The notes under the pieces were generated by a model. That model did no database searches and was not told the DNA's origin. It saw only the letters and a list, made by a program, of their open reading frames with translations. Positions 1 through 64,000 of a stretch of 64,000 bases of DNA are shown here, piece by piece. The DNA is taken from positions 10,576 through 74,575 of the forward strand of contig DVKC01000025.1 in NCBI GenBank assembly GCA_018716295.1, read 5' to 3'. How positions within the stretch are numbered: position 1 is the first letter of the stretch; every line of letters starts with the position of its first letter. A program made the position numbers and the translations under genes. Source of the stretch: Candidatus Avimuribaculum pullicola. GTDB taxonomy: Bacteria > Bacteroidota > Bacteroidia > Bacteroidales > Muribaculaceae.

Positions 1-62
1 TGTAGTGACATTTTGGCAACATTTTTGATAATGCAAGTTTATTGACAGAATTAAAGCAGACT

Positions 63-662
63 ATGGCAACAAAAGATAATAAACAAGAAGAACAATCGAC
101 CAAACAACAGGAAAGTGAAGAAAAGGTGCAAGCCGAGGAGGCTCAATGCTCCGAAAACGACGCTGAGGTTGAGGGCGATGCAGATGCTGGCAAGGATGAA
201 AATGACCCGAGCAAGCAGATAGAAAAACTCGAAAAGGAACTTGAAGATTCCAAGAAGGAATATCTGTTCTTGATGGCAGAGTTTGATAATTTCAGAAAAA
301 GAACCTTGAAGGAAAAATCCGAAATAATCAAAAATGGTGCTGAAAACGCCATGCGTGATTTGCTGCCTGTAATCGACGACTTCGAACGGGCCATCAAGGC
401 AATTGGCGAAAACAGTGAAATTGAAAGCCTCAAGGAAGGTGTTGACCTGATTTACAATAAGTTCATGAAGTACCTTGAGCATAATGGAGTAAAGCCTATC
501 GACAGCACGGGCAAGGATTTCGACACCGAGTTGCACGAGGCTGTAACGATGTTCCCTGCTGCCGATGAATCGCAGAAAGGGAAAATCGTGGATACTGTGC
601 AGACGGGGTATATGCTCAACGACAAGGTGCTGCGTCACGCCAAGGTGGTAGTGGGGCAATGA
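63..662 (+). CDS. grpE: Nucleotide exchange factor GrpE
   Basis: GrpE core region (FDNFRKRT ... LLPVIDDFERA). ATG at 63 is preferred over the TTG at 42 used by the ORF track. Lies directly upstream of dnaJ. Confidence 0.9.
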   Translation: MATKDNKQEEQSTKQQESEEKVQAEEAQCSENDAEVEGDADAGKDENDPSKQIEKLEKELEDSKKEYLFLMAEFDNFRKRTLKEKSEIIKNGAENAMRDLLPVIDDFERAIKAIGENSEIESLKEGVDLIYNKFMKYLEHNGVKPIDSTGKDFDTELHEAVTMFPAADESQKGKIVDTVQTGYMLNDKVLRHAKVVVGQ

Positions 663-738
663 TTTTGTACTGCTACCAGTTACGCTGTATTTTATAGAAA
701 AGTTATTAGTTAACACACAGGTTTTGTAGAAGGCGACA

Positions 739-1896
739 ATGGAGAAAAGAGATTACTACGAAGTGTTGGGCGTGTCGAAGAATGTGACACCTGATGAGCT
801 GAAGAAGGCCTATCGAAAATTGGCAATGCAGTATCACCCCGACCGTCAGGAGGGAAAGAGTGATGCCGAGAAAAAGGAAGCCGAAGAGAAGTTCAAGGAG
901 GCTGCCGAGGCATATTCGGTGCTTAGCGACCCCGACAAAAGGGCGCGTTACGACCAGTTTGGCCACAGCATGGGTAACATGGGCGGTGGCGGCGGCTTCA
1001 GCGGCGGCGGAATGTCGATGGAAGACATCTTCTCGCAGTTTGGCGACATTTTCGGCAGCTTTGGCGGTTTTGGTGGCTTCGGCGGCGGGAGCAGCCGTCC
1101 GCGCCAGAACAGGGGCAGCGACCTGCGGGTGCGTGTGAAAGTCACGCTCAAGGATGTGGCCCATGGCGTGGAAAAGAAGATAAAAATCCCCCGCTACGTG
1201 CCATGCGCGGCTTGTCACGGCACTGGTGCCAAGAATGGGTCGGCCTTTACAACTTGTTCCACCTGCCACGGTACGGGTACGGTACAGCAAGTCAAGCAGA
1301 CTATACTCGGCACCATGCGCACGCAGAGCGTGTGTCCCACCTGTGGCGGTGAGGGGCGCATAATACAAGACCGTTGCACGGCTTGCGGCGGCGAGGGTAT
1401 AGTGCGCCAAGACGACGTGGTGACTGTGAATATCCCTGCTGGTGTGGCCGAGGGCATGACGTTGAGTATGCGTGGCAAGGGCAACGCTGCGCGTCATGGC
1501 GGTGTGCCGGGCGACTTGCTCATATTGATTGAGGAGGAAAAAGATGCCGAATTGCTTCGTGACGAAAATGACCTCGTGTATAACCTTATGCTCGACATTC
1601 CTACGGCTGTGTTTGGCGGCAAGGTAGAAGTGCCCACTGTCGATGGCAAGGCACGGTTGACCATTGAGCCTGGTACGCAGCCTGGCAAGATACTGCGTCT
1701 GCGCGGTAAAGGGTTGCCATCGCCCAACGGCTATGGCAATGGCGACTTGCTTGTCAATGTGATGGTATATATTCCCGAAACGCTTACTGCCAGTGAACGT
1801 GAAGCATTTGAGAAATTGAAAGGTCAGCCCAATGTTTCACCCAACGAAAGTGCCAAGAAGCGTATATTCAGTCGTTTGCGCCACCTGTTTGATTGA
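739..1896 (+). CDS. dnaJ: Molecular chaperone DnaJ
   Basis: J-domain with HPD (QYHPDR), Gly/Phe-rich linker and four CxxCxGxG zinc-finger repeats. Confidence 0.95.
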
Positions 1897-1918
1897 TAAA
1901 ATATGGAACAATACACCG

Positions 1919-1957
1919 CAGGGTGGAGGCTATATCATAGATATATCTTCCACCCTG
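1919..1957 (+). terminator. Hairpin downstream of dnaJ (putative terminator)
   Basis: cagggtggaggctatatc / gatatatcttccaccctg forms a long near-perfect stem 23 nt after the dnaJ stop. The trailing T-tract is weak. Confidence 0.5.
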
Positions 1958-2262
1958 TTCCTATTCAGGATAAAGTGTGTTTTTCATGGCGAGTGCACCG
2001 TTATTGTTGTCGGTGCGGGGCAGCCTTTCATGGTAGTTTTGTTATGTGTTGAGAATAAACATTTATGTTAACCCTAAAAAATCCAATATTCCATTGTATC
2101 ATTGTTTCAATGATGCAAAGTTATGATGGCCATGGGCAATAATATTGCACAGATGTGTTAAATTAAGTTGTAATACGCCACATACTGGGGTACAGTTAAA
2201 ATATGTCGGAATAGTATTATAATATGTTATATTTTGTACGTTAATATCTGGGAATAAAAACA

Positions 2263-2270
2263 TATCTTTG
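2263..2270 (+). promoter_or_regulatory. Bacteroidetes -7 box (TATCTTTG)
   Basis: Perfect TAnnTTTG match 25 nt upstream of the ATG at 2295. Confidence 0.4.
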
Positions 2271-2294
2271 TGCCGTGTTTAATACTGATAAGCT

Positions 2295-2888
2295 ATGAGA
2301 TTGTTTTATTCTATTATATGTTGTTTTTTGCTTATTGCGGCAACGAGTTGCAATGACGATGAGGGATTAGATTATCGTTCATGGGATGATGTGTTTGCAT
2401 TCGATTATTCCGACACTACACTCACAGCCTCGCCACATACATTCAGCTTGGCCATACATGCGGTAAGTACGATTCCTGTACCAGATGATTGGGGCATCAT
2501 TAGTGTGTTGGAATGGAATAACGAGGGTGACGAGGGTAATTACGATTATCAAGAAGGTGATTGGTGGTATATATATCCGACTGACCGGCCATTATGGGAA
2601 GTGGAGCCGAGCAACACATTCGATGGGTATGACTGGATTCACCTTTCGACCGAGGAAACCGATGGACAAACTGTGCTTAATGTGGATGTTGTTCAAAATG
2701 ATACAGGAAAAGAACGTGCAATTCGCTTATATGTGGGCGTTGATGATTATAAAGGCAAGTTAGTTGCCGAGTTGATTATAATCCAGAAACCAGTTCCCGA
2801 CCAAACGTCGTTCACCTACACTGCACGGTATAAAAACGTGGTTCGCAGTTCGGCGGCACATCTCGACATTGACGGAAAGGACTATTGA
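2295..2888 (+). CDS. Hypothetical lipoprotein
   Basis: Signal peptide ending LIAATSC (lipobox Cys). AT-rich gene, acidic and Trp/Tyr-rich product, no family recognised. Confidence 0.6.
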   Translation: MRLFYSIICCFLLIAATSCNDDEGLDYRSWDDVFAFDYSDTTLTASPHTFSLAIHAVSTIPVPDDWGIISVLEWNNEGDEGNYDYQEGDWWYIYPTDRPLWEVEPSNTFDGYDWIHLSTEETDGQTVLNVDVVQNDTGKERAIRLYVGVDDYKGKLVAELIIIQKPVPDQTSFTYTARYKNVVRSSAAHLDIDGKDY

Positions 2889-2946
2889 CACAGCCCCTCG
2901 CCTCGGCAATCCATAATGCAAGTGTATATATTTTGACACCCATTGA

Positions 2947-2985
2947 AACGGGTGCCCACGTGGCTCGCGGGTACCCGTTTTTTTG
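2947..2985 (+). terminator. Intrinsic terminator
   Basis: An 11-bp stem (aacgggtgccc / gggtacccgtt) followed by TTTTTTT, downstream of the lipoprotein gene. Confidence 0.65.
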
Positions 2986-3028
2986 CGGCAATGGGGCGTG
3001 GCTATTTGCTGTTGACGAAAAGTGTGGC

Positions 3029-3036
3029 TAATTTTG
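3029..3036 (+). promoter_or_regulatory. Bacteroidetes -7 box (TAATTTTG)
   Basis: Perfect TAnnTTTG lying inside the 5' end of the track ORF 3022..5382, which argues for a downstream start. Confidence 0.4.
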
Positions 3037-3057
3037 CAGCATCAAAACAATAGAATA

Positions 3058-5382
3058 GTGGAAGATTACCTGAACCAACTCAATGAACAGCAACGTGCGG
3101 CAGTGCAATACATCGACGGGCCGCAACTTGTGATAGCCGGTGCGGGGTCGGGCAAGACGCGTGTACTCACCTACAAGATTGTTCACCTGCTTGCCAACGG
3201 CTACGCTCCCTATCGTATTATGGCATTGACATTTACCAACAAGGCTGCGCGGGAAATGAAGGAGCGCATAGCACAATTGGTCGATAGCAGCACGGCTGGG
3301 CAGTTGTGGATGGGGACATTCCACTCGATTTTTTCAAAAATTCTGCGTATCAATGCCGACCGCATAGGTTTCAATCGAGGGTTCACCATATATGACACTG
3401 CCGACTCCAGGTCGCTCATCAAGTCAATCATACGCGACATGGGGCTTGACGAGAAAGTGTATGTGGCCGGCGATATACAGTCGCACATATCTAAGGTTAA
3501 GAACTGCCTTATTTCGCCAGCCGATTATGCTGCCGACAGCGATTTGCTCAATGCCGACCGCCGTTCGCGCCGTCCGGCCATTTGCGAAATTTATCGTGGA
3601 TATTGCGACCGGTGCCAAATAGCTGGTGCGATGGATTTCGACGACTTGCTGTTCTACACCAATAAGTTGTTGCGCGACAATGACGACGTGCTACAGCGTT
3701 ACCGTGAGTTTTTCCAATATGTTCTCGTCGATGAATACCAAGACACCAACTTTGCGCAGCACCTCATAGTGTCGCGGCTAACGAAGGGGCTTGGCAACTT
3801 GTGCGTGGTAGGCGACGACGCGCAGAGCATATATTCGTTCCGCGGTGCCAACATATCCAATATCATCAATATGGGGCGACATTATGAAAATCTGCGTATC
3901 TTCAAGCTCGAACAGAACTATCGCTCTACACAGAACATACTCGATGCTGCCAACAGCCTCATAGAGAAGAATACCGAGCAGATAAGGAAACATATTTTCT
4001 CGGAAAACAGCCGTGGCAGCAAGGTGCGCGTAATCGAAGCTTACTCCGACCTTGAGGAGAGCTATGTCGTTGCCAACCAGATAATAACGTTGCGAGCCGC
4101 GCAGGGCGACGGTTTCAACGAGTTTGCGGTGCTTTACCGTACCAATGCGCAGTCGCGCGTGCTTGAGGAAGCATTGCGCAAGCGCAACATTCCATACCGC
4201 ATTTATGGCGGTCAGTCGTTCTACCAGCGCAAGGAAATCAAGGATGCGATTTCCTACTTCCGCCTTGCCGTCAATCCCGACGATGACGAGGCTTTGAGGC
4301 GCATAATCAATTATCCTGCACGTGGAATAGGTGAAACCACAGTGGGGAAACTTGTCAAGGCTTCAATCAAGGGGCATACGAGCATTTGGAGGGTGCTGCA
4401 GGACTTACAGGCACACGAGGTTGACGTGAATGCCGGGACACGGCGCAAACTTGAGGCTTTCCGCGACATGGTGAGGCATTTCCTCGATTTTAACGAGGAG
4501 GCAAAACCCACGGCCAGTGAGTTGGGACGCGAAATAATACGCGAAACGCGGTTGCTTGCAGTGATAGAGAGCGACAACACTCCCGAAAATATCAGCCGTA
4601 AAGAAAACCTGGCTGAGTTGCTAAACAGCCTTGACGACTTTGTACGTACAAAGGAGGAAGAAGAGAACAGCGATGATATATCTATGTCTAATTTCCTTGC
4701 CGAAGTGTCGTTGTTGACCGACCAGGATCGTGACAATGATGGTGGTGAGGCTCGTGTGACGCTCATGACTGTACATGCTGCCAAGGGACTTGAGTTTAAG
4801 AATGTCATTATAGTAGGGGTTGAGGAGAACCTCTTCCCATCGGCAATGAGTGTCGATTCTATAGCTGGCGTTGAAGAGGAGAGGCGGTTGCTGTATGTGG
4901 CTATAACTCGCGCCAAGGCGACTTGCACCATTACATACGCACGTTCACGTTACCGTAATGGGCAGACGCAGTCGTGCACGGCAAGCCGCTTTATCAGGGA
5001 TATTGATTCGCGGTATTTGTCGGTATCGGCATCGTCGTCTTCGTTTTCTTCACCAAAGGGTGGAAACCGTCCTCAATTCACATGGGATGGCAATCGCTTG
5101 TCGGCGGTGTCGCCACAGCAAGGTGCTCCCGAGGAAGTCAAGAGCCGCAATAGTGCCGTTTCTCGCCACGGTGCTGCCACGGTATCGGGTGATGGCGATT
5201 TCTCGCTACATGAAGCAGCCGAGTTGCAGCCAGGCATTGAGATAGAGCATTCGCGCTTCGGGCGTGGCACTATAACTGGCATCGAAGCAAGTGGAGTGTC
5301 TGATGCCAAGATTACGGTCGATTTTGGTGATGTCGGTCAAAAAACGTTGATATTGAAATTTGCAAAGTTTAGAATATTGTAA
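3058..5382 (+). CDS. UvrD/PcrA/Rep-family ATP-dependent DNA helicase
   Basis: Walker A AGAGSGKT, motif II DEYQDT, QNYRS and VHAAKGLEF. Start placed at the in-frame GTG 3058 (VEDYLNQLNEQQRAAV) because of the -7 box at 3029-3036. The exact start is uncertain. Confidence 0.85.
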   Translation: MEDYLNQLNEQQRAAVQYIDGPQLVIAGAGSGKTRVLTYKIVHLLANGYAPYRIMALTFTNKAAREMKERIAQLVDSSTAGQLWMGTFHSIFSKILRINADRIGFNRGFTIYDTADSRSLIKSIIRDMGLDEKVYVAGDIQSHISKVKNCLISPADYAADSDLLNADRRSRRPAICEIYRGYCDRCQIAGAMDFDDLLFYTNKLLRDNDDVLQRYREFFQYVLVDEYQDTNFAQHLIVSRLTKGLGNLCVVGDDAQSIYSFRGANISNIINMGRHYENLRIFKLEQNYRSTQNILDAANSLIEKNTEQIRKHIFSENSRGSKVRVIEAYSDLEESYVVANQIITLRAAQGDGFNEFAVLYRTNAQSRVLEEALRKRNIPYRIYGGQSFYQRKEIKDAISYFRLAVNPDDDEALRRIINYPARGIGETTVGKLVKASIKGHTSIWRVLQDLQAHEVDVNAGTRRKLEAFRDMVRHFLDFNEEAKPTASELGREIIRETRLLAVIESDNTPENISRKENLAELLNSLDDFVRTKEEEENSDDISMSNFLAEVSLLTDQDRDNDGGEARVTLMTVHAAKGLEFKNVIIVGVEENLFPSAMSVDSIAGVEEERRLLYVAITRAKATCTITYARSRYRNGQTQSCTASRFIRDIDSRYLSVSASSSSFSSPKGGNRPQFTWDGNRLSAVSPQQGAPEEVKSRNSAVSRHGAATVSGDGDFSLHEAAELQPGIEIEHSRFGRGTITGIEASGVSDAKITVDFGDVGQKTLILKFAKFRIL

Positions 5383-6554
5383 TGGGTAAATATGTTGATT
5401 TAAAGGGCTATCCGACGCCTTACTATATAGTGTATGAAGAACGGCTGCGCCGCAACCTCGATCTCATAACGCAGGTTGCCCGTGATGCTGGAGTGAAGAT
5501 AATCATGGCATTCAAAGCCAATGCATTGTGGCGCACGTTCGGTGTGATGCGGGAGTATGGCATAGAGTCCACGGCAAGTTCGCTCAACGAAATGCGCCTT
5601 GCCAACGATGAACTTGGGACGCTTGCACACACGTATTGTCCTGCCTATACGGCAATTACCATAGGGCAATATCTTGCAGGGAGTTCTCATATCACGTTTA
5701 ATAGTATTTCGCAGTACCTGCGTTTTAAGGGCGACGTAGAGATGTTTAATTCCCTTGACGGTGGGCATCGTGTCAGTTGCGGGCTGCGTGTCAATCCCAT
5801 GTGTTCGGTTATTGCTACCGATATTTATAATCCATGTTGCCCTGGGTCGCGCTTTGGGGTCACTGCCGATGAGATTGACGAGCTACCCGATGGCATAGAA
5901 GGGTTTCATTTCCATGCTTTGTGCGAATCGTCGTCATACGATTTGCAGCACGTGCTTGAAGCATTTGAAAGCCAATTTGGGAAATTCCTGCCTCGGTTGA
6001 AGTGGGTTAATATGGGCGGAGGCCACTTGATGACACGCGCCGGCTATGATACAGCCCATCTTGTGCAGCTGTTGAGGGGCTTTAAGGAGCGTTATCCTGG
6101 GATTGAAGTTATTCTTGAGCCGGGTAGCGCGTTCACATGGCGCACTGGCGACCTCATGGCATCGGTAGTTGACGTGGTGGAAAATAGCGGCATAAAGACT
6201 GCAATCATCGATGTATCGTTTGCCTGCCACATGCCCGATTGCCTTGAAATGCCCTATAAGCCGGCAATCACCGAAGCTCTTGATGATGAGGGCGTACAGG
6301 ACAATGGCGTTTATACCTACCGCATGGGTGGCAATTCGTGCCTCAGCGGCGACTTTGTGGGTGACTGGAGTTTTGCTGCACCGCTGAAAGAGGGCGACCG
6401 CCTCACATTTGAAGACATGAACCACTATACCACGGTGAAGACCAACATGTTCAATGGCATACAGCATCCGTCGATACTTTATGTGCACTGCGATGGGCGT
6501 GTAGAAGTGTTGCGTGAGTTTACTTATGCCGACTATAAGTCGCGAATGTCGTAA
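5382..6554 (+). CDS. nspC: Carboxynorspermidine decarboxylase-like PLP enzyme
   Basis: 390 aa with an Orn/DAP/Arg-decarboxylase-like layout and an N-terminus (YPTPYYIVYEERL) typical of NspC as I recall it. Start overlaps the helicase stop (TAATG). Confidence 0.7.
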   Translation: MGKYVDLKGYPTPYYIVYEERLRRNLDLITQVARDAGVKIIMAFKANALWRTFGVMREYGIESTASSLNEMRLANDELGTLAHTYCPAYTAITIGQYLAGSSHITFNSISQYLRFKGDVEMFNSLDGGHRVSCGLRVNPMCSVIATDIYNPCCPGSRFGVTADEIDELPDGIEGFHFHALCESSSYDLQHVLEAFESQFGKFLPRLKWVNMGGGHLMTRAGYDTAHLVQLLRGFKERYPGIEVILEPGSAFTWRTGDLMASVVDVVENSGIKTAIIDVSFACHMPDCLEMPYKPAITEALDDEGVQDNGVYTYRMGGNSCLSGDFVGDWSFAAPLKEGDRLTFEDMNHYTTVKTNMFNGIQHPSILYVHCDGRVEVLREFTYADYKSRMS

Positions 6555-6636
6555 CCCAGTCCTGAAAAAAAACTTCGGCGCATGGCATACTGAAAGTTAC
6601 GTTGCGAACGTTATCTATGTGAGAATTTGGTCGCGA

Positions 6637-9060
6637 ATGGATTTTACCCCGAAAAAATATATTTTTGCTTTGCTGTTGCTATGTTTTGTGGCAATGGCTG
6701 CCGTGGCTGGCAACGTTAAATTGTCGGGCCGCGTCACCGATGGCGACAATGCCCCAGTGGAATTTGCCACTGTGCGCGTTGGCGGCACGGCCATAGGCAC
6801 GACCACAGGGTTGGACGGGCGTTATAGCCTGGCAGTGCCTCAGGCCGATACTATCACGGTGATATTCAATTGCATGGGCTACACCGAGGTGACTCGCCGC
6901 TTGGTTGAACCCGAGGGAGAAGTGACTCTTGATGTGAAATTGCTCAAAAAGTCGCTTGAACTCGATGGGCTTGAAATCACTGAATATAAGCGGCAGACGG
7001 GGCAAATGCAGACCATCGACATTGATGCCGCACGCATTAATCCCGACGCGAGCGGGGGCAGCATCGAAGCTGTGTTGTCAACGATGGCCGGTGTGAGCCA
7101 AAAAAACGAGATGAGTTCCCAGTATATGGTTCGCGGCGGTTCGTATGACGAGAATAGCGTGTATATCAATGGTATAGAGATATATCGACCGCAATTGATA
7201 AGTTCGGGGCAACAAGAGGGGTTGAGCATAATTAACCCCGACTTGGTGGGGCAGGTGGAATTCTCGACAGGAGGTTTCAGTGCCGAATATGGCGACAAGA
7301 TGTCATCGACGCTTGATATTACCTATCGTCAGCCTGAGGCGTTTGAAGGTGCTGTGTCGGCAAGCCTTATGGGCGGCAGCATTGCTGTGGGGCAAGGTAG
7401 TGGACGCTTCTCGCAATTGCATGGGTTTCGCTATAAACGCAATTCGTCGTTGCTTGGCTCGCTTGAATCGAAAGGGGAGTATGACCCTCAATATTTTGAT
7501 TACCAGACCAGCCTTAATTTCAAGATCAACAACAAGCTGAAACTGTCGTTTTTGGGCAATATTGCCATCAACGATTACCGTTTTACTCCCGAAACGCGTG
7601 AAACCAATTTTGGAACGATGGATAATGCCCGCTCGTTCACTGTTTACTTCGATGGGCAAGAAAAAGACCGTTTTGAAACATATTTCGGTGCGTTGTCGTT
7701 AAACTACAGGCTATCGCGCGGCACTGATTTCACGCTGTTGACATCGGGTTACCTGACAAATGAGTTGGTGACATACGATATTCATGGTGAATATTGGCTC
7801 GATGAGGCGGGAACTAACGATACTGATGGAACTGGTGATGCAGTGGGTGGTGAGCTTGGCGTGGGTACATATCATGAACATGCCAGAAATCGTTTGAAGA
7901 CAAGCGTGTTTGCCTTTGCCCTTAAAGGCAATACTTCGATAAGCAACAACAATATAAGCTATGGCATCACTTACCAGCATGAGAATATCCATGACCGCAC
8001 ACGCGAATGGGAGCAACGCGACTCGGCTGGGTACTCATTGCCCCACACTGGCAATGGAGTGAACATGGTTTATAACCTCACGTCGAGGCACGATATTTCG
8101 TCCAATCGCTTGTCGTTTTTCGCCCAAGATGCGTTCCGCATGGAAAATAGTGCGGGTTATTTCACTTTTAATGGCGGGGTGCGTTTTACCTACTGGGATT
8201 TCAACAAGGAGTTCCTCGTGAGTCCACGGGCAAGTGTAGGGTTTGTGCCTGCCAGCAACGAACGCATAGCATTGCGATTTGCGACAGGACTTTATTACCA
8301 AGCCCCGTTTTACAAGGAATACCGCATGGAACAGACCGATGAGCAAGGTAATACCAATATTGTACTGAACCGCGACATTAAGTCGCAGCGTAGCGTCCAC
8401 TTGATACTTGGCGGCGACTACACGTTCCGGGCCATGAACCGTCCATTCCGCATATCGGCCGAGCTATATTATAAAAACTTGTCGAACTTGATTCCTTACG
8501 AACTCGATAACCTGAAAATGGTGTATTCGGGTGTCAATAGTGCCAAGGGATATGTAGCAGGTATCGACATGAAGTTTTTCGGGCAATTTGTGGAGGGAAC
8601 CGACTCGTGGATAAGCCTGTCGCTGATGAAAACGCAGGAAGATCTTAATGGCGTGAAAGTGCCGCGACCTACCGACCAGCGTTACAGTGTGGCAATTTTC
8701 TTCACCGATTACTTTCCCAAGTTTCCTAAAATGAAATTCAGCCTTCGTGGCATATATTCCGATGGATTGCCTACAACATCGCCGCGTTCCACACGCGATG
8801 TGGCATATTTCCGCACCCCGGCTTACAAACGTATCGACATAGGCATATCCTACCAGCTCATCGGCGGGCAGTCGCGTCATGCCAATGGCGTGCTTCGATA
8901 CCTTAAAGATGCGTGGATCGGTGTGGATGTGTTCAACCTGCTCGATATATCCAATGTGAGCAGCTATTACTGGGTTACCGATGTCAACAATATCCAGTAT
9001 GCCGTGCCCAATTACCTCACACGCCGGCAATTCAATGTGCGTCTTTCGCTATCGTTCTGA
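6637..9060 (+). CDS. TonB-dependent receptor with carboxypeptidase-regulatory-like N-domain
   Basis: Signal peptide from the ATG at 6637, CarboxypepD_reg-like segment (VKLSGRVTDGDNAPVEFATVRV), plug, and a long beta-barrel ending in a terminal Phe. No SusD-like gene follows. Confidence 0.85.
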   Translation: MDFTPKKYIFALLLLCFVAMAAVAGNVKLSGRVTDGDNAPVEFATVRVGGTAIGTTTGLDGRYSLAVPQADTITVIFNCMGYTEVTRRLVEPEGEVTLDVKLLKKSLELDGLEITEYKRQTGQMQTIDIDAARINPDASGGSIEAVLSTMAGVSQKNEMSSQYMVRGGSYDENSVYINGIEIYRPQLISSGQQEGLSIINPDLVGQVEFSTGGFSAEYGDKMSSTLDITYRQPEAFEGAVSASLMGGSIAVGQGSGRFSQLHGFRYKRNSSLLGSLESKGEYDPQYFDYQTSLNFKINNKLKLSFLGNIAINDYRFTPETRETNFGTMDNARSFTVYFDGQEKDRFETYFGALSLNYRLSRGTDFTLLTSGYLTNELVTYDIHGEYWLDEAGTNDTDGTGDAVGGELGVGTYHEHARNRLKTSVFAFALKGNTSISNNNISYGITYQHENIHDRTREWEQRDSAGYSLPHTGNGVNMVYNLTSRHDISSNRLSFFAQDAFRMENSAGYFTFNGGVRFTYWDFNKEFLVSPRASVGFVPASNERIALRFATGLYYQAPFYKEYRMEQTDEQGNTNIVLNRDIKSQRSVHLILGGDYTFRAMNRPFRISAELYYKNLSNLIPYELDNLKMVYSGVNSAKGYVAGIDMKFFGQFVEGTDSWISLSLMKTQEDLNGVKVPRPTDQRYSVAIFFTDYFPKFPKMKFSLRGIYSDGLPTTSPRSTRDVAYFRTPAYKRIDIGISYQLIGGQSRHANGVLRYLKDAWIGVDVFNLLDISNVSSYYWVTDVNNIQYAVPNYLTRRQFNVRLSLSF

Positions 9061-9067
9061 GAAACTG

Positions 9068-9430
9068 TTAGAGTTTTTGTTTGAAAACTGTGCATGCACG
9101 GTTGAGCAACGCCATGGGCGCGAAGTAGTCATCGCTTATGAAATTGGGCGTGGGATATATGTCGATGCGGGCATACACGGTGTGTGCTTGTTCGACGTAC
9201 ATGAACTTCGCAAGGAATGCGTTGTCGTTCATGAAGTTGCAAGTCTCCATGATTGTACTTTTGCTATGCTGCGAAACGTCGATGATGATGATGATTTGCA
9301 CCATTGGCGAGTCGAAATTCCTCACTATGAATTTGTCGCCGTCGATGGTGAACTCGCTGCCGAGCGAGTTGGGCGTGTATTTTATCTTTTTGGATTTTAG
9401 CAGTTGAATGAAAGTTTCGTATCCTGTCAT
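9068..9430 (-). CDS. YbjN-like small protein (paralogue 1)
   Basis: 120 aa, same length and architecture as 9446..9814 and 10094..10459. The pattern resembles YbjN / T3SS-chaperone-like domain proteins, recognised from memory. Confidence 0.6.
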   Translation of the reverse strand: MTGYETFIQLLKSKKIKYTPNSLGSEFTIDGDKFIVRNFDSPMVQIIIIIDVSQHSKSTIMETCNFMNDNAFLAKFMYVEQAHTVYARIDIYPTPNFISDDYFAPMALLNRACTVFKQKL

Positions 9431-9445
9431 GATGTTTAAATGGTT

Positions 9446-9814
9446 TTAATCGGCATATAACATTTTTGCAAGGTTCTCGGTGGCTTCGAGTAAAATGACC
9501 GTGGCGGTTCGATACTCATCGACGGTTGTGCGACTGCTGGGCAGGAAGTCGAGGCGCAGTTGCAAGTGTTCCACGTCGCTGGCTATGCATTTCACCATAA
9601 ATGTGTTGTCGGTGACTTGGTTGCACAAGTCGAGGGCTAAGCTACGTTCCATGCCTTGCACGGGTAGTGTGGTCATTAATTGTAGCATTTCGCTGTCGCG
9701 CTTGATGATAAACAAACTGATGTTGTCGAACTTGCAGACATAGCAGTTCGACAGTTCTTCGTAGTCGGCACCTTCCACTTCGAGGTATTTTAGGTAATGT
9801 TGGCATCCTATCAT
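9446..9814 (-). CDS. YbjN-like small protein (paralogue 2)
   Basis: 122 aa, 15 bp upstream of paralogue 1 and probably co-transcribed with it. Confidence 0.6.
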   Translation of the reverse strand: MIGCQHYLKYLEVEGADYEELSNCYVCKFDNISLFIIKRDSEMLQLMTTLPVQGMERSLALDLCNQVTDNTFMVKCIASDVEHLQLRLDFLPSSRTTVDEYRTATVILLEATENLAKMLYAD

Positions 9815-10037
9815 GGCTTTTATGTTTTTGGAATGTTATATGTATATACTCCCCCCTTGCCGTGCGCTATGTGGCTGCACGAGGCTTATATCAGGGGAAA
9901 AAATAAAACTACGCTTACCTTAGAACTCAAAATATAGCATTATCGTTGCATGATGTGTTGCTATAGATTCATATAGGTACTCCACAAAGGTAGTGCAAAG
10001 CAAGTGAAAAAACAAGTGAAAATGCCTGGTCTGTTGT

Positions 10038-10074
10038 AAAAAAAGAGGCTTACCTGTGGGCAGCCTCTTTTTTG
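10038..10074 (-). terminator. Bidirectional intrinsic terminator
   Basis: A-run, stem agaggct / agcctct with an 11-nt loop, then T-run. Lies 20 nt downstream of the stop of 10094..10459. Confidence 0.65.
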
Positions 10075-10093
10075 TATTTTGTCTTGATAGGAT

Positions 10094-10459
10094 TTACTTG
10101 TTAAGTTCTTGCATAAATTCTTGCGACGAGTGTTCGAGAATTTGCATCATGGTGTCGAAGTCTTCGGTAGTGGTGTGTACCGATGGTTCTGACTCATAGC
10201 TTACCCATACCGAATCGTTGTCCATCATAATGCATTTTACAACGAATTTGTTGCTGTTGACGGTGTTGCAAGCTTCGAGGATTTTCATCTTGTCGTAGTT
10301 TTCCACATTCCACATCATCAGTACTTGCAGGAACGATGAGTCGTTCTTTGGTGAGAGGTAAGTGGTGCCCTGGTACTTAAAAGAAATGAAGCTGCCCTCA
10401 TCTTTGAATCTGTAGCCCTCTTCTTGGAGGTAATTAACGAAATAATCAAAGCCTGTCAT
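10094..10459 (-). CDS. YbjN-like small protein (paralogue 3)
   Basis: 121 aa (MTGFDYFVNYLQEEGYRFKDEGSFISFKYQG...). This is the clearest YbjN-like pattern of the three. Confidence 0.65.
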   Translation of the reverse strand: MTGFDYFVNYLQEEGYRFKDEGSFISFKYQGTTYLSPKNDSSFLQVLMMWNVENYDKMKILEACNTVNSNKFVVKCIMMDNDSVWVSYESEPSVHTTTEDFDTMMQILEHSSQEFMQELNK

Positions 10460-10723
10460 AATCGTAAAGTTTTAGGTTGTTAATGTGTTTCATTTTTGGG
10501 TTAAAGTGTACTTTTTTGCAGTACACTGCAAGTTTGTTTTGTAGAACTCGAAATATAGCATCATTGTTGCGTATGTTGCTATTCCTCTCGCTCAGCAATG
10601 GCAAAGTTAGGAAAATATATGGAAATCCAATGCGTTTGACGTGATAATTTTCCATGACAGTGTGCAAGTGTTGCATTTTAAGTGAAATTGGGGCAAAGCC
10701 TTGCCGCATTCGGTGATTATTGT

Positions 10724-10731
10724 TATTTTTG
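10724..10731 (+). promoter_or_regulatory. Bacteroidetes -7 box (TATTTTTG)
   Basis: Perfect TAnnTTTG inside the 5' end of track ORF 10720..12150. Supports the ATG at 10783 as the true start. Confidence 0.4.
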
Positions 10732-10782
10732 AAAACAATTAAGGATTGTACCGTGGATAATATTTTAAGGAATATAATATGC

Positions 10783-12150
10783 ATGGCCGTGGTGGCCATG
10801 GCGTGGATAACTTCGGCGACGGCCAAGGTGGCATACGTGATTCCAGTTGACCGCGAGATTGGTTCCACGTCGTGGCGCATCATGAAAAGTGGCATGGCCG
10901 ATGCTGCCGAGCAGGGTGCCGATGTGATAATATTGCATATCAACACATACGGTGGGGCAGTCGATGCTGCCGACTCGATGCGTACGCGCATTCTTAATAG
11001 TCCCATTCCCATAGTCGCTTTTATCGACAATACTGCGGCTTCGGCGGGTGCTTTGATTTCAATTGCCTGCGACAGTATTTACATGCGTCCTGGTGGAAGC
11101 ATAGGGGCTGCAACGGTGGTTGACGGCAGTGGTGAAGTGTTGCCCGACAAATACCAGTCGTTTATGCGGTCGATGATGCGTGCCACGGCAGAGAGCCATG
11201 GCAAGTCGGTTGTGGTCGATGCCAGTGGCGATACTATCGAAGTGTGGCGGCGCGACCCGTTGGTGGCCGAGGCCATGGTTGACCCACGCACGGTGGTGGA
11301 AAGTGTAGGAGATGACTCGACGCGGGTGCTGTCGTTCACTGTCGATGAAGCCATAGCTGCGAGGTATTGCGAGGGCAAGGCCGAGAGTGTCGAAGAGGTG
11401 GTGACAGTCCATTTGGGCCTGGGTGAAGATTGCCAGATAAGTGAATATGCCCCGACGTTGATGGATACGCTTGTCGGGTTCTTGTCCAATCCGGCTTTCC
11501 AGGCATTGTTGATAATGTTTATCATCGGGGGCATTTACTTTGAATTGCAAACGCCTGGTTTGGGTTTGCCGTCGGTGGTGGCGCTGTTGGCAGCCGCGCT
11601 GTATTTTGCCCCGTTATATATCGAAGGCTTGGCAGCCGGCTGGGAGATTGTGGCTTTTGCCATAGGCGTGATATTGATTTTGCTTGAGATTTTCGTCATA
11701 CCGGGTTTTGGTGTCGCCGGCATATTGGGCATAGTGCTCACATTGTCGTCCTTGGTGATGGCTATGCTCGGGAATGACGATTTTGATTTTGGAATGATAA
11801 CCATGGGGAGCGTTATGGACGCAATGTTAATCGTGCTTGTGGGCTTGCTGCTTGGTGTGGCAGTAGTGATATATCTAACCCACAAGATTGGGACTAAGGG
11901 AATAATGCGCCACTCGGCATTAGTCAAGGAACAGCGGCTCGAAGAGGGCTACATAGGTGTGCCTCCCGAGCTTGCCCGTTATGTAGGCAGCATGGGCGAA
12001 GCTCACACGGTGTTGCGCCCGGGTGGCAAAGTGCGCATCGGCGGCGAGGTGCTTGATGCCGTGTCAACAGGCGGCTTTATCGATGCCGGGGCGCGTGTGA
12101 AGATTGTGAAATATGAGAATGCGCAGCTTTATGTAGAGCTCGCTGAATAA
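10783..12150 (+). CDS. NfeD-family membrane-bound serine protease
   Basis: Signal peptide, ClpP-like N-domain, several TM helices, and a C-terminal NfeD OB-fold segment (GGEVLDAVSTGGFIDAGARVKIVK). Confidence 0.8.
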   Translation: MAVVAMAWITSATAKVAYVIPVDREIGSTSWRIMKSGMADAAEQGADVIILHINTYGGAVDAADSMRTRILNSPIPIVAFIDNTAASAGALISIACDSIYMRPGGSIGAATVVDGSGEVLPDKYQSFMRSMMRATAESHGKSVVVDASGDTIEVWRRDPLVAEAMVDPRTVVESVGDDSTRVLSFTVDEAIAARYCEGKAESVEEVVTVHLGLGEDCQISEYAPTLMDTLVGFLSNPAFQALLIMFIIGGIYFELQTPGLGLPSVVALLAAALYFAPLYIEGLAAGWEIVAFAIGVILILLEIFVIPGFGVAGILGIVLTLSSLVMAMLGNDDFDFGMITMGSVMDAMLIVLVGLLLGVAVVIYLTHKIGTKGIMRHSALVKEQRLEEGYIGVPPELARYVGSMGEAHTVLRPGGKVRIGGEVLDAVSTGGFIDAGARVKIVKYENAQLYVELAE

Positions 12151-12176
12151 TCTATATGAATTTTGGAATAAACGAT

Positions 12177-12929
12177 ATGAATTTCATAGGAATAATACCT
12201 GCCCGGTATGCTTCGACGCGTTTCCCGGGCAAACCGTTGGCTCGTATTGGCCAGATGACGATGATTGAACGTGTGTGGAGGCAGGTGCGGCGCGTACTTG
12301 ACGATGTGTGGGTGGCTACCGACGACAGCCGCATTTATGATGCCGTCAAGGAATTTGGCGGCAATGTGGTGATGACATCTACCGAGCATCGCAGCGGCAC
12401 CGACCGTTGCCGCGAAGCCTACGAGTTGATAGGTGGTGGGCAGGACGTGGTGATAAATATCCAGGGTGACGAACCGTTTATCGAGCCTCGCCAATTGGAG
12501 GCTATAATGCAATGTTTTGACGACCCTGCTACCGATATTGCCACACTGGTGCGCCCGTTTGCTGCCGATGGCAGTTATGAACAGCTTGCCGACCCTAATA
12601 CGCCAAAGGTAGTAGTGGACGCGCAGATGAACGCTATATATTTTTCACGGTCGGTGATTCCGTATTTGCGGAATATACCTATGGAGCAATGGCTGTCGCA
12701 TCATGGATATTATACACATGTGGGAATGTATGCCTACCGTGCACACGTGCTTGGAGAAATAACGCGGTTGCCGCAGTCGAGCCTTGAGCTTGCCGAGTCG
12801 CTTGAACAATTGCGGTGGGTGCAGAACGGTTATCGTATCAAAGTGGGTGTGACCGATTGCCACTCAATAGGCATCGACACTCCTCAAGACCTTGAGAATG
12901 CCATAAAATTGCTCAATGCCGATGAATAA
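12177..12929 (+). CDS. kdsB: 3-deoxy-manno-octulosonate cytidylyltransferase
   Basis: The N-terminus MNFIGIIPARYASTRFPGKPL is the KdsB signature. ATG 12177 is preferred to 12156. Confidence 0.9.
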   Translation: MNFIGIIPARYASTRFPGKPLARIGQMTMIERVWRQVRRVLDDVWVATDDSRIYDAVKEFGGNVVMTSTEHRSGTDRCREAYELIGGGQDVVINIQGDEPFIEPRQLEAIMQCFDDPATDIATLVRPFAADGSYEQLADPNTPKVVVDAQMNAIYFSRSVIPYLRNIPMEQWLSHHGYYTHVGMYAYRAHVLGEITRLPQSSLELAESLEQLRWVQNGYRIKVGVTDCHSIGIDTPQDLENAIKLLNADE

Positions 12930-14199
12930 GCAGCGTCCAGCCATATATCCGTTCAAGGAGTTCAGCATCGATTATCCCGAGCCTATAATTATGCCAAACG
13001 GTGTGCGGCTTTATGTCGCAGCTGGAGGCGAGCAAGAGGTGAACCGCCTTGATGTAATCCACCGGGGCGGCTCGTTCGAGGCGGCACCGCACAGGCTTGT
13101 GGCGCAGTTTGTCGCTTCACAGCTGTCGCAAGGCACTGGTGGAAGGTCGTCGCAGGATATTGCTGAATGCTTCGATTATAATGGGGCATGGTCAAACGGG
13201 CGTGTGGCATATCATCACACTACGGTGTCGCTCAATTCGCTGAACCGCTGTTTCGACAAGACATTGCCCGTCGTGCGCGACATGATTTTCGACCCGGTTT
13301 TTCCCCAGCGGGAGTTTGAAGTCTTCCGCAACCGCAGCATTGCATCTTTCCAGGTTTCGCGCCAGCGGGTGAAATACATGGCTGGCATGGAGATGGCTCG
13401 CATATTTTTCAACGACGACTATCCATTGGCCAGCCCTGTTACCGATGAGGAGATACTGGCAGTCAATACCGAATTGCTGAAGCAGTTCCATCGCAAATAT
13501 TTCCATGCGGCCAACCGCATGGTTGTCCTCTCGGGTGGCGTGTCGCAGCGTGAAATCGACATGGTGACCGAGGCTTTCGGACAAGATGCCGCCACAGAAC
13601 CTGTTTCTCCGTATGCCGAGGTGAACCATAGGCATTCCGATTGCCATTTTTCATTTGTAGAAATGAATAATGCCGTGCAGTCGGCCATACAGATACAATT
13701 GCCGGCAGTGAAGCGTACACACCCCGACTACTTCAATCTGCGCATTCTTGTCACTGCGCTTGGCGGATATTTTGGTGCCAGGCTTATGACTAATCTGCGC
13801 GAGGAAAAAGGCTATACTTATGGCATATATGCGTCGCTCTTGGGCACACTTGAAACTGGATATGTGAGTATAAGCACAGAATGTGATTGTGCCTACACCG
13901 AGGCTATCATTGACGAGGTGAAGAAAGAAATCGAGCTGTTGCGTAACGAGCCGTTGTCGCAGCATGAACTTGAATTGGTGAAGTCTAACATGCTTGGCGA
14001 CTTGGTGAAAAATAACGACACACCATTCAACATGGCAAATAATGTGGGGGGAATGGAACTGTATGGTATCTATCCGCAATATTTCAACGACCATATTGCC
14101 GCTATTCGTGCTGTCACTCCCGAGGCGTTGCTTGATGTGGCTCGCCGGTATTTTATTCCCGAGGAGCTTTACGTCGTTGTCGCCGGACGAATGAAGTGA
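12916..14199 (+). CDS. M16 (pitrilysin/insulinase) family protein, probably non-catalytic
   Basis: M16-like two-lobe layout. I find no HxxEH zinc motif anywhere in the 427 aa. Start overlaps the kdsB end. Confidence 0.7.
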   Translation: MPMNKQRPAIYPFKEFSIDYPEPIIMPNGVRLYVAAGGEQEVNRLDVIHRGGSFEAAPHRLVAQFVASQLSQGTGGRSSQDIAECFDYNGAWSNGRVAYHHTTVSLNSLNRCFDKTLPVVRDMIFDPVFPQREFEVFRNRSIASFQVSRQRVKYMAGMEMARIFFNDDYPLASPVTDEEILAVNTELLKQFHRKYFHAANRMVVLSGGVSQREIDMVTEAFGQDAATEPVSPYAEVNHRHSDCHFSFVEMNNAVQSAIQIQLPAVKRTHPDYFNLRILVTALGGYFGARLMTNLREEKGYTYGIYASLLGTLETGYVSISTECDCAYTEAIIDEVKKEIELLRNEPLSQHELELVKSNMLGDLVKNNDTPFNMANNVGGMELYGIYPQYFNDHIAAIRAVTPEALLDVARRYFIPEELYVVVAGRMK

Positions 14200-14211
14200 C
14201 TGTGCGACGCG

Positions 14212-16095
14212 TTATTGGATTTTCAACATGCCTGCCGTGGAACGGCTGCGCAATGCCGCGCCGATGACTTCGGTGGTAATGATATACAAGCCTATGGCAC
14301 GAGTCATGAGTATGTCGTCGTGCCGGCCAGCCATTGCGCCGTATCCTCCTTGAGGTTTGCGTTCGAACCACGACATTTCGTTGACGGCTTCGGCCGAACG
14401 TTCCACATATAAACTGTCGCGCACTTGCCGCATAAGTTCGTTAATCACGGCCGACTTGGTCGAAACATTTGTATGGAAGCCTATCCGTCCGCCTTGGCGA
14501 CGGTATAGGTTGGGATAACAGTGTGAGAGAATGTTGAGTATGTATGTGCCGCCATCGTCGGTGAACTCGGTTTCGAGCGTGTTGCTTTCTACCACTAAAA
14601 GTGCGCGGCGATACCACAACCCGATTTGTGCAGCTTTCCAGGCAAGCAGGTCGTGGTAGGTGTGTCCCCGCCATTGAGCCACTACTTCGGGCAGTCCGTT
14701 GAGGTTGCAAGTGTCGATTACAGTTATTACCGAGAAATCGGCTTTGTCGCTTAGTCCTCCCACGTCAACCACTGTCACATAGTGCTTCGAGGCTGGAGCT
14801 GCGGTCATGTCGGGGTTGCTCCACACTTCAAGCGGCCCGTTGGGCATAATCACCGGGTGCAAGTTGCATAGCGACATGCTCCCTGACACTGCATCGCCGC
14901 CAACATCGCCACGCCACAATGGCCGACGGCAGCCGAGGCGTAGGCGGTCGAGGTGCTCGGGGGCGAATATTGAACACGATGTGGTGGCAAACGCTTCGAT
15001 GTCGTTGCTCGGGTATTCGGCTTTCATCAATGCGTGGGATGAATATTCCTTGCGCTTGCGGTGATACCAGTTGAGCATTTCCAGGGTCAGGCCCTCGTCG
15101 ATCCATAGGTTGCGTTCGTAATCATCGAGGTCTTGCCACAATGCCCAAGCGTCGCCCACTGGATAACGGTAGATTTCAATCTCGTACCAAGGTACAAAAA
15201 CTGGAACCTTGTCGCTGGTGCCAGCCTTGGCTCTCAACCATTCGTTGTGGAAATAGTTGCCAGTGCCATTGGCTGTGCTTTCCATCACAATCACGGTGTA
15301 GGGAGCGAGTGCCACCGAGCCGCATACCGAACGAACAAGATTGTCGGGGGAATGTTGAGGTGATGTGCGCCAGAATGCCACTTCGGTGAGGTGTGCCATG
15401 GCGATGTCGTAACCGCGTATAGCTTCCTGGCTTTCGGCCGACCCTATGGCAACCAGGCAGCCACGGCCTGCAATAATGTTGACGTTGCGGCTTTTTTCGT
15501 AAGGTGCGAACCGTGGAGTGCACTCTTCTTGCCACAGCGCGGCAGGGTAATTGTCGAGCAACCTGGAATACATGCCTTTGATGGCGGCAGCCGTGTCTTT
15601 GAGGTGTCCGCATATTAGGCTGTTCCAGTTGCGGCGGAGCACTATTTGTATCCATGCCATGTATATCTGCACAAGTGTCGAGCCGCCCCATTGCCGCGCC
15701 TTGAGCATGATTAGGCGTATCGGTTGCCCGCTGGTTCGCATATCTTCAAGCGTGCTTGCAACGCGGCGTTGTGGTGCATTCAGTATGAATGGCACAGTGC
15801 GTGCCGTGACCTTGTCCTTGATGCTGACGCATGTCGCGCACCAAAATTCAAAGTCGTGCTTGATGCGGCACTTTACATGGCTGTCCCAGTCCATTGTGCA
15901 ACTGAAGTCCTTGTCGTCCACCATCGACCGTGGCACCAACATATTACCACGGCCAGCGACATTGCATTCCACACGCTCGCCGTAGCACCCTATGCCGGCT
16001 ACTGGGTCGTATGCTGTATTTAATCGCTTATTACGCAACTCATTTTCGACCAATAACCGTTCGGCAGTCCATTCATCATATTTCGTGTTTTTCAT
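14212..16095 (-). CDS. Phage terminase large subunit-like protein (orphan)
   Basis: ATPase-like LKARQWGGST (Walker A variant) and HLTEVAFW (Walker B-like). C-terminal RNase-H-like nuclease acidic motifs VVDVGG, LLVVESN and GRHDDILM. Confidence 0.65.
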   Translation of the reverse strand: MKNTKYDEWTAERLLVENELRNKRLNTAYDPVAGIGCYGERVECNVAGRGNMLVPRSMVDDKDFSCTMDWDSHVKCRIKHDFEFWCATCVSIKDKVTARTVPFILNAPQRRVASTLEDMRTSGQPIRLIMLKARQWGGSTLVQIYMAWIQIVLRRNWNSLICGHLKDTAAAIKGMYSRLLDNYPAALWQEECTPRFAPYEKSRNVNIIAGRGCLVAIGSAESQEAIRGYDIAMAHLTEVAFWRTSPQHSPDNLVRSVCGSVALAPYTVIVMESTANGTGNYFHNEWLRAKAGTSDKVPVFVPWYEIEIYRYPVGDAWALWQDLDDYERNLWIDEGLTLEMLNWYHRKRKEYSSHALMKAEYPSNDIEAFATTSCSIFAPEHLDRLRLGCRRPLWRGDVGGDAVSGSMSLCNLHPVIMPNGPLEVWSNPDMTAAPASKHYVTVVDVGGLSDKADFSVITVIDTCNLNGLPEVVAQWRGHTYHDLLAWKAAQIGLWYRRALLVVESNTLETEFTDDGGTYILNILSHCYPNLYRRQGGRIGFHTNVSTKSAVINELMRQVRDSLYVERSAEAVNEMSWFERKPQGGYGAMAGRHDDILMTRAIGLYIITTEVIGAALRSRSTAGMLKIQ

Positions 16096-16115
16096 GGTGT
16101 TAATTTCGGTGTTTG

Positions 16116-16123
16116 CAAAGTTA
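16116..16123 (-). promoter_or_regulatory. Bacteroidetes -7 box (TAACTTTG on minus strand)
   Basis: Perfect match 21 nt upstream of the terminase-like start at 16095. Confidence 0.45.
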
Positions 16124-16181
16124 CCGTCTTCCAGTAGTTTGCTTAATAACCGAAAGTGACATGGCGCGGCAGGAGGTGGCG

Positions 16182-16592
16182 TCAGCTTATTATGGTAGCT
16201 ACGATGTGGCGGGGTGAGGCTTCGTCGCGGAATTCACACAGGTAAATTCCTTGCCATGTGCCGAGGTTGAGGCGATGGGCTGTGATGGGGATAGTGAGCG
16301 ACACGCCGGTGAGTGTGGATTTGGCATGTGCCGGCATGTCGTCAAGCCCTTCAAGTGTGTGCAGGTAATGAGGTTCACCCTCGGGGGCGAATCGGTCGAG
16401 CAGCCAGTCAAGGTCGTGGCGCACGTCGGGGTCGGCATTCTCGTTGATTGTCAATCCGCAACTGGTGTGCTTCACAAATAGGTTGAGCAACCCGCATTCG
16501 GGCAGCGCGGGCAAGTGCTTTATCACTTCGCCCGTCACAAGGTGGCAGCCCCGCCGCCCCATGTGCAATGTAAATTCCACTTGTGTCACCAT
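16182..16592 (-). CDS. yjbQ: YjbQ/UPF0047 family (secondary thiamine-phosphate synthase) protein
   Basis: HTSCGLTINENADPDV and the C-terminal GTWQGIYLCEF segment are typical of YjbQ. Confidence 0.85.
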   Translation of the reverse strand: MVTQVEFTLHMGRRGCHLVTGEVIKHLPALPECGLLNLFVKHTSCGLTINENADPDVRHDLDWLLDRFAPEGEPHYLHTLEGLDDMPAHAKSTLTGVSLTIPITAHRLNLGTWQGIYLCEFRDEASPRHIVATIIS

Positions 16593-16597
16593 TGTTT

Positions 16598-17185
16598 TCA
16601 GTATGTCTTCAGTTCGGTGTAGAGGCGTTGCAGGGGGAGGCCCATGACGTTGTAGAAGCTACCGTTGATGCTGCGCACGCCTATGTAGCCTATCCATTCC
16701 TGTATGCCGTAGGCTCCAGCCTTGTCGAGCGGGCTGAAGTTGTCGATGTAGTACCTGATTTCTTCATCGGAAAGCGGGGCAAATTCAACCTCGGTCACTG
16801 CGCTGAATGATGATTGCCGAGTGGCTGTGGTTATCGTCACACCTGTCACCACATGGTGCAACTTGCCCGACAAGCGGCAAAGCATGTTGGCGGCATCGGA
16901 AGCGTCTTTGGGCTTTCCCAGTACTTCCCCGTTGGCAATGACCACAGTGTCGGCTGTTATTACCAAGTGGTTGCCATTTATGATTTTCTTGTAAGCCTCG
17001 GCTTTTTGGCGCGATATTGTTTCGGCTATTTCCATTACTGGTGTGCCAGCAGGGTAGGTTTCGTCGATGCCATTGATTACGTATGGAGTGAACTGTATGC
17101 CAAGGTCGCTGAGTAGCTGGCGGCGGCGTGGCGAGTTGCTTGCAAGCAACACTTCATATTTCTTTAAATTTTCAAGAGGTTTCAT
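16598..17185 (-). CDS. maf: Maf-like nucleoside triphosphate pyrophosphatase
   Basis: LASNSPRRRQLL and KAGAYGIQ motifs. Confidence 0.9.
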   Translation of the reverse strand: MKPLENLKKYEVLLASNSPRRRQLLSDLGIQFTPYVINGIDETYPAGTPVMEIAETISRQKAEAYKKIINGNHLVITADTVVIANGEVLGKPKDASDAANMLCRLSGKLHHVVTGVTITTATRQSSFSAVTEVEFAPLSDEEIRYYIDNFSPLDKAGAYGIQEWIGYIGVRSINGSFYNVMGLPLQRLYTELKTY

Positions 17186-17219
17186 AAAGATAGGGTTTTG
17201 TGATTAAGCAAACGTATTG

Positions 17220-17744
17220 TTACCAACCGAATGCGTGGCGGTCGCTCATCCATATACCTTGCGCTTTGAGTACCTGTTCGATAACGTCGCGTCCGCAGCC
17301 ATATCCGCCCATGCATGGCGAGATGTATCGGGCGGCAGCTTTTGCCTCGGGGGCTGCGTCGGCTGGTGCTACTGGCAGACCGACAACCTGCATTGCTTCG
17401 ATGTCGGGGATGTCGTCGCCAAGGTATGCCACTTGTTCGGGGCGCAAGTCATGGCGTTGCATCCATTCTTGTAGTATGGGCACTTTCAGTGATGCACCAA
17501 GGTAGATATCTTCCACGCCCAATCCTGCAAATCTGGCGCGCACACCCTCGCTGCGTCCGCCGGTGATGATTGAGAACTTGAAACCGCGTTTCACGGCAAG
17601 TTGTATGGCATACCCGTCTTTGATGTTGACCATGCGCAACGGTTCGCCGCTGATGTGCATGGGTATCACCGATGGCGACAACACACCATCAACGTCGCAG
17701 GCAAATGCCCGTATGAGAGTCAGGTCATAATCTATTTTACTCAT
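17220..17744 (-). CDS. kdsC: KDO-8-phosphate phosphatase (HAD-IIIA)
   Basis: DVDGVL, IITGG and YLGDDIPD motifs. Length is about 174 aa. Confidence 0.8.
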   Translation of the reverse strand: MSKIDYDLTLIRAFACDVDGVLSPSVIPMHISGEPLRMVNIKDGYAIQLAVKRGFKFSIITGGRSEGVRARFAGLGVEDIYLGASLKVPILQEWMQRHDLRPEQVAYLGDDIPDIEAMQVVGLPVAPADAAPEAKAAARYISPCMGGYGCGRDVIEQVLKAQGIWMSDRHAFGW

Positions 17745-18495
17745 GGCGTTTCATTATGTTTTGAGATAAGATGTGGTATATTGTCCGCATATTGTCATCG
17801 AGCATTGCTTCGTGCGATTGCATCACGTGATGGTCGTGGCGAATGGCTGGCCCTGTCTGCGACTCGGCTGGGGTTAGTAATTTTAGTTTGTCGGCCGTTG
17901 TCGTGATTAGCGGCAGCATCACGTCGAATGGCAGTCCAGCTTTGTTCAGCACGTCGCTGGCAAGAGTCCACATGTGGTTGGCAAAGTTGCAAGCAAACAC
18001 GGCGGCTATGTGCAATTGCTTTCGTTGCTCGCTCGATGCGCGAAAGACTCGGTGCGACAGTTTGCTTGCCACTGTTTCTATTTCGGCTGCTGTATTCTCG
18101 CTATTGCCCTCGATGAAAAATGGGACTTCGTGGAAGTCGGTAAGTGTCTGCTTTGAAAACGACTGCATGGGATAGAACACTCCACAGCGGCAGTGTGACG
18201 TTTCGAGAACTGTCATTGGAACGCTTCCCGATGTGTGCACCCACAGTGCACCATTATCGGGCACGGCATTGGCGACATCGGCGATGGCATCGTCCTTGAC
18301 CGAGATTATGTAGATGTCGGCATCTGCTGTGATGTTGGCGAGGTTGGCAGTAGCGGCGGCTTTTACTTTTACTGCCAACTCTTCGGCATGTGCCATGGTG
18401 TGGCTATACACTTGTGCCACATCGATTCCGGCTGCAAGAAGTGCGTGTGCCAGATTGGTAGCTACATTGCCAGCACCTATTATCACTGCTTTCAT
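17737..18495 (-). CDS. Rossmann-fold DUF2520/ProC-like oxidoreductase-family protein
   Basis: MKAVIIGAGNVATNL dinucleotide-binding N-terminus. ATG 18495 overlaps the upstream stop (ATGA). Confidence 0.65.
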   Translation of the reverse strand: MKAVIIGAGNVATNLAHALLAAGIDVAQVYSHTMAHAEELAVKVKAAATANLANITADADIYIISVKDDAIADVANAVPDNGALWVHTSGSVPMTVLETSHCRCGVFYPMQSFSKQTLTDFHEVPFFIEGNSENTAAEIETVASKLSHRVFRASSEQRKQLHIAAVFACNFANHMWTLASDVLNKAGLPFDVMLPLITTTADKLKLLTPAESQTGPAIRHDHHVMQSHEAMLDDNMRTIYHILSQNIMKRHE

Positions 18496-19031
18496 TCCTG
18501 TGGCCTCCATTTGCCTATGTGCACACGTTCCCAGAGCATCTTCTCGGGATTGAACGGTTTGCGTTCCTCGTCTTTATGTCCCAGCGTGACGATGCACAGC
18601 ACTGGCATGTATGGCGGAATGTCGAGCAACGCCCTAACATAGTCTTCGGCAGGTTCGCCGTCGCCTGAATATCGGTTACGTATCTGGATCCAGCAGCTGC
18701 CCAGCCCCAAGTCTTCGGCTTGAAGCTGCATGAATGTTGCCGCGATGGCAGCATCTTCAATCCACACGTCGCTTACGGCTGGGTCGGCACATACCACTAT
18801 GGCCAGGCTGCATTTCCCTATCGGGGCGGCACCTTGTTCTTTGCAGTAGCTCAGCAGCTCAAGTTTCTTGCGGTCTTCGACAGTTACAAACTGCCATGGT
18901 TGCGACCGCTTTGACGATGGAGCCATCAATGCAGCCTCCAGTATGAGTTGAACGTCGTCGGGCGAAATCTCTTCGGGGGTGTATCGCCTTATGCTGTGTC
19001 GGTGTACTATAAGTTCGTGAAAATTATCCAT
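18492..19031 (-). CDS. Nitroreductase family protein
   Basis: RHSIRRY N-terminal motif, about 180 aa, nitroreductase-like layout. Confidence 0.8.
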   Translation of the reverse strand: MDNFHELIVHRHSIRRYTPEEISPDDVQLILEAALMAPSSKRSQPWQFVTVEDRKKLELLSYCKEQGAAPIGKCSLAIVVCADPAVSDVWIEDAAIAATFMQLQAEDLGLGSCWIQIRNRYSGDGEPAEDYVRALLDIPPYMPVLCIVTLGHKDEERKPFNPEKMLWERVHIGKWRPQE

Positions 19032-19055
19032 GTCACATTTAAATTTTTAAATATG

Positions 19056-19063
19056 CAAAAGTA
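19056..19063 (-). promoter_or_regulatory. Bacteroidetes -7 box (TACTTTTG on minus strand)
   Basis: Perfect match 25 nt upstream of the nitroreductase start. Probable promoter of the nitroreductase-to-yjbQ gene string. Confidence 0.45.
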
Positions 19064-19098
19064 GCAATATATCATTTTCGGCTACTGAAAAAAATTAT

Positions 19099-19106
19099 TA
19101 ATTTTG
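19099..19106 (+). promoter_or_regulatory. Bacteroidetes -7 box (TAATTTTG)
   Basis: Perfect match upstream of the ATG at 19142, divergent from the box at 19056. Confidence 0.45.
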
Positions 19107-19141
19107 CAAATGATTAAGGGATTATGCACATAGGAGAAATA

Positions 19142-20386
19142 ATGAGAACTGTAATAAAGATAGTATTAGGTTTATCGGTGCTTATGGCTTTGCAGGGCAG
19201 CCTGCTGGCGCAAAAGCGTCTTGTTGACCAGGTGAAGCAAGACGTAAACAACATGTCGCTTACGGTGGACAACTACAAGGATGCAATCAACAAAATCGAA
19301 CCGGCATTGACCAACGAGGAAACCAAGGATGAGGCCGAGGCATGGTACACTGCTGGTGACTTGAATTTTAAATTGTATGACAAGTGCTTGGATTTGAAGT
19401 CGATAGGGCAAAGTGTTGATGAGAATTTGATGTACTCGGCTCTGATCGTCGGGTATGACAAGATGTTACATGCTCTGAAACTTGACTCAGTGCCAGAACT
19501 TGATAAAAAGGGCAACCCAAAACTCGACAAGAATGGACGGCCAAAAGTAAAAACCAAGTTTTCAAAGAAAATAGTAGAAACTCTGTATGAGCATTTCGAT
19601 GATTACAGGTTGGCTGGCAGCGTGTTTTATGTCAACTTGAAGAACTACGACAATGCCTATCGTGCATGGGACATTTACACTGTGATACCGTTTGCTGGAT
19701 ATGCCAAGCGTGGTAAGTTCAAGACCGACGATAACGCATTGGGAAAATATTGCTACATGAAAGGTGTGGCAGCAAAAATGGGCGGTGATAGTGCCAAAGC
19801 TCTCAACTCATTCCTCAGGGCCATTGAGCTTGGTTATGATAACAAAGATGTGTTTGACTTCGCAATCAATTGTGCCGAGGATATAGACAACGAGGAGATG
19901 GTGGTGACATTGGTGCGCAAGGCATACGAACATTATGGGAAAGAAGACCCTAAATATATCACCTTCCTCATAAACTATGCGATAACCAATAAGAATTATG
20001 CCGTGGCTACCCAGGTAATTGACATGGCAATAGCCGAGTTTCCAAATAATGCGGAATACTACGACTTGAAAGGTGTGCTCGTGGAGAGCCAGACGGGTAG
20101 CATAGAGAACTCATACGAATATTTCAAGAAATGTCTTGAAATAGACCCGGAACATGTCAACGGCAACTTCGACATGGGGCGATACTATTATAACTTGGCT
20201 TTAAAGACCGAGAAAGAGCCAAGTGCAACTTCGGCACAGATTATTGCCCAGTTTGCCAAGGCCAAGCCGTATCTCGAAAAGGCATATAATGCCAATCCTT
20301 CAAATTCGGCTGCCAAGGACGCACTGAAAAATATATATTACCACTTGGGTGACGCTGCGAAGTTCGAGCAACTTGAACAGCAATAA
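19142..20386 (+). CDS. Secreted TPR-repeat protein
   Basis: Signal peptide (MRTVIKIVLGLSVLMALQGSLLA) followed by repeated Ala/Tyr/Asn-rich TPR-like helices. Confidence 0.7.
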   Translation: MRTVIKIVLGLSVLMALQGSLLAQKRLVDQVKQDVNNMSLTVDNYKDAINKIEPALTNEETKDEAEAWYTAGDLNFKLYDKCLDLKSIGQSVDENLMYSALIVGYDKMLHALKLDSVPELDKKGNPKLDKNGRPKVKTKFSKKIVETLYEHFDDYRLAGSVFYVNLKNYDNAYRAWDIYTVIPFAGYAKRGKFKTDDNALGKYCYMKGVAAKMGGDSAKALNSFLRAIELGYDNKDVFDFAINCAEDIDNEEMVVTLVRKAYEHYGKEDPKYITFLINYAITNKNYAVATQVIDMAIAEFPNNAEYYDLKGVLVESQTGSIENSYEYFKKCLEIDPEHVNGNFDMGRYYYNLALKTEKEPSATSAQIIAQFAKAKPYLEKAYNANPSNSAAKDALKNIYYHLGDAAKFEQLEQQ

Positions 20387-20484
20387 GCCAAGTGGGAGGA
20401 TTCTGCATGAAAGTTTCGGCGTGGCACTGACCATGTAATGGGTGTAGTGTCGCGCCGAAACCCATTTTTAGAACCTTGACGTAG

Positions 20485-21768
<1,284 letters not shown>

Positions 21769-21841
21769 TCATTCATTTTAAATGGTTTTCGCAATTGGGG
21801 CTGGTACAATCCGCGCCAATCCCCGTCACAATTTCTCAAAG

Positions 21842-21849
21842 CAAAAGTA
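21842..21849 (-). promoter_or_regulatory. Bacteroidetes -7 box (TACTTTTG on minus strand)
   Basis: Perfect match about 77 nt upstream of the eno start. Confidence 0.35.
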
Positions 21850-21982
21850 TCAAATCACAACAACAAAATCAATCCCCATTAATAGGGATAATCTCCCTGT
21901 AAATCTACCAGAAGTTGGCTGTGGATACAGCAATGGCCGGGCGGGGGTGCCTCGGCCATTGTTGTGTTGTTGGGGGTGGGGA

Positions 21983-23884
21983 TTACTTCTGGGTGAGGAT
22001 GCCGAGTTCGGCGACGGTGATGAAGTCGCGTTGCTCGATCTCGCGGGTTGATTCGAAGCGGAAGTAGCGTGCGCTGCATGGCTTGTCGAATGCCACCTTT
22101 TGGAGTACGGTGTTGTGCATGATGTTGCCAAATTCGGCGTTCTTCTTCACTTGTGTCCACTTCTTGCCGTCGGTGCTTACATAGAAGTTGTAGTAATAAA
22201 CGGTACCGGCCTTGCCGTCGTTTTCAGTAGGCAGGTAGGCAAATCCGGTGATGTTGTCGATTACCGAGCCCATATCAACTTCTATCATCGGTTTCTTGCC
22301 CTGTGCGCTGCGCCAAACAGTGGTTATGTCGCCGTCGATTGCGGCTTTTGCGCCTGTGGTGCCGCCAGTGGCTGCTGTTACAGTCCATTTGTCAACTTGC
22401 ACGTCGCTTACGGCTTGCCCTTCGGGCATTGCCGAGAGTTCTTCAACGCAGTAAGCCGAGATTTTCTTGATGTTGGCGGTGTTGCGTGACTGGTTGACTG
22501 TCAATTTCAATGCCGTGGCTTCGACTGCCGGGAAGCGAAGCATACGCTTGTAGCCGATTGTGGAGCCGCTGCCTACTTCTACCCAGTTGCCATCGACCAT
22601 TGCCGACAGTGTGAATGCTTCCACACGTTGACCCTTTGCGATGTCTTCTTGCAAGGTTATAGAGTTGACTTTGGTAGCTTGCGGCAGTTCGCACACGAGT
22701 TCGCCGCCTTGTTCTACTTGTGACGGGGTGAATGTAGTCAGCAAGTCGTTGGCGAAATTGCGGGTGATATATTCGTTGAGTTCCTTGATGCGTTGTACGT
22801 CGATGTCGCAAAGCAGACCTTCGGTGGTCGGCGGTATGTTGAGCAACAGCACTGAGTTGCGGCCTACCGATTCGTAGTAAATGTCAACCAACTTGGCGAG
22901 CGATTTCACGTCGCTGTCTTGTTCGGGGTGATAGAACCATCCCGGACGAATCGATACGTCAACTTCAGACGGATACCAGAACATTTCGTTAGCACGTGTC
23001 ACGAGGTCACGGCTGCCGAGGTCGTTACCAGTTTCCTTGAGCCCGAGTGCGTTCTTGATTGAGTCGGCATTGGCATATCCGCCCGGAGGCAATACGGTTG
23101 CACTCCACTCGCATTCGCGGCCAAGTCCCTTTTCGTTGCCTACCCAGCGCACGTCGTCGCCCATGATTGCCGTCACGGCATTGGGTTGCAACTTGTGGAT
23201 TACGTCGTAGTAGCGAGTCCAGTCATACACTTGTTGTTTGCCGTTGGGGCCTTCGGCGCAAGCACCGTCGAACCACACTTCATGCACTTCGCCATAATTG
23301 GTGAGAAGTTCGGTGAGTTGTTCAACAAAGAAGTCGTTGTAGGCTGGTGAATCGCCATAGCACTCGGCGTTACGATCCCAAGGCGAGAGGTAAACGCCGA
23401 ATTTCATTCCATATTTGTCGCAAGCCTCGCGTAATTCTTTCACTACGTCGCCCTTGCCGTCGCGCCATGGCGATGAAGCCACAGAGTGTTTTGTGGTCTT
23501 GGTCGGCCACAGGCAGAAGCCGTCGTGGTGCTTTGCAGTGATGATTACGAGCTTGAACCCGCCATCTTTCAATGCTTTCACCCATTGGTCGGCATCAAGC
23601 TTTTCGGGGTTGAAGATTGCAGGGTCTTCGCTGCCATCGCCCCATTCACGGCCAGTGAATGTGTTGATGCCGAAGTGCAGGAATGCCGTCATTTCAAGTT
23701 CTTGCCATGCAAGTTGGCGTTGTGATGGTACGAGGCGCGAAGCCATGTCGATTTTCTGTTCGGCAGTGGCGTCGGCCGGGAATGTCACATGTTTCTCATA
23801 ATAGGTTTCGCTCCCGCCGCACGATGCCAGCAGCAGTGTGCCGCCAGTGAGCAATGAAGCCAGTGCATTTTTGAGTGTCATCAT
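21983..23884 (-). CDS. GH29 alpha-L-fucosidase with C-terminal discoidin (F5/8 type C) domains
   Basis: Lipoprotein signal (LLLASCGG), then GH29-like core (HHDGFCLWPT, SPWD) and C-terminal carbohydrate-binding-type repeats. Confidence 0.85.
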   Translation of the reverse strand: MMTLKNALASLLTGGTLLLASCGGSETYYEKHVTFPADATAEQKIDMASRLVPSQRQLAWQELEMTAFLHFGINTFTGREWGDGSEDPAIFNPEKLDADQWVKALKDGGFKLVIITAKHHDGFCLWPTKTTKHSVASSPWRDGKGDVVKELREACDKYGMKFGVYLSPWDRNAECYGDSPAYNDFFVEQLTELLTNYGEVHEVWFDGACAEGPNGKQQVYDWTRYYDVIHKLQPNAVTAIMGDDVRWVGNEKGLGRECEWSATVLPPGGYANADSIKNALGLKETGNDLGSRDLVTRANEMFWYPSEVDVSIRPGWFYHPEQDSDVKSLAKLVDIYYESVGRNSVLLLNIPPTTEGLLCDIDVQRIKELNEYITRNFANDLLTTFTPSQVEQGGELVCELPQATKVNSITLQEDIAKGQRVEAFTLSAMVDGNWVEVGSGSTIGYKRMLRFPAVEATALKLTVNQSRNTANIKKISAYCVEELSAMPEGQAVSDVQVDKWTVTAATGGTTGAKAAIDGDITTVWRSAQGKKPMIEVDMGSVIDNITGFAYLPTENDGKAGTVYYYNFYVSTDGKKWTQVKKNAEFGNIMHNTVLQKVAFDKPCSARYFRFESTREIEQRDFITVAELGILTQK

Positions 23885-23889
23885 AAGTG

Positions 23890-26988
<3,099 letters not shown>

Positions 26989-27019
26989 TTATGTGTAGGT
27001 TTGTTTATTTAAAAGTTAA

Positions 27020-27068
27020 GGCAATGGTTGCTTTTCCTTATTTGCATGGCTGAAAGTCAACCATTGCC
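27020..27068 (-). terminator. Hairpin downstream of the GH20 gene
   Basis: An 11-bp perfect stem (ggcaatggttg / caaccattgcc) with a 27-nt loop, between the GH20 stop and the GH2 start. Confidence 0.35.
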
Positions 27069-27089
27069 GTTTAATACTTTTACGTGTGG

Positions 27090-29387
27090 TTATTCCACTA
27101 TTATTTCATCGAAATATACCCACGTGTCTTGCCCTTCCTTGAAGTCGCCTTTGGGGCATTTGCCAGGGTTGGTAAATTCCACTTTCACGTAGCGGCCAGA
27201 TGTTGCAAGATTGTCGAATTCAGTATCTTCGATTGCAGTGCGTGTGCGGAACACCTCGTCGTGGGTGTACGACTTGGCTGCAACTTGCTTGAACGATTTG
27301 TTGTCGTTCGACACCGAGATGGCAATTTCGGCAGGAATGTGCACGCCCATGCTTGAATTGTTGATGCATCCCAGCACGATGCGCTTTATTGAAGTGCGTT
27401 TGCCCAGGTCGATGACGAAAGAGCCATCCTTGGCATACCAGCCAGCCCATTCGAAGTCGGAGTGGCGGTCGCTTCCGCGCAAGCCATTGGTGAGTACGTA
27501 GTCGTTGGCTACGTCGCTTGTGGCTTTTCGGCCAGTTGCTTTGTTGAAGTTCACGTTGAGCGTCAACACTTCGCCCACTTGTTCACCACCTTGGAATGTA
27601 GTGGCTTTTACGACTGTAGTCTTTTTCACATCAAAAGGTTTGTTGTATAGTTTTGATGTGCTTGAGGGTTGTGTGCCATCGGTGGTATAGCGTATTTCCA
27701 CATCGGGGCGAATGCACGACATTTCAACCGTCGTTTTGCCTTTGACGTTTGGTGTGAGTTTATGGTCGATGTTGTACATCGAGCGGGCATAATTAATGCC
27801 CATTGTCTGCAAACGTGGCAATTGTGCATCGGTGCGAATCAAGAAGTCTTGCCAGTCTTTATTGCCCTGTTGGCACCATGCTACCTCGGCAGCCGCGAGC
27901 AAGCGTGGGAACAGCTGGTGGTGTACATCGGCAGCCGAGCGGCAAAATTCAGTCCACATCGAGGCTTGGATACCCATGAGCAGGTTGGCATATTCGGGCT
28001 TCCATTTGGGTTGAATAGGTTCATATTCATACACGTCTTTCAACGTTATGTTGCCGAAGTAGGTGTAAGGTTCAAACCATTGCGGCCCTTGGTAGCGAAT
28101 GAAATAAAGCACTCTTGCCGGGGTCATTATGAACTTGTGACCCTGGTCGGCAGCCTTGGTGGCTGCTTCGCCAAATCCGCGCCAGCCGTAAATGATTATG
28201 TCGTCGGGCAATTTGTGATTTGTCAGTTCGTCCCAACCCATCGGTATTTTTCCCTTGCTGCGCACGTAGTCGCTCATGCGTTGCATGAAATATCCTTGCA
28301 AGTCTTCAAGGTTGTCGAGGTTCTCGGTTTCCATTCGAGCTTTGCATAGCGGGCAACGCCCCCAGTAGGTTTTTACTGCTTCGTCGCCACCGAGGTGGAT
28401 ATATTGTGACGGGAAGAGCTGCATCACTTCGTCAAGCACGTTTTCAAGGAATGTGAACACGCTGTCATTGCCGGCACAGTAGATGTATTGTGTGTTTATG
28501 CCTCCGCCGCCAGGCAGCACGGTGATGGGTGCATCGACCGACGGGCAAGCCAGTTCGGGGTAAGCGGCAAGCGATGACGATGTGTGTGCAGGCATTTCTA
28601 TCTCGGGGATAACTTCAATTTGGCGTTCGGCAGCGAAAGCCACTATGTCGCGTATGTCGTCTTGCGTGTAGTAGCCGCCTTCATTTGGGACTTCTCCAGG
28701 ACGTTGGTTGGGTCTGGCTGGGAACACTTCGTCGCGGTGCATTCTCCATGCTCCCACTTGCATCAGTTTGGGGTAACGCTTTATTTCGATGCGCCACCCG
28801 GTGTCGTCAACTAAGTGCAGGTGCAACTTGTTGATTTTAAGCATTGCTGCAATGTCGATTAATTTCAGCAATTCACTTTTGGGCAAGAAGTTGCGTGCCA
28901 CGTCAACCATCAAACTGCGGTAGCCAAATCGTGGACTGTCTTCGATTTGCATTACAGGGACTTGCCACTTGGCATCTTGTTGCAGTTCGCAGCCGTCGAA
29001 TGCGGCAGGCAACAATTGGCGCAGAGTCTGCAAGGCATAGAAGAAACCTGGCGTGTCGGCTGCTTTGATGTTTATGGCACTCGGGGTTACATCAAGCTTG
29101 TAACCCTCGGCTGGCAATGAGGCATCGGTTGTGAACATTATGTTGCCATTGTTGCCGATGCTTGTGGCTGGTATGAAACCAGCGGCTTTGCCAAAGTGGC
29201 TTGCAAACAATTGAGCCACTTCAAGCTGTTGGACATTCTCGACAGCTATCTTGGTGTCGCTGTCGAATGTGAAATAGCCCTCACCCTCGGTCACTGATAC
29301 AGGTGCCGGAATAACAGGCAATGTTGCAGCCCATGTGAATAGGCTGCAACATATTGCGACAAACGTCGTTGCGAATAGGCGTTTCAT
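27090..29387 (-). CDS. GH20 beta-N-acetylhexosaminidase with C-terminal discoidin domain
   Basis: HLHLVDD and IHLGGDE catalytic region, signal peptide, F5/8-type-C-like C-terminus. Confidence 0.9.
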   Translation of the reverse strand: MKRLFATTFVAICCSLFTWAATLPVIPAPVSVTEGEGYFTFDSDTKIAVENVQQLEVAQLFASHFGKAAGFIPATSIGNNGNIMFTTDASLPAEGYKLDVTPSAINIKAADTPGFFYALQTLRQLLPAAFDGCELQQDAKWQVPVMQIEDSPRFGYRSLMVDVARNFLPKSELLKLIDIAAMLKINKLHLHLVDDTGWRIEIKRYPKLMQVGAWRMHRDEVFPARPNQRPGEVPNEGGYYTQDDIRDIVAFAAERQIEVIPEIEMPAHTSSSLAAYPELACPSVDAPITVLPGGGGINTQYIYCAGNDSVFTFLENVLDEVMQLFPSQYIHLGGDEAVKTYWGRCPLCKARMETENLDNLEDLQGYFMQRMSDYVRSKGKIPMGWDELTNHKLPDDIIIYGWRGFGEAATKAADQGHKFIMTPARVLYFIRYQGPQWFEPYTYFGNITLKDVYEYEPIQPKWKPEYANLLMGIQASMWTEFCRSAADVHHQLFPRLLAAAEVAWCQQGNKDWQDFLIRTDAQLPRLQTMGINYARSMYNIDHKLTPNVKGKTTVEMSCIRPDVEIRYTTDGTQPSSTSKLYNKPFDVKKTTVVKATTFQGGEQVGEVLTLNVNFNKATGRKATSDVANDYVLTNGLRGSDRHSDFEWAGWYAKDGSFVIDLGKRTSIKRIVLGCINNSSMGVHIPAEIAISVSNDNKSFKQVAAKSYTHDEVFRTRTAIEDTEFDNLATSGRYVKVEFTNPGKCPKGDFKEGQDTWVYFDEIIVE

Positions 29388-29397
29388 CTCTGTTTAT

Positions 29398-30999
29398 TTA
29401 GATTTCTTCGTTGATTGGATATTTTTCGAGTATTGGGTCGGCATACTGTATTTGCAGACGTTTGAGTTCTTTCATCAGTTCCTTGGTAGTTTCTTCAGTA
29501 CCGGGCTTGCCATAGATGTTGTTCATCTCGTGCGGGTCGGCTTGCAGGTCATAGAGTTCCCATTGGTCGATGTCGTTGTAGAAGTGTATGAGTTTGTAGC
29601 GGTCGGTGCGTACACCATAGTGGCGTTTTACGCTATGCTCGGCTGGGTATTCATAGAAATGGTAGTAGAGCGATGTGCGCCAATCGGCAGGTTGCTCGCC
29701 GCGAAGAAGCGGTACAAGCGATACGCCCTGTATGTCGTCGGGTATCGGTGCGCCAGCCAGTTCGAGGAATGTCGGTGCGTAGTCGATGTTCTGTACCATT
29801 TGTGGTATGTCGCCGCGCTTGTCATATCCTTTGGGCAAGTGCATGATGAGAGGTGTGTGCATTGATTCTTCATACATGAATCGCTTGTCAAACCATCCAT
29901 GCTCGCCCATGTAAAATCCTTGGTCGGAGGTATATACTACCAGTGTATTGTCGAGCAATCCTTTTTCTTCAAGGTAGTCGAGCACACGTCCCACATTGTC
30001 GTCGAGTGATTTCACCACCTTGCTGTAGTCGCGCATGTAACGCTGGTATTTCCATTCGGCGAGTTCCTTGCCTGTCAGTTTCTGGGCATAGAAATCGGCA
30101 GCAATCGAGTCGTAGAAGGCATCGAATGCCTTGCGGTCGGCTTCGTCCATGCGGCCAACGTATTTTTCGTAGGTTTCTTTCAGTCGCGATGTTTTGTCCT
30201 TGCCATCCATCTTCAGGTCGTAGATAAGATCCATGTCCTTGTAGATGCTCATTTCTTGCGCTGCTGCGGCTTGGCGGCCAGCATAGTCGTCATAGAAGTT
30301 TTCGGGCAGGGCATACGTGCTGTCTTCGTATTCGTGCAGGTATTTTATTTCGGGCAGCCAGTTGCGGTGTATGGCTTTGTGGTGAATGAACAAGCAGAAT
30401 GGTTTGTTTTTATCGCGTTGGTTTTCCATCCAATCAATGCTCATGTCCGATATTATGTTGGTCAAGTAGCCTTGGCGTTGTATGGTGTCATTGGTCATTG
30501 TGATGAAGTCGGGATTGTAGTAGTCGCCTTGTCCAGGTACTATTTCCCAATAGTCAAATCCAGTCGGAAGGCTTTCCAAGTGCCACTTTCCGATGATTGC
30601 GGTTTGGTAACCAGCTTGTTGAAGCAATTTAGGCATGGTCTGTTGCGAGCCGTCGAATACGCAAGTAGTATTGTCGGTAAATCCGTTGGCATGGCTGTGC
30701 TTGCCGGTAATCATGCAGGCGCGGCTGGGACCGCTCAGCGAGTTGGCGACGAAGCTGTTGGTAAATCGCACGCCATCGCGAGCAATGCGGTCGAGGTTTG
30801 GGGTTTGGATAAAATGGCTTCCATAGCAACTCATCATCTGTGCCGTGTGGTCATCGGTCATGATGTAAACTATGTTAAGCGGTTTGGTTTCCTCTTTGGC
30901 TTGTTGGCAAGATGTCAAGCCGCCAGCCAAAGCACCTGCGCCTATCATTGTGAATAGGGCTTTGGAATTAAGATTGTGCATATTAAAGTTTTTAGGCAT
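29398..30999 (-). CDS. Sulfatase (formylglycine-dependent, Ser-type motif)
   Basis: IMTDDH metal-site N-terminus. The active-site box reads S-G-P-S-R-A-C-M-I-T-G, which is SxPxR rather than CxPxR. An alternative start lies at 30981. Confidence 0.85.
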   Translation of the reverse strand: MPKNFNMHNLNSKALFTMIGAGALAGGLTSCQQAKEETKPLNIVYIMTDDHTAQMMSCYGSHFIQTPNLDRIARDGVRFTNSFVANSLSGPSRACMITGKHSHANGFTDNTTCVFDGSQQTMPKLLQQAGYQTAIIGKWHLESLPTGFDYWEIVPGQGDYYNPDFITMTNDTIQRQGYLTNIISDMSIDWMENQRDKNKPFCLFIHHKAIHRNWLPEIKYLHEYEDSTYALPENFYDDYAGRQAAAAQEMSIYKDMDLIYDLKMDGKDKTSRLKETYEKYVGRMDEADRKAFDAFYDSIAADFYAQKLTGKELAEWKYQRYMRDYSKVVKSLDDNVGRVLDYLEEKGLLDNTLVVYTSDQGFYMGEHGWFDKRFMYEESMHTPLIMHLPKGYDKRGDIPQMVQNIDYAPTFLELAGAPIPDDIQGVSLVPLLRGEQPADWRTSLYYHFYEYPAEHSVKRHYGVRTDRYKLIHFYNDIDQWELYDLQADPHEMNNIYGKPGTEETTKELMKELKRLQIQYADPILEKYPINEEI

Positions 31000-31037
31000 T
31001 AATGGGTTTTATATAAAATCTACATACACGCATTGTA

Positions 31038-31045
31038 CAAATGTA
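31038..31045 (-). promoter_or_regulatory. Bacteroidetes -7 box (TACATTTG on minus strand)
   Basis: Perfect match about 39 nt upstream of the sulfatase start. Confidence 0.35.
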
Positions 31046-31172
31046 GGCATTTTTTCGGTCAACGCATAGCCATGATTGATTTATTAATGTTGTCGCTTAT
31101 GGGTTTTGCATTATTTAACCCAAATCGGTGTTTTTTGGCTTTTCACTGATATACATAAATCGTATGTGGAAA

Positions 31173-31979
31173 TCACACAGTGATTTGCTTGTCGAGCAGG
31201 CGATGCTTGACAATGAGGCGCAGACGGTCGGGGAGGAGCGAAACGGCAACGATGGCGATGCGGTTGAGCAAGCCGTTGACATATTGCCGCCGCCGCTTGA
31301 ACAGGCGTTTCAATGCGCCACTGACAAACCGTTGTGGAGTGGCGAGTGCGCCCACTTTCACGCCTATGCGTTGCAACTGGTGTGGCAACTTGAACAGGTC
31401 GGTGGCAATCCCGCCCGGGCATGCCGCCATGACGGTGATGCCGTCGTCGGCAAGTTCCACGTTGAGCGAGCGCGACATTACCCTGATGTAGGCTTTGGTG
31501 GCACTGTACATGGCTATGCCAGGCATTGGCATCCAGCACGACATCGACGACATGTTGAGTATGTAGCCGTGGCAATGCCGTTGTTTCATGTCGAGTGCGA
31601 ATGTGCGGCACAAGTGTGTCACCGCCCTAATATGTAGATCGATGAATAGGTCGATGCGCTCGGGTGGTGTGTCGGTGATGGTGCGGAATGAGAATATGCC
31701 GGCATTGTTAATGAGTATATCCACTTCATAGCCATTGGCGTGGCAGTATTCAAGCAACTGCATGTCGGCTCCTGGCTGTGACAGGTCGGCAAAATATGTG
31801 GGGAATTTACCGCTGGGGTTCAATGTTGCCAATTCTGCGGCAGTAAGTATTAATTCTTCCTGCTGGTTGCTGATTGCCAGTATGTTATGCCCTTTCTTGG
31901 CAAGTTGTCTTGCAAATTCGCGGCCTATGCCTGATGAAGCTCCAGTGACAAGTGCCACTGTCGTAGTGTCACTGTGCAT
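31173..31979 (-). CDS. Short-chain dehydrogenase/reductase (candidate hydroxysteroid dehydrogenase)
   Basis: TGASSGIG cofactor motif and YSATKAY catalytic Tyr/Lys. ATG 31979 avoids overlap with the upstream gene, and the track start 32006 is the alternative. Confidence 0.8.
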   Translation of the reverse strand: MHSDTTTVALVTGASSGIGREFARQLAKKGHNILAISNQQEELILTAAELATLNPSGKFPTYFADLSQPGADMQLLEYCHANGYEVDILINNAGIFSFRTITDTPPERIDLFIDLHIRAVTHLCRTFALDMKQRHCHGYILNMSSMSCWMPMPGIAMYSATKAYIRVMSRSLNVELADDGITVMAACPGGIATDLFKLPHQLQRIGVKVGALATPQRFVSGALKRLFKRRRQYVNGLLNRIAIVAVSLLPDRLRLIVKHRLLDKQITV

Positions 31980-33201
31980 TGCGGTGCTCGATTTGTTCGA
32001 TTTCACGTATCAGACACGGAGGCAGGTCGGTGCGGTGCTTGTGGCACGACATTTCGAGCGTGTACATTCGTGCTATGCAATAGTTGGTGTGGGTGCAGCC
32101 ACATCGTTCCTCGCCGGCGGCCATGCGGTTGACGAAATCGGGCTCGTTGAGCAATGCCCGGGCCATTTGCACAGCTTCAAAGCCGCAATTTAGCACATGT
32201 TCTATTCCCGAGCGCGACACGCAGCCGCCGACGTAGATTAGTGGCAATTTCACTTCGCGGCGCACTGTCAGCGCATCATCGAGGAAGTACAAGTCGCGGT
32301 ATGGTTCGTTTTTTATCATCATTTTGCCAAACATTCGCACCCCGTATTTCAGCCACCAGCAGTTCATGTAATGCGTCATGGTGCGTATGGGCATCTCGCC
32401 GCGCATCACATACATCGGGGCTTTGCTGACGAAGCCGCCGCTCAATACTAATGCATCGGCACCTGATTGTTCGAGTTCTTGTGCTATTTTTATTCCTTCG
32501 TCTATGCCATTGCCTCCCTTGAAGCCGTCGCGCATGTTGGTTTTCACCACTACGGCTACTTGTCCATTGGCGGCACGCATCACCTGTTCCATGCACAGGC
32601 GCATGAAGTTCATTCGGTTGTCGAGCGTCCCACCCCAGTGGTCGTGGCGGTGGTTGGTGTAGGGCGATAGGAACTGGCTTATCAGGTAACCATGTCCGGC
32701 GTGGATTTCTACGCAGTCAAATCCTGCATCGATGGCGAGCTTTACCGCCGAGCCGAAGTCGGCAGCCACTTGCCGTATCTCGTTTTCGTCCATGCCGTGG
32801 ACAAATGTCGGTGAGTATAGATTGAAGCCGCTTGATGCCGATATCGGTGTGCGTCCGGCGGTTGACCGGTGCGACATGTTTCCGCAATGTCCCAATTGTA
32901 TTGCGACTTTTGCACCAGTGAGGTGGATTGCATCGGTTAATTGGCGCAGCTCTCCGACGATTTCGGGGCGTATCCACAATTGGTTGTCAAACGATAGCCC
33001 ACTACGGTTGACCGATGCATAGGCTATAGTGGTCATTCCCACGCCACCGTTTGCCACTGATAGGTGGTAATCGGCCAGCATTTTTGAGGGGCGATGTCCA
33101 GGACACATGTTCTCGAATGCAGCCGAGCGAATGGTGCGGTTGCGCAGCGTCAGTGGCCTTATATGTGCTGGGGTGAATATATTGCTGTTTATCTGTGTCA
33201 T
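31969..33201 (-). CDS. Old-Yellow-Enzyme family NADH:flavin oxidoreductase
   Basis: OYE TIM-barrel pattern (RNRTIRSAAFE, VEIHAGHGYLISQFLSP). ATG at 33201 lies 3 nt after the stop of the 5-alpha-reductase-like gene, and the longer track ORF to 33375 overlaps that gene. Confidence 0.8.
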   Translation of the reverse strand: MTQINSNIFTPAHIRPLTLRNRTIRSAAFENMCPGHRPSKMLADYHLSVANGGVGMTTIAYASVNRSGLSFDNQLWIRPEIVGELRQLTDAIHLTGAKVAIQLGHCGNMSHRSTAGRTPISASSGFNLYSPTFVHGMDENEIRQVAADFGSAVKLAIDAGFDCVEIHAGHGYLISQFLSPYTNHRHDHWGGTLDNRMNFMRLCMEQVMRAANGQVAVVVKTNMRDGFKGGNGIDEGIKIAQELEQSGADALVLSGGFVSKAPMYVMRGEMPIRTMTHYMNCWWLKYGVRMFGKMMIKNEPYRDLYFLDDALTVRREVKLPLIYVGGCVSRSGIEHVLNCGFEAVQMARALLNEPDFVNRMAAGEERCGCTHTNYCIARMYTLEMSCHKHRTDLPPCLIREIEQIEHRNAQ

Positions 33202-33203
33202 TG

Positions 33204-33977
33204 TCAGTATATGTAAGGTATGATTCGGCGTAATTTCAGTTTGGTAAATTCTTCTCCGAATTCTTGGGAGTAGCGTTTGTATATTTGTTCGGCTCGTGGA
33301 GCAAGGTTGGCAAAAGTCCACAAGGCGAATACTGCACCCGCCCAAGACCACGTAAGGATAGCAAACCCAGTCCATTCAAGTAGCTCGCCAAAGTAGTTGG
33401 CACTCGACACATAGTTGAACATTCCTCCACGTGGCAGGTAGTGCTTGCTGTCGCCGGGGCGGCGCAGGTTGCGTATTATGCTGTCGCTGTTTATGTTTAT
33501 TGCCATTCCCATGAAAAATACCGTTACTCCAGCAACGAATTGCGGAGTGAACAGCCAGTCGATGCTGTAATGGTCGGCGGGTACGAGGTAGAACAGCCAG
33601 CCGCCTTGCATCACTGCGTTGAGCACGTTGAATATCACACCCATGGCGATTATCGACAGGGGCATTTGGTTGCTCCCCTTGATGAAAAAGGGGAAGATGA
33701 ACGCCCTTTGGAAGTAGTGCAACTGGAACAGCGTGAAAATTATTAGTGGTACGATTTGAAACTGCCGGTCGCTGCAATACCATAGTATGCCCATAGCGAT
33801 GAACACTGGGGCTTCCATCAGCACCCACCCGACGCGGTTGCCAATCGACGGGCCCCATCGGCGAGTGTACATCATTCCATATCCGGCGTTTATGAAGTGC
33901 AATGCCACATATACCACCACGGCAGTGATGGCCATTGCGGCAAGGAAAATGTTGAAGATGTCGATATCGTGCAGCAT
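33204..33977 (-). CDS. Steroid 5-alpha-reductase (3-oxo-5-alpha-steroid 4-dehydrogenase) family membrane protein
   Basis: Polytopic membrane protein with the C-terminal SRD5A-type block (SSANYFGELLEWTGFAI). Confidence 0.8.
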   Translation of the reverse strand: MLHDIDIFNIFLAAMAITAVVVYVALHFINAGYGMMYTRRWGPSIGNRVGWVLMEAPVFIAMGILWYCSDRQFQIVPLIIFTLFQLHYFQRAFIFPFFIKGSNQMPLSIIAMGVIFNVLNAVMQGGWLFYLVPADHYSIDWLFTPQFVAGVTVFFMGMAININSDSIIRNLRRPGDSKHYLPRGGMFNYVSSANYFGELLEWTGFAILTWSWAGAVFALWTFANLAPRAEQIYKRYSQEFGEEFTKLKLRRIIPYIY

Positions 33978-34002
33978 CGGTAGTAAAAAGTTTGTAATGC
34001 TG

Positions 34003-34010
34003 CAAAAATA
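34003..34010 (-). promoter_or_regulatory. Bacteroidetes -7 box (TATTTTTG on minus strand)
   Basis: Perfect match 26 nt upstream of the 5-alpha-reductase-like start. Confidence 0.45.
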
Positions 34011-34140
34011 CGAAATTAATTAAAAAGATAGTATCCCATAAAGCCGAAAACTCGGCATGTCTGTTTTATGGACTTTGTTATACCAGTCATGATTAAGGTG
34101 AAATCATGATTGGTCGCTTGTGAGTGTGAGTTTTTTATAT

Positions 34141-34148
34141 TATATTTG
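34141..34148 (+). promoter_or_regulatory. Bacteroidetes -7 box (TATATTTG)
   Basis: Perfect match 11 nt upstream of the ATG at 34159, implying a very short leader. Preceded by two TCATGATT direct repeats at 34087 and 34104. Confidence 0.45.
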
Positions 34149-34158
34149 TAATATAATT

Positions 34159-34896
34159 ATGAAAATTATAAATCCATTTCAAGACATTGAGCATAAGGTC
34201 TATAATCGGACTTTTATGCGCGAGGCTTCCGCAGACATTGAGTATGTGGAAACATCTTTGTCTGCAAAAGCAGATGTTCTTGTAAAGTATCTTAAGGATA
34301 ATTTCAACGTTGATTTTAATCCGCAAGGTGGGTCGGAAGTTGGCACTATTGAGGTTTCTGCTAAGCAGCAGCATTTGTTATTTACCTTTTCTAAAACGCT
34401 TGCTTCTGTTAGGATAGGTGCACGTGATTATCGATCATTTGCATCAACAATGCAGCCTGGCATTGGTCGATTGGTGTCGTTTTTAAATGCTATAGGCGTA
34501 ACAGAGGTCGTCAGGGTGACTTTAAAAAAACAAAATGTGTGGGATTTGGATTCGGAGGATGTGTTTAATGCATTTAAAACTGCTATACCATATACATTTT
34601 TGGACGAAGGTATTCGGGAAGTTGCACGTCTTAATATTTCGAATAGTCCCAAACCAGTAAAAATAAGCCGCGAAGCCAATGCCGAGATTGGAGATGGCAG
34701 ATTGGTCGTAAAATTTGATGCCGAAATATTGGATGAACGGCACATTCGGTTTGTTTTGGGACTGGAAGCATTTGCCAACGATGTGAAAGTTGCAGAAATC
34801 CTTGAATCGTCATCATTGTTGAATGATATTATTTATGCGGCATTCCATGATTTGGTTACGCCTGATATAATTAAATTAATGGAAAAAGCTCAATGA
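34159..34896 (+). CDS. Hypothetical protein A of three-gene operon (245 aa, soluble)
   Basis: Long clean ORF, AT-rich codons, no TM segment. I see no catalytic motif. It faintly resembles TIGR04255-type uncharacterised proteins from memory, unverified. Confidence 0.7.
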   Translation: MKIINPFQDIEHKVYNRTFMREASADIEYVETSLSAKADVLVKYLKDNFNVDFNPQGGSEVGTIEVSAKQQHLLFTFSKTLASVRIGARDYRSFASTMQPGIGRLVSFLNAIGVTEVVRVTLKKQNVWDLDSEDVFNAFKTAIPYTFLDEGIREVARLNISNSPKPVKISREANAEIGDGRLVVKFDAEILDERHIRFVLGLEAFANDVKVAEILESSSLLNDIIYAAFHDLVTPDIIKLMEKAQ

Positions 34897-35477
34897 GTAT
34901 GATGGAATTTAATATGTCGGCTCCGATCGAAATTCCCCACAATAGAACAAAGGCATCTTATGTGCTTACTGTTGTGTCGGTTTTGTCTATGTCCTTGGGG
35001 GCATATAACATATATGCTGTAAATAATAATCCGACAAATGGCAGTGTGATTTGTGAGCAGCGTAACGGTGATACCAATGAGGTCATTCATGATGAAATTG
35101 ATGCTAATTTCAATTCGGAATTTGCATCCAAGGCAGGCATGATTGCAAGATTGGAAAATCTTTATGGTGATTTGCAACATGAAGGGTGGGATGGATATGG
35201 ATCTGCACCTTTGGAAGAAAGTTCATACAACAACACAAAAAAGTTGCTGGAGCTTCTATCAGGCTCTCAATTGAGTTTTTGGAATCTTTTCCCAAGCCCT
35301 AATGGGACATTCCTTTTGTCTGCTAAATCGGGCATAGCTTCGATAAATATTGGTAATAAAGAATTTTCGTATGCGGCGATGAAAGGAGAAATAAGGCTCA
35401 TGGGGAAAGAAACTTTTGATGCCGACCAAGCAGCTAAAGTAGTGGAACATATTCATTCTATTTTCAGGTATGGATGA
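34893..35477 (+). CDS. Hypothetical protein B (194 aa, N-terminal membrane anchor)
   Basis: Start overlaps the stop of A (ATGA). One TM helix (ASYVLTVVSVLSMSLGAYNIYAV), then a soluble domain containing GWDGYGSAPL. Confidence 0.7.
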   Translation: MSMMEFNMSAPIEIPHNRTKASYVLTVVSVLSMSLGAYNIYAVNNNPTNGSVICEQRNGDTNEVIHDEIDANFNSEFASKAGMIARLENLYGDLQHEGWDGYGSAPLEESSYNNTKKLLELLSGSQLSFWNLFPSPNGTFLLSAKSGIASINIGNKEFSYAAMKGEIRLMGKETFDADQAAKVVEHIHSIFRYG

Positions 35478-35913
35478 ATTTTCTAATTTACAAACTATTG
35501 ATGGTGAAGAAGAAATCGCCAGAATTGTTTTTTCGCCATCTATGGTTGTCGGTGGCAATGTTGCGCCATCGGCATTCTTCCTGGTAAAGTTGAGGGGCGA
35601 CAAACCCGAAGGATATCTTTCGGTTTGGCGGTTGGCATTGAAAGTCCCTAATCGCGAAAATGTGAAATTTCCCCCTCGTATTCAAGGAGATACTTTATAT
35701 GGGTATGCCGAGTTGAATGTCTGTGATTGCCACAATGCAGCTGTTGGTGAATGCCGATGTGCAGTTAAAGTAAATTTGAAATCGCCCAATCAATATCATG
35801 CTGGGATTTATTACACAAAAGGTAATGAACGTATTGTGGGAGAGTGCTATGACCCTGCATTTGTTTTGTTTGCTTCGGTTTTGGCAGGGCAGTCGGTCTT
35901 GGTGAAAATATAA
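35470..35913 (+). CDS. Hypothetical protein C (147 aa, Cys-rich)
   Basis: Start overlaps the end of B by 8 nt. Carries a CDC...GECRC...GEC cysteine pattern. No family recognised. Confidence 0.65.
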   Translation: MDEFSNLQTIDGEEEIARIVFSPSMVVGGNVAPSAFFLVKLRGDKPEGYLSVWRLALKVPNRENVKFPPRIQGDTLYGYAELNVCDCHNAAVGECRCAVKVNLKSPNQYHAGIYYTKGNERIVGECYDPAFVLFASVLAGQSVLVKI

Positions 35914-35915
35914 AT

Positions 35916-35934
35916 GGCGGCATATATTGCCGCC
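35916..35934 (+). terminator. Hairpin between the three-gene operon and tRNA-Ser
   Basis: ggcggca-tatat-tgccgcc begins 3 nt after the stop of gene C. No T-tract follows. Confidence 0.5.
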
Positions 35935-35942
35935 AAGGGTTG

Positions 35943-36030
35943 CGGAGTGAGGGGGATTCGAACCCCCGATGCGCTTTTGACGCATACACGCTTTCCAGGC
36001 GTGCCTCTTCAGCCACTCGAGCATCACTCC
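35943..36030 (-). tRNA. tRNA-Ser (anticodon GGA)
   Basis: Hand-folded from the reverse complement: acceptor GGAGTGA/TCACTCC, T-arm GGGGG-TTCGAAT-CCCCC, anticodon loop CTGGAAA, long variable arm. CCA is not encoded. Confidence 0.9.
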
Positions 36031-36064
36031 AAGCTGTAGCAGCCGCTCATTGCGAAACGGCGCA

Positions 36065-36072
36065 CAAAGATA
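36065..36072 (-). promoter_or_regulatory. Bacteroidetes -7 box (TATCTTTG on minus strand)
   Basis: Perfect match 35 nt upstream of the tRNA 5' end. Confidence 0.4.
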
Positions 36073-36142
36073 GCAACTTGCCGTGAAAAGGCAAAATTTA
36101 ATTGCTAAAAATCGCGCGGAGCACAAGCATGGCTGTATAGAG

Positions 36143-37516
36143 CTAAACAATGACGCCTTGCAGGTAGTGCATGAGCGTGCTGCTGACAGCGGTGTAGATT
36201 ACCATGCCGATGATGTCGTTGGTGATGCTAATGAACGGGCCTGTGGCAAGTGCGGGGTCGATTTTTAAACGTTCGAGCGTCAACGGTACGAGAGTGCCGA
36301 AGATTGATGCAAATATGACAACTGAGAACAGCGACACCGACACGGCTATGGTGGTGATGCGTCCCGGGTCGTCGAGGAAGAAACAGTTGTAGCAGAATAC
36401 CAGCAGCGATATGATTGAAGCGTTGATAAGTCCCACGCCGATTTCCTTGCCTATCTGCTTGGCTGCGTGCTTGATGTCGAGGCTGCCGTTGGCAAGGCCT
36501 TGCACGACGATTGCCGACGACTGGATGCCCACATTCCCGCCAGTGCCGCCGATGAGCGGGATGAACAGTGCCATGGCAGGATTGGTGGCGAAACCGTCTT
36601 CAAAGTTGTTGAGGATTACCGAGTTGACAAGTCCGCCAATCATTCCGATTAGCAGCCACGGCAGTCGGGCTTTGGTCTGGGTGAGGAGGTTGTCGTTGGT
36701 TTCCACGTCGGTAGAGATACCCGATGCCAATTGGTACTCACGTTCGCTCTGTTCGCGCACTTGATCCATGATGTCGTCAACTGTTATGCGCCCCACGAGT
36801 CGGCCGATTGAATCGACTACCGGCATTGCCACGAGGTTGTATTTCTCGAAGTCGAGAGCAACCTCCTCGATGGGGGTGTCGGCTTTGACGGCAATTGGGT
36901 CGGTAATCATCACATGCTTTATTTTCGACACCGATGGGTGCGTAATCATCTTTTTCAGCGGGAACACGCCTTTGAGCCGGTTGTCGTTGTCAACGACATA
37001 TACATAATATATCTCGTCCATGTCCTCGGCTTGCATGCGCATTTGCTTCATGCATTCGGGCATACTCCAGTTCTCGTTCACCACAATCATTTCGGTGCCC
37101 ATCAATCCGCCGGCAGTGTCGTCGTCATACTTCAGCAGGTCGATGATGTCGCCGGCCTGTTCCACGTCGTCGATGTGCGATATTACCTCGTCGCGGTCTT
37201 CCTCGTCGAGTTCTTGTATAAGGTCAACGGCATCGTCCGAGTCAAGGTGTTCCAGCTGTTTTGCGATGTCCTCGTTGGGCATCTGTGCAAGCAGTTCTTT
37301 TCGGTCGTCTTCGTCAAGTTCCATCAGCACTTCGGCTGCGGTTTCCTCGTCGAGCAACTTGTTGAGGAATTCGGCTTCGTCGGTGTCGAGGTCGTGGAAC
37401 AACTCGGCTATGTCGGCAGGGTGGAGGTCGGCGAGCAATTCGCGGGCTTTATCCACGTCGCCAGCGGCGATTATGTCTTTTACTTGCTGTAAATATTCTT
37501 CGGTGTATTCTTTCAT
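36143..37516 (-). CDS. mgtE: Magnesium transporter MgtE
   Basis: Acidic MgtE N-domain, CBS pair, and a C-terminal five-TM channel domain. ATG 37516 is preferred over the TTG at 37528. Confidence 0.9.
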   Translation of the reverse strand: MKEYTEEYLQQVKDIIAAGDVDKARELLADLHPADIAELFHDLDTDEAEFLNKLLDEETAAEVLMELDEDDRKELLAQMPNEDIAKQLEHLDSDDAVDLIQELDEEDRDEVISHIDDVEQAGDIIDLLKYDDDTAGGLMGTEMIVVNENWSMPECMKQMRMQAEDMDEIYYVYVVDNDNRLKGVFPLKKMITHPSVSKIKHVMITDPIAVKADTPIEEVALDFEKYNLVAMPVVDSIGRLVGRITVDDIMDQVREQSEREYQLASGISTDVETNDNLLTQTKARLPWLLIGMIGGLVNSVILNNFEDGFATNPAMALFIPLIGGTGGNVGIQSSAIVVQGLANGSLDIKHAAKQIGKEIGVGLINASIISLLVFCYNCFFLDDPGRITTIAVSVSLFSVVIFASIFGTLVPLTLERLKIDPALATGPFISITNDIIGMVIYTAVSSTLMHYLQGVIV

Positions 37517-37652
37517 AGTTGTTCTCAATCTTTTGTCGGCCCGCTACGCCAGTGCGGGTCATGGGTGATACAAAAAAATGGTGGTTCTCATTTCCTTGTG
37601 TTACAGCAGGGTGCATGTTTCCCCATCACGGGGGCAAGAGTCCCGGCATGTG

Positions 37653-38441
37653 TCAAGGCAGGGCGCGACTGGCGGCAACAATGCCTGTCAGTTCCACAAA
37701 TTGCTCCACTCCCAATTGCTCGGGTCGCAAGGCGAGCAATGAGGCAGCCTCGGGTGGTGGCGACGGCAGCAGCGGTTTCAGCGAGTTGCGCAGGGTCTTC
37801 CGTCGCTGTCCGAATGCGGTTTTCACGACAGTCTTAAACAATGCTTCGTCGCAGCCGAGCGATGTGGTGGAGTTGCGTGTAAGCCTGATTACGCCCGACT
37901 TTACTTTAGGCGGCGGGTCAAACACGTTTTCATCAACGGTGAATAAATATTCAATGTCGTACCATGCTTGTAATAGCACCGACAATATGCCATAGGTTTT
38001 GGACCCTGGAGGTGCGGCGATGCGTTGTGCCACCTCGCGTTGCAGCATTCCGCTACAGCATTCTACTTGGTCTTTGTAGTCGAGTACCTTGAAGAAAATT
38101 TGCGATGAAATATTGTAGGGGTAGTTGCCTATGATGCAAAACTTGTTTTTGCCGTATATGGCGTTCAGGTCAAGGCGCAGGAAGTCGTCGGCGATAATTC
38201 GGCCATCGAGCATGGGGAAATATTTGTGCAGGTAGGCAACCGATTCCCCGTCGAGTTCTACCACTTTCAGGTCGTGGCCTCCGGCAATTAAGAATTTTGT
38301 GAGTACACCCATCCCTGGACCCACCTCAAGCAGTGGCAGGGCTTTGTGCTGCGACATAGTGCCAGCAATGCGCTGGGCTACAGCCAAGTCGGTCAGGAAA
38401 TGCTGCCCGAGCGATTTTTTTGCTTTAACTTGTTGTTGCAT
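37653..38441 (-). CDS. rsmA: 16S rRNA (adenine1518/1519-N6)-dimethyltransferase
   Basis: KKSLGQHFL, VLEVGPGMG and NYPYNISS motifs. ATG 38441 is preferred to the extended track ORF. Confidence 0.9.
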   Translation of the reverse strand: MQQQVKAKKSLGQHFLTDLAVAQRIAGTMSQHKALPLLEVGPGMGVLTKFLIAGGHDLKVVELDGESVAYLHKYFPMLDGRIIADDFLRLDLNAIYGKNKFCIIGNYPYNISSQIFFKVLDYKDQVECCSGMLQREVAQRIAAPPGSKTYGILSVLLQAWYDIEYLFTVDENVFDPPPKVKSGVIRLTRNSTTSLGCDEALFKTVVKTAFGQRRKTLRNSLKPLLPSPPPEAASLLALRPEQLGVEQFVELTGIVAASRALP

Positions 38442-38633
38442 TGCCACAGTGGTTTTTATCGTTTGAAATTGTAGAAGCTGTTTATTTCCCCTGTTGGAAA
38501 AGCATAATCCAATAATTTGACGTATCTTTGCACCGCCGTACAAAGGTAATGCTCCGAAGAGAGAAAAACAAGCGATGCGGGGCATAAATCGTGCACAAAT
38601 GTCGCAAAACGACCATTTTTAGAACTATTAATC

Positions 38634-39698
38634 ATGCAGCAAGAGGTAAAGAAGATTATTTCTAATATATTTAAGTATGCCATATCGATAGCCATAGGTG
38701 GCGGGTTGTTCTATTTTTTGTACACTAACGTTGACATGGAACAGATGCGCAGTGTGTTGAAAGAGAACGTGAACTACCTGTGGTTTGTCCCGGTTGTGGT
38801 GGTGAGCATCTTCAGCCATATTTTCAGGGCTTGCCGATGGCGGTTGCAGTTGAGGGCAATAGGGGTTGATGCTCCGTTGAGTGCGCTTGTAAATTCCATT
38901 TTTGGCACATACGCTGTCAATCTCATATTCCCGAGGCTTGGCGAGGTGTGGCGTACTGGCTATATAGCCAACCGTCAAAAAGCATCGTTCACAGCTGTGC
39001 TTGGGTCGATGGTCGCCGACAGGCTTAGCGACACTGTTACCGTGCTTCTTCTGACGGTATTTACATTTTTTATTGCACGTGGGGCGTTCATGTCGTTTCT
39101 CGACACTTACCCGCAAGTCAAGGATGGGTTGTGGAACCTCATGGTGTCGCCATGGTTGTGGTGTGGTGTTGCCTTGTGTGTAGCGGCCATTGTGTGGCTG
39201 TTCACAAGCAAGACGCAGAACACGATTATTGTGAAGGTCAAGTTGATGGTTGCCAACTTGTGGGAGGGCTTTTCGGCCATTGGGCGCATGGATGGCAAGT
39301 GGCGTTTTCTGGGTTATACGGTATTGATATGGGGGTGCTACTTTTTGCAGCTCTATATTGCCACGTTTGCTTTCTCGTTTACCGACGACATAGGGCTTAA
39401 AGCCACTCTTGTGCTGTTTGTGCTTAGTAGCATCGGCATGGGTATTCCCACTAATGGGGGGCTTGGCTCGTGGCACATAGCCATCATCTTTGGTCTGTCG
39501 ATATATGGCGTGGGGCGTTTCGACCCTGCCAATTTCGACCCTCAAGCATCGGCATTTGCCATGCTCGTGTGGGGTGTGCAGACGGCATTGCTCATCGTGC
39601 TGGGCATATATTCATTTGTCTATATGGCAATTGACCGCCGCCGCATAAAGAGTGGCAGAGTGGTGGTGCGCACGAGTGGTAGTGGTATGAAATTATAA
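38634..39698 (+). CDS. Flippase-like (UPF0104 / lysylphosphatidylglycerol-synthase TM region) membrane protein
   Basis: About 8 TM helices. The general layout matches UPF0104-type proteins, assigned from memory. Confidence 0.6.
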   Translation: MQQEVKKIISNIFKYAISIAIGGGLFYFLYTNVDMEQMRSVLKENVNYLWFVPVVVVSIFSHIFRACRWRLQLRAIGVDAPLSALVNSIFGTYAVNLIFPRLGEVWRTGYIANRQKASFTAVLGSMVADRLSDTVTVLLLTVFTFFIARGAFMSFLDTYPQVKDGLWNLMVSPWLWCGVALCVAAIVWLFTSKTQNTIIVKVKLMVANLWEGFSAIGRMDGKWRFLGYTVLIWGCYFLQLYIATFAFSFTDDIGLKATLVLFVLSSIGMGIPTNGGLGSWHIAIIFGLSIYGVGRFDPANFDPQASAFAMLVWGVQTALLIVLGIYSFVYMAIDRRRIKSGRVVVRTSGSGMKL

Positions 39699-39716
39699 AC
39701 ATAAAAAATGTAAACT

Positions 39717-40244
39717 ATGCCGAGGGATAATGAATACAACGATTATTTCGATGGCGACTCGACCGAAGAAGAGGAAAGCCAGCCATCGACCGAGCATCAA
39801 CAAGATACCGACACTCCCGAGTCGCGTGACGAGCAAGAAATTGAAAGCCAGACGATAGGCAAGCGTGGCGGCAAGTTGCGCAAGGCCGTGGCCGTGTTTC
39901 TGTCGGTGGTAGTTGTGGTGGTAGTTGTGTGGGCTTATGTGGTGTACTGTGTACCATACGTGAGCGAGGCACAACAGCGAGGTACAATAGTCGAATTGCG
40001 GCGTGAAGGATATATCTTCGATACATACGAAGGGCAGATGGTCAGTGAGGAGCGTCTTGTCGATACTGTGCACATATATGAGCGAGATTTCATATTTTCG
40101 GTTGTAGATGATTCTTTGGCACATGACATTATGCAATTGAAGATGACTGGCAAGCGTGTGACGCTCACTTACAAGGAGTACCGTGGTGCATTGCCGTGGC
40201 GTGGTAATTCCACAATTATTGTCACCGATTGCAAGGTGCAGTAA
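39717..40244 (+). CDS. Hypothetical membrane-anchored protein
   Basis: Highly acidic N-terminus, a poly-Val TM helix (VVVVVVVVW), and a C-terminal globular domain. Confidence 0.6.
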   Translation: MPRDNEYNDYFDGDSTEEEESQPSTEHQQDTDTPESRDEQEIESQTIGKRGGKLRKAVAVFLSVVVVVVVVWAYVVYCVPYVSEAQQRGTIVELRREGYIFDTYEGQMVSEERLVDTVHIYERDFIFSVVDDSLAHDIMQLKMTGKRVTLTYKEYRGALPWRGNSTIIVTDCKVQ

Positions 40245-40368
40245 AAAATAGGTTGCTCGGGTGCAATATTAATGCAGCGATATACGTTATATATGCAAAT
40301 TTGCATATATTCTGCCAGCGTTGCAGGTGTAAAATTTAATACAGCCATGTTATTAAAATGAAAAACTT

Positions 40369-40578
40369 ATGAAAAGGAGATTGAAAGCAATTGGGATTAT
40401 TTTTGGTGTCACGGTATTGATTGCCGTGTTGTATTTAGGTATATCAAAATTGATTGAAATCCACGTCGCTTCGGAGATGGTGGGTGGCTCGTCGCCTAAC
40501 ACAAATGGGACCGAATCGGCGTTCCCTGTGATTTCCGATGGTCTGTTGCCCATGCTTGGCAGCGTGTGGCTTGTTTAG
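40369..40578 (+). CDS. Possible small membrane/secreted protein
   Basis: 69-aa ORF with an N-terminal hydrophobic helix. There is no other support. Confidence 0.25.
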   Translation: MKRRLKAIGIIFGVTVLIAVLYLGISKLIEIHVASEMVGGSSPNTNGTESAFPVISDGLLPMLGSVWLV

Positions 40579-40718
40579 GCTTATCTGTGCCATGCCCGTT
40601 TGTAAGCGTTTGAGTGCGGTATGTGGCTTTTTTTTGCGATATCGGGCAACACTGTTGAAAAATGAAGCCAATAAGACAAATTTCGTGTAAAAGATTTGCA
40701 TCATTGGATATTCCTGCA

Positions 40719-40726
40719 TAACTTTG
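40719..40726 (+). promoter_or_regulatory. Bacteroidetes -7 box (TAACTTTG), candidate ilv promoter
   Basis: Perfect match 29 nt upstream of the leader-ORF ATG at 40755. Confidence 0.45.
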
Positions 40727-40754
40727 CGGCATTAACAACGATATAGATGAGCTT

Positions 40755-40853
40755 ATGAACGCGTTATCTTCCATTACTGTCATTCTATCTGCAGCATTGC
40801 ACGTCGTCCTATCAATTAGCGTCGTGGCAATTGTCGTGGATATTTTGAAATAA
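40755..40853 (+). CDS. Candidate ilv leader peptide (32 aa, Ile/Leu/Val-rich)
   Basis: Hand-translated as MNALSSITVILSAALHVVLSISVVAIVVDILK*. 17 of the 32 residues are I, L or V. It lies between the promoter box and a terminator hairpin and is too short for the ORF track. Confidence 0.5.
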   Translation: MNALSSITVILSAALHVVLSISVVAIVVDILK

Positions 40854-40908
40854 GCAGTGGAGGTTACGGCACGCGTACATAGGCCTGAGTACCATAATAA
40901 ATTTATAG

Positions 40909-40958
40909 AGAACCTTTCCTCCACGAGATAGTAAGACTGGCGGAAAGGTTCTTTTATT
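40909..40958 (+). terminator. Attenuator-type intrinsic terminator upstream of ilvD
   Basis: An 11-bp stem (agaacctttcc / ggaaaggttct) followed by TTTTATT, ending 22 nt before the ilvD ATG. GTGGAGG (40857-40863) can pair with CCTCCAC (40918-40924) and overlaps the 5' stem. Confidence 0.5.
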
Positions 40959-40979
40959 CATAGTAAGATAGAATTAGAT

Positions 40980-42803
40980 ATGAGTTTTCCATTGAAAAGT
41001 GCCATATCGACACAAGGTCGCCGCATGGCAGGGGCGCGGGCATTGTGGCTCGCCAACGGCATGAAACCTGGGCAGATGGGCAAGCCTATCATTGCCATTG
41101 TCAACTCGTTTACTCAATTTGTGCCAGGGCATACGCATCTGCATGAGGTGGGGCAGATAGTGAAGCGCGAAATCGAGCAATTGGGCTGTTTCGCTGCCGA
41201 GTTCAACACTATTGCCATTGACGACGGCATCGCCATGGGCCACCAAGGGATGCTTTATTCGTTGCCTTCGCGCGACTTGATTGCCGACAGTGTGGAATAC
41301 ATGGTTAACGCCCATTGTGCCGATGCGATGGTGTGCATAAGCAACTGCGACAAGATTACTCCAGGTATGCTCATGGCCGCAATGCGGTTGAATATACCTG
41401 CGATATTTGTTTCGGGAGGCCCTATGGAGGCTGGGCATACGGGTGAACGTGCACTCGACCTTATCGATGTGATGGTCGATGCCGCCGATGACAGCATTGA
41501 TGACAAGACTATTGCCGATGTGGAATGTTGCGCTTGTCCGACGTGTGGTTCTTGCTCGGGAATGTTCACTGCCAATTCCATGAATTGCCTTGTCGAGGCC
41601 ATTGGATTGGGTCTGCCAGGCAACGGGACTATTGTTGCAACGCATTCCAACCGTCTTGCTCTCTTCAAACGGGCTGCCGCAATAATAGTGGAAAATTGCA
41701 AAAAATATTACGAAGATGGCGACACGAGCGTATTGCCGCGCAGCATTGCCAGTCGCCAAGCTATGCTCAATGCCATGACGCTTGACATTGCAATGGGTGG
41801 AAGCACCAACACTGTGTTGCACTTGCTTGCAGTGGCCAATGAGGCCGAAGCCGATTTCACCATGGCCGACATTGATGCGCTATCGAGGCATACTCCTGTT
41901 TTGTGCAAGGTCGCTCCAAATTCAAAATACCATATTGAAGATGTCAATCGTGCTGGAGGTATAATGTCGATAATGGGTATTCTTGCCCGTAATGGACTTA
42001 TCGACACTTCATTGCGCCGTGTAGATGGCTTGACGTTGGGCGAAGCTATCGACCGATATGCTATCGAGGGCGCGAAGTTCGACATGACTGCCGCTTGGCT
42101 GTGGCGCAGTGCTCCAGCTGGTGTAAGGTCGGTCACTCTCGGCGGACAGGAAAATTATTACAAAGAGCTTGATACTGACCGTGCTACTGGATGCATACGC
42201 GATTTTGACCATGCCTATGTGAAAGACGGCGGGCTTGCTGTGTTGCGGGGTAACATTGCCAAAGATGGTTGCGTGGTGAAGACGGCTGGTGTCGATGAAA
42301 GTATATTCCATTTCCGTGGTCGCGCCAAAGTGTTTGAGTCGCAGGAAGATGCTGTTGATGGCATTCTCGGTGGCAAAGTCGTGGCGGGCGACGTGGTGGT
42401 AATCATCTACGAGGGTCCAAAGGGTGGCCCTGGAATGCAGGAGATGCTTTACCCGACATCATATATAAAGTCGCGGCACTTGGGCAAGGAGTGTGCGCTC
42501 ATCACCGATGGCCGCTTCTCGGGAGGTACGTCGGGACTGTCGATTGGGCATATTTCGCCAGAAGCGGCCAGAGGCGGCAATGTAGGGTTGCTACGTGATG
42601 GCGACATTATCGATATTGACATACCGCAACGCAGCATAAATGTGATACTGAGCGACGAGGAACTCGCCGCGCGTCGTGCCGAGGAGGAAGCTAAAGGGAA
42701 AGATGCTTTCAAACCGACAAAGCGCAACCGTGTGGTATCTAAAGCCTTGCAAGCCTATGCATCGATGGTCACTTCGGCCGACCGTGGCGGTGTGCGCGAA
42801 TAG
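40980..42803 (+). CDS. ilvD: Dihydroxy-acid dehydratase
   Basis: Full-length IlvD with the [10 protein letters not shown] Fe-S region. Confidence 0.95.
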
Positions 42804-42838
42804 TTGAGAAAAAGAAAATAAACGATAGATATATAGAT

Positions 42839-44551
42839 ATGAACGAGATTATTTCAGGTGCCGAGGCGTTGGTGCGCTCGTTGATAGCCGAAGGGGTTGA
42901 CACCATTTTTGGCTATCCCGGTGGTGCCATTATACCAGTGTTCGACTGCTTGTATGACTATAAGGAGCAGTTGCATCACATATTGGTTCGCCATGAGCAG
43001 GGTGCCGTGCATGCCGCACAAGGCTATGCCCGCATTTCAGGACGCACGGGTGTGGTAATCGTCACATCGGGGCCTGCTGCTACCAATGTCATTACGGGGT
43101 TGGGCGATGCCATGATGGATAGTACCCCGTTGGTGGTAATTACAGGGCAAGTAGGCAGCGAATTGCTTGGCTCGGATGCTTTTCAGGAAACCGACGTGAT
43201 AGGTATCACGCAACCAATAACGAAGTGGAGCTACCAGATACGCAACGTCGAGGACTTGCGGTGGGCTGTGGCACGGGCTTTTTATATAGCTTCGACTGGC
43301 CGTCCCGGTCCAGTAGTGCTTGACTTTGCCAAGAATGCGCAGTGCGACACCATGGAATGGCGCGGATACAAGAAATGCCACTTTGTGCGTACTTATGATC
43401 CATCGCCCATTATTTGCGAGCAAGATGTTGATGCCGTGGCACGCATGATTGACGAAGCTAAACGTCCGCTGATAATTTCGGGGCATGGTGTGGAGATTGC
43501 GCATGGCGAGGCTGAGCTGGAGCGGCTTGCCGAGAAGGCTCAAATACCTGTGACGACTACGTTGCTGGGATTGTCAACAATAGCTACCGATTCACCATTG
43601 TTCAAGGGATTTGTGGGAATGCATGGCAATGTTGCTGCCAATGTCGCAATAAGCAGTTGCGACTTGCTTGTGGCTGTCGGTATGCGTTTTGACGACCGTG
43701 TGACGGGTGATCCAAAGTGTTTTGCACCTCAAGCAAAGATTGTGCATATTGATATCGATTCATCGGAATTTGGCAAAATAATCAAGCCGACTGCCACTAT
43801 ACATGGCGATGCCCGTGCAGTGCTGGCAATGCTTGCCGACAAGGTTGCTGTGTCGCGCCATGATGAATGGTTGGCCAGCTTTGACAAGGCTTGGGAGGTG
43901 GAACTGGATAAAGTGATTAACCCCGAGTTGAACGACACTACCCGCATCACCATGGGACGAGTGGCTCGCAAAGTGGCCGAGGCCGCAGGGCAAGGTGCGG
44001 TGTTGGTGACCGATGTCGGACAGAACCAGATGCTGTCGGCGCGTTATTTCAAGTACACGGCTCCGCGCAGCATAATCACTTCAGGCGGATTGGGCACGAT
44101 GGGCTTTGGTCTGCCAGCTGCCATTGGTGCCAAGATTGGCGACCCGAGCCGCACGGTGTGCTTCTTCACTGGTGATGGAGGGTTGCAGATGACTGTCGAA
44201 GAATTGGGTGTGATTTTGCAGTATGGCGTAGGCGTGAAAATCATCTTGCTTAACAATAATTTCCTTGGAATGGTGCGCCAGTGGCAAGCTTTGTTCTACA
44301 ACCGTCGTTTTTCAGAAACGCAACTTGTGAACCCCAATTTTGTGATGCTTGCCAATTCTTATGGCATTCCAGGCGAAGATGTTGAAACACTCGACCAGCT
44401 TGATGCCGCCGTGGAGCGTATGTTGGCGCATGATGGGGCTTATCTGCTTAATGTCAATATCGATCCCGAGGAGCTTGTTTACCCAATGACTCCGGCTGGT
44501 GCTCCTATTACTACCATTTTGCTCAACAAGAATGAGAAATATGAATGTTAA
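42839..44551 (+). CDS. ilvB: Acetolactate synthase large subunit
   Basis: ThDP enzyme with the GDGGLQM motif, 570 aa. Confidence 0.93.
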   Translation: MNEIISGAEALVRSLIAEGVDTIFGYPGGAIIPVFDCLYDYKEQLHHILVRHEQGAVHAAQGYARISGRTGVVIVTSGPAATNVITGLGDAMMDSTPLVVITGQVGSELLGSDAFQETDVIGITQPITKWSYQIRNVEDLRWAVARAFYIASTGRPGPVVLDFAKNAQCDTMEWRGYKKCHFVRTYDPSPIICEQDVDAVARMIDEAKRPLIISGHGVEIAHGEAELERLAEKAQIPVTTTLLGLSTIATDSPLFKGFVGMHGNVAANVAISSCDLLVAVGMRFDDRVTGDPKCFAPQAKIVHIDIDSSEFGKIIKPTATIHGDARAVLAMLADKVAVSRHDEWLASFDKAWEVELDKVINPELNDTTRITMGRVARKVAEAAGQGAVLVTDVGQNQMLSARYFKYTAPRSIITSGGLGTMGFGLPAAIGAKIGDPSRTVCFFTGDGGLQMTVEELGVILQYGVGVKIILLNNNFLGMVRQWQALFYNRRFSETQLVNPNFVMLANSYGIPGEDVETLDQLDAAVERMLAHDGAYLLNVNIDPEELVYPMTPAGAPITTILLNKNEKYEC

Positions 44552-44561
44552 TGCCCCTGAT

Positions 44562-45137
44562 ATGGAAGAAAAAAACAATAAAGAGCTGTTCACGGTGACG
44601 GTTTTCTCGGAAAACCGTGTGGGCTTGCTCAACCAGATATCAATCATTTTCACACGCCGCAAGCTGAACATCGAGTCGCTGTCGGTGTCGCCATCGTCGA
44701 TACAAGGGGTGCATAAGTTCACCATTACAACATGGGCCGACGAGCCGACCATAGCAAAACTCGTGATGCAAATCGAGAAGCGCATCGATGTGCTTAAATC
44801 GTTTTATTACCGCGACGACGAGATTGTGTACCAGGAAATCGCCCTGTACAAAGTGCCGACTGTGGAGCTGCTCGAAGAGAAAAACCTCGAAGATATTATT
44901 CGCAGGCACAATGCCCGAATACTCGAAATCACCCGTGAATACACTGTGATTGAAAAGACTGGACATGACGATGAAACCACGGCACTGTTTGAGGAACTCA
45001 AGCGGTATGACATCAGGCAATTCGTGCGCAGCGGGCGCGTGGCAATCACCAAGTCGCCAAATGAGTATGTGACGATGTATATCGAGGAACGGGCACGCCG
45101 CAAGGAGGAGGTGGAACGATGCTTGAAAGACGGATAA
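44562..45137 (+). CDS. ilvN: Acetolactate synthase small (regulatory) subunit
   Basis: ACT-domain N-terminus (FTVTVFSENRVGLLNQISIIFTRRKLNIESL). The start is ATG 44562 or 44541, and the track start 44499 is too far upstream. Confidence 0.85.
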   Translation: MEEKNNKELFTVTVFSENRVGLLNQISIIFTRRKLNIESLSVSPSSIQGVHKFTITTWADEPTIAKLVMQIEKRIDVLKSFYYRDDEIVYQEIALYKVPTVELLEEKNLEDIIRRHNARILEITREYTVIEKTGHDDETTALFEELKRYDIRQFVRSGRVAITKSPNEYVTMYIEERARRKEEVERCLKDG

Positions 45138-45880
45138 CCGAGGAGAATGGTGTTTATACGCATGAGTTTTTCTTGGCTGCCGGGGAGTGTAACGCCGAGA
45201 GTTTGATGCCGTTGCCGCTGCTTGTGAACCGCCTCATAAGGGTCGCCACCGAACATGCCAACGCTATGAACGTGGGGTATGCACGTTTTGCCCCCGAGGG
45301 ACGTGGCTGGGTACTTGCAAAGCTCGCAATCGAGATGAAGCGTTATCCACAGGTAAATGACAATTACACTGTGCAGTCGTGGATTGAACAGGCAAGCAGG
45401 TTGCTGTCGTATCGTAATTTTGCGATATATCGCAACGGCGAGGTAGTAGGTTATGTACGTTCGGAATGGGCGATGATTGACATGAATACTCGCAAAATGT
45501 GTGAATTGTCGTCGGTGGCCGAGCTTGAAGCCAGTGCGCGTCCCGATGTGCCTTGTCCTATAGCACCGCCTATGCGGTTGAAGCCTGTGAAACAGGGCAG
45601 GAGCAAGGTTTATACATTCGGTTACTGCGATGTGGATTTCAACCGCCATGTTAATACTGTGCGGTATATCGAACGGCTGATGGATCAGTGGCCTATAGAG
45701 CATTATGATCGTTACATGGTGTCGCGCTTCGACATTGTGTTCATCAAGGAATGCGTGTATGGGGCAACGGTGAACGTGATGGTAGATGACACCGATGTGC
45801 ATGGCTGTCAAGCCGAAATTACCGAAGGCAATATCACGCATTGCCGTGCACGGTTCGGATTTAGTGAATTAAAACAGTAA
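45119..45880 (+). CDS. Acyl-ACP thioesterase
   Basis: Double hot-dog acyl-ACP thioesterase pattern (YTHEFFL..., DVDFNRHVNTVRYIE). Embedded between ilvN and ilvC. Confidence 0.75.
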   Translation: MLERRITEENGVYTHEFFLAAGECNAESLMPLPLLVNRLIRVATEHANAMNVGYARFAPEGRGWVLAKLAIEMKRYPQVNDNYTVQSWIEQASRLLSYRNFAIYRNGEVVGYVRSEWAMIDMNTRKMCELSSVAELEASARPDVPCPIAPPMRLKPVKQGRSKVYTFGYCDVDFNRHVNTVRYIERLMDQWPIEHYDRYMVSRFDIVFIKECVYGATVNVMVDDTDVHGCQAEITEGNITHCRARFGFSELKQ

Positions 45881-45901
45881 TATTATCATAATTAACAACT
45901 T

Positions 45902-46948
45902 ATGGCAATTTTGAATTTTGGCGGTGTTGACGAGAAAGTAGTCACCCGTGATGAATTTACATTAGAAAAGGCAAGAGAAGTATTGAAAGATGAAACTATA
46001 GCTGTCATCGGCTATGGTGTGCAAGGCCCTGGCCAGTCGCTTAATTTGCGCGACAACGGTTTCAAGGTAATTGTCGGTCAACGCAAGGAAAGCAAGACGT
46101 GGGACAAGGCAGTTGCCGATGGTTGGGTTCCTGGCGAAACTCTTTTTGAAATCGAGGAAGCTGCCAAGCGTGCCACGATTATCGAGTATCTGCTCAGCGA
46201 CGCAGCACAGATAGCTTTGTGGCCTACAATTAAGAAGCACCTGACTGCTGGCAAGGCTTTGTATTTCTCTCACGGTTTCGGTATAACCTACAGTGAACGC
46301 ACAGGTATCGTTCCACCAAAGGATGTTGACGTGATAATGGTTGCACCCAAGGGTTCGGGTACATCGTTGCGCACTATGTTCCTGCAAGGTCGTGGTATTA
46401 ACTCAAGCTATGCGGTTTATCAAGATGCTACTGGCCGTGCTCTTGATCGTTGCCTGGCTTTGGGTATAGGTGTAGGTTCGGGCTATTTGTTTGAAACTAC
46501 TTTCAAGCGCGAGGTATATAGCGACCTCACTGGCGAGCGTGGCTCGTTGATGGGTGCTATACAAGGATTGTTGCTTGCACAGTATGAAGTGTTGCGTGAA
46601 AATGGGCACACTCCATCGGAGGCTTTCAATGAAACAGTCGAAGAACTCACACAGTCGCTTATGCCACTCTTTGCTGCAAAGGGCATGGACTGGATGTATG
46701 CCAACTGTTCGACCACTGCACAACGTGGCGCACTCGACTGGATGGGCCCGTTCCACGATGCAATCAAGCCCGTTATGGAAAAGCTTTATGAAAGTGTGAA
46801 GACAGGCAATGAGGCTCAAATATCGATTGACACCAATAGCCAACCCGACTATCGCGAGAAACTTAATGCCGAGTTAAAAGCCCTGCATGACAGTGAAATG
46901 TGGCGTACTGGTGAAACTGTGCGTCAGCTCCGCCCCGAGAATAATTAG
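45902..46948 (+). CDS. ilvC: Ketol-acid reductoisomerase (class I)
   Basis: IGYGVQGPGQSLNLRDNG Rossmann motif, 348 aa. Confidence 0.95.
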   Translation: MAILNFGGVDEKVVTRDEFTLEKAREVLKDETIAVIGYGVQGPGQSLNLRDNGFKVIVGQRKESKTWDKAVADGWVPGETLFEIEEAAKRATIIEYLLSDAAQIALWPTIKKHLTAGKALYFSHGFGITYSERTGIVPPKDVDVIMVAPKGSGTSLRTMFLQGRGINSSYAVYQDATGRALDRCLALGIGVGSGYLFETTFKREVYSDLTGERGSLMGAIQGLLLAQYEVLRENGHTPSEAFNETVEELTQSLMPLFAAKGMDWMYANCSTTAQRGALDWMGPFHDAIKPVMEKLYESVKTGNEAQISIDTNSQPDYREKLNAELKALHDSEMWRTGETVRQLRPENN

Positions 46949-47046
46949 GGACATTCAGTAAATGGTATAAAATTAGCCAACTAATTTACACACAAAATGT
47001 TGCGAATTAGTTGGCTAATTTTATACCATTTACTGAATGTCCCTAA
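46945..47046. repeat. Perfect 42-bp inverted repeat (18-nt spacer)
   Basis: The arm 46945-46986 (ttagggacattcagtaaatggtataaaattagccaactaatt) is the exact reverse complement of 47005-47046. It starts within the ilvC stop codon and sits between convergent genes. Confidence 0.9.
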
Positions 47047-47100
47047 TGAATTGAGCTACGCCACGGCTACATAATAGAATAATCATTAGATGTTGTTCTA

Positions 47101-49134
47101 TCAGTTGATTACGATTTCATCGGTGAATAGCCATGAGCCGGCTTTGGGGTATTTGGTGGCACGTAGCCGCACGTATCGGGCGACGGTGTGACACAGGGTT
47201 GAATACACTTTATAGCGTATTTCGGCCGAGGTGTCGGGTACGTCGCACCAAGCTGTTCCTGCTGGTGTGAAGTTTTCACCGTCGTCGGAGATATAAAAGT
47301 CAACGCGGCGAGGCATATATACCCATGCACCTACCGATTGCAGGAATGTCGCACCAATGTAGTTTATGGGGCGTTGGCTGCCAAGGTCGATGGTCACGTC
47401 CATGTCGCGCATCGTGCCTTGCCAGCGGTTGTCGCCGTAAGTCCAGCCGCCACGAATGCCGTCGGTAAGTGCACTATCGCCCGCAGCGGGATATTGGCGG
47501 CTGTATGGCAGGTTGTAAATGACGTGGCAGCCGCGCCCGGCATGGTCGAGCGGTTGCTGGCTTTCCTTGCGGTCGCCATATTCGTTGGCGAGGTCGAATG
47601 TGTTGTAGCCCATTGTGCGCAGTTGGTCGAGCAGCACGAGCGAGCGTCGGCGGAAGTCGGTGTAATTTTTCTTCTCGGGCTGTGTCCAGCCTGTTTCGGC
47701 AATAGCGAAAGCCCTAGGATAATACATGTATTCGGCATGGCTGTCGTCGGTGATATATTCGGCCCATAAATTTCCTTGCACCCCCAACATGTATTGGGCA
47801 GTTTCTGCTGGTATGCTGTCGGGCAATGGTTCAAATGAATAGGTCTTTTCGAGTGGGGTATATCCGCCTATCGATACTGGCTCTTTGAATGGGGCATCTT
47901 GTGTGTAATCGAGGTAGTAGCAAGCATTGGGGTTCATGATGGCATAGTTGCCTTGCCGCATGGCATCAAGTCCAGGCTCAATGCCGCGCCACGACATTAC
48001 CACAGCACCAGGGGCAAGGCCGCCTTGCATGATTTCGTCAAATCCTATGATTGTGCGTCCTTTTGATTCTACAAATTGCTCGATGCGGTGTATAAGGTAG
48101 CTTTGTAATTCGTCAACGTTTACCAGCCCTTCATCGGCCATTCGTTTTTGGCACAGCTGACATGTTTTCCAGCTATCTTTGGTGGCTTCGTCGCCGCCAA
48201 TGTGGATATATTGTGAAGGGAATAGTTCGATGACCTCGGTAAGGACATTCTCAAGAAAAGTGAAAGTCGCCTCGTTGCCGATGCACAAGTCGCCGCTTCC
48301 GTATGGTTTCCCGTTACACGAAAGTTGCGGGTATGCAGCAAGCACTTCTTCGCTATGTCCAGGCATCTCAATTTCTGGGACAACATTTATATGCCGTGCC
48401 GTAGCGTATGCTATTATTTCGCGTATATCTTCTTTGCTATAGAATCCACCGTATGCACGAGGATCATTTTGTTCGCAATATGTGCGGTCGCTGTCCCACC
48501 AGTCGGTCCACTTCTGCCATGGTCGCCATGCGGCAAATTCAGTCAGTCGCGGGTAGCTATCTATTTGCAATCTCCAACCAGCGGCATCGGTCAGATGCAG
48601 GTGCATGGTGTTGAGCTTGAGCAGTGCCATGGCATCGATTTGTTTCATTAGAAACTCTTTGGAGCGGAAGTGGCGCGATACATCGAAATGCAGTCCACGA
48701 TAGGCAAATCGTGGGCAGTCGGTTATGGTGCAGCACTTGATTTGATTTGTTGCACCGCCGCGTGTCATTTGCAGCAGCGATTGAATGGCATAGAACGCCC
48801 CTGTTTCACTGTTTGCGGTGATGTATATGCCGCTTGGCGTTATGCTAAGTGTGTAACTTTCGTCATCATCGGCATTGCCATTGATTGAGATGTTAATGTC
48901 TGCTTCTGTGTCGGTTGCGGTAAGTGCTATCGGCAATGATGCAATGTAGCTGCCCAGCTGTCCATCATTGCTGCCTGCTATATGAAATGTGTTGTTGTTT
49001 TCGGATAGTGTGAAGTTTCCCGCACTAAATTCTATTAGCGCGGGCGTGGGTATAATATCCTCGGGCAGCCCAATGTTCTCCCCCCGTGTTATTATTGCGG
49101 TTGTGATAAAGAGTGCTATTATAAACTGTTTCAT
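47101..49134 (-). CDS. GH20 beta-N-acetylhexosaminidase
   Basis: HLHLTDA and IHIGGDE catalytic region, signal peptide, C-terminal discoidin-like domain. Confidence 0.9.
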   Translation of the reverse strand: MKQFIIALFITTAIITRGENIGLPEDIIPTPALIEFSAGNFTLSENNNTFHIAGSNDGQLGSYIASLPIALTATDTEADINISINGNADDDESYTLSITPSGIYITANSETGAFYAIQSLLQMTRGGATNQIKCCTITDCPRFAYRGLHFDVSRHFRSKEFLMKQIDAMALLKLNTMHLHLTDAAGWRLQIDSYPRLTEFAAWRPWQKWTDWWDSDRTYCEQNDPRAYGGFYSKEDIREIIAYATARHINVVPEIEMPGHSEEVLAAYPQLSCNGKPYGSGDLCIGNEATFTFLENVLTEVIELFPSQYIHIGGDEATKDSWKTCQLCQKRMADEGLVNVDELQSYLIHRIEQFVESKGRTIIGFDEIMQGGLAPGAVVMSWRGIEPGLDAMRQGNYAIMNPNACYYLDYTQDAPFKEPVSIGGYTPLEKTYSFEPLPDSIPAETAQYMLGVQGNLWAEYITDDSHAEYMYYPRAFAIAETGWTQPEKKNYTDFRRRSLVLLDQLRTMGYNTFDLANEYGDRKESQQPLDHAGRGCHVIYNLPYSRQYPAAGDSALTDGIRGGWTYGDNRWQGTMRDMDVTIDLGSQRPINYIGATFLQSVGAWVYMPRRVDFYISDDGENFTPAGTAWCDVPDTSAEIRYKVYSTLCHTVARYVRLRATKYPKAGSWLFTDEIVIN

Positions 49135-49184
49135 GATTTTGTGGTTTTTCTTGTCAATATTGCAAATCTATGATTACTATGATG

Positions 49185-50621
49185 TTATAGATGGAATAGG
49201 GCATCAAGAGTGATTTCTGCTTGGACTATGCCGCTGTGTGCATTCGGTTTTATGCCATGAGTTGTGATTAGCGTCAATATTAAGGCTTTTTTTGTGGCAG
49301 TTTCGTTGATGAAATCATTGATTTTGCTTTCCAATCGGGCTTCATAATCTTTGTTTATTTCAAATTCATTTTTTGCATATTTCATTTCGCAGATGTTGAT
49401 AGTATCATCTTTGCGGTCAATTATCAAGTCGATTTGCGACCCTTTCCCGCGCCAGGAGCAAGCATAGGCTTGGACTCCAGTAATTCCAAGAGCGTGTTTT
49501 ATTTGTGGCAAATGGTCGAGGCATAGCATCTCGAATGCCAGTCCGCTCCAAGTGCTGTGTGTGGGACTGTTGAGTGAATTTGTCCAAAAATGGTCGTCGT
49601 GGAATCGGTTGTTTTGAATAAAGTTAAAGTAAAATAGTGTGTAAAAGTCGGTCAATTGGAATATTGTTTCTCTTTTTTGCCTTTCTTTGCGGAGGTTGCT
49701 ATTGTGCTTGCTGAAAGGTTCGTAGGCGCGAATAAGACCGCATAGCATCAATTCTTCTATTTGGGTGCTGAATGCGCCATTGTCGGTAAGGCCAGTGGCG
49801 GCAATAAGTTCTTTTCGTGTCAGTCCAATGCCTTTTGATGCCAATGCTGTGACGATGGCGATGTGGGGTATGGCATTTTTGAAGAGAGCTTTGTATAGGT
49901 CGTTAAATTCATTTCTCAATGGTGCATTTTGTGCGAAAAATAGTGTGTCGATGTTTTGTGCCACGCTTTTTGAGCGATCCATTAGCGACAGGTAATAGGG
50001 TATTCCGCCCATTGCCATGTAACATTCGGCAATCTGTTTGCGTGAGTATTGGAATTTGTAGGTTCTGAAGTATTCTTCACATTCACCAAGTGTAAAAGGC
50101 TTTACTACTATATGGTGGGTCAACCTGTTGTGCAGTCCCCCCTTGCTGCTTATGAGATTGCTTATCATCCAAGATGTGGCTGAACCGCATACTATTAATT
50201 TGATGTCGTTGCGTATTGATGCCCAGCTATTCCAAAAATTTTCGAGGGCAGCTATAAATCCTGATTTTGCCGTGTCCATCCATGGCATTTCGTCGATGAA
50301 TATGATTTTGTTGCCATCGGGTAGCGTTTCGATATATTTGGATAGCTCGAAAAATGCCAGCAACCAATTTCGAGGTATAATTAATCGTTCTTGCCTTGTA
50401 TGCCGTTGCATGGCTATTGCAAAGTTGGTTAGCTGTTCTTGTTTTGGTGCATTATAAACTCCTGTAACAGAAAAAACGAAGTTGTCGTTAAACGCTTTGC
50501 GGATAAGAAATGTTTTGCCCACTCGGCGACGACCATAAACTGCAATAAATTCAGATTTGTCTGAATTTATATATTGAAGCAGTGCTTTTACTTCGGTTGC
50601 CCTTCCAATCAATTGCTGCAT
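49185..50621 (-). CDS. Walker-type ATPase (archaeal-ATPase/DUF234-like ATP-binding protein)
   Basis: Walker A VYGRRRVGKTFL and Walker B IIFIDEMPW, with a C-terminal region like DUF234 proteins. AT-rich. ATG 50621 is preferred because the track start is a TTG lying inside the -7 box. Confidence 0.75.
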   Translation of the reverse strand: MQQLIGRATEVKALLQYINSDKSEFIAVYGRRRVGKTFLIRKAFNDNFVFSVTGVYNAPKQEQLTNFAIAMQRHTRQERLIIPRNWLLAFFELSKYIETLPDGNKIIFIDEMPWMDTAKSGFIAALENFWNSWASIRNDIKLIVCGSATSWMISNLISSKGGLHNRLTHHIVVKPFTLGECEEYFRTYKFQYSRKQIAECYMAMGGIPYYLSLMDRSKSVAQNIDTLFFAQNAPLRNEFNDLYKALFKNAIPHIAIVTALASKGIGLTRKELIAATGLTDNGAFSTQIEELMLCGLIRAYEPFSKHNSNLRKERQKRETIFQLTDFYTLFYFNFIQNNRFHDDHFWTNSLNSPTHSTWSGLAFEMLCLDHLPQIKHALGITGVQAYACSWRGKGSQIDLIIDRKDDTINICEMKYAKNEFEINKDYEARLESKINDFINETATKKALILTLITTHGIKPNAHSGIVQAEITLDALFHL

Positions 50622-50639
50622 ACTAAATTGTTTTATATG

Positions 50640-50647
50640 CAAATATA
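50640..50647 (-). promoter_or_regulatory. Bacteroidetes -7 box (TATATTTG on minus strand)
   Basis: Perfect match 19 nt upstream of the ATG at 50621. Confidence 0.45.
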
Positions 50648-50681
50648 CTCAATTTGCAATAATTGCGCAATATATTTCACA

Positions 50682-50880
50682 ATAATCTGCGCTAATGTGT
50701 GTTTTGATGTGTGTTTGCGCAGGGTATTTTGAGATAATCTGCGCTAATGTGTGTTTTGATGTGTGTTTGCGCAGAGTATTTTAAGATAATCTGCGCTAAT
50801 GTGGTTTTGGTGTATGTTTGTGCATGGTATTATAAAATAATCTGCGCAAATAATGTTTGTGTTATATTTGCGCAGATTGT
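50682..50880. repeat. Four tandem ~52-bp repeats, each containing a CTGCGC...GCGCAG inverted repeat
   Basis: Units are 50682-50733, 50734-50785, 50786-50836 (diverged) and 50837-~50880 (variant with 14-bp arms aatctgcgcaaata / tatttgcgcagatt). A partial related motif lies at 50658-50680. Confidence 0.85.
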
Positions 50881-50895
50881 ATAAGCGGTTAATAA

Positions 50896-53451
50896 TTAAT
50901 TGTTTGATGTTTGAGATACTATTTCGTAGATAGGTGAATTGCCTTCTATTTTAAGTGCTGTTGCACCCTTGGGTACATCTATGGTATAAAATGGCTCGGT
51001 TGCGGAATATTGCTGTATAGTGTTGCCATCTTTATCCAAGAAAGTTAATGACAGCGGTTTAGCGTGAAGCCCTGTAAGCAATATGTATTTAGTGACACCT
51101 GGAGTGATGCCCATTTTCAAATATCCGTCGAGGTCGAATGCTGTTGTTGCGTTGTTGTCGAATGCCATAAGGGCCGTTTCAGTGTTTCCGTCTGTTTGCA
51201 AATCAAATCCGAGCGTTGAAATTGATGGCGAATTGACCTCGAATGAGCGAACAGCTACATAATTGGTGCGTCGTGAGTCAAGACGTTTCAGCCTGACGTA
51301 TCGAGCTTTTACTGCCGTCCCGTTCCATTCAATTACATACTGGTTACGCAAGTCGCCGATGAGGGTAGTCCATGTAGTGCCATCGGTCGAGCATTCGAGT
51401 GCGGCATGGTCGAAGAAGTCAACATCATTCACCGAGTTGCGGCCTTGCAATATTTTTACCGAAGTGATTTCCCTCACGCTTTTAAGGTCGATTCCTACCC
51501 AGCTGCCAGCACGTTGTGGCAACGCCGATGTGTAAAATGTGGTAGAATCGCCATCAAGCATGAGCATGGGTTGAGTGGTGCGTGAATTGGGAAACGAGCT
51601 TATTCCGCGGTAATTGCAAGGTACTTCTCCCGACAGTTTCCCGAGGAAGCGAAATGCAATATCTTCCATGGCATTGTCGTAGAATGGTTGCAATTTCATT
51701 GTACCCGATTTGTGGGCTTCGTAGTTGCGGCGGTCGTCGCTACTCATGATGTTTTCGGCATATTTGTTCCACAATGCAGCATCGTCGTTTCCCGAACGGA
51801 ACATTTCTATGAGTTCTACAGCACGTTTGCCGCGAGTGCCGAGTTTGCCAAATTCGATGAGCCATGGGCGCAGTTCTGCCAGCAATTGAGCATTGTTGCA
51901 GTTTTCCATTTGTGCCGGTACTTGCTCGATGCGCTCAAATTCGGCTTTCAATGCTTCGGCATCGGATTTGTTCCAGTTGTCGATGTTGAAAGTCGTTGTT
52001 TCCCACGATTCGGCACGTCGGTAACCTGTTTCGGTATCGCATGAGTGTATTGCAAAAGTGCGGTAAGCCTCGGTTGCGCCGTATGCCATTTCGTGCAAGC
52101 CTCGTTCCCAGTTGTCGATTGGGTTGTAACTGGCAACGTTCCAGGCATAGTCGGCAACGCCATATAATGCAAGTTTTGATGCTTCGCCATGTTCCATGGG
52201 ATTGCTAAGCACGCCGCTAAGGTCATCGGTTGTGAGCGATGTGTCAAGCCCGTATGCAGGGCCTTGCAACACGATGTTGCGTACATAATCGGTTACAGGA
52301 TAGTTCCACCAAAACAGGGCTGGCCGCTTGATGCGTGAGTTCACCCATTCGAGTGTACTTGCTGTGATGTCGCTGCACACCACGTCGCCAGTCCAGAATA
52401 CCTTTATGCCAGTGTCTAAGTTTGTACCAAAGTATGGCAAGCTGCCGCGAGGCGTGGGATTGGCCCACGACTTGTTATAGTCGGTAGGACATAAAATAAG
52501 TTGTTCGATGTCGTCGCGGACGTTTACAAATTCTTTTGTCAGGCGGTTGAGCAATGCCGTTTGTTTCGAGGGGCTTGTGCCATCACCCGAGATATCGTCA
52601 AAGAAGATTGCAAATTGTCTTACTCCCAGGTCATACATCATCTCAAATTTATGAAGCAAGTTGGAATAATCCTCGTCGTTCCACTTGATATCTTGCCCGG
52701 GGTGTATTGCCCACACGAAGTTGACATGGTTGCGGCGGCAAGCTTGTACAAGTTCCTTGATTTGGTCGGCTTCTTGTTTGGGATATGGAAGCCTCCAATT
52801 GGGGCTGCTGTGGTATGGGTCATCTTTAGGCCCATATACGTAGGTATTCATTTTGAATCGGCCGAAGAAGTCAATAAGTGATAACCTGACTTGGTGTGAC
52901 CAGGGTGTACCATAAAATCCTTCCACTACACCACGAATGGGCAAGGTCGGGTAGTCGTTTATTGTCATGCAGGGGAGTTGTTTGCCGCCTTGGCTTGCTG
53001 GCGAGTCAAGGAGTTGGCGCAGCGTTTGTAATCCATAGAAAGCCCCATTTTCGTCATATCCGACAATTGTAATATCATCTGGCGTTATGTTCAGCGTATA
53101 TGCTCCGGCTATGTGTTTCACCGAGGCTTTTGATGCGGCTTTCTCGCCGAAGTCGATGTTCAGCTCAATTCCTTTATCGTTGGTCGTGAGGAATTTCATG
53201 TCTTCGGCAAATCGTTTTTTGCGGTCATTTACCTTTACTCCCGATGTTATATCGAGAGTTTTGCTGCTGTCAATATCGACCGATTGCGGCGTGGGATTTA
53301 TGATTATGCCGTGATGATCGATTTTGAAACCATCGACAGGCTTGTATTCTTGTATTTCTTGACGCTGTGCCGACAGGTCGAAATCTTGAGCCACAGTAGT
53401 CGAGCCGCATAGCAGGGCGGCGCATGCTGTTATTACAGGTATTAATTTCAT
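50896..53451 (-). CDS. GH84 beta-N-acetylglucosaminidase (O-GlcNAcase-like) with C-terminal discoidin domain
   Basis: RGVVEGFYGTPWSHQ and FAIFFDDISGDG (catalytic DD pair). Signal peptide present. Confidence 0.9.
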   Translation of the reverse strand: MKLIPVITACAALLCGSTTVAQDFDLSAQRQEIQEYKPVDGFKIDHHGIIINPTPQSVDIDSSKTLDITSGVKVNDRKKRFAEDMKFLTTNDKGIELNIDFGEKAASKASVKHIAGAYTLNITPDDITIVGYDENGAFYGLQTLRQLLDSPASQGGKQLPCMTINDYPTLPIRGVVEGFYGTPWSHQVRLSLIDFFGRFKMNTYVYGPKDDPYHSSPNWRLPYPKQEADQIKELVQACRRNHVNFVWAIHPGQDIKWNDEDYSNLLHKFEMMYDLGVRQFAIFFDDISGDGTSPSKQTALLNRLTKEFVNVRDDIEQLILCPTDYNKSWANPTPRGSLPYFGTNLDTGIKVFWTGDVVCSDITASTLEWVNSRIKRPALFWWNYPVTDYVRNIVLQGPAYGLDTSLTTDDLSGVLSNPMEHGEASKLALYGVADYAWNVASYNPIDNWERGLHEMAYGATEAYRTFAIHSCDTETGYRRAESWETTTFNIDNWNKSDAEALKAEFERIEQVPAQMENCNNAQLLAELRPWLIEFGKLGTRGKRAVELIEMFRSGNDDAALWNKYAENIMSSDDRRNYEAHKSGTMKLQPFYDNAMEDIAFRFLGKLSGEVPCNYRGISSFPNSRTTQPMLMLDGDSTTFYTSALPQRAGSWVGIDLKSVREITSVKILQGRNSVNDVDFFDHAALECSTDGTTWTTLIGDLRNQYVIEWNGTAVKARYVRLKRLDSRRTNYVAVRSFEVNSPSISTLGFDLQTDGNTETALMAFDNNATTAFDLDGYLKMGITPGVTKYILLTGLHAKPLSLTFLDKDGNTIQQYSATEPFYTIDVPKGATALKIEGNSPIYEIVSQTSNN

Positions 53452-53468
53452 ATTGTGGTAGTTATCTA

Positions 53469-54068
53469 TTATAGTTTCACAGTTGTTTGGTAACGTTTTC
53501 GGTCGGCATCAGTGATTTTTCGTATCACCCGACATGGGTTGCCGGCTGCGAGTACGCCAGCGGGGATGTCTTTGTTGACAACACTCCCAGCACCAATCGC
53601 CGAGCCGCTTCCTATGGTCACTCCAGGCAATATGCACACTTGTCCGCCAATCCACACATTGTCGCCAACAGTGATGGGCAAGGCATATTCGAGTCCTTCG
53701 TTGCGTCGCTCATGGTCGAGAGGATGGCCGGCTGTGTAAAAGCCGCATTGCGGGGCAACAAACACATTGTTGCCGAGTATCACTTTCGCACCATCGAGAA
53801 TGACACACTCATGGTTGATGAATACGTTGTCGCCAAATTCTATATTATATCCATAGTCGCAGTAAAACGGCGGTTCGATTTGGCAATTCATGCCAGCTTT
53901 GCCCAACAAGCGTCGCATGATTTCTTCACGCTTCATTGTCAGTGACGGGCGCAAGTTGTTGAGTTCAAAGCATAGTTCCTTGGCTGCGATGCGTTCGGCC
54001 ACCAATTCGGGGTCGTAGTTGGCATCATATAACACGCCTGGCTTGACGTTCATTTTCTTTGTATTCAT
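53469..54068 (-). CDS. Maltose/galactoside-type sugar O-acetyltransferase (left-handed beta-helix)
   Basis: Mac-type N-terminus and hexapeptide repeats (VWIGGQVCILPGVTIGSGSAIGAGSVV). Confidence 0.85.
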   Translation of the reverse strand: MNTKKMNVKPGVLYDANYDPELVAERIAAKELCFELNNLRPSLTMKREEIMRRLLGKAGMNCQIEPPFYCDYGYNIEFGDNVFINHECVILDGAKVILGNNVFVAPQCGFYTAGHPLDHERRNEGLEYALPITVGDNVWIGGQVCILPGVTIGSGSAIGAGSVVNKDIPAGVLAAGNPCRVIRKITDADRKRYQTTVKL

Positions 54069-54070
54069 AT

Positions 54071-56362
54071 TTAATTGGTATTTTGTTTAATGTTGTTTTC
54101 TGTTGAGAAAGAATATGGACGGTCGGTTGCCGCAATGCCGCGCTGTTTGTTGGGTGCGGCTTGCATGTTGAGTTGCAGCGTGCCGCCTTTTTGAAGGTCG
54201 GTGTGGCTGTAGTAGGTTTTTGAGTACTCCTTCCCGTTGAGCGTTGCCGAGTGTATGTATATGTTTTGGCTGTTATTGCTTGGAGCGTTGATTGTGAATG
54301 TGTTGCCATTCTCGAAATGTAGTGTTGCCCGTTTGAAAAGAGGGCTTCCTGCCACATATTGGTCTGTCCCGGGGCATACGGGGTAGAATCCGAGTGCCGA
54401 GAATACATACCATGCCGATGTCTGTCCGTTGTCCTCGTCACCGCAGTAGCCATCGGGTGTCGGGGCATATAGCTTCTCCATCACCTCTCGTAGTCGTTGT
54501 TGTGCCGTCCATGGTCGGCCGGCATAATTGTAAAGGTATATTATATGTTGTATGGGCTGGTTTCCGTGGGCATAGTTTCCCATGTTCATCACAGCCATTT
54601 CGCGTATTTCGTGAATTGGGAATCCATAATAGCTGTCATCGTATGCAGGTGGAATGGTGAAAACCGAGTCTAATTTTGCAACGAAAGCATCGTCACCTCC
54701 CATTAAGTCAACGAGGCCTTGCACATCGTGAAATACCGACCATGTGTAGTGCCAACTGTTCCCTTCGGTGAAAGCGTCGCCCCACTTCAGGGGTGAGAAT
54801 GGCGTTTGGAATTTCCCGTTTTCCAGTCGTCCACGCATCAGATGTGTAGAGTGGTCAAAAAGATTGCGGTAATTCATGGCTCGTTTCTCAAGTTCGGCTA
54901 TTTCAGCACTTGGACGATTGATGGCGCGAGCCACTTGCAGAATGCACCAGTCGTTGTAGGCATATTCGAGTGTACGTGCGGCACTTTCGGCTATGCCCAC
55001 ATTGCATGGCACATATCCGAGTTTGTTGTAATATTCATGTCCGAGTCGCCCAGTTGAGCCGACTGTTGGGTGAACATTGCGCGTGCCATGCTGCAACCCG
55101 TTGTATAATGTTACGATGTCATCTACTTTTATCCCTTTTATGTAAGCGTCGGCAAGCACCGAGGCCGAGTTGTTGCCAACCATGCACCCTCGGTGTCCCG
55201 GACTTGCCCATTCGGGGAAGAAACCGCTTTCGCGATAGGCATTAAGCAATCCTTCTTGTATCTCTTTGTTGACCGATGGGTACATTAGGTTAAGCAATGG
55301 GAACAGGCTGCGGAAAGTGTCCCAGAAACCTGTGTCGGTGTACATAAATCCAGGTAATACCTGCCCGTTGTAGGGGCTGTAATGGACAGGACTGCCGTCA
55401 GGCTGAATTTCATAGAACTTGCGAGGAAACAGCAGCGAACGGTATAGGCATGAGTAGAACGTGCGCAGTTGGTCGGTTGTTCCGCCGTCCACATCAATTC
55501 GGCCAAGCACCTCGTTCCATCTTGCTTTGCCATTGAGGGCGATATCGTCAAGTTGCATGTTGCCCAATTCGTCCATGTTTAATTGCGCCTGTTCATGGCT
55601 TATGAATGATGAAGCCACACGCACATTCACTTGTTCTCCTCGATGTGTGGAAAATCCCACTATGGCGCAAGCATGGTCGGCTATCTGGTGTCGAGTGCCT
55701 GAGTGCAGCGTATCGTTGGCTACTGTAGCTGTGTATGAAAATGGTTTGTCAAATTCGATTATGAAATAATTCCTGAAGTTTTCAGGGACACCTCCGTTGT
55801 TGAACGAGCTGTAGCCGATTATTTTGTTCTCATCGGGGATTATGGTCACTTGTGAGCCTCCGTTGAAAGCATCTATGAGAATATAAGAGCTATCGCATTC
55901 GGGAAATGTGAAACGCAGCATGGCTGCACGTTCGGTGGGCGCGATTTCGGCAAATATGTCGTATGATGCGAGGTAAACGCTGTAATAGTAGGGCGTTGCA
56001 GTTTCTCCTTTGTGGGAATACCAACTTGCTCGCATGTCTTCGTCATATTCGGGTTTCCCTGTCATGGGCATTATCGAGAAGCAGCCATAGTCGTTGATCC
56101 ATGGGCTGGGTTGGTGAGTTTGTTTGAAACCGTTGATTTCGAGGTCGCTATATACATATTGCCATCCATCGCCATTGTGGCGCGTCTGTGGAGTCCAGCA
56201 ATTCATTCCCCATGGCATGGCTATGGCGGGATAGGTGTTGCCGCTTGACAATTCAAATGATGATAGTGTACCCATCAACGGGTTTACATATTGTGTGTAG
56301 TCGGCTTGCGCTACAATGTGGCACAAGCTGCATATTGTGATGGGGAGTAATAGTTTGTTCAT
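54071..56362 (-). CDS. GH92 alpha-mannosidase
   Basis: YVNPLMGT N-terminal signature and the GH92 C-terminal catalytic domain (GDEDNGQTSAWYV). ATG at 56362. Confidence 0.9.
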   Translation of the reverse strand: MNKLLLPITICSLCHIVAQADYTQYVNPLMGTLSSFELSSGNTYPAIAMPWGMNCWTPQTRHNGDGWQYVYSDLEINGFKQTHQPSPWINDYGCFSIMPMTGKPEYDEDMRASWYSHKGETATPYYYSVYLASYDIFAEIAPTERAAMLRFTFPECDSSYILIDAFNGGSQVTIIPDENKIIGYSSFNNGGVPENFRNYFIIEFDKPFSYTATVANDTLHSGTRHQIADHACAIVGFSTHRGEQVNVRVASSFISHEQAQLNMDELGNMQLDDIALNGKARWNEVLGRIDVDGGTTDQLRTFYSCLYRSLLFPRKFYEIQPDGSPVHYSPYNGQVLPGFMYTDTGFWDTFRSLFPLLNLMYPSVNKEIQEGLLNAYRESGFFPEWASPGHRGCMVGNNSASVLADAYIKGIKVDDIVTLYNGLQHGTRNVHPTVGSTGRLGHEYYNKLGYVPCNVGIAESAARTLEYAYNDWCILQVARAINRPSAEIAELEKRAMNYRNLFDHSTHLMRGRLENGKFQTPFSPLKWGDAFTEGNSWHYTWSVFHDVQGLVDLMGGDDAFVAKLDSVFTIPPAYDDSYYGFPIHEIREMAVMNMGNYAHGNQPIQHIIYLYNYAGRPWTAQQRLREVMEKLYAPTPDGYCGDEDNGQTSAWYVFSALGFYPVCPGTDQYVAGSPLFKRATLHFENGNTFTINAPSNNSQNIYIHSATLNGKEYSKTYYSHTDLQKGGTLQLNMQAAPNKQRGIAATDRPYSFSTENNIKQNTN

Positions 56363-56366
56363 TGTT

Positions 56367-58592
56367 TCAATACCATTTTGCTGGTTGTTTGCCCATTTCA
56401 ATCTCAAGGATGCCGCCAGCGGCTATGTCGGTGAAGTCGAGCCAAGCCTTGTGGTATGGTTGCCCGTTGAGCTTGATGTGTTGGATATATTTGTTTTGTT
56501 GCGAATTGTTTTTGGCTATTATTGTGAATGTGCCTCCGCTTACATTTATTTCGGTTTTGTCGAATATGGGTGAGCCTATGTAGTATCGGCTTGTGGCAGG
56601 GTTGACTTGATAGAACCCCATTGCCGAGAGTATATACCAGGCCGACATTGCTCCCACATCTTCGTTGCCGCATAGACCGTCGGGCGAGGTCGTGTAAAGC
56701 GAGTCAAGTATTTGCCGTACACGGTCGGCGGTTTTCCAAGGCTCTCCAAGCATAGTGTAGAAGTAGGCTATGTGGTGGCTTGGTTCATTGCCGTGGGCGT
56801 ATTGGCCAATCATGCCCGAGATGTCGGGAGATATGTCGTTCCCTTCAAGTGCCGAGCTGATTGTGAACAGTGAGTCGAGTTTGGCAATAAAATCTTCTTT
56901 CGATGGAAAGCAGCTTGCAAGTCGGGGCAAATCGTGAGGGACAAGGAATGTGTATTGCCAAGCATTGCCCTCGCAATAGTCGTCGTTTCGGTGGTCGGAC
57001 GACAATGGATTGAAAGGCTCGTTGAAATTGCCGCTGCTGTCGATGCCTCGCATGAAGCGTGTGGCAGGGTCAAAGTGGTGCAGGTAGCTGTGGCTACGTT
57101 TTAGAAAATAGCTGTAGCCTGCGGTGTCGCCCACCATTTGTGCCACTTGTGCCACGCAACGGTCGGCAATGTCATATTCCAGGTCGTAAGCTACCGATTC
57201 TTTCATCTTGTCGCAAGGAATATAGCCATATTGTTTGCGCCATTTCATTCCGCGCGAGTCGAGCATGGCCGAGTTTTTCATGGCACGGTATGCTCGGTCG
57301 TTATCGCTGGCATATCCTTTTATTGTCGCATCGGCAAGTATGCATACGCCTGGATTGCCAACCATGGTGTTTGTTTCACACCCCATGAGATGCCACACAG
57401 GCAGCTTGCCTTGTTGGTCGTGTATTGCAAGGAATGTGTTTACTACATCTCGGGTAAGTTGCGGGTGTATTATCGTCATCAATGGGTGTGCGGCTCGGTA
57501 GGTGTCCCAGCATGAAAATGTGGTGTAGTATATGAAATCGGTCGAATGATGTATCTTGCCATCGGCACCGCGGTAATCACCGTTTATATCACTGAATATT
57601 GATGGTGCTACCATCGTGTGGTATAGTGCGGTGTAGAATATTTCACGATGTGAAGTGTTGGCGGTGGTGATTTTGATTTTCGACAATTCACTGTTCCAGG
57701 CACTATCGGCTTGTGCCGTGCAGCGGTCAAAGTCCCAGTGGGGCAGTTCGGCTTGCAAGTTGAGCAGTGCGTTGATGGTCGATGTCGGCGACAAAGCTAC
57801 TTTTACATATACGGGTTTGCCCGGCTGCGCGTCGATGTTGGCGCGGGCATAAACAGTAGTGCCGCTGCAACTGTTGGTAGCAGTGATATTTTCCCAGTCG
57901 GTATAGAAGTCAAGTGATGTTATCGGTGTGGAAAATTCGGCGACGAAATATATGCGCTGGTCGTTGGCCCAGCCGCGTGAACACCTGTATCCAGCCACCA
58001 TGTTGTCGGTCCAGCGCGTCACGGCGGCCTCGGTGGGCTGGTCCCACCCTCCGCCATTCTGCAAATCGATGACGATTGCTGCGCTATCGGGATTGGAGAA
58101 TGTGTATTTGTGAAATCCTACGCGGCTTGTTGCTGTGAGTTCCACATCGATGTCGTATCGGGTGAGCCGTGTCGCATAGTAGCCTGGTCGCGCGGTTTCG
58201 CACTTTCGGTCGGAGTATGACCATAATCCCGATTGCTGGCTGCCAGTATTGCCACGGGCATATTTTACAGTACCGTTCACAGGCATCAGTGTGACATCGT
58301 GCAAGTCGCCTATGCCTGTCCCACTGAGGTGGGTGTGAGGAAACCCGATGATAGTTGAGTCGCTTATGTGGTAGCCCGAACACCAGTCCCATTCTTGCGG
58401 AATGCTCGTTGGGCCTAATTGTACTAATCCGAACGGTACATTTGCTCCATAGAATACGTGTCCGTGTCCGCCTGTGCCTATCAACGGATTGACATATTGT
58501 GTCAAATTTTCACTTGGTGCGGTATCGTCAGTCGTTGTGCAGGCTGTAGTGGCGATAAGTAGTGCTGTTGCAATTATGGCGGCGGTTTTCAT
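56367..58592 (-). CDS. GH92 alpha-mannosidase
   Basis: YVNPLIGTGGHGH and GNEDVGAMSAWYI motifs. Confidence 0.9.
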   Translation of the reverse strand: MKTAAIIATALLIATTACTTTDDTAPSENLTQYVNPLIGTGGHGHVFYGANVPFGLVQLGPTSIPQEWDWCSGYHISDSTIIGFPHTHLSGTGIGDLHDVTLMPVNGTVKYARGNTGSQQSGLWSYSDRKCETARPGYYATRLTRYDIDVELTATSRVGFHKYTFSNPDSAAIVIDLQNGGGWDQPTEAAVTRWTDNMVAGYRCSRGWANDQRIYFVAEFSTPITSLDFYTDWENITATNSCSGTTVYARANIDAQPGKPVYVKVALSPTSTINALLNLQAELPHWDFDRCTAQADSAWNSELSKIKITTANTSHREIFYTALYHTMVAPSIFSDINGDYRGADGKIHHSTDFIYYTTFSCWDTYRAAHPLMTIIHPQLTRDVVNTFLAIHDQQGKLPVWHLMGCETNTMVGNPGVCILADATIKGYASDNDRAYRAMKNSAMLDSRGMKWRKQYGYIPCDKMKESVAYDLEYDIADRCVAQVAQMVGDTAGYSYFLKRSHSYLHHFDPATRFMRGIDSSGNFNEPFNPLSSDHRNDDYCEGNAWQYTFLVPHDLPRLASCFPSKEDFIAKLDSLFTISSALEGNDISPDISGMIGQYAHGNEPSHHIAYFYTMLGEPWKTADRVRQILDSLYTTSPDGLCGNEDVGAMSAWYILSAMGFYQVNPATSRYYIGSPIFDKTEINVSGGTFTIIAKNNSQQNKYIQHIKLNGQPYHKAWLDFTDIAAGGILEIEMGKQPAKWY

Positions 58593-60949
58593 CGTGTCAT
58601 TGTTGTGTTTGGTTCGTTCCCCATTGTCAATTTCAGCGTGCCTCCGTTTACGATTTGCTTGTAAGGCAACGAGTATTCATTCAATACCTTGTTATTGAAT
58701 TGAATGTGTTGAATGTATATGTTGTCGGGGCTGTTGTTTTCAACCTCGATTGTAAATGGGCATGGGCGGTCGGGGTGCGTGATGGTGATGCGGTCAAACA
58801 CGGGACTGCCGATTTGGAATGACGGGTGTTTGTCGCTAAGCCCTTTTACATCGAAAAGTCCAATCGACGACATCACATACCATGCACCCAATTGTCCCTG
58901 GTCTTCATCTTGCCCATATCCATAGCCGTGTATCTCTTCAGTGCCGTAAAACTCGTTGCAGATGGTGCGTACCCACTTCTGTGTGAGCCATGGACGACCT
59001 GAGAAGTTGAAAAGCCATGAAATGTGGAGATTTGGCTGGTTGCCATGGTTATATACGCCTGAAATTCCGGCAAAGGCATCCACGGTAGTGCCACCGCCAA
59101 ATATATTGCCCTGTGAAACAATGAATATGCTGTCTAATCGTGAATTGAATCGCTCGGCACCAACCATTTCGACAAGTTCTTGTGGCTTGTGCGGAACGTA
59201 GAAAGTATATTGCCATGCGTTCCCTTCTTGGAAACCCACCCAGGGGCGTGAAGGGTTGAATGGCGTGATAAACTGTCCTGCTTTGTCGCGAGGGCGCATG
59301 AAGTGGATTGATGGGTCGTAAATCATCCGCCACCCATCGGCAAGCCGGGCAAGTGTGTCGCTGTCGGTCGTTTTGCCGAGTGATGCTGCGAATTGCCCCA
59401 CGGCGTATGCACTGAAGCTGTATTCAAGCGTGTGTGAAGCCCCGAAAGGAGAACCATCGCGGTGGTATTCATCGTTGATGCCAGTGCTTGGCACGTATGG
59501 CGAGTAGCCATGCCGCACAAAAGCTCCCACATCGGCTTTGCCAGAGCCTATCGGACGGTTTTTCCAGCCAAGTTCGTTTTTCAATGCAGCCTCGTAGGCG
59601 GTTTCTACCGTTTCTGGTGGCAATAATCCGCAATTATACGCCCCGGCAATGATAAGCCCCATGAAGTTGGTGCCAACTCCCGACACATAACGGCTGCAAG
59701 CTATGCCATCGGCGAGCCAACCTGTTTCTTTGTATATAAGTAGTTGGCTTTGCACGAAATCGGTATAATATTCGGGATAAGCCAATGCCCACAGTAGCGA
59801 CAAGTTCCAGTAGCCGCCCCACATTGCATCGGTGTTGTAATGGTGGTGAATGGGCTTCCCTGTGGCAGGGTCGAGGGGTATTTGCCCTATTGTTCCGTCG
59901 TTGCGAGGATATGCCCCGTTCACGTCGCTGGCCAATCCGCGTCCGAGCAAGGCGTGGAACAGGCCGGTGTAGAACTTGGTGCGGTCGGCCTCGCTGCCCC
60001 CTTCCACATTTATGCGCCCCAATGCGTCTTCCCATGCTTTGGTCGCTTCAACTTTGGCCGAGTCGAAACACATGTTTGCTGCCTCGGCATTGAGGTTGTT
60101 TCTGGCATTTTCAATTGAAGTATATGACACGCCCACTTTCACCTCGATTGTCCTGTCGGCTTCTGCGCGGGTGTCGAAGTTCATGTATAGCCCTGCACCG
60201 ATGCCGCTTGTTTCTTGGGCGTTTGAATTGACCGTGTCGCCATTGAATGTACCGCATGATACAGGTAAATGGTCAACAGTGGCGTAAAAATAGATCTTTA
60301 TGTCGGCTCCCGGCTGGTATTTTTGCACGTATGCTGGTTCGGTGACAACATAGCCTTCTACAATTCCCGCGCCGTAGTATTTTACGTATGCGTCTTTGAC
60401 TGGGCCGCTTTCGCCCCAGCGGTGGCCAATGTCAAATATCAGGTGTGCATCTTCGGTGGCTGGGAAGGTGTATCGATGAAATCCCACGCGCCGTGTGGCG
60501 GTCAGTTCGGCTAAAATGCCATAGTCTTTCAATATCACCGAATAATAACCAGCTGTGGCATGTTCATCGCATTTGTCGAAAATGGAGCGATATCCGTCAA
60601 CTTCCCCGTCGAGCGAGCCGGGTGTGGTTTTCAATGTCCCGGTTGTGGGCATCAGTGATATGCCTCCTATTTGGAACTCATGCAGGTTGACAAATCCCTC
60701 GATGCTATTGTGTCGGGCATCGTATCCCACAGCTTGCCAGCCATCTTTGTTGCCGAGGCTGCCATTGGTGGATGGTGCTACTTTGGCCATGCCAAATGGC
60801 ATGGCGGCGGGAGTGTAGAAGAACCAGCGGCTGTGTGCTGTGCCTATGCCAGGGTTCACGTAGTCGGTAACCGACTTGGCATTGGCAGTAAATGTGCTTG
60901 CCACAAGGCACACGATGATTATGGCGGTTGTTAATGGTATTTGTTTCAT
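58589..60949 (-). CDS. GH92 alpha-mannosidase
   Basis: YVNPGIGTAHSRW and GQDEDQGQLGAWYV motifs. ATG 60949 gives a signal peptide (MKQIPLTTAIIIVCLVASTFTANA). The track extension to 61186 crosses the promoter. Confidence 0.9.
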   Translation of the reverse strand: MKQIPLTTAIIIVCLVASTFTANAKSVTDYVNPGIGTAHSRWFFYTPAAMPFGMAKVAPSTNGSLGNKDGWQAVGYDARHNSIEGFVNLHEFQIGGISLMPTTGTLKTTPGSLDGEVDGYRSIFDKCDEHATAGYYSVILKDYGILAELTATRRVGFHRYTFPATEDAHLIFDIGHRWGESGPVKDAYVKYYGAGIVEGYVVTEPAYVQKYQPGADIKIYFYATVDHLPVSCGTFNGDTVNSNAQETSGIGAGLYMNFDTRAEADRTIEVKVGVSYTSIENARNNLNAEAANMCFDSAKVEATKAWEDALGRINVEGGSEADRTKFYTGLFHALLGRGLASDVNGAYPRNDGTIGQIPLDPATGKPIHHHYNTDAMWGGYWNLSLLWALAYPEYYTDFVQSQLLIYKETGWLADGIACSRYVSGVGTNFMGLIIAGAYNCGLLPPETVETAYEAALKNELGWKNRPIGSGKADVGAFVRHGYSPYVPSTGINDEYHRDGSPFGASHTLEYSFSAYAVGQFAASLGKTTDSDTLARLADGWRMIYDPSIHFMRPRDKAGQFITPFNPSRPWVGFQEGNAWQYTFYVPHKPQELVEMVGAERFNSRLDSIFIVSQGNIFGGGTTVDAFAGISGVYNHGNQPNLHISWLFNFSGRPWLTQKWVRTICNEFYGTEEIHGYGYGQDEDQGQLGAWYVMSSIGLFDVKGLSDKHPSFQIGSPVFDRITITHPDRPCPFTIEVENNSPDNIYIQHIQFNNKVLNEYSLPYKQIVNGGTLKLTMGNEPNTTMTR

Positions 60950-60974
60950 GTCTGTCAATGGCGGTATTGATGCA

Positions 60975-60982
60975 CAAAGATA
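60975..60982 (-). promoter_or_regulatory. Bacteroidetes -7 box (TATCTTTG on minus strand)
   Basis: Perfect match 26 nt upstream of the ATG at 60949. Confidence 0.45.
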
Positions 60983-61080
60983 GTGCAAGGCGAGCGCAAT
61001 GGCAAAAAACGGCTTGCCGATTTTTTGCATTGCCGAGCCGCCGCCTGTCATATCTAAAGATAGTGCAAGGTGAGCGCAAT
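60976..61080. repeat. 25-bp direct repeat pair flanking an A6/T6 hairpin
   Basis: aaagatagtgcaagg[c/t]gagcgcaat occurs at 60976-61000 and 61056-61080 with one mismatch. A hairpin (gcaaaaaa...ttttttgc) lies at 61002-61028. Confidence 0.8.
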
Positions 61081-61153
61081 ATCCATGTTGTTGTGGAAAT
61101 TGCAGTGTGTAGCTGATATTGGGATTGGTGAGCAAGAATAAAAATATTATTTG

Positions 61154-61161
61154 TACATTTG
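61154..61161 (+). promoter_or_regulatory. Bacteroidetes -7 box (TACATTTG)
   Basis: Perfect match 25 nt upstream of the endonuclease ATG at 61186. Confidence 0.45.
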
Positions 61162-61185
61162 TGGATATAAATAATTGCGAATGCA

Positions 61186-62652
61186 ATGGATAGAGATTAT
61201 AATCCCCAAAGTGCCCAGTCGATTTTTCATTTCAGCTATGGCTTATTGCATAAATCCTTAGCTGAAGCTGTCATGGCTATAGATCCAAATATAAATTTGG
61301 AAAATATTGCAAATAAGGGCAAAGGCGGCTTGGGACAGCTCGTTGAAAAATATTTTTATGGTTACGACCTAAATAGCAATCCGGAAGCTGATTTTCCGGA
61401 AGCTGGCGTAGAATTGAAAACAACTCCGTTGAAAAAAAATGTCAAGGGCGAATTCTTGATTAAGGAAAGATTGGTTTGTGATATGATTGATTTTTGTGAA
61501 ATAGTCAATGTGTCTTTTGAAGAATCAGCTTTTTACAAGAAATGCGTCTTAATGTTAATCCTTTTTTATCTCCATGCACAAGGGAAGAGTTTGCATGAAT
61601 TGGAATTCCTTTTCAGCGTATTATGGAAATTAAAGGACAAGGATCTCTTAATCATAAAGCATGATTATGAAATAATAGTGGGTAAAATTAAAGCAGGAAA
61701 GGCTCACGAACTTTCTGAAGGAGATACAATGTATTTGGGTGCTTGCCGAAAAGGCCAAAAAGGTGATGCACTTCGTAGACAGCCATTTAGCGATATTTGT
61801 GCACCTAAACGAGCTTTCGCACTAAAGCCTGCTTATATGCGTACCATTCTTGAGTTTATTCTTGCCAGTGGGAAAGATATGGCAACCAATACAGATATTC
61901 CGACATTGGAAGAAATGGAATTGGTTTCAAAAGAGGAATTGGAAACCTCTTCTTTTGAAGATATTCTTATAAGTAGGATTATGAAGTTCAAAGGACTTGA
62001 TTATAAGCAAATAGCAAAAAGTCTTGATTTGGAAATATCGTCGGGCGACAAGAGTCGCTATGCGAGGACTGTCAAAGAGGTGTTATTGAAAGGACTTAAA
62101 GATTTTGAAGATGCTGAAGAGTTCCGTAAAGCTGGTATTATTGTAAAAACGGTGCGTGTTGAAACGAATGGAAACATAAAAGAAAGTATGTCTTTTGAAA
62201 ACATTGACTATGACGAGGTTTTGGAGGTGGAAGAATGGACTGAGTCAAGATGGTATGAAATTGTGACTTCGCGCTTTATGTTTGTTGTTTTTCGGGCAAT
62301 AAGTTCAAATTTGCATGAGTGGCGTAATGAAACTCGATACGTCTTGGATAAAGTTATTTTTTGGACAATGCCTGTGGAAGATTTAAGCAATGCAGAGATG
62401 TATTGGGAAAACATTCGCATGAATGTTTTGTCAGATACATTGCAAGATGCTGATAATTCTTTTTGGAAGTTAGCTGATAATCGAGACTTCCATGTACGTC
62501 CTAAAGCGCAGACGAGCAAAGACAAGTATCTCAGCCCAATAAGCAACAAAGAAATTCCAAAGAAAGCTTATTGGTTCAATCGTGGATATGTTAAAAAGAT
62601 ACTCCAACGTGCATACGGGACTGAATGGGGAAAAATATTTGAAAATCATTGA
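61186..62652 (+). CDS. Sau3AI/MutH-family type II restriction endonuclease
   Basis: 488 aa. The N-terminal block GGLGQLVEKYFYG...DFPEAGVELKTTPLKK...KERLV matches the MutH/Sau3AI D..E.K nuclease core. The length resembles R.Sau3AI, which has a duplicated MutH-like fold. Confidence 0.75.
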   Translation: MDRDYNPQSAQSIFHFSYGLLHKSLAEAVMAIDPNINLENIANKGKGGLGQLVEKYFYGYDLNSNPEADFPEAGVELKTTPLKKNVKGEFLIKERLVCDMIDFCEIVNVSFEESAFYKKCVLMLILFYLHAQGKSLHELEFLFSVLWKLKDKDLLIIKHDYEIIVGKIKAGKAHELSEGDTMYLGACRKGQKGDALRRQPFSDICAPKRAFALKPAYMRTILEFILASGKDMATNTDIPTLEEMELVSKEELETSSFEDILISRIMKFKGLDYKQIAKSLDLEISSGDKSRYARTVKEVLLKGLKDFEDAEEFRKAGIIVKTVRVETNGNIKESMSFENIDYDEVLEVEEWTESRWYEIVTSRFMFVVFRAISSNLHEWRNETRYVLDKVIFWTMPVEDLSNAEMYWENIRMNVLSDTLQDADNSFWKLADNRDFHVRPKAQTSKDKYLSPISNKEIPKKAYWFNRGYVKKILQRAYGTEWGKIFENH

Positions 62653-62653
62653 T

Positions 62654-64000
62654 ATGAATAAATACGCAGATATTAAGGAAGATACTGCTCATTTGCAAGT
62701 TTGTGAGCCCATCGCTGATTACTGTAGGGCTACTCACGTCCAGACTCAGCAGCATCTACCATTCTTCGAGAGTGTGGATGCTAAAGGAACGAATGGGAAT
62801 GAAATAAAGGTAGTAGAACTTTTTGCTGGTGTCGGAGGTTTCAGGTTAGGACTTGAAAGGGCTTCGGAGCGATATAAGACTATTTGGAGCAATCAATGGG
62901 AGCCTTCTACTAAAAAGCAGGATGCGTCTATTATATATTGTAAGCGATTTGGCTCTGAGGGACATAGCAACGTTGACATAGCGACGGTACCCACCGATGC
63001 TATCCCCCAGCATGATTTAATGGTAGGTGGATTTCCGTGCCAAGACTATTCGGTGGCAACGACATTGAAACACTCAGGGGGAATTGAAGGGAAAAAAGGG
63101 GTTCTTTGGTGGCAGATATATCGTATCATTGCAGAAAGTCACGAAAAGCCCAAATACTTGTTTTTTGAAAATGTAGATAGATTATTGAAGTCGCCAGCTT
63201 CGCAACGTGGACGTGATTTTGCACTTATTTTAGCCTCTCTTAGCGATTTGGGGTATGTTGTGGAGTGGCGTGTTATTAATGCTGCCGAATATGGTATGCC
63301 GCAGCGCAGACGTAGGACTTACATTTTGGCATATAGAACAAACACAGCAGTTGCCCATAGCATCAAAGATGCAGAAGAATGGTTATTTTTAAAGGGTACT
63401 ATTGCAACAGCGTTCCCTGTATCTCATAAAGAAAAAGCAGAGGTTTCCACTTTCAAAATTTGTGGCACATTGGATGAAATCTCTGCCAATTTCAATACTG
63501 ATAAAATGAAAGTCGTATTTGAGAACGCAGGAATTATGATAAATCGCCAAGTTACTACTGCGGCAACGGTTGCTCGCTATGAAGGCGAGCATTTATTGTT
63601 AGGACAACTTATTTTGCCTGAAAATAAAGTGCCTGATACTTTTTTTATTCCTAAGGAAGACTTGCCCAAATGGAAATACTTGAAAGGGGGTAAACACGAA
63701 ATAAGGGTAAGTGCCGACGGTTACGAATACAAATATTCGGAAGGTAGCATGGCTTTCCCAGATGCATTAGACAAACCTTCTCGGACTATAATAACTGGTG
63801 AAGGTGGAAGTGGCCCGTCAAGATTTAAGCATGTGATACAGACTGCGAGCGGGCGTTACCGACGGCTTACTCCTGTTGAATTGGAACGTTTGAATATGTT
63901 TCCCGACCGGCATACCGAGGGGGCTTCGGATTCAAGGCGAGCTTTCTTGATGGGCAATGCGCTCGTTACCGGGATAGTGGAAAAAATAGGTATGGCTCTA
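62654..64000 (+). CDS. DNA (cytosine-5)-methyltransferase, 3' end beyond window
   Basis: Hand-translated, with no stop before the window end. Motif I ELFAGVGGFRLGL, IV GGFPCQDYS, VI FFENVDRLL, VIII MPQRRRRTYILAY and X LMGNALV. The ATG lies 2 nt after the endonuclease stop. Absent from the ORF track. Confidence 0.9.
   Translation, partial: MNKYADIKEDTAHLQVCEPIADYCRATHVQTQQHLPFFESVDAKGTNGNEIKVVELFAGVGGFRLGLERASERYKTIWSNQWEPSTKKQDASIIYCKRFGSEGHSNVDIATVPTDAIPQHDLMVGGFPCQDYSVATTLKHSGGIEGKKGVLWWQIYRIIAESHEKPKYLFFENVDRLLKSPASQRGRDFALILASLSDLGYVVEWRVINAAEYGMPQRRRRTYILAYRTNTAVAHSIKDAEEWLFLKGTIATAFPVSHKEKAEVSTFKICGTLDEISANFNTDKMKVVFENAGIMINRQVTTAATVARYEGEHLLLGQLILPENKVPDTFFIPKEDLPKWKYLKGGKHEIRVSADGYEYKYSEGSMAFPDALDKPSRTIITGEGGSGPSRFKHVIQTASGRYRRLTPVELERLNMFPDRHTEGASDSRRAFLMGNALVTGIVEKIGMAL

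Follow-up and report, generated by a model that had tools for sequence, protein, structure and literature searches.

A candidate three-gene toxin-antidote cassette of gut Bacteroidales and their phages

Here, we describe a three-gene operon, A-B-C (positions 34159-35913), beside the tRNA-Ser gene of the chicken-gut Muribaculaceae member Candidatus Avimuribaculum pullicola, within a 64,000-nucleotide stretch of DNA that was analysed as a whole (the window). We put at roughly 45% the probability that A-B-C is an autonomous, mobile toxin-antidote module of the type II toxin-antitoxin (TA) or abortive-infection-like kind, in which C would be the effector, B the antidote, and A an accessory component. 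The genes overlap, co-occur across diverged lineages, reside in mobile contexts including phages, occur as B-only derivatives, and have no known homology. The evidence for a defence or toxin/immunity function, i.e., phage-borne B-only copies, asymmetric loss of C, and conflict-gene neighbours, is circumstantial. The toxic action of C, its neutralization through B, and the part played by A are inferred, as is any effect against phages.

34082-34114, unstranded: inverted repeat ACCAGTCATGATT-N7-AATCATGATTGGT, 13-nt arms (92% complementary), 7-nt spacer; candidate operator
34117-34148, plus strand: Bacteroidetes-type promoter, CTTG (-33-like, 34117-34120), 20-nt spacer, -7 box TATATTTG (34141-34148)
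34159-34896, plus strand: gene A, 245 aa from ATG; cytosolic, distantly TIGR04255-like, TBP-like predicted fold
34893-35477, plus strand: gene B, 194 aa; conserved C-terminal domain
35470-35913, plus strand: gene C, 147 aa; stand-alone alpha+beta domain of an uncharacterised family, candidate effector
35915-35935, unstranded: G+C-rich hairpin, eight pairs (six G-C), between the C stop codon and tRNA-Ser
35942-36030, minus strand: tRNA-Ser(GGA), Rfam match; right-hand boundary

Gene layout and genomic setting

The three open reading frames of 245, 194, and 147 aa had been noticed in a first-pass annotation, and their coordinates as well as both start/stop overlaps (ATGA, 4 nt, at 34893-34896 between A and B; 8 nt at 35470-35477 between B and C) can be read directly in the sequence. 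Gene A could alternatively start at a GTG at 34120, giving 258 aa; the ATG at 34159 is taken as the start because the resulting N-terminus, M-x-I-x-N-P-Y, is conserved in 16 homologues. Diverged cassettes, too, have overlapping or closely abutting B/C junctions, as does a two-gene B-C version lacking A (L104). The A/B and B/C overlaps and these recurring B/C junctions argue for a toxin-antidote module, and the operon has the adjacent, co-directional, tightly coupled small genes by which type II TA modules are recognized. Homology to a described toxin or antitoxin family, a second mark of such modules, was detected neither in Pfam, NCBIfam, PADLOC, and PHROGs nor by sequence and fold comparison with the PDB. 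The annotation had been unable to name a system for A, B, or C, and the profile scans agree: no family in Pfam, PADLOC, or PHROGs matches them, NCBIfam yields only a weak TIGR04255 match for A, and the system HMMs of PADLOC-DB v2.0.0 match neither the proteins of the window nor the phage-borne copies. Translated searches (tblastn) gave no match among INPHARED phages with A, B, C, and the phage B-fusion described below, or among PLSDB plasmids with A and C. That the three proteins resemble no known toxin, antitoxin, or defence protein counts against the toxin-antidote reading.

The cassette is AT-rich, as had been noted, with a GC content of 0.398 compared to 0.491 in the remainder of the window; values of 0.36-0.40 over 34000-35500 are bounded by flanks of 0.50-0.55 on both sides. 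It ends 28 nt from tRNA-Ser(GGA), and synteny with relatives breaks exactly at this tRNA, homology to related species stopping at its 3' end. The expectation that relatives have a tRNA-Ser/mgtE junction without the cassette was borne out in 80 related species, as it was absent from 80/80 related Muribaculaceae mgtE loci. The view of a foreign cassette inserted at a tRNA 3' end thus stands as regards low GC content and absence from relatives; the hallmarks of integration are missing, with no integrase open reading frame between 33978 and 35941 and, at the left border, no direct repeat derived from the tRNA 3' end. We therefore rejected a classical integrative (tRNA) island.

Within Ca. Avimuribaculum pullicola, the cassette appears near-fixed, so that no presence/absence polymorphism is seen in the species. 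Its proteins were found on about 195 contigs compared to at least 198 for the flanking steroid-reductase-like gene, and eight long conspecific contigs (8/8) have identical synteny. These two observations would suit ordinary conserved housekeeping genes that merely look foreign. Absence from the 80 related mgtE loci, the synteny break at the tRNA, the clear GC deficit, the small number of 90%-identity clusters (only 6-12 per cassette protein among 5.8 billion proteins), and homologues in unrelated contexts including phages speak against such genes, and we regard this explanation as highly improbable and already largely refuted.

Promoter and flanking signals

The -7 box at 34141-34148, which the first-pass annotation had assigned to the cassette, is present and is accompanied by CTTG 20 nt upstream; it ends 10 nt before the start codon of A. 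The same -33/-7 layout lies 8-26 nt upstream of the A start in most of 14 other lineages checked, and most lineages have an own TTTG/TAnnTTTG promoter even within capsule operons. Five lineages, whose A proteins are only 23-61% identical, have the promoter spacer TTTGCATATATGATTA in common. Own promoters, retained even inside capsule operons, and this common spacer point to an autonomous unit. A sigma-70 scan gave background level at the promoter, as expected for Bacteroidetes.

Just upstream of the -33 element lies the inverted repeat at 34082-34114. Its cores are the two TCATGATT copies that had been read as direct repeats forming a possible operator, an interpretation that we rejected given that the two copies make up one palindrome. 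The half-site AATCATG recurs in an inverted repeat before the phage-borne cassette of L107. The operon may be autoregulated through the palindrome or the conserved promoter spacer. On the other side, the hairpin thought to end the cassette is real; its T-run, however, follows on the minus strand, so that it reads as a terminator for the tRNA/mgtE side that may act bidirectionally. It was not found in the three closest species that keep mgtE-tRNA-Ser. The tRNA is the sole Rfam match over the region, which lends no support to a type III RNA antitoxin or a riboswitch.

The three proteins

Protein A is conserved across diverse homologues at N5, P6, H12, T18, F19, Y91, K124, N126, and N222. It matches TIGR04255 with 15.8 bits (E 0.009), and matches were also obtained with 6 of 16 diverse homologues (best E 5.8e-6). 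All of these scores lie below 30 bits, the curated cut-off from which a protein is assigned to the family. The predicted structure (pLDDT 64, with a disordered stretch at 134-179) returned TATA-binding protein (TBP) and AdoMetDC in Foldseek, with probabilities of 0.96-1.0, E values of 5e-5 to 1e-3, and a TM score of about 0.3. No internal duplication is detectable at sequence level by hhalign. The model and the sub-threshold scores would make A a distant TIGR04255 relative with a TBP-like fold.

The family of protein C comprises about 135 clusters, counted as representatives at E<1e-3. Residues E14, S51, and H110 are invariant across 57 family members with a mean column identity of about 27%, which suggests an enzyme; R18, E47, R54, and G78 are near-invariant. 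Pfam has no match for these 57 members, and the predicted structure (pLDDT 74, pTM 0.74) finds nothing better than E 0.28 and TM <0.25 among PDB and BFVD structures by Foldseek. A nitrophorin match in the profile-versus-PDB search (E 0.2) was dismissed as noise. The description of C as Cys-rich (CDC..GECRC..GEC) could not be maintained for the family, in which the cysteine pattern is not conserved, and a Cys-rich effector was rejected accordingly. One homologue carries an MGMT-type DNA-binding domain as fusion partner, and in another (P0073) a C domain is fused to GT2.

Protein B comprises an N-terminal F-x-[ILF]-x-E-P motif, a hydrophobic segment (residues ~22-40), a variable linker, and a C-terminal domain (residues ~78-194; GWDGY...WNLFPSPNGTF...GN.EFSYAA). 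With about 15 residues, the hydrophobic segment is short (Kyte-Doolittle maximum 1.5 over 19 residues); in most cassette lineages it is signal-peptide-like or anchor-like, and two of these have a lipobox-like VAVGC/AVAC. It is missing from B in lineages L129 and L144, in the two-gene version, and in phages, and the N-terminal transmembrane anchor initially ascribed to B is therefore not a family-wide feature. The two-gene version without A retains the C-terminal domain (hhalign probability 98.4%, E 9e-15), which also occurs alone in phages. No family or PDB match was found for B; a WD40 match in the profile-versus-PDB search was the sum of repeat matches of about 5 bits each and was discarded as noise. 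The signal-like segment weighs against the toxin-antidote reading, as an exported B could not bind a cytosolic C.

Distribution and genomic contexts

At least 12 diverged lineages keep the order A-B-C, which was seen at every homologous locus for which enough sequence is available, at identities down to 21% for A, about 29% for B, and 30-43% for C. The three co-occurring genes thus form the self-contained accessory cassette that had been suspected, and their linkage across lineages favours a toxin-antidote module. The contexts are unrelated, comprising capsule (CPS) loci, an integrase element, an AbiU neighbourhood, and a phage:

L009: CPS locus; Kinase-PolyVal and PDDEXK_9 neighbours
L010: CPS locus
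L017-19: CPS locus, between a GT2 gene and Bac_transf
L018: PIN pair and RhuM neighbours
L105: CPS locus
L129-134: CPS locus, between GT genes and GT4/Bac_transf, in two different locus variants
L134: YobI-ATPase neighbour
L141-155: CPS locus, between Wza/Wzz and flippase/GT genes
L144: variable pair DUF2589 + OTT_1508 deaminase nearby; VapE-like primase adjacent
L011: cassette between rpmE and valS, far from CPS genes
L016: cassette on an integrase element
L022: AbiU (PADLOC E 7e-45) 1.7 kb away
L107: full cassette as a moron in a 93-kb phage
L104: two-gene B-C version without A

These unrelated contexts, together with the integrase element, the phage moron, the low GC content, and the absence from the 80 mgtE loci, indicate mobility. 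Proximity to defence genes was seen for some homologues, which have conflict-gene neighbours such as AbiU, the PIN pair, and RhuM; those of L022, L018, L144, L009, and L134 add support to the toxin-antidote reading.

B-only derivatives and loss of C

Whereas the B-C pair also occurs without A, the B domain occurs entirely alone. In L015, a prophage carries it as a stretch of 112 aa adjoining a YafQ toxin gene. Nineteen phage contigs, which belong to the L107 phage lineage (92-97% flank identity), have a chimeric gene that retains exactly the 363 nt of the B domain as the C-terminal half of a 231-234 aa product. The chimeric gene lies between two genes with Pfam-confirmed SocA_Panacea antitoxin domains (E 1e-15 and 4.5e-11). 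The phage B-only genes, which have no signal sequence, are hence situated among antitoxin-type genes, and the B domain beside YafQ as well as the fusion between Panacea genes suggests an antidote-like B. An antitoxin is reported to be able to have, besides its neutralising domain, a separate accessory Panacea domain (PMC10440598). The similarity of the N-terminus of the phage fusion to Panacea is not significant (hhalign probability 8%), and Pfam found no SocA_Panacea (PF13274) in the fusion or its N-terminal half.

Decay of the cassette is asymmetric. In L013 and L154, C is missing or truncated and A and B are intact, and no homologous locus was seen in which C is intact and B is lost; this pattern, based on few cases, points to C as effector and B as antidote. 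The small number of decay cases, the non-significant Panacea similarity, and the near-fixation within Ca. Avimuribaculum pullicola are arguments against the toxin-antidote reading.

Tight effector-immunity-like gene pairs with a sporadic, mobile distribution are also expected in interbacterial antagonism. B would then be a toxin or lipoprotein that is exported (bacteriocin-like or as an effector), with A as the chaperone shielding the hydrophobic N-terminus of B and C as a cytosolic immunity or processing protein; in the reversed arrangement B would be a periplasmic immunity protein. The N-terminus of B, which resembles a signal sequence or lipobox in most lineages, is in accordance with export, and Bacteroidales secreted antimicrobial proteins are known from glycan loci. 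However, the segment is missing from B in L129, L144, the two-gene version, and phages, the enzyme-like invariant residues are in C and not in B, and an immunity-only pattern predicts orphan C genes, whereas it is B that is found alone. T6SS, PAAR, Rhs, Hcp, VgrG, and MACPF genes are absent among the Pfam-annotated neighbours of any locus, and no toxin or immunity Pfam domain was detected in A, B, or C. We consider antagonism quite improbable.

Placement at capsule loci

The association with capsule loci is strong, was not part of the first-pass annotation, and opens a rival reading. In six of 12 lineages, the cassette lies within or at a CPS locus and is co-directional with the biosynthetic genes there. 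If this placement reflects a role linked to the capsule and not a recombination hot spot, it would count against a toxin-antidote module. The trio could modify, regulate, or monitor capsular or surface polysaccharide, with C as a small hydrolase or transferase (Ser/His/Glu) whose substrate is a sugar or lipid-linked intermediate, B membrane-anchored or exported, and A a cytosolic partner; a phage copy would bring about seroconversion or superinfection exclusion. The invariant Ser, His, and Glu residues of C would fit a hydrolase triad, the N-terminus of B is often signal-like, and the fusion in P0073 links a C domain to a glycosyltransferase. The latter, however, comes from one assembly only and may be an artefact of read-through or of a frameshift. 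Further, the cassette retains its own promoter within CPS operons and is far from CPS genes in the window, L011, L016, and L022, and none of its proteins resembles a polysaccharide enzyme (glycosyltransferase, flippase, polymerase, export, or modification). Phage B-only genes have no signal sequence and sit among antitoxin-type genes, and the L144 hot spot with its VapE-like primase and variable deaminase genes suggests hitch-hiking in a variable region. A capsule-linked accessory module thus seems unlikely to us; if correct, the cassette would mark an unknown accessory step in Bacteroidales surface-glycan biology.

Proposed model

As a toxin-antidote module, the operon would be driven by its own -33/-7 promoter. 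C would be a small enzyme of the cytosol whose site, on beta-strands, combines Glu/Ser/His with Arg, and B, encoded just upstream of C, would neutralize it through the conserved C-terminal domain. The accessory third component A might sense, regulate, or chaperone, with B or the promoter as its target. More specifically, and only tentatively, A-B-C may represent a tripartite system, toxin-antidote or anti-phage, that has not been described before and is widespread among gut Bacteroidales, in their capsule-locus hot spots, and in their phages. Such a system would possess a new toxin fold in C (Glu/Ser/His), a new neutralising domain in B that phages captured as a stand-alone or fused counter-defence gene, and a TBP-fold, TIGR04255-like sensor or regulator in A.

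If the toxin-antidote model holds, gut Bacteroidales, for which the range of defence and TA systems is poorly charted, would gain a conflict system with three components that is new to them, and three new protein families would be defined, including a candidate toxin with a predicted fold unmatched in PDB and BFVD. The cassette would further give TIGR04255-like proteins a first functional context and provide a natural host-phage pair, in which phages with the full cassette face sister phages reduced to the putative antidote domain. Recurrent capsule-locus placement could tie phage-receptor variation to toxin-antidote or defence cargo, a link of relevance to gut phage-host dynamics and phage-based microbiome editing.

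Comparison with known systems

Like tRNA-linked genomic islands, the cassette abuts the 3' end of a tRNA gene (tRNA-Ser), has a lower GC content, and is absent from related species, i.e., it combines tRNA 3'-end insertion with deviant composition and absence in relatives; it differs in its size of only 1.9 kb and in lacking an integrase and a direct repeat of the tRNA 3' end. Residues 74-241 of A are co-linear with positions 79-251 of the 252 profile positions of TIGR04255 and no other family competes, although A scores sub-threshold. The NCBIfam family is itself sporadically distributed and has no function assigned, and a literature search on TIGR04255 or WDGYG found no papers. With TBP-like fold proteins (TBP, AdoMetDC), the A model shares the beta-alpha-beta(n)-alpha elements, yet at a TM score of only about 0.3 and a pLDDT of 64.

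The phage B-domain fusion is flanked on both sides by SocA_Panacea genes, which recalls PanA (Panacea/DUF4065-containing) antitoxins (PMC8832971, PMC10440598). However, B of the window has no Panacea domain, and the N-terminus of the phage fusion is not demonstrably Panacea.

From type II TA and toxin-antitoxin-chaperone (TAC) systems, the cassette differs in that A, B, and C match no known toxin, antitoxin, or chaperone family, a DNA-binding antitoxin domain is not recognisable, and the putative antidote often has a signal-like hydrophobic segment. In TAC systems the third gene is SecB-like, whereas here the third component is encoded first and is TBP-fold/TIGR04255-like. In common with both, the cassette has small, co-directional, overlapping genes with an own promoter and a nearby palindrome, a patchy and mobile distribution on phages and integrative elements, orphan 'antidote' copies, and a preferential loss of the putative toxin.

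Layout of the cassette in the window

The three overlapping ORFs proposed in the first-pass annotation are real and lie where it placed them, and both overlaps can be read directly from the sequence (ATGA between A and B, 8 nt between B and C).

Features of the cassette and its surroundings
34082-34114: inverted repeat ACCAGTCATGATT-N7-AATCATGATTGGT, its cores two TCATGATT copies
34141-34148, plus strand: -7 box TAnnTTTG, with a -33-like CTTG 20 nt upstream
34159-34896, plus strand: gene A, ORF of 245 aa
34893-35477, plus strand: gene B, ORF of 194 aa
35470-35913, plus strand: gene C, ORF of 147 aa
35915-35935: hairpin, with a T-run on the tRNA strand
35942-36030, minus strand: tRNA-Ser(GGA), Rfam match

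The AT-rich composition described earlier was likewise borne out (GC 0.398 over the whole cassette versus 0.491 in the remainder of the window; 0.36-0.40 along it versus 0.50-0.55 on either side), as was the -7 box, to which the -33-like element can be added. Two features are to be read differently: the supposed TCATGATT direct repeats are the cores of the inverted repeat, and the hairpin exists but, with its T-run on the tRNA strand, reads as a terminator for the tRNA side, possibly bidirectional. The cassette is flanked neither by an integrase, as judged from the window ORFs, nor by a repeat of the tRNA-Ser end in a repeat search. A second low-GC stretch (40000-41000; 0.41 versus about 0.50) lies downstream of an LPG_synthase_TM gene and on conspecific contigs holds hypothetical ORFs of small size (175 aa and 69 aa) without a Pfam match.

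Distribution and conservation

Database entries identical to A, B and C are annotated as hypothetical proteins and come from Candidatus Avimuribaculum pullicola, a Muribaculaceae MAG. In the protein collection each of the three occurs on about 195 contigs, against at least 198 for the steroid-reductase-like gene beside them, and synteny is identical in 8/8 long conspecific contigs, so that the cassette looks near-fixed in this species. At the mgtE/tRNA-Ser junction of close relatives it is missing, as all 80 related Muribaculaceae mgtE loci (MgtE identity 73-93%) lack A, B and C within 7 kb. The three closest species keep ksgA-mgtE-tRNA-Ser; homology to the window ends at the tRNA 3' end, with other genes beyond. 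This 3' side of tRNA-Ser(GGA) (window 35942-36030; homologous loci L024-L026) is a synteny breakpoint in the clade, and the DNA directly past it differs in every species examined; L024 and L026 have an AraC-type regulator there. Close homologues of each protein form only 6-12 clusters among 5.8 billion proteins. A housekeeping role, by which the trio would be core genes, is extremely improbable and effectively excluded.

The three genes co-occur well outside this genome: the order A-B-C is kept in all homologous loci with enough sequence, in at least 12 lineages, with identity to the proteins of the window falling to about 21% for A, 29% for B and 30-43% for C. A Bacteroidetes promoter (-33 TTTG / -7 TAnnTTTG) lies 8-26 nt upstream of the A start in most lineages and is retained even where the cassette sits inside other operons. 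Five lineages (L010, L016, L107, L129 and L137; e.g. L129:3640-3680) have in common a spacer upstream of A, TTTGCATATATGATTA, which includes the palindrome CATATATG; since their A proteins are just 23-61% identical, this spacer suggests a conserved candidate operator. The window promoter lacks it but has the TCATGATT-based inverted repeat upstream. Taken together, promoter and common spacer point to a self-contained, possibly autoregulated transcription unit.

The three protein families

Protein A has no Pfam match. Six of 16 diverse A homologues align co-linearly with NCBIfam TIGR04255 (best E 5.8e-6), a family of unknown function and sporadic distribution, all below its cut-off, which makes A only a sub-threshold relative. 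The AlphaFold model of A (pLDDT 64, residues 134-179 disordered) matched TATA-binding proteins and AdoMetDC in Foldseek (E 5e-5 to 1e-3, probability about 1, TM about 0.3), which gives moderate support to a predicted TBP-like fold; no internal sequence repeat is detectable.

Protein B opens with an N-terminal [FY]-x-[ILF]-x-x-P motif, continues through a short hydrophobic segment and a variable linker, and ends in a conserved domain of about 115 residues at its C-terminus (GWDGY...WNLFPSPNGTF...GN.EFSYAA). It found no family or PDB match in Pfam, NCBIfam, PADLOC, PHROGs or a PDB profile search. The hydrophobic stretch, initially read as a membrane anchor, is present but short and not universal in the family, being lipobox-like in two lineages and missing from lineages L129 and L144. 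In L104, B and C occur as a pair that lacks A but has the identical 8-nt overlap; this B matches the B family with an hhalign probability of 98.4%. The B domain also occurs alone in prophage L015, adjoining a YafQ toxin gene, and on 19 IMG/VR contigs as the C-terminal half of a chimeric protein of 231-234 aa. The terminase of the chimera-bearing phages shares 31-33% identity with its counterparts in LoVEphage-type Bacteroides phages. The chimera-bearing phages and phage L107, which carries A, B and C, are of one lineage: flanks are 92-97% identical, and what the two have in common at this locus is the coding sequence of the B domain, exactly 363 nt. The chimeric gene sits between two Pfam-confirmed SocA_Panacea antitoxin-domain genes. 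Panacea is reported in PMC10440598 to be capable of acting as an accessory domain alongside a dedicated neutralising domain; the N-terminus of the chimera is not demonstrably Panacea by hhalign or Pfam. Interbacterial antagonism with an exported B is a distinctly poor candidate, as the Pfam-annotated neighbours show no secretion-system linkage and the orphan gene is B, not C.

Near the portal and terminase genes of one such phage (L108:4065-6852; layout repeated in L109-L125), a compact run of SocA_Panacea (173 aa), DUF5675, DUF7931, the B-domain fusion (234 aa) and a second SocA_Panacea (156 aa) resembles an island of putative antitoxin or counter-defence genes. The fusion is shortened to 75-159 aa in some phages. 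In the lone-B-domain prophage, an 899-aa protein directly 3' of the portal gene (L015:6506-9205) carries at its C-terminus, by eye, R...S-x-S...E-x-E-like ADP-ribosyltransferase candidate motifs (TYRGMS, SWSTD, GEDEVL).

The C family comprises 135 cluster representatives at 50% identity in a profile search, nearly all stand-alone proteins of 145-170 aa. Among 57 members, none with a Pfam match, E14, S51 and H110 never vary, while conservation is at least 90% at R18, A35, F36, E47, V52, R54 and G78; the cysteines first singled out as a feature of C are unconserved. The C model (pLDDT 74, pTM 0.74) places the conserved residues on beta-strands and has no Foldseek match in PDB or BFVD. Two fusions occur: C::GT2 (P0073), which may be genuine or a read-through artefact (471 aa, L105:1011-2426; GT2 glycosyltransferase E 1e-35), and C joined to an MGMT-type DNA-binding domain (P0158; 255 aa, JGI metagenome; DNA_binding_1, Pfam E 5e-10), a possible pointer to a DNA-related target. 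L013 lacks C and L154 has it truncated at the N-terminus, both bacterial loci in which A and B are intact, and no locus compared has an intact C without B, an asymmetry of decay that comprises few cases. L013:10579-12083, on one contig of the rpmE/valS lineage, continues from A and B into unrelated minus-strand ORFs; its sister contigs L011, L012 and L014 have C, then valS.

Genomic contexts

The flanks of the cassette are unrelated between lineages. The PIN pair with RhuM, Kinase-PolyVal with PDDEXK_9, and YobI-ATPase, given below as further neighbours, are of conflict-system type.

Contexts of the cassette by locus (CPS, capsular polysaccharide)
Window: steroid_dh / tRNA-Ser
L009: in or at CPS locus; Kinase-PolyVal and PDDEXK_9 also neighbours
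L010: in or at CPS locus
L011-14: between rpmE and valS
L016: end of integrase/excisionase element
L017-19: CPS, between GT2 gene and Bac_transf; PIN pair and RhuM also neighbours
L022: beside homing-endonuclease-like gene and AbiU (PADLOC E 7e-45)
L105: in or at CPS locus
L106: moron in 110-kb viral contig
L107: moron in 93-kb phage
L129-134: CPS, between glycosyltransferases, two locus variants; YobI-ATPase also neighbour
L141-155: CPS, between Wza/Wzz plus VapE-like primase and variable flippase/GT part

Six lineages thus lie in or at capsule-type loci, with the biosynthetic genes on the same strand; capsule-locus enrichment is gauged here against an estimate that such loci take up no more than a few percent of a Bacteroidales genome. 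A capsule-linked function, with which the C::GT2 fusion, B's signal-like N-terminus and what may be a Ser/His/Glu triad in C would also agree, is nevertheless unlikely: the promoter is autonomous, some contexts lie away from CPS loci, and the B-only genes of phages look cytosolic.

Genes just 3' of the cassette differ between strains in L141-155 (DUF2589 proteins, an OTT_1508-type deaminase), so that this site, from VapE-like primase to flippase/GT genes, behaves as a variable-gene hot spot. The variable small genes lie at L144:7798-9038 and equivalents in L146, L149 and L153, strains of one species; the deaminase at the L144-type site matches Pfam with E 3.5e-11.

Proposed function and relation to known systems

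We propose, with a probability of roughly 45%, that the action of the cassette comes closest to that of type II or tripartite toxin-antitoxin or abortive-infection modules, with C as toxin, B as antidote and A as accessory. Across the compared loci B has the profile of an antidote, and C that of a harmful partner that can be dispensed with. C would be a cytosolic enzyme-type toxin that B neutralises via its C-terminal domain, and in the three-gene form A could have an accessory part as sensor, regulator or chaperone. The operon would be driven by its own promoter, with autoregulation possible via the palindrome or conserved spacer, and phages would carry either the complete module, serving addiction or exclusion, or the antidote domain alone. 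The probability left by this proposal and its alternatives falls to an explanation outside those listed.

Homology did not assign the cassette to known toxins, antitoxins, PADLOC v2 systems, PanA, T6SS effector-immunity pairs or CPS enzymes, and the earlier statement that it matches no named system holds for all these comparisons. Judged by its sequences, it is an assembly of uncharacterised protein families: like type II or tripartite toxin-antitoxin and abortive-infection modules in its proposed working, unlike them in homology.
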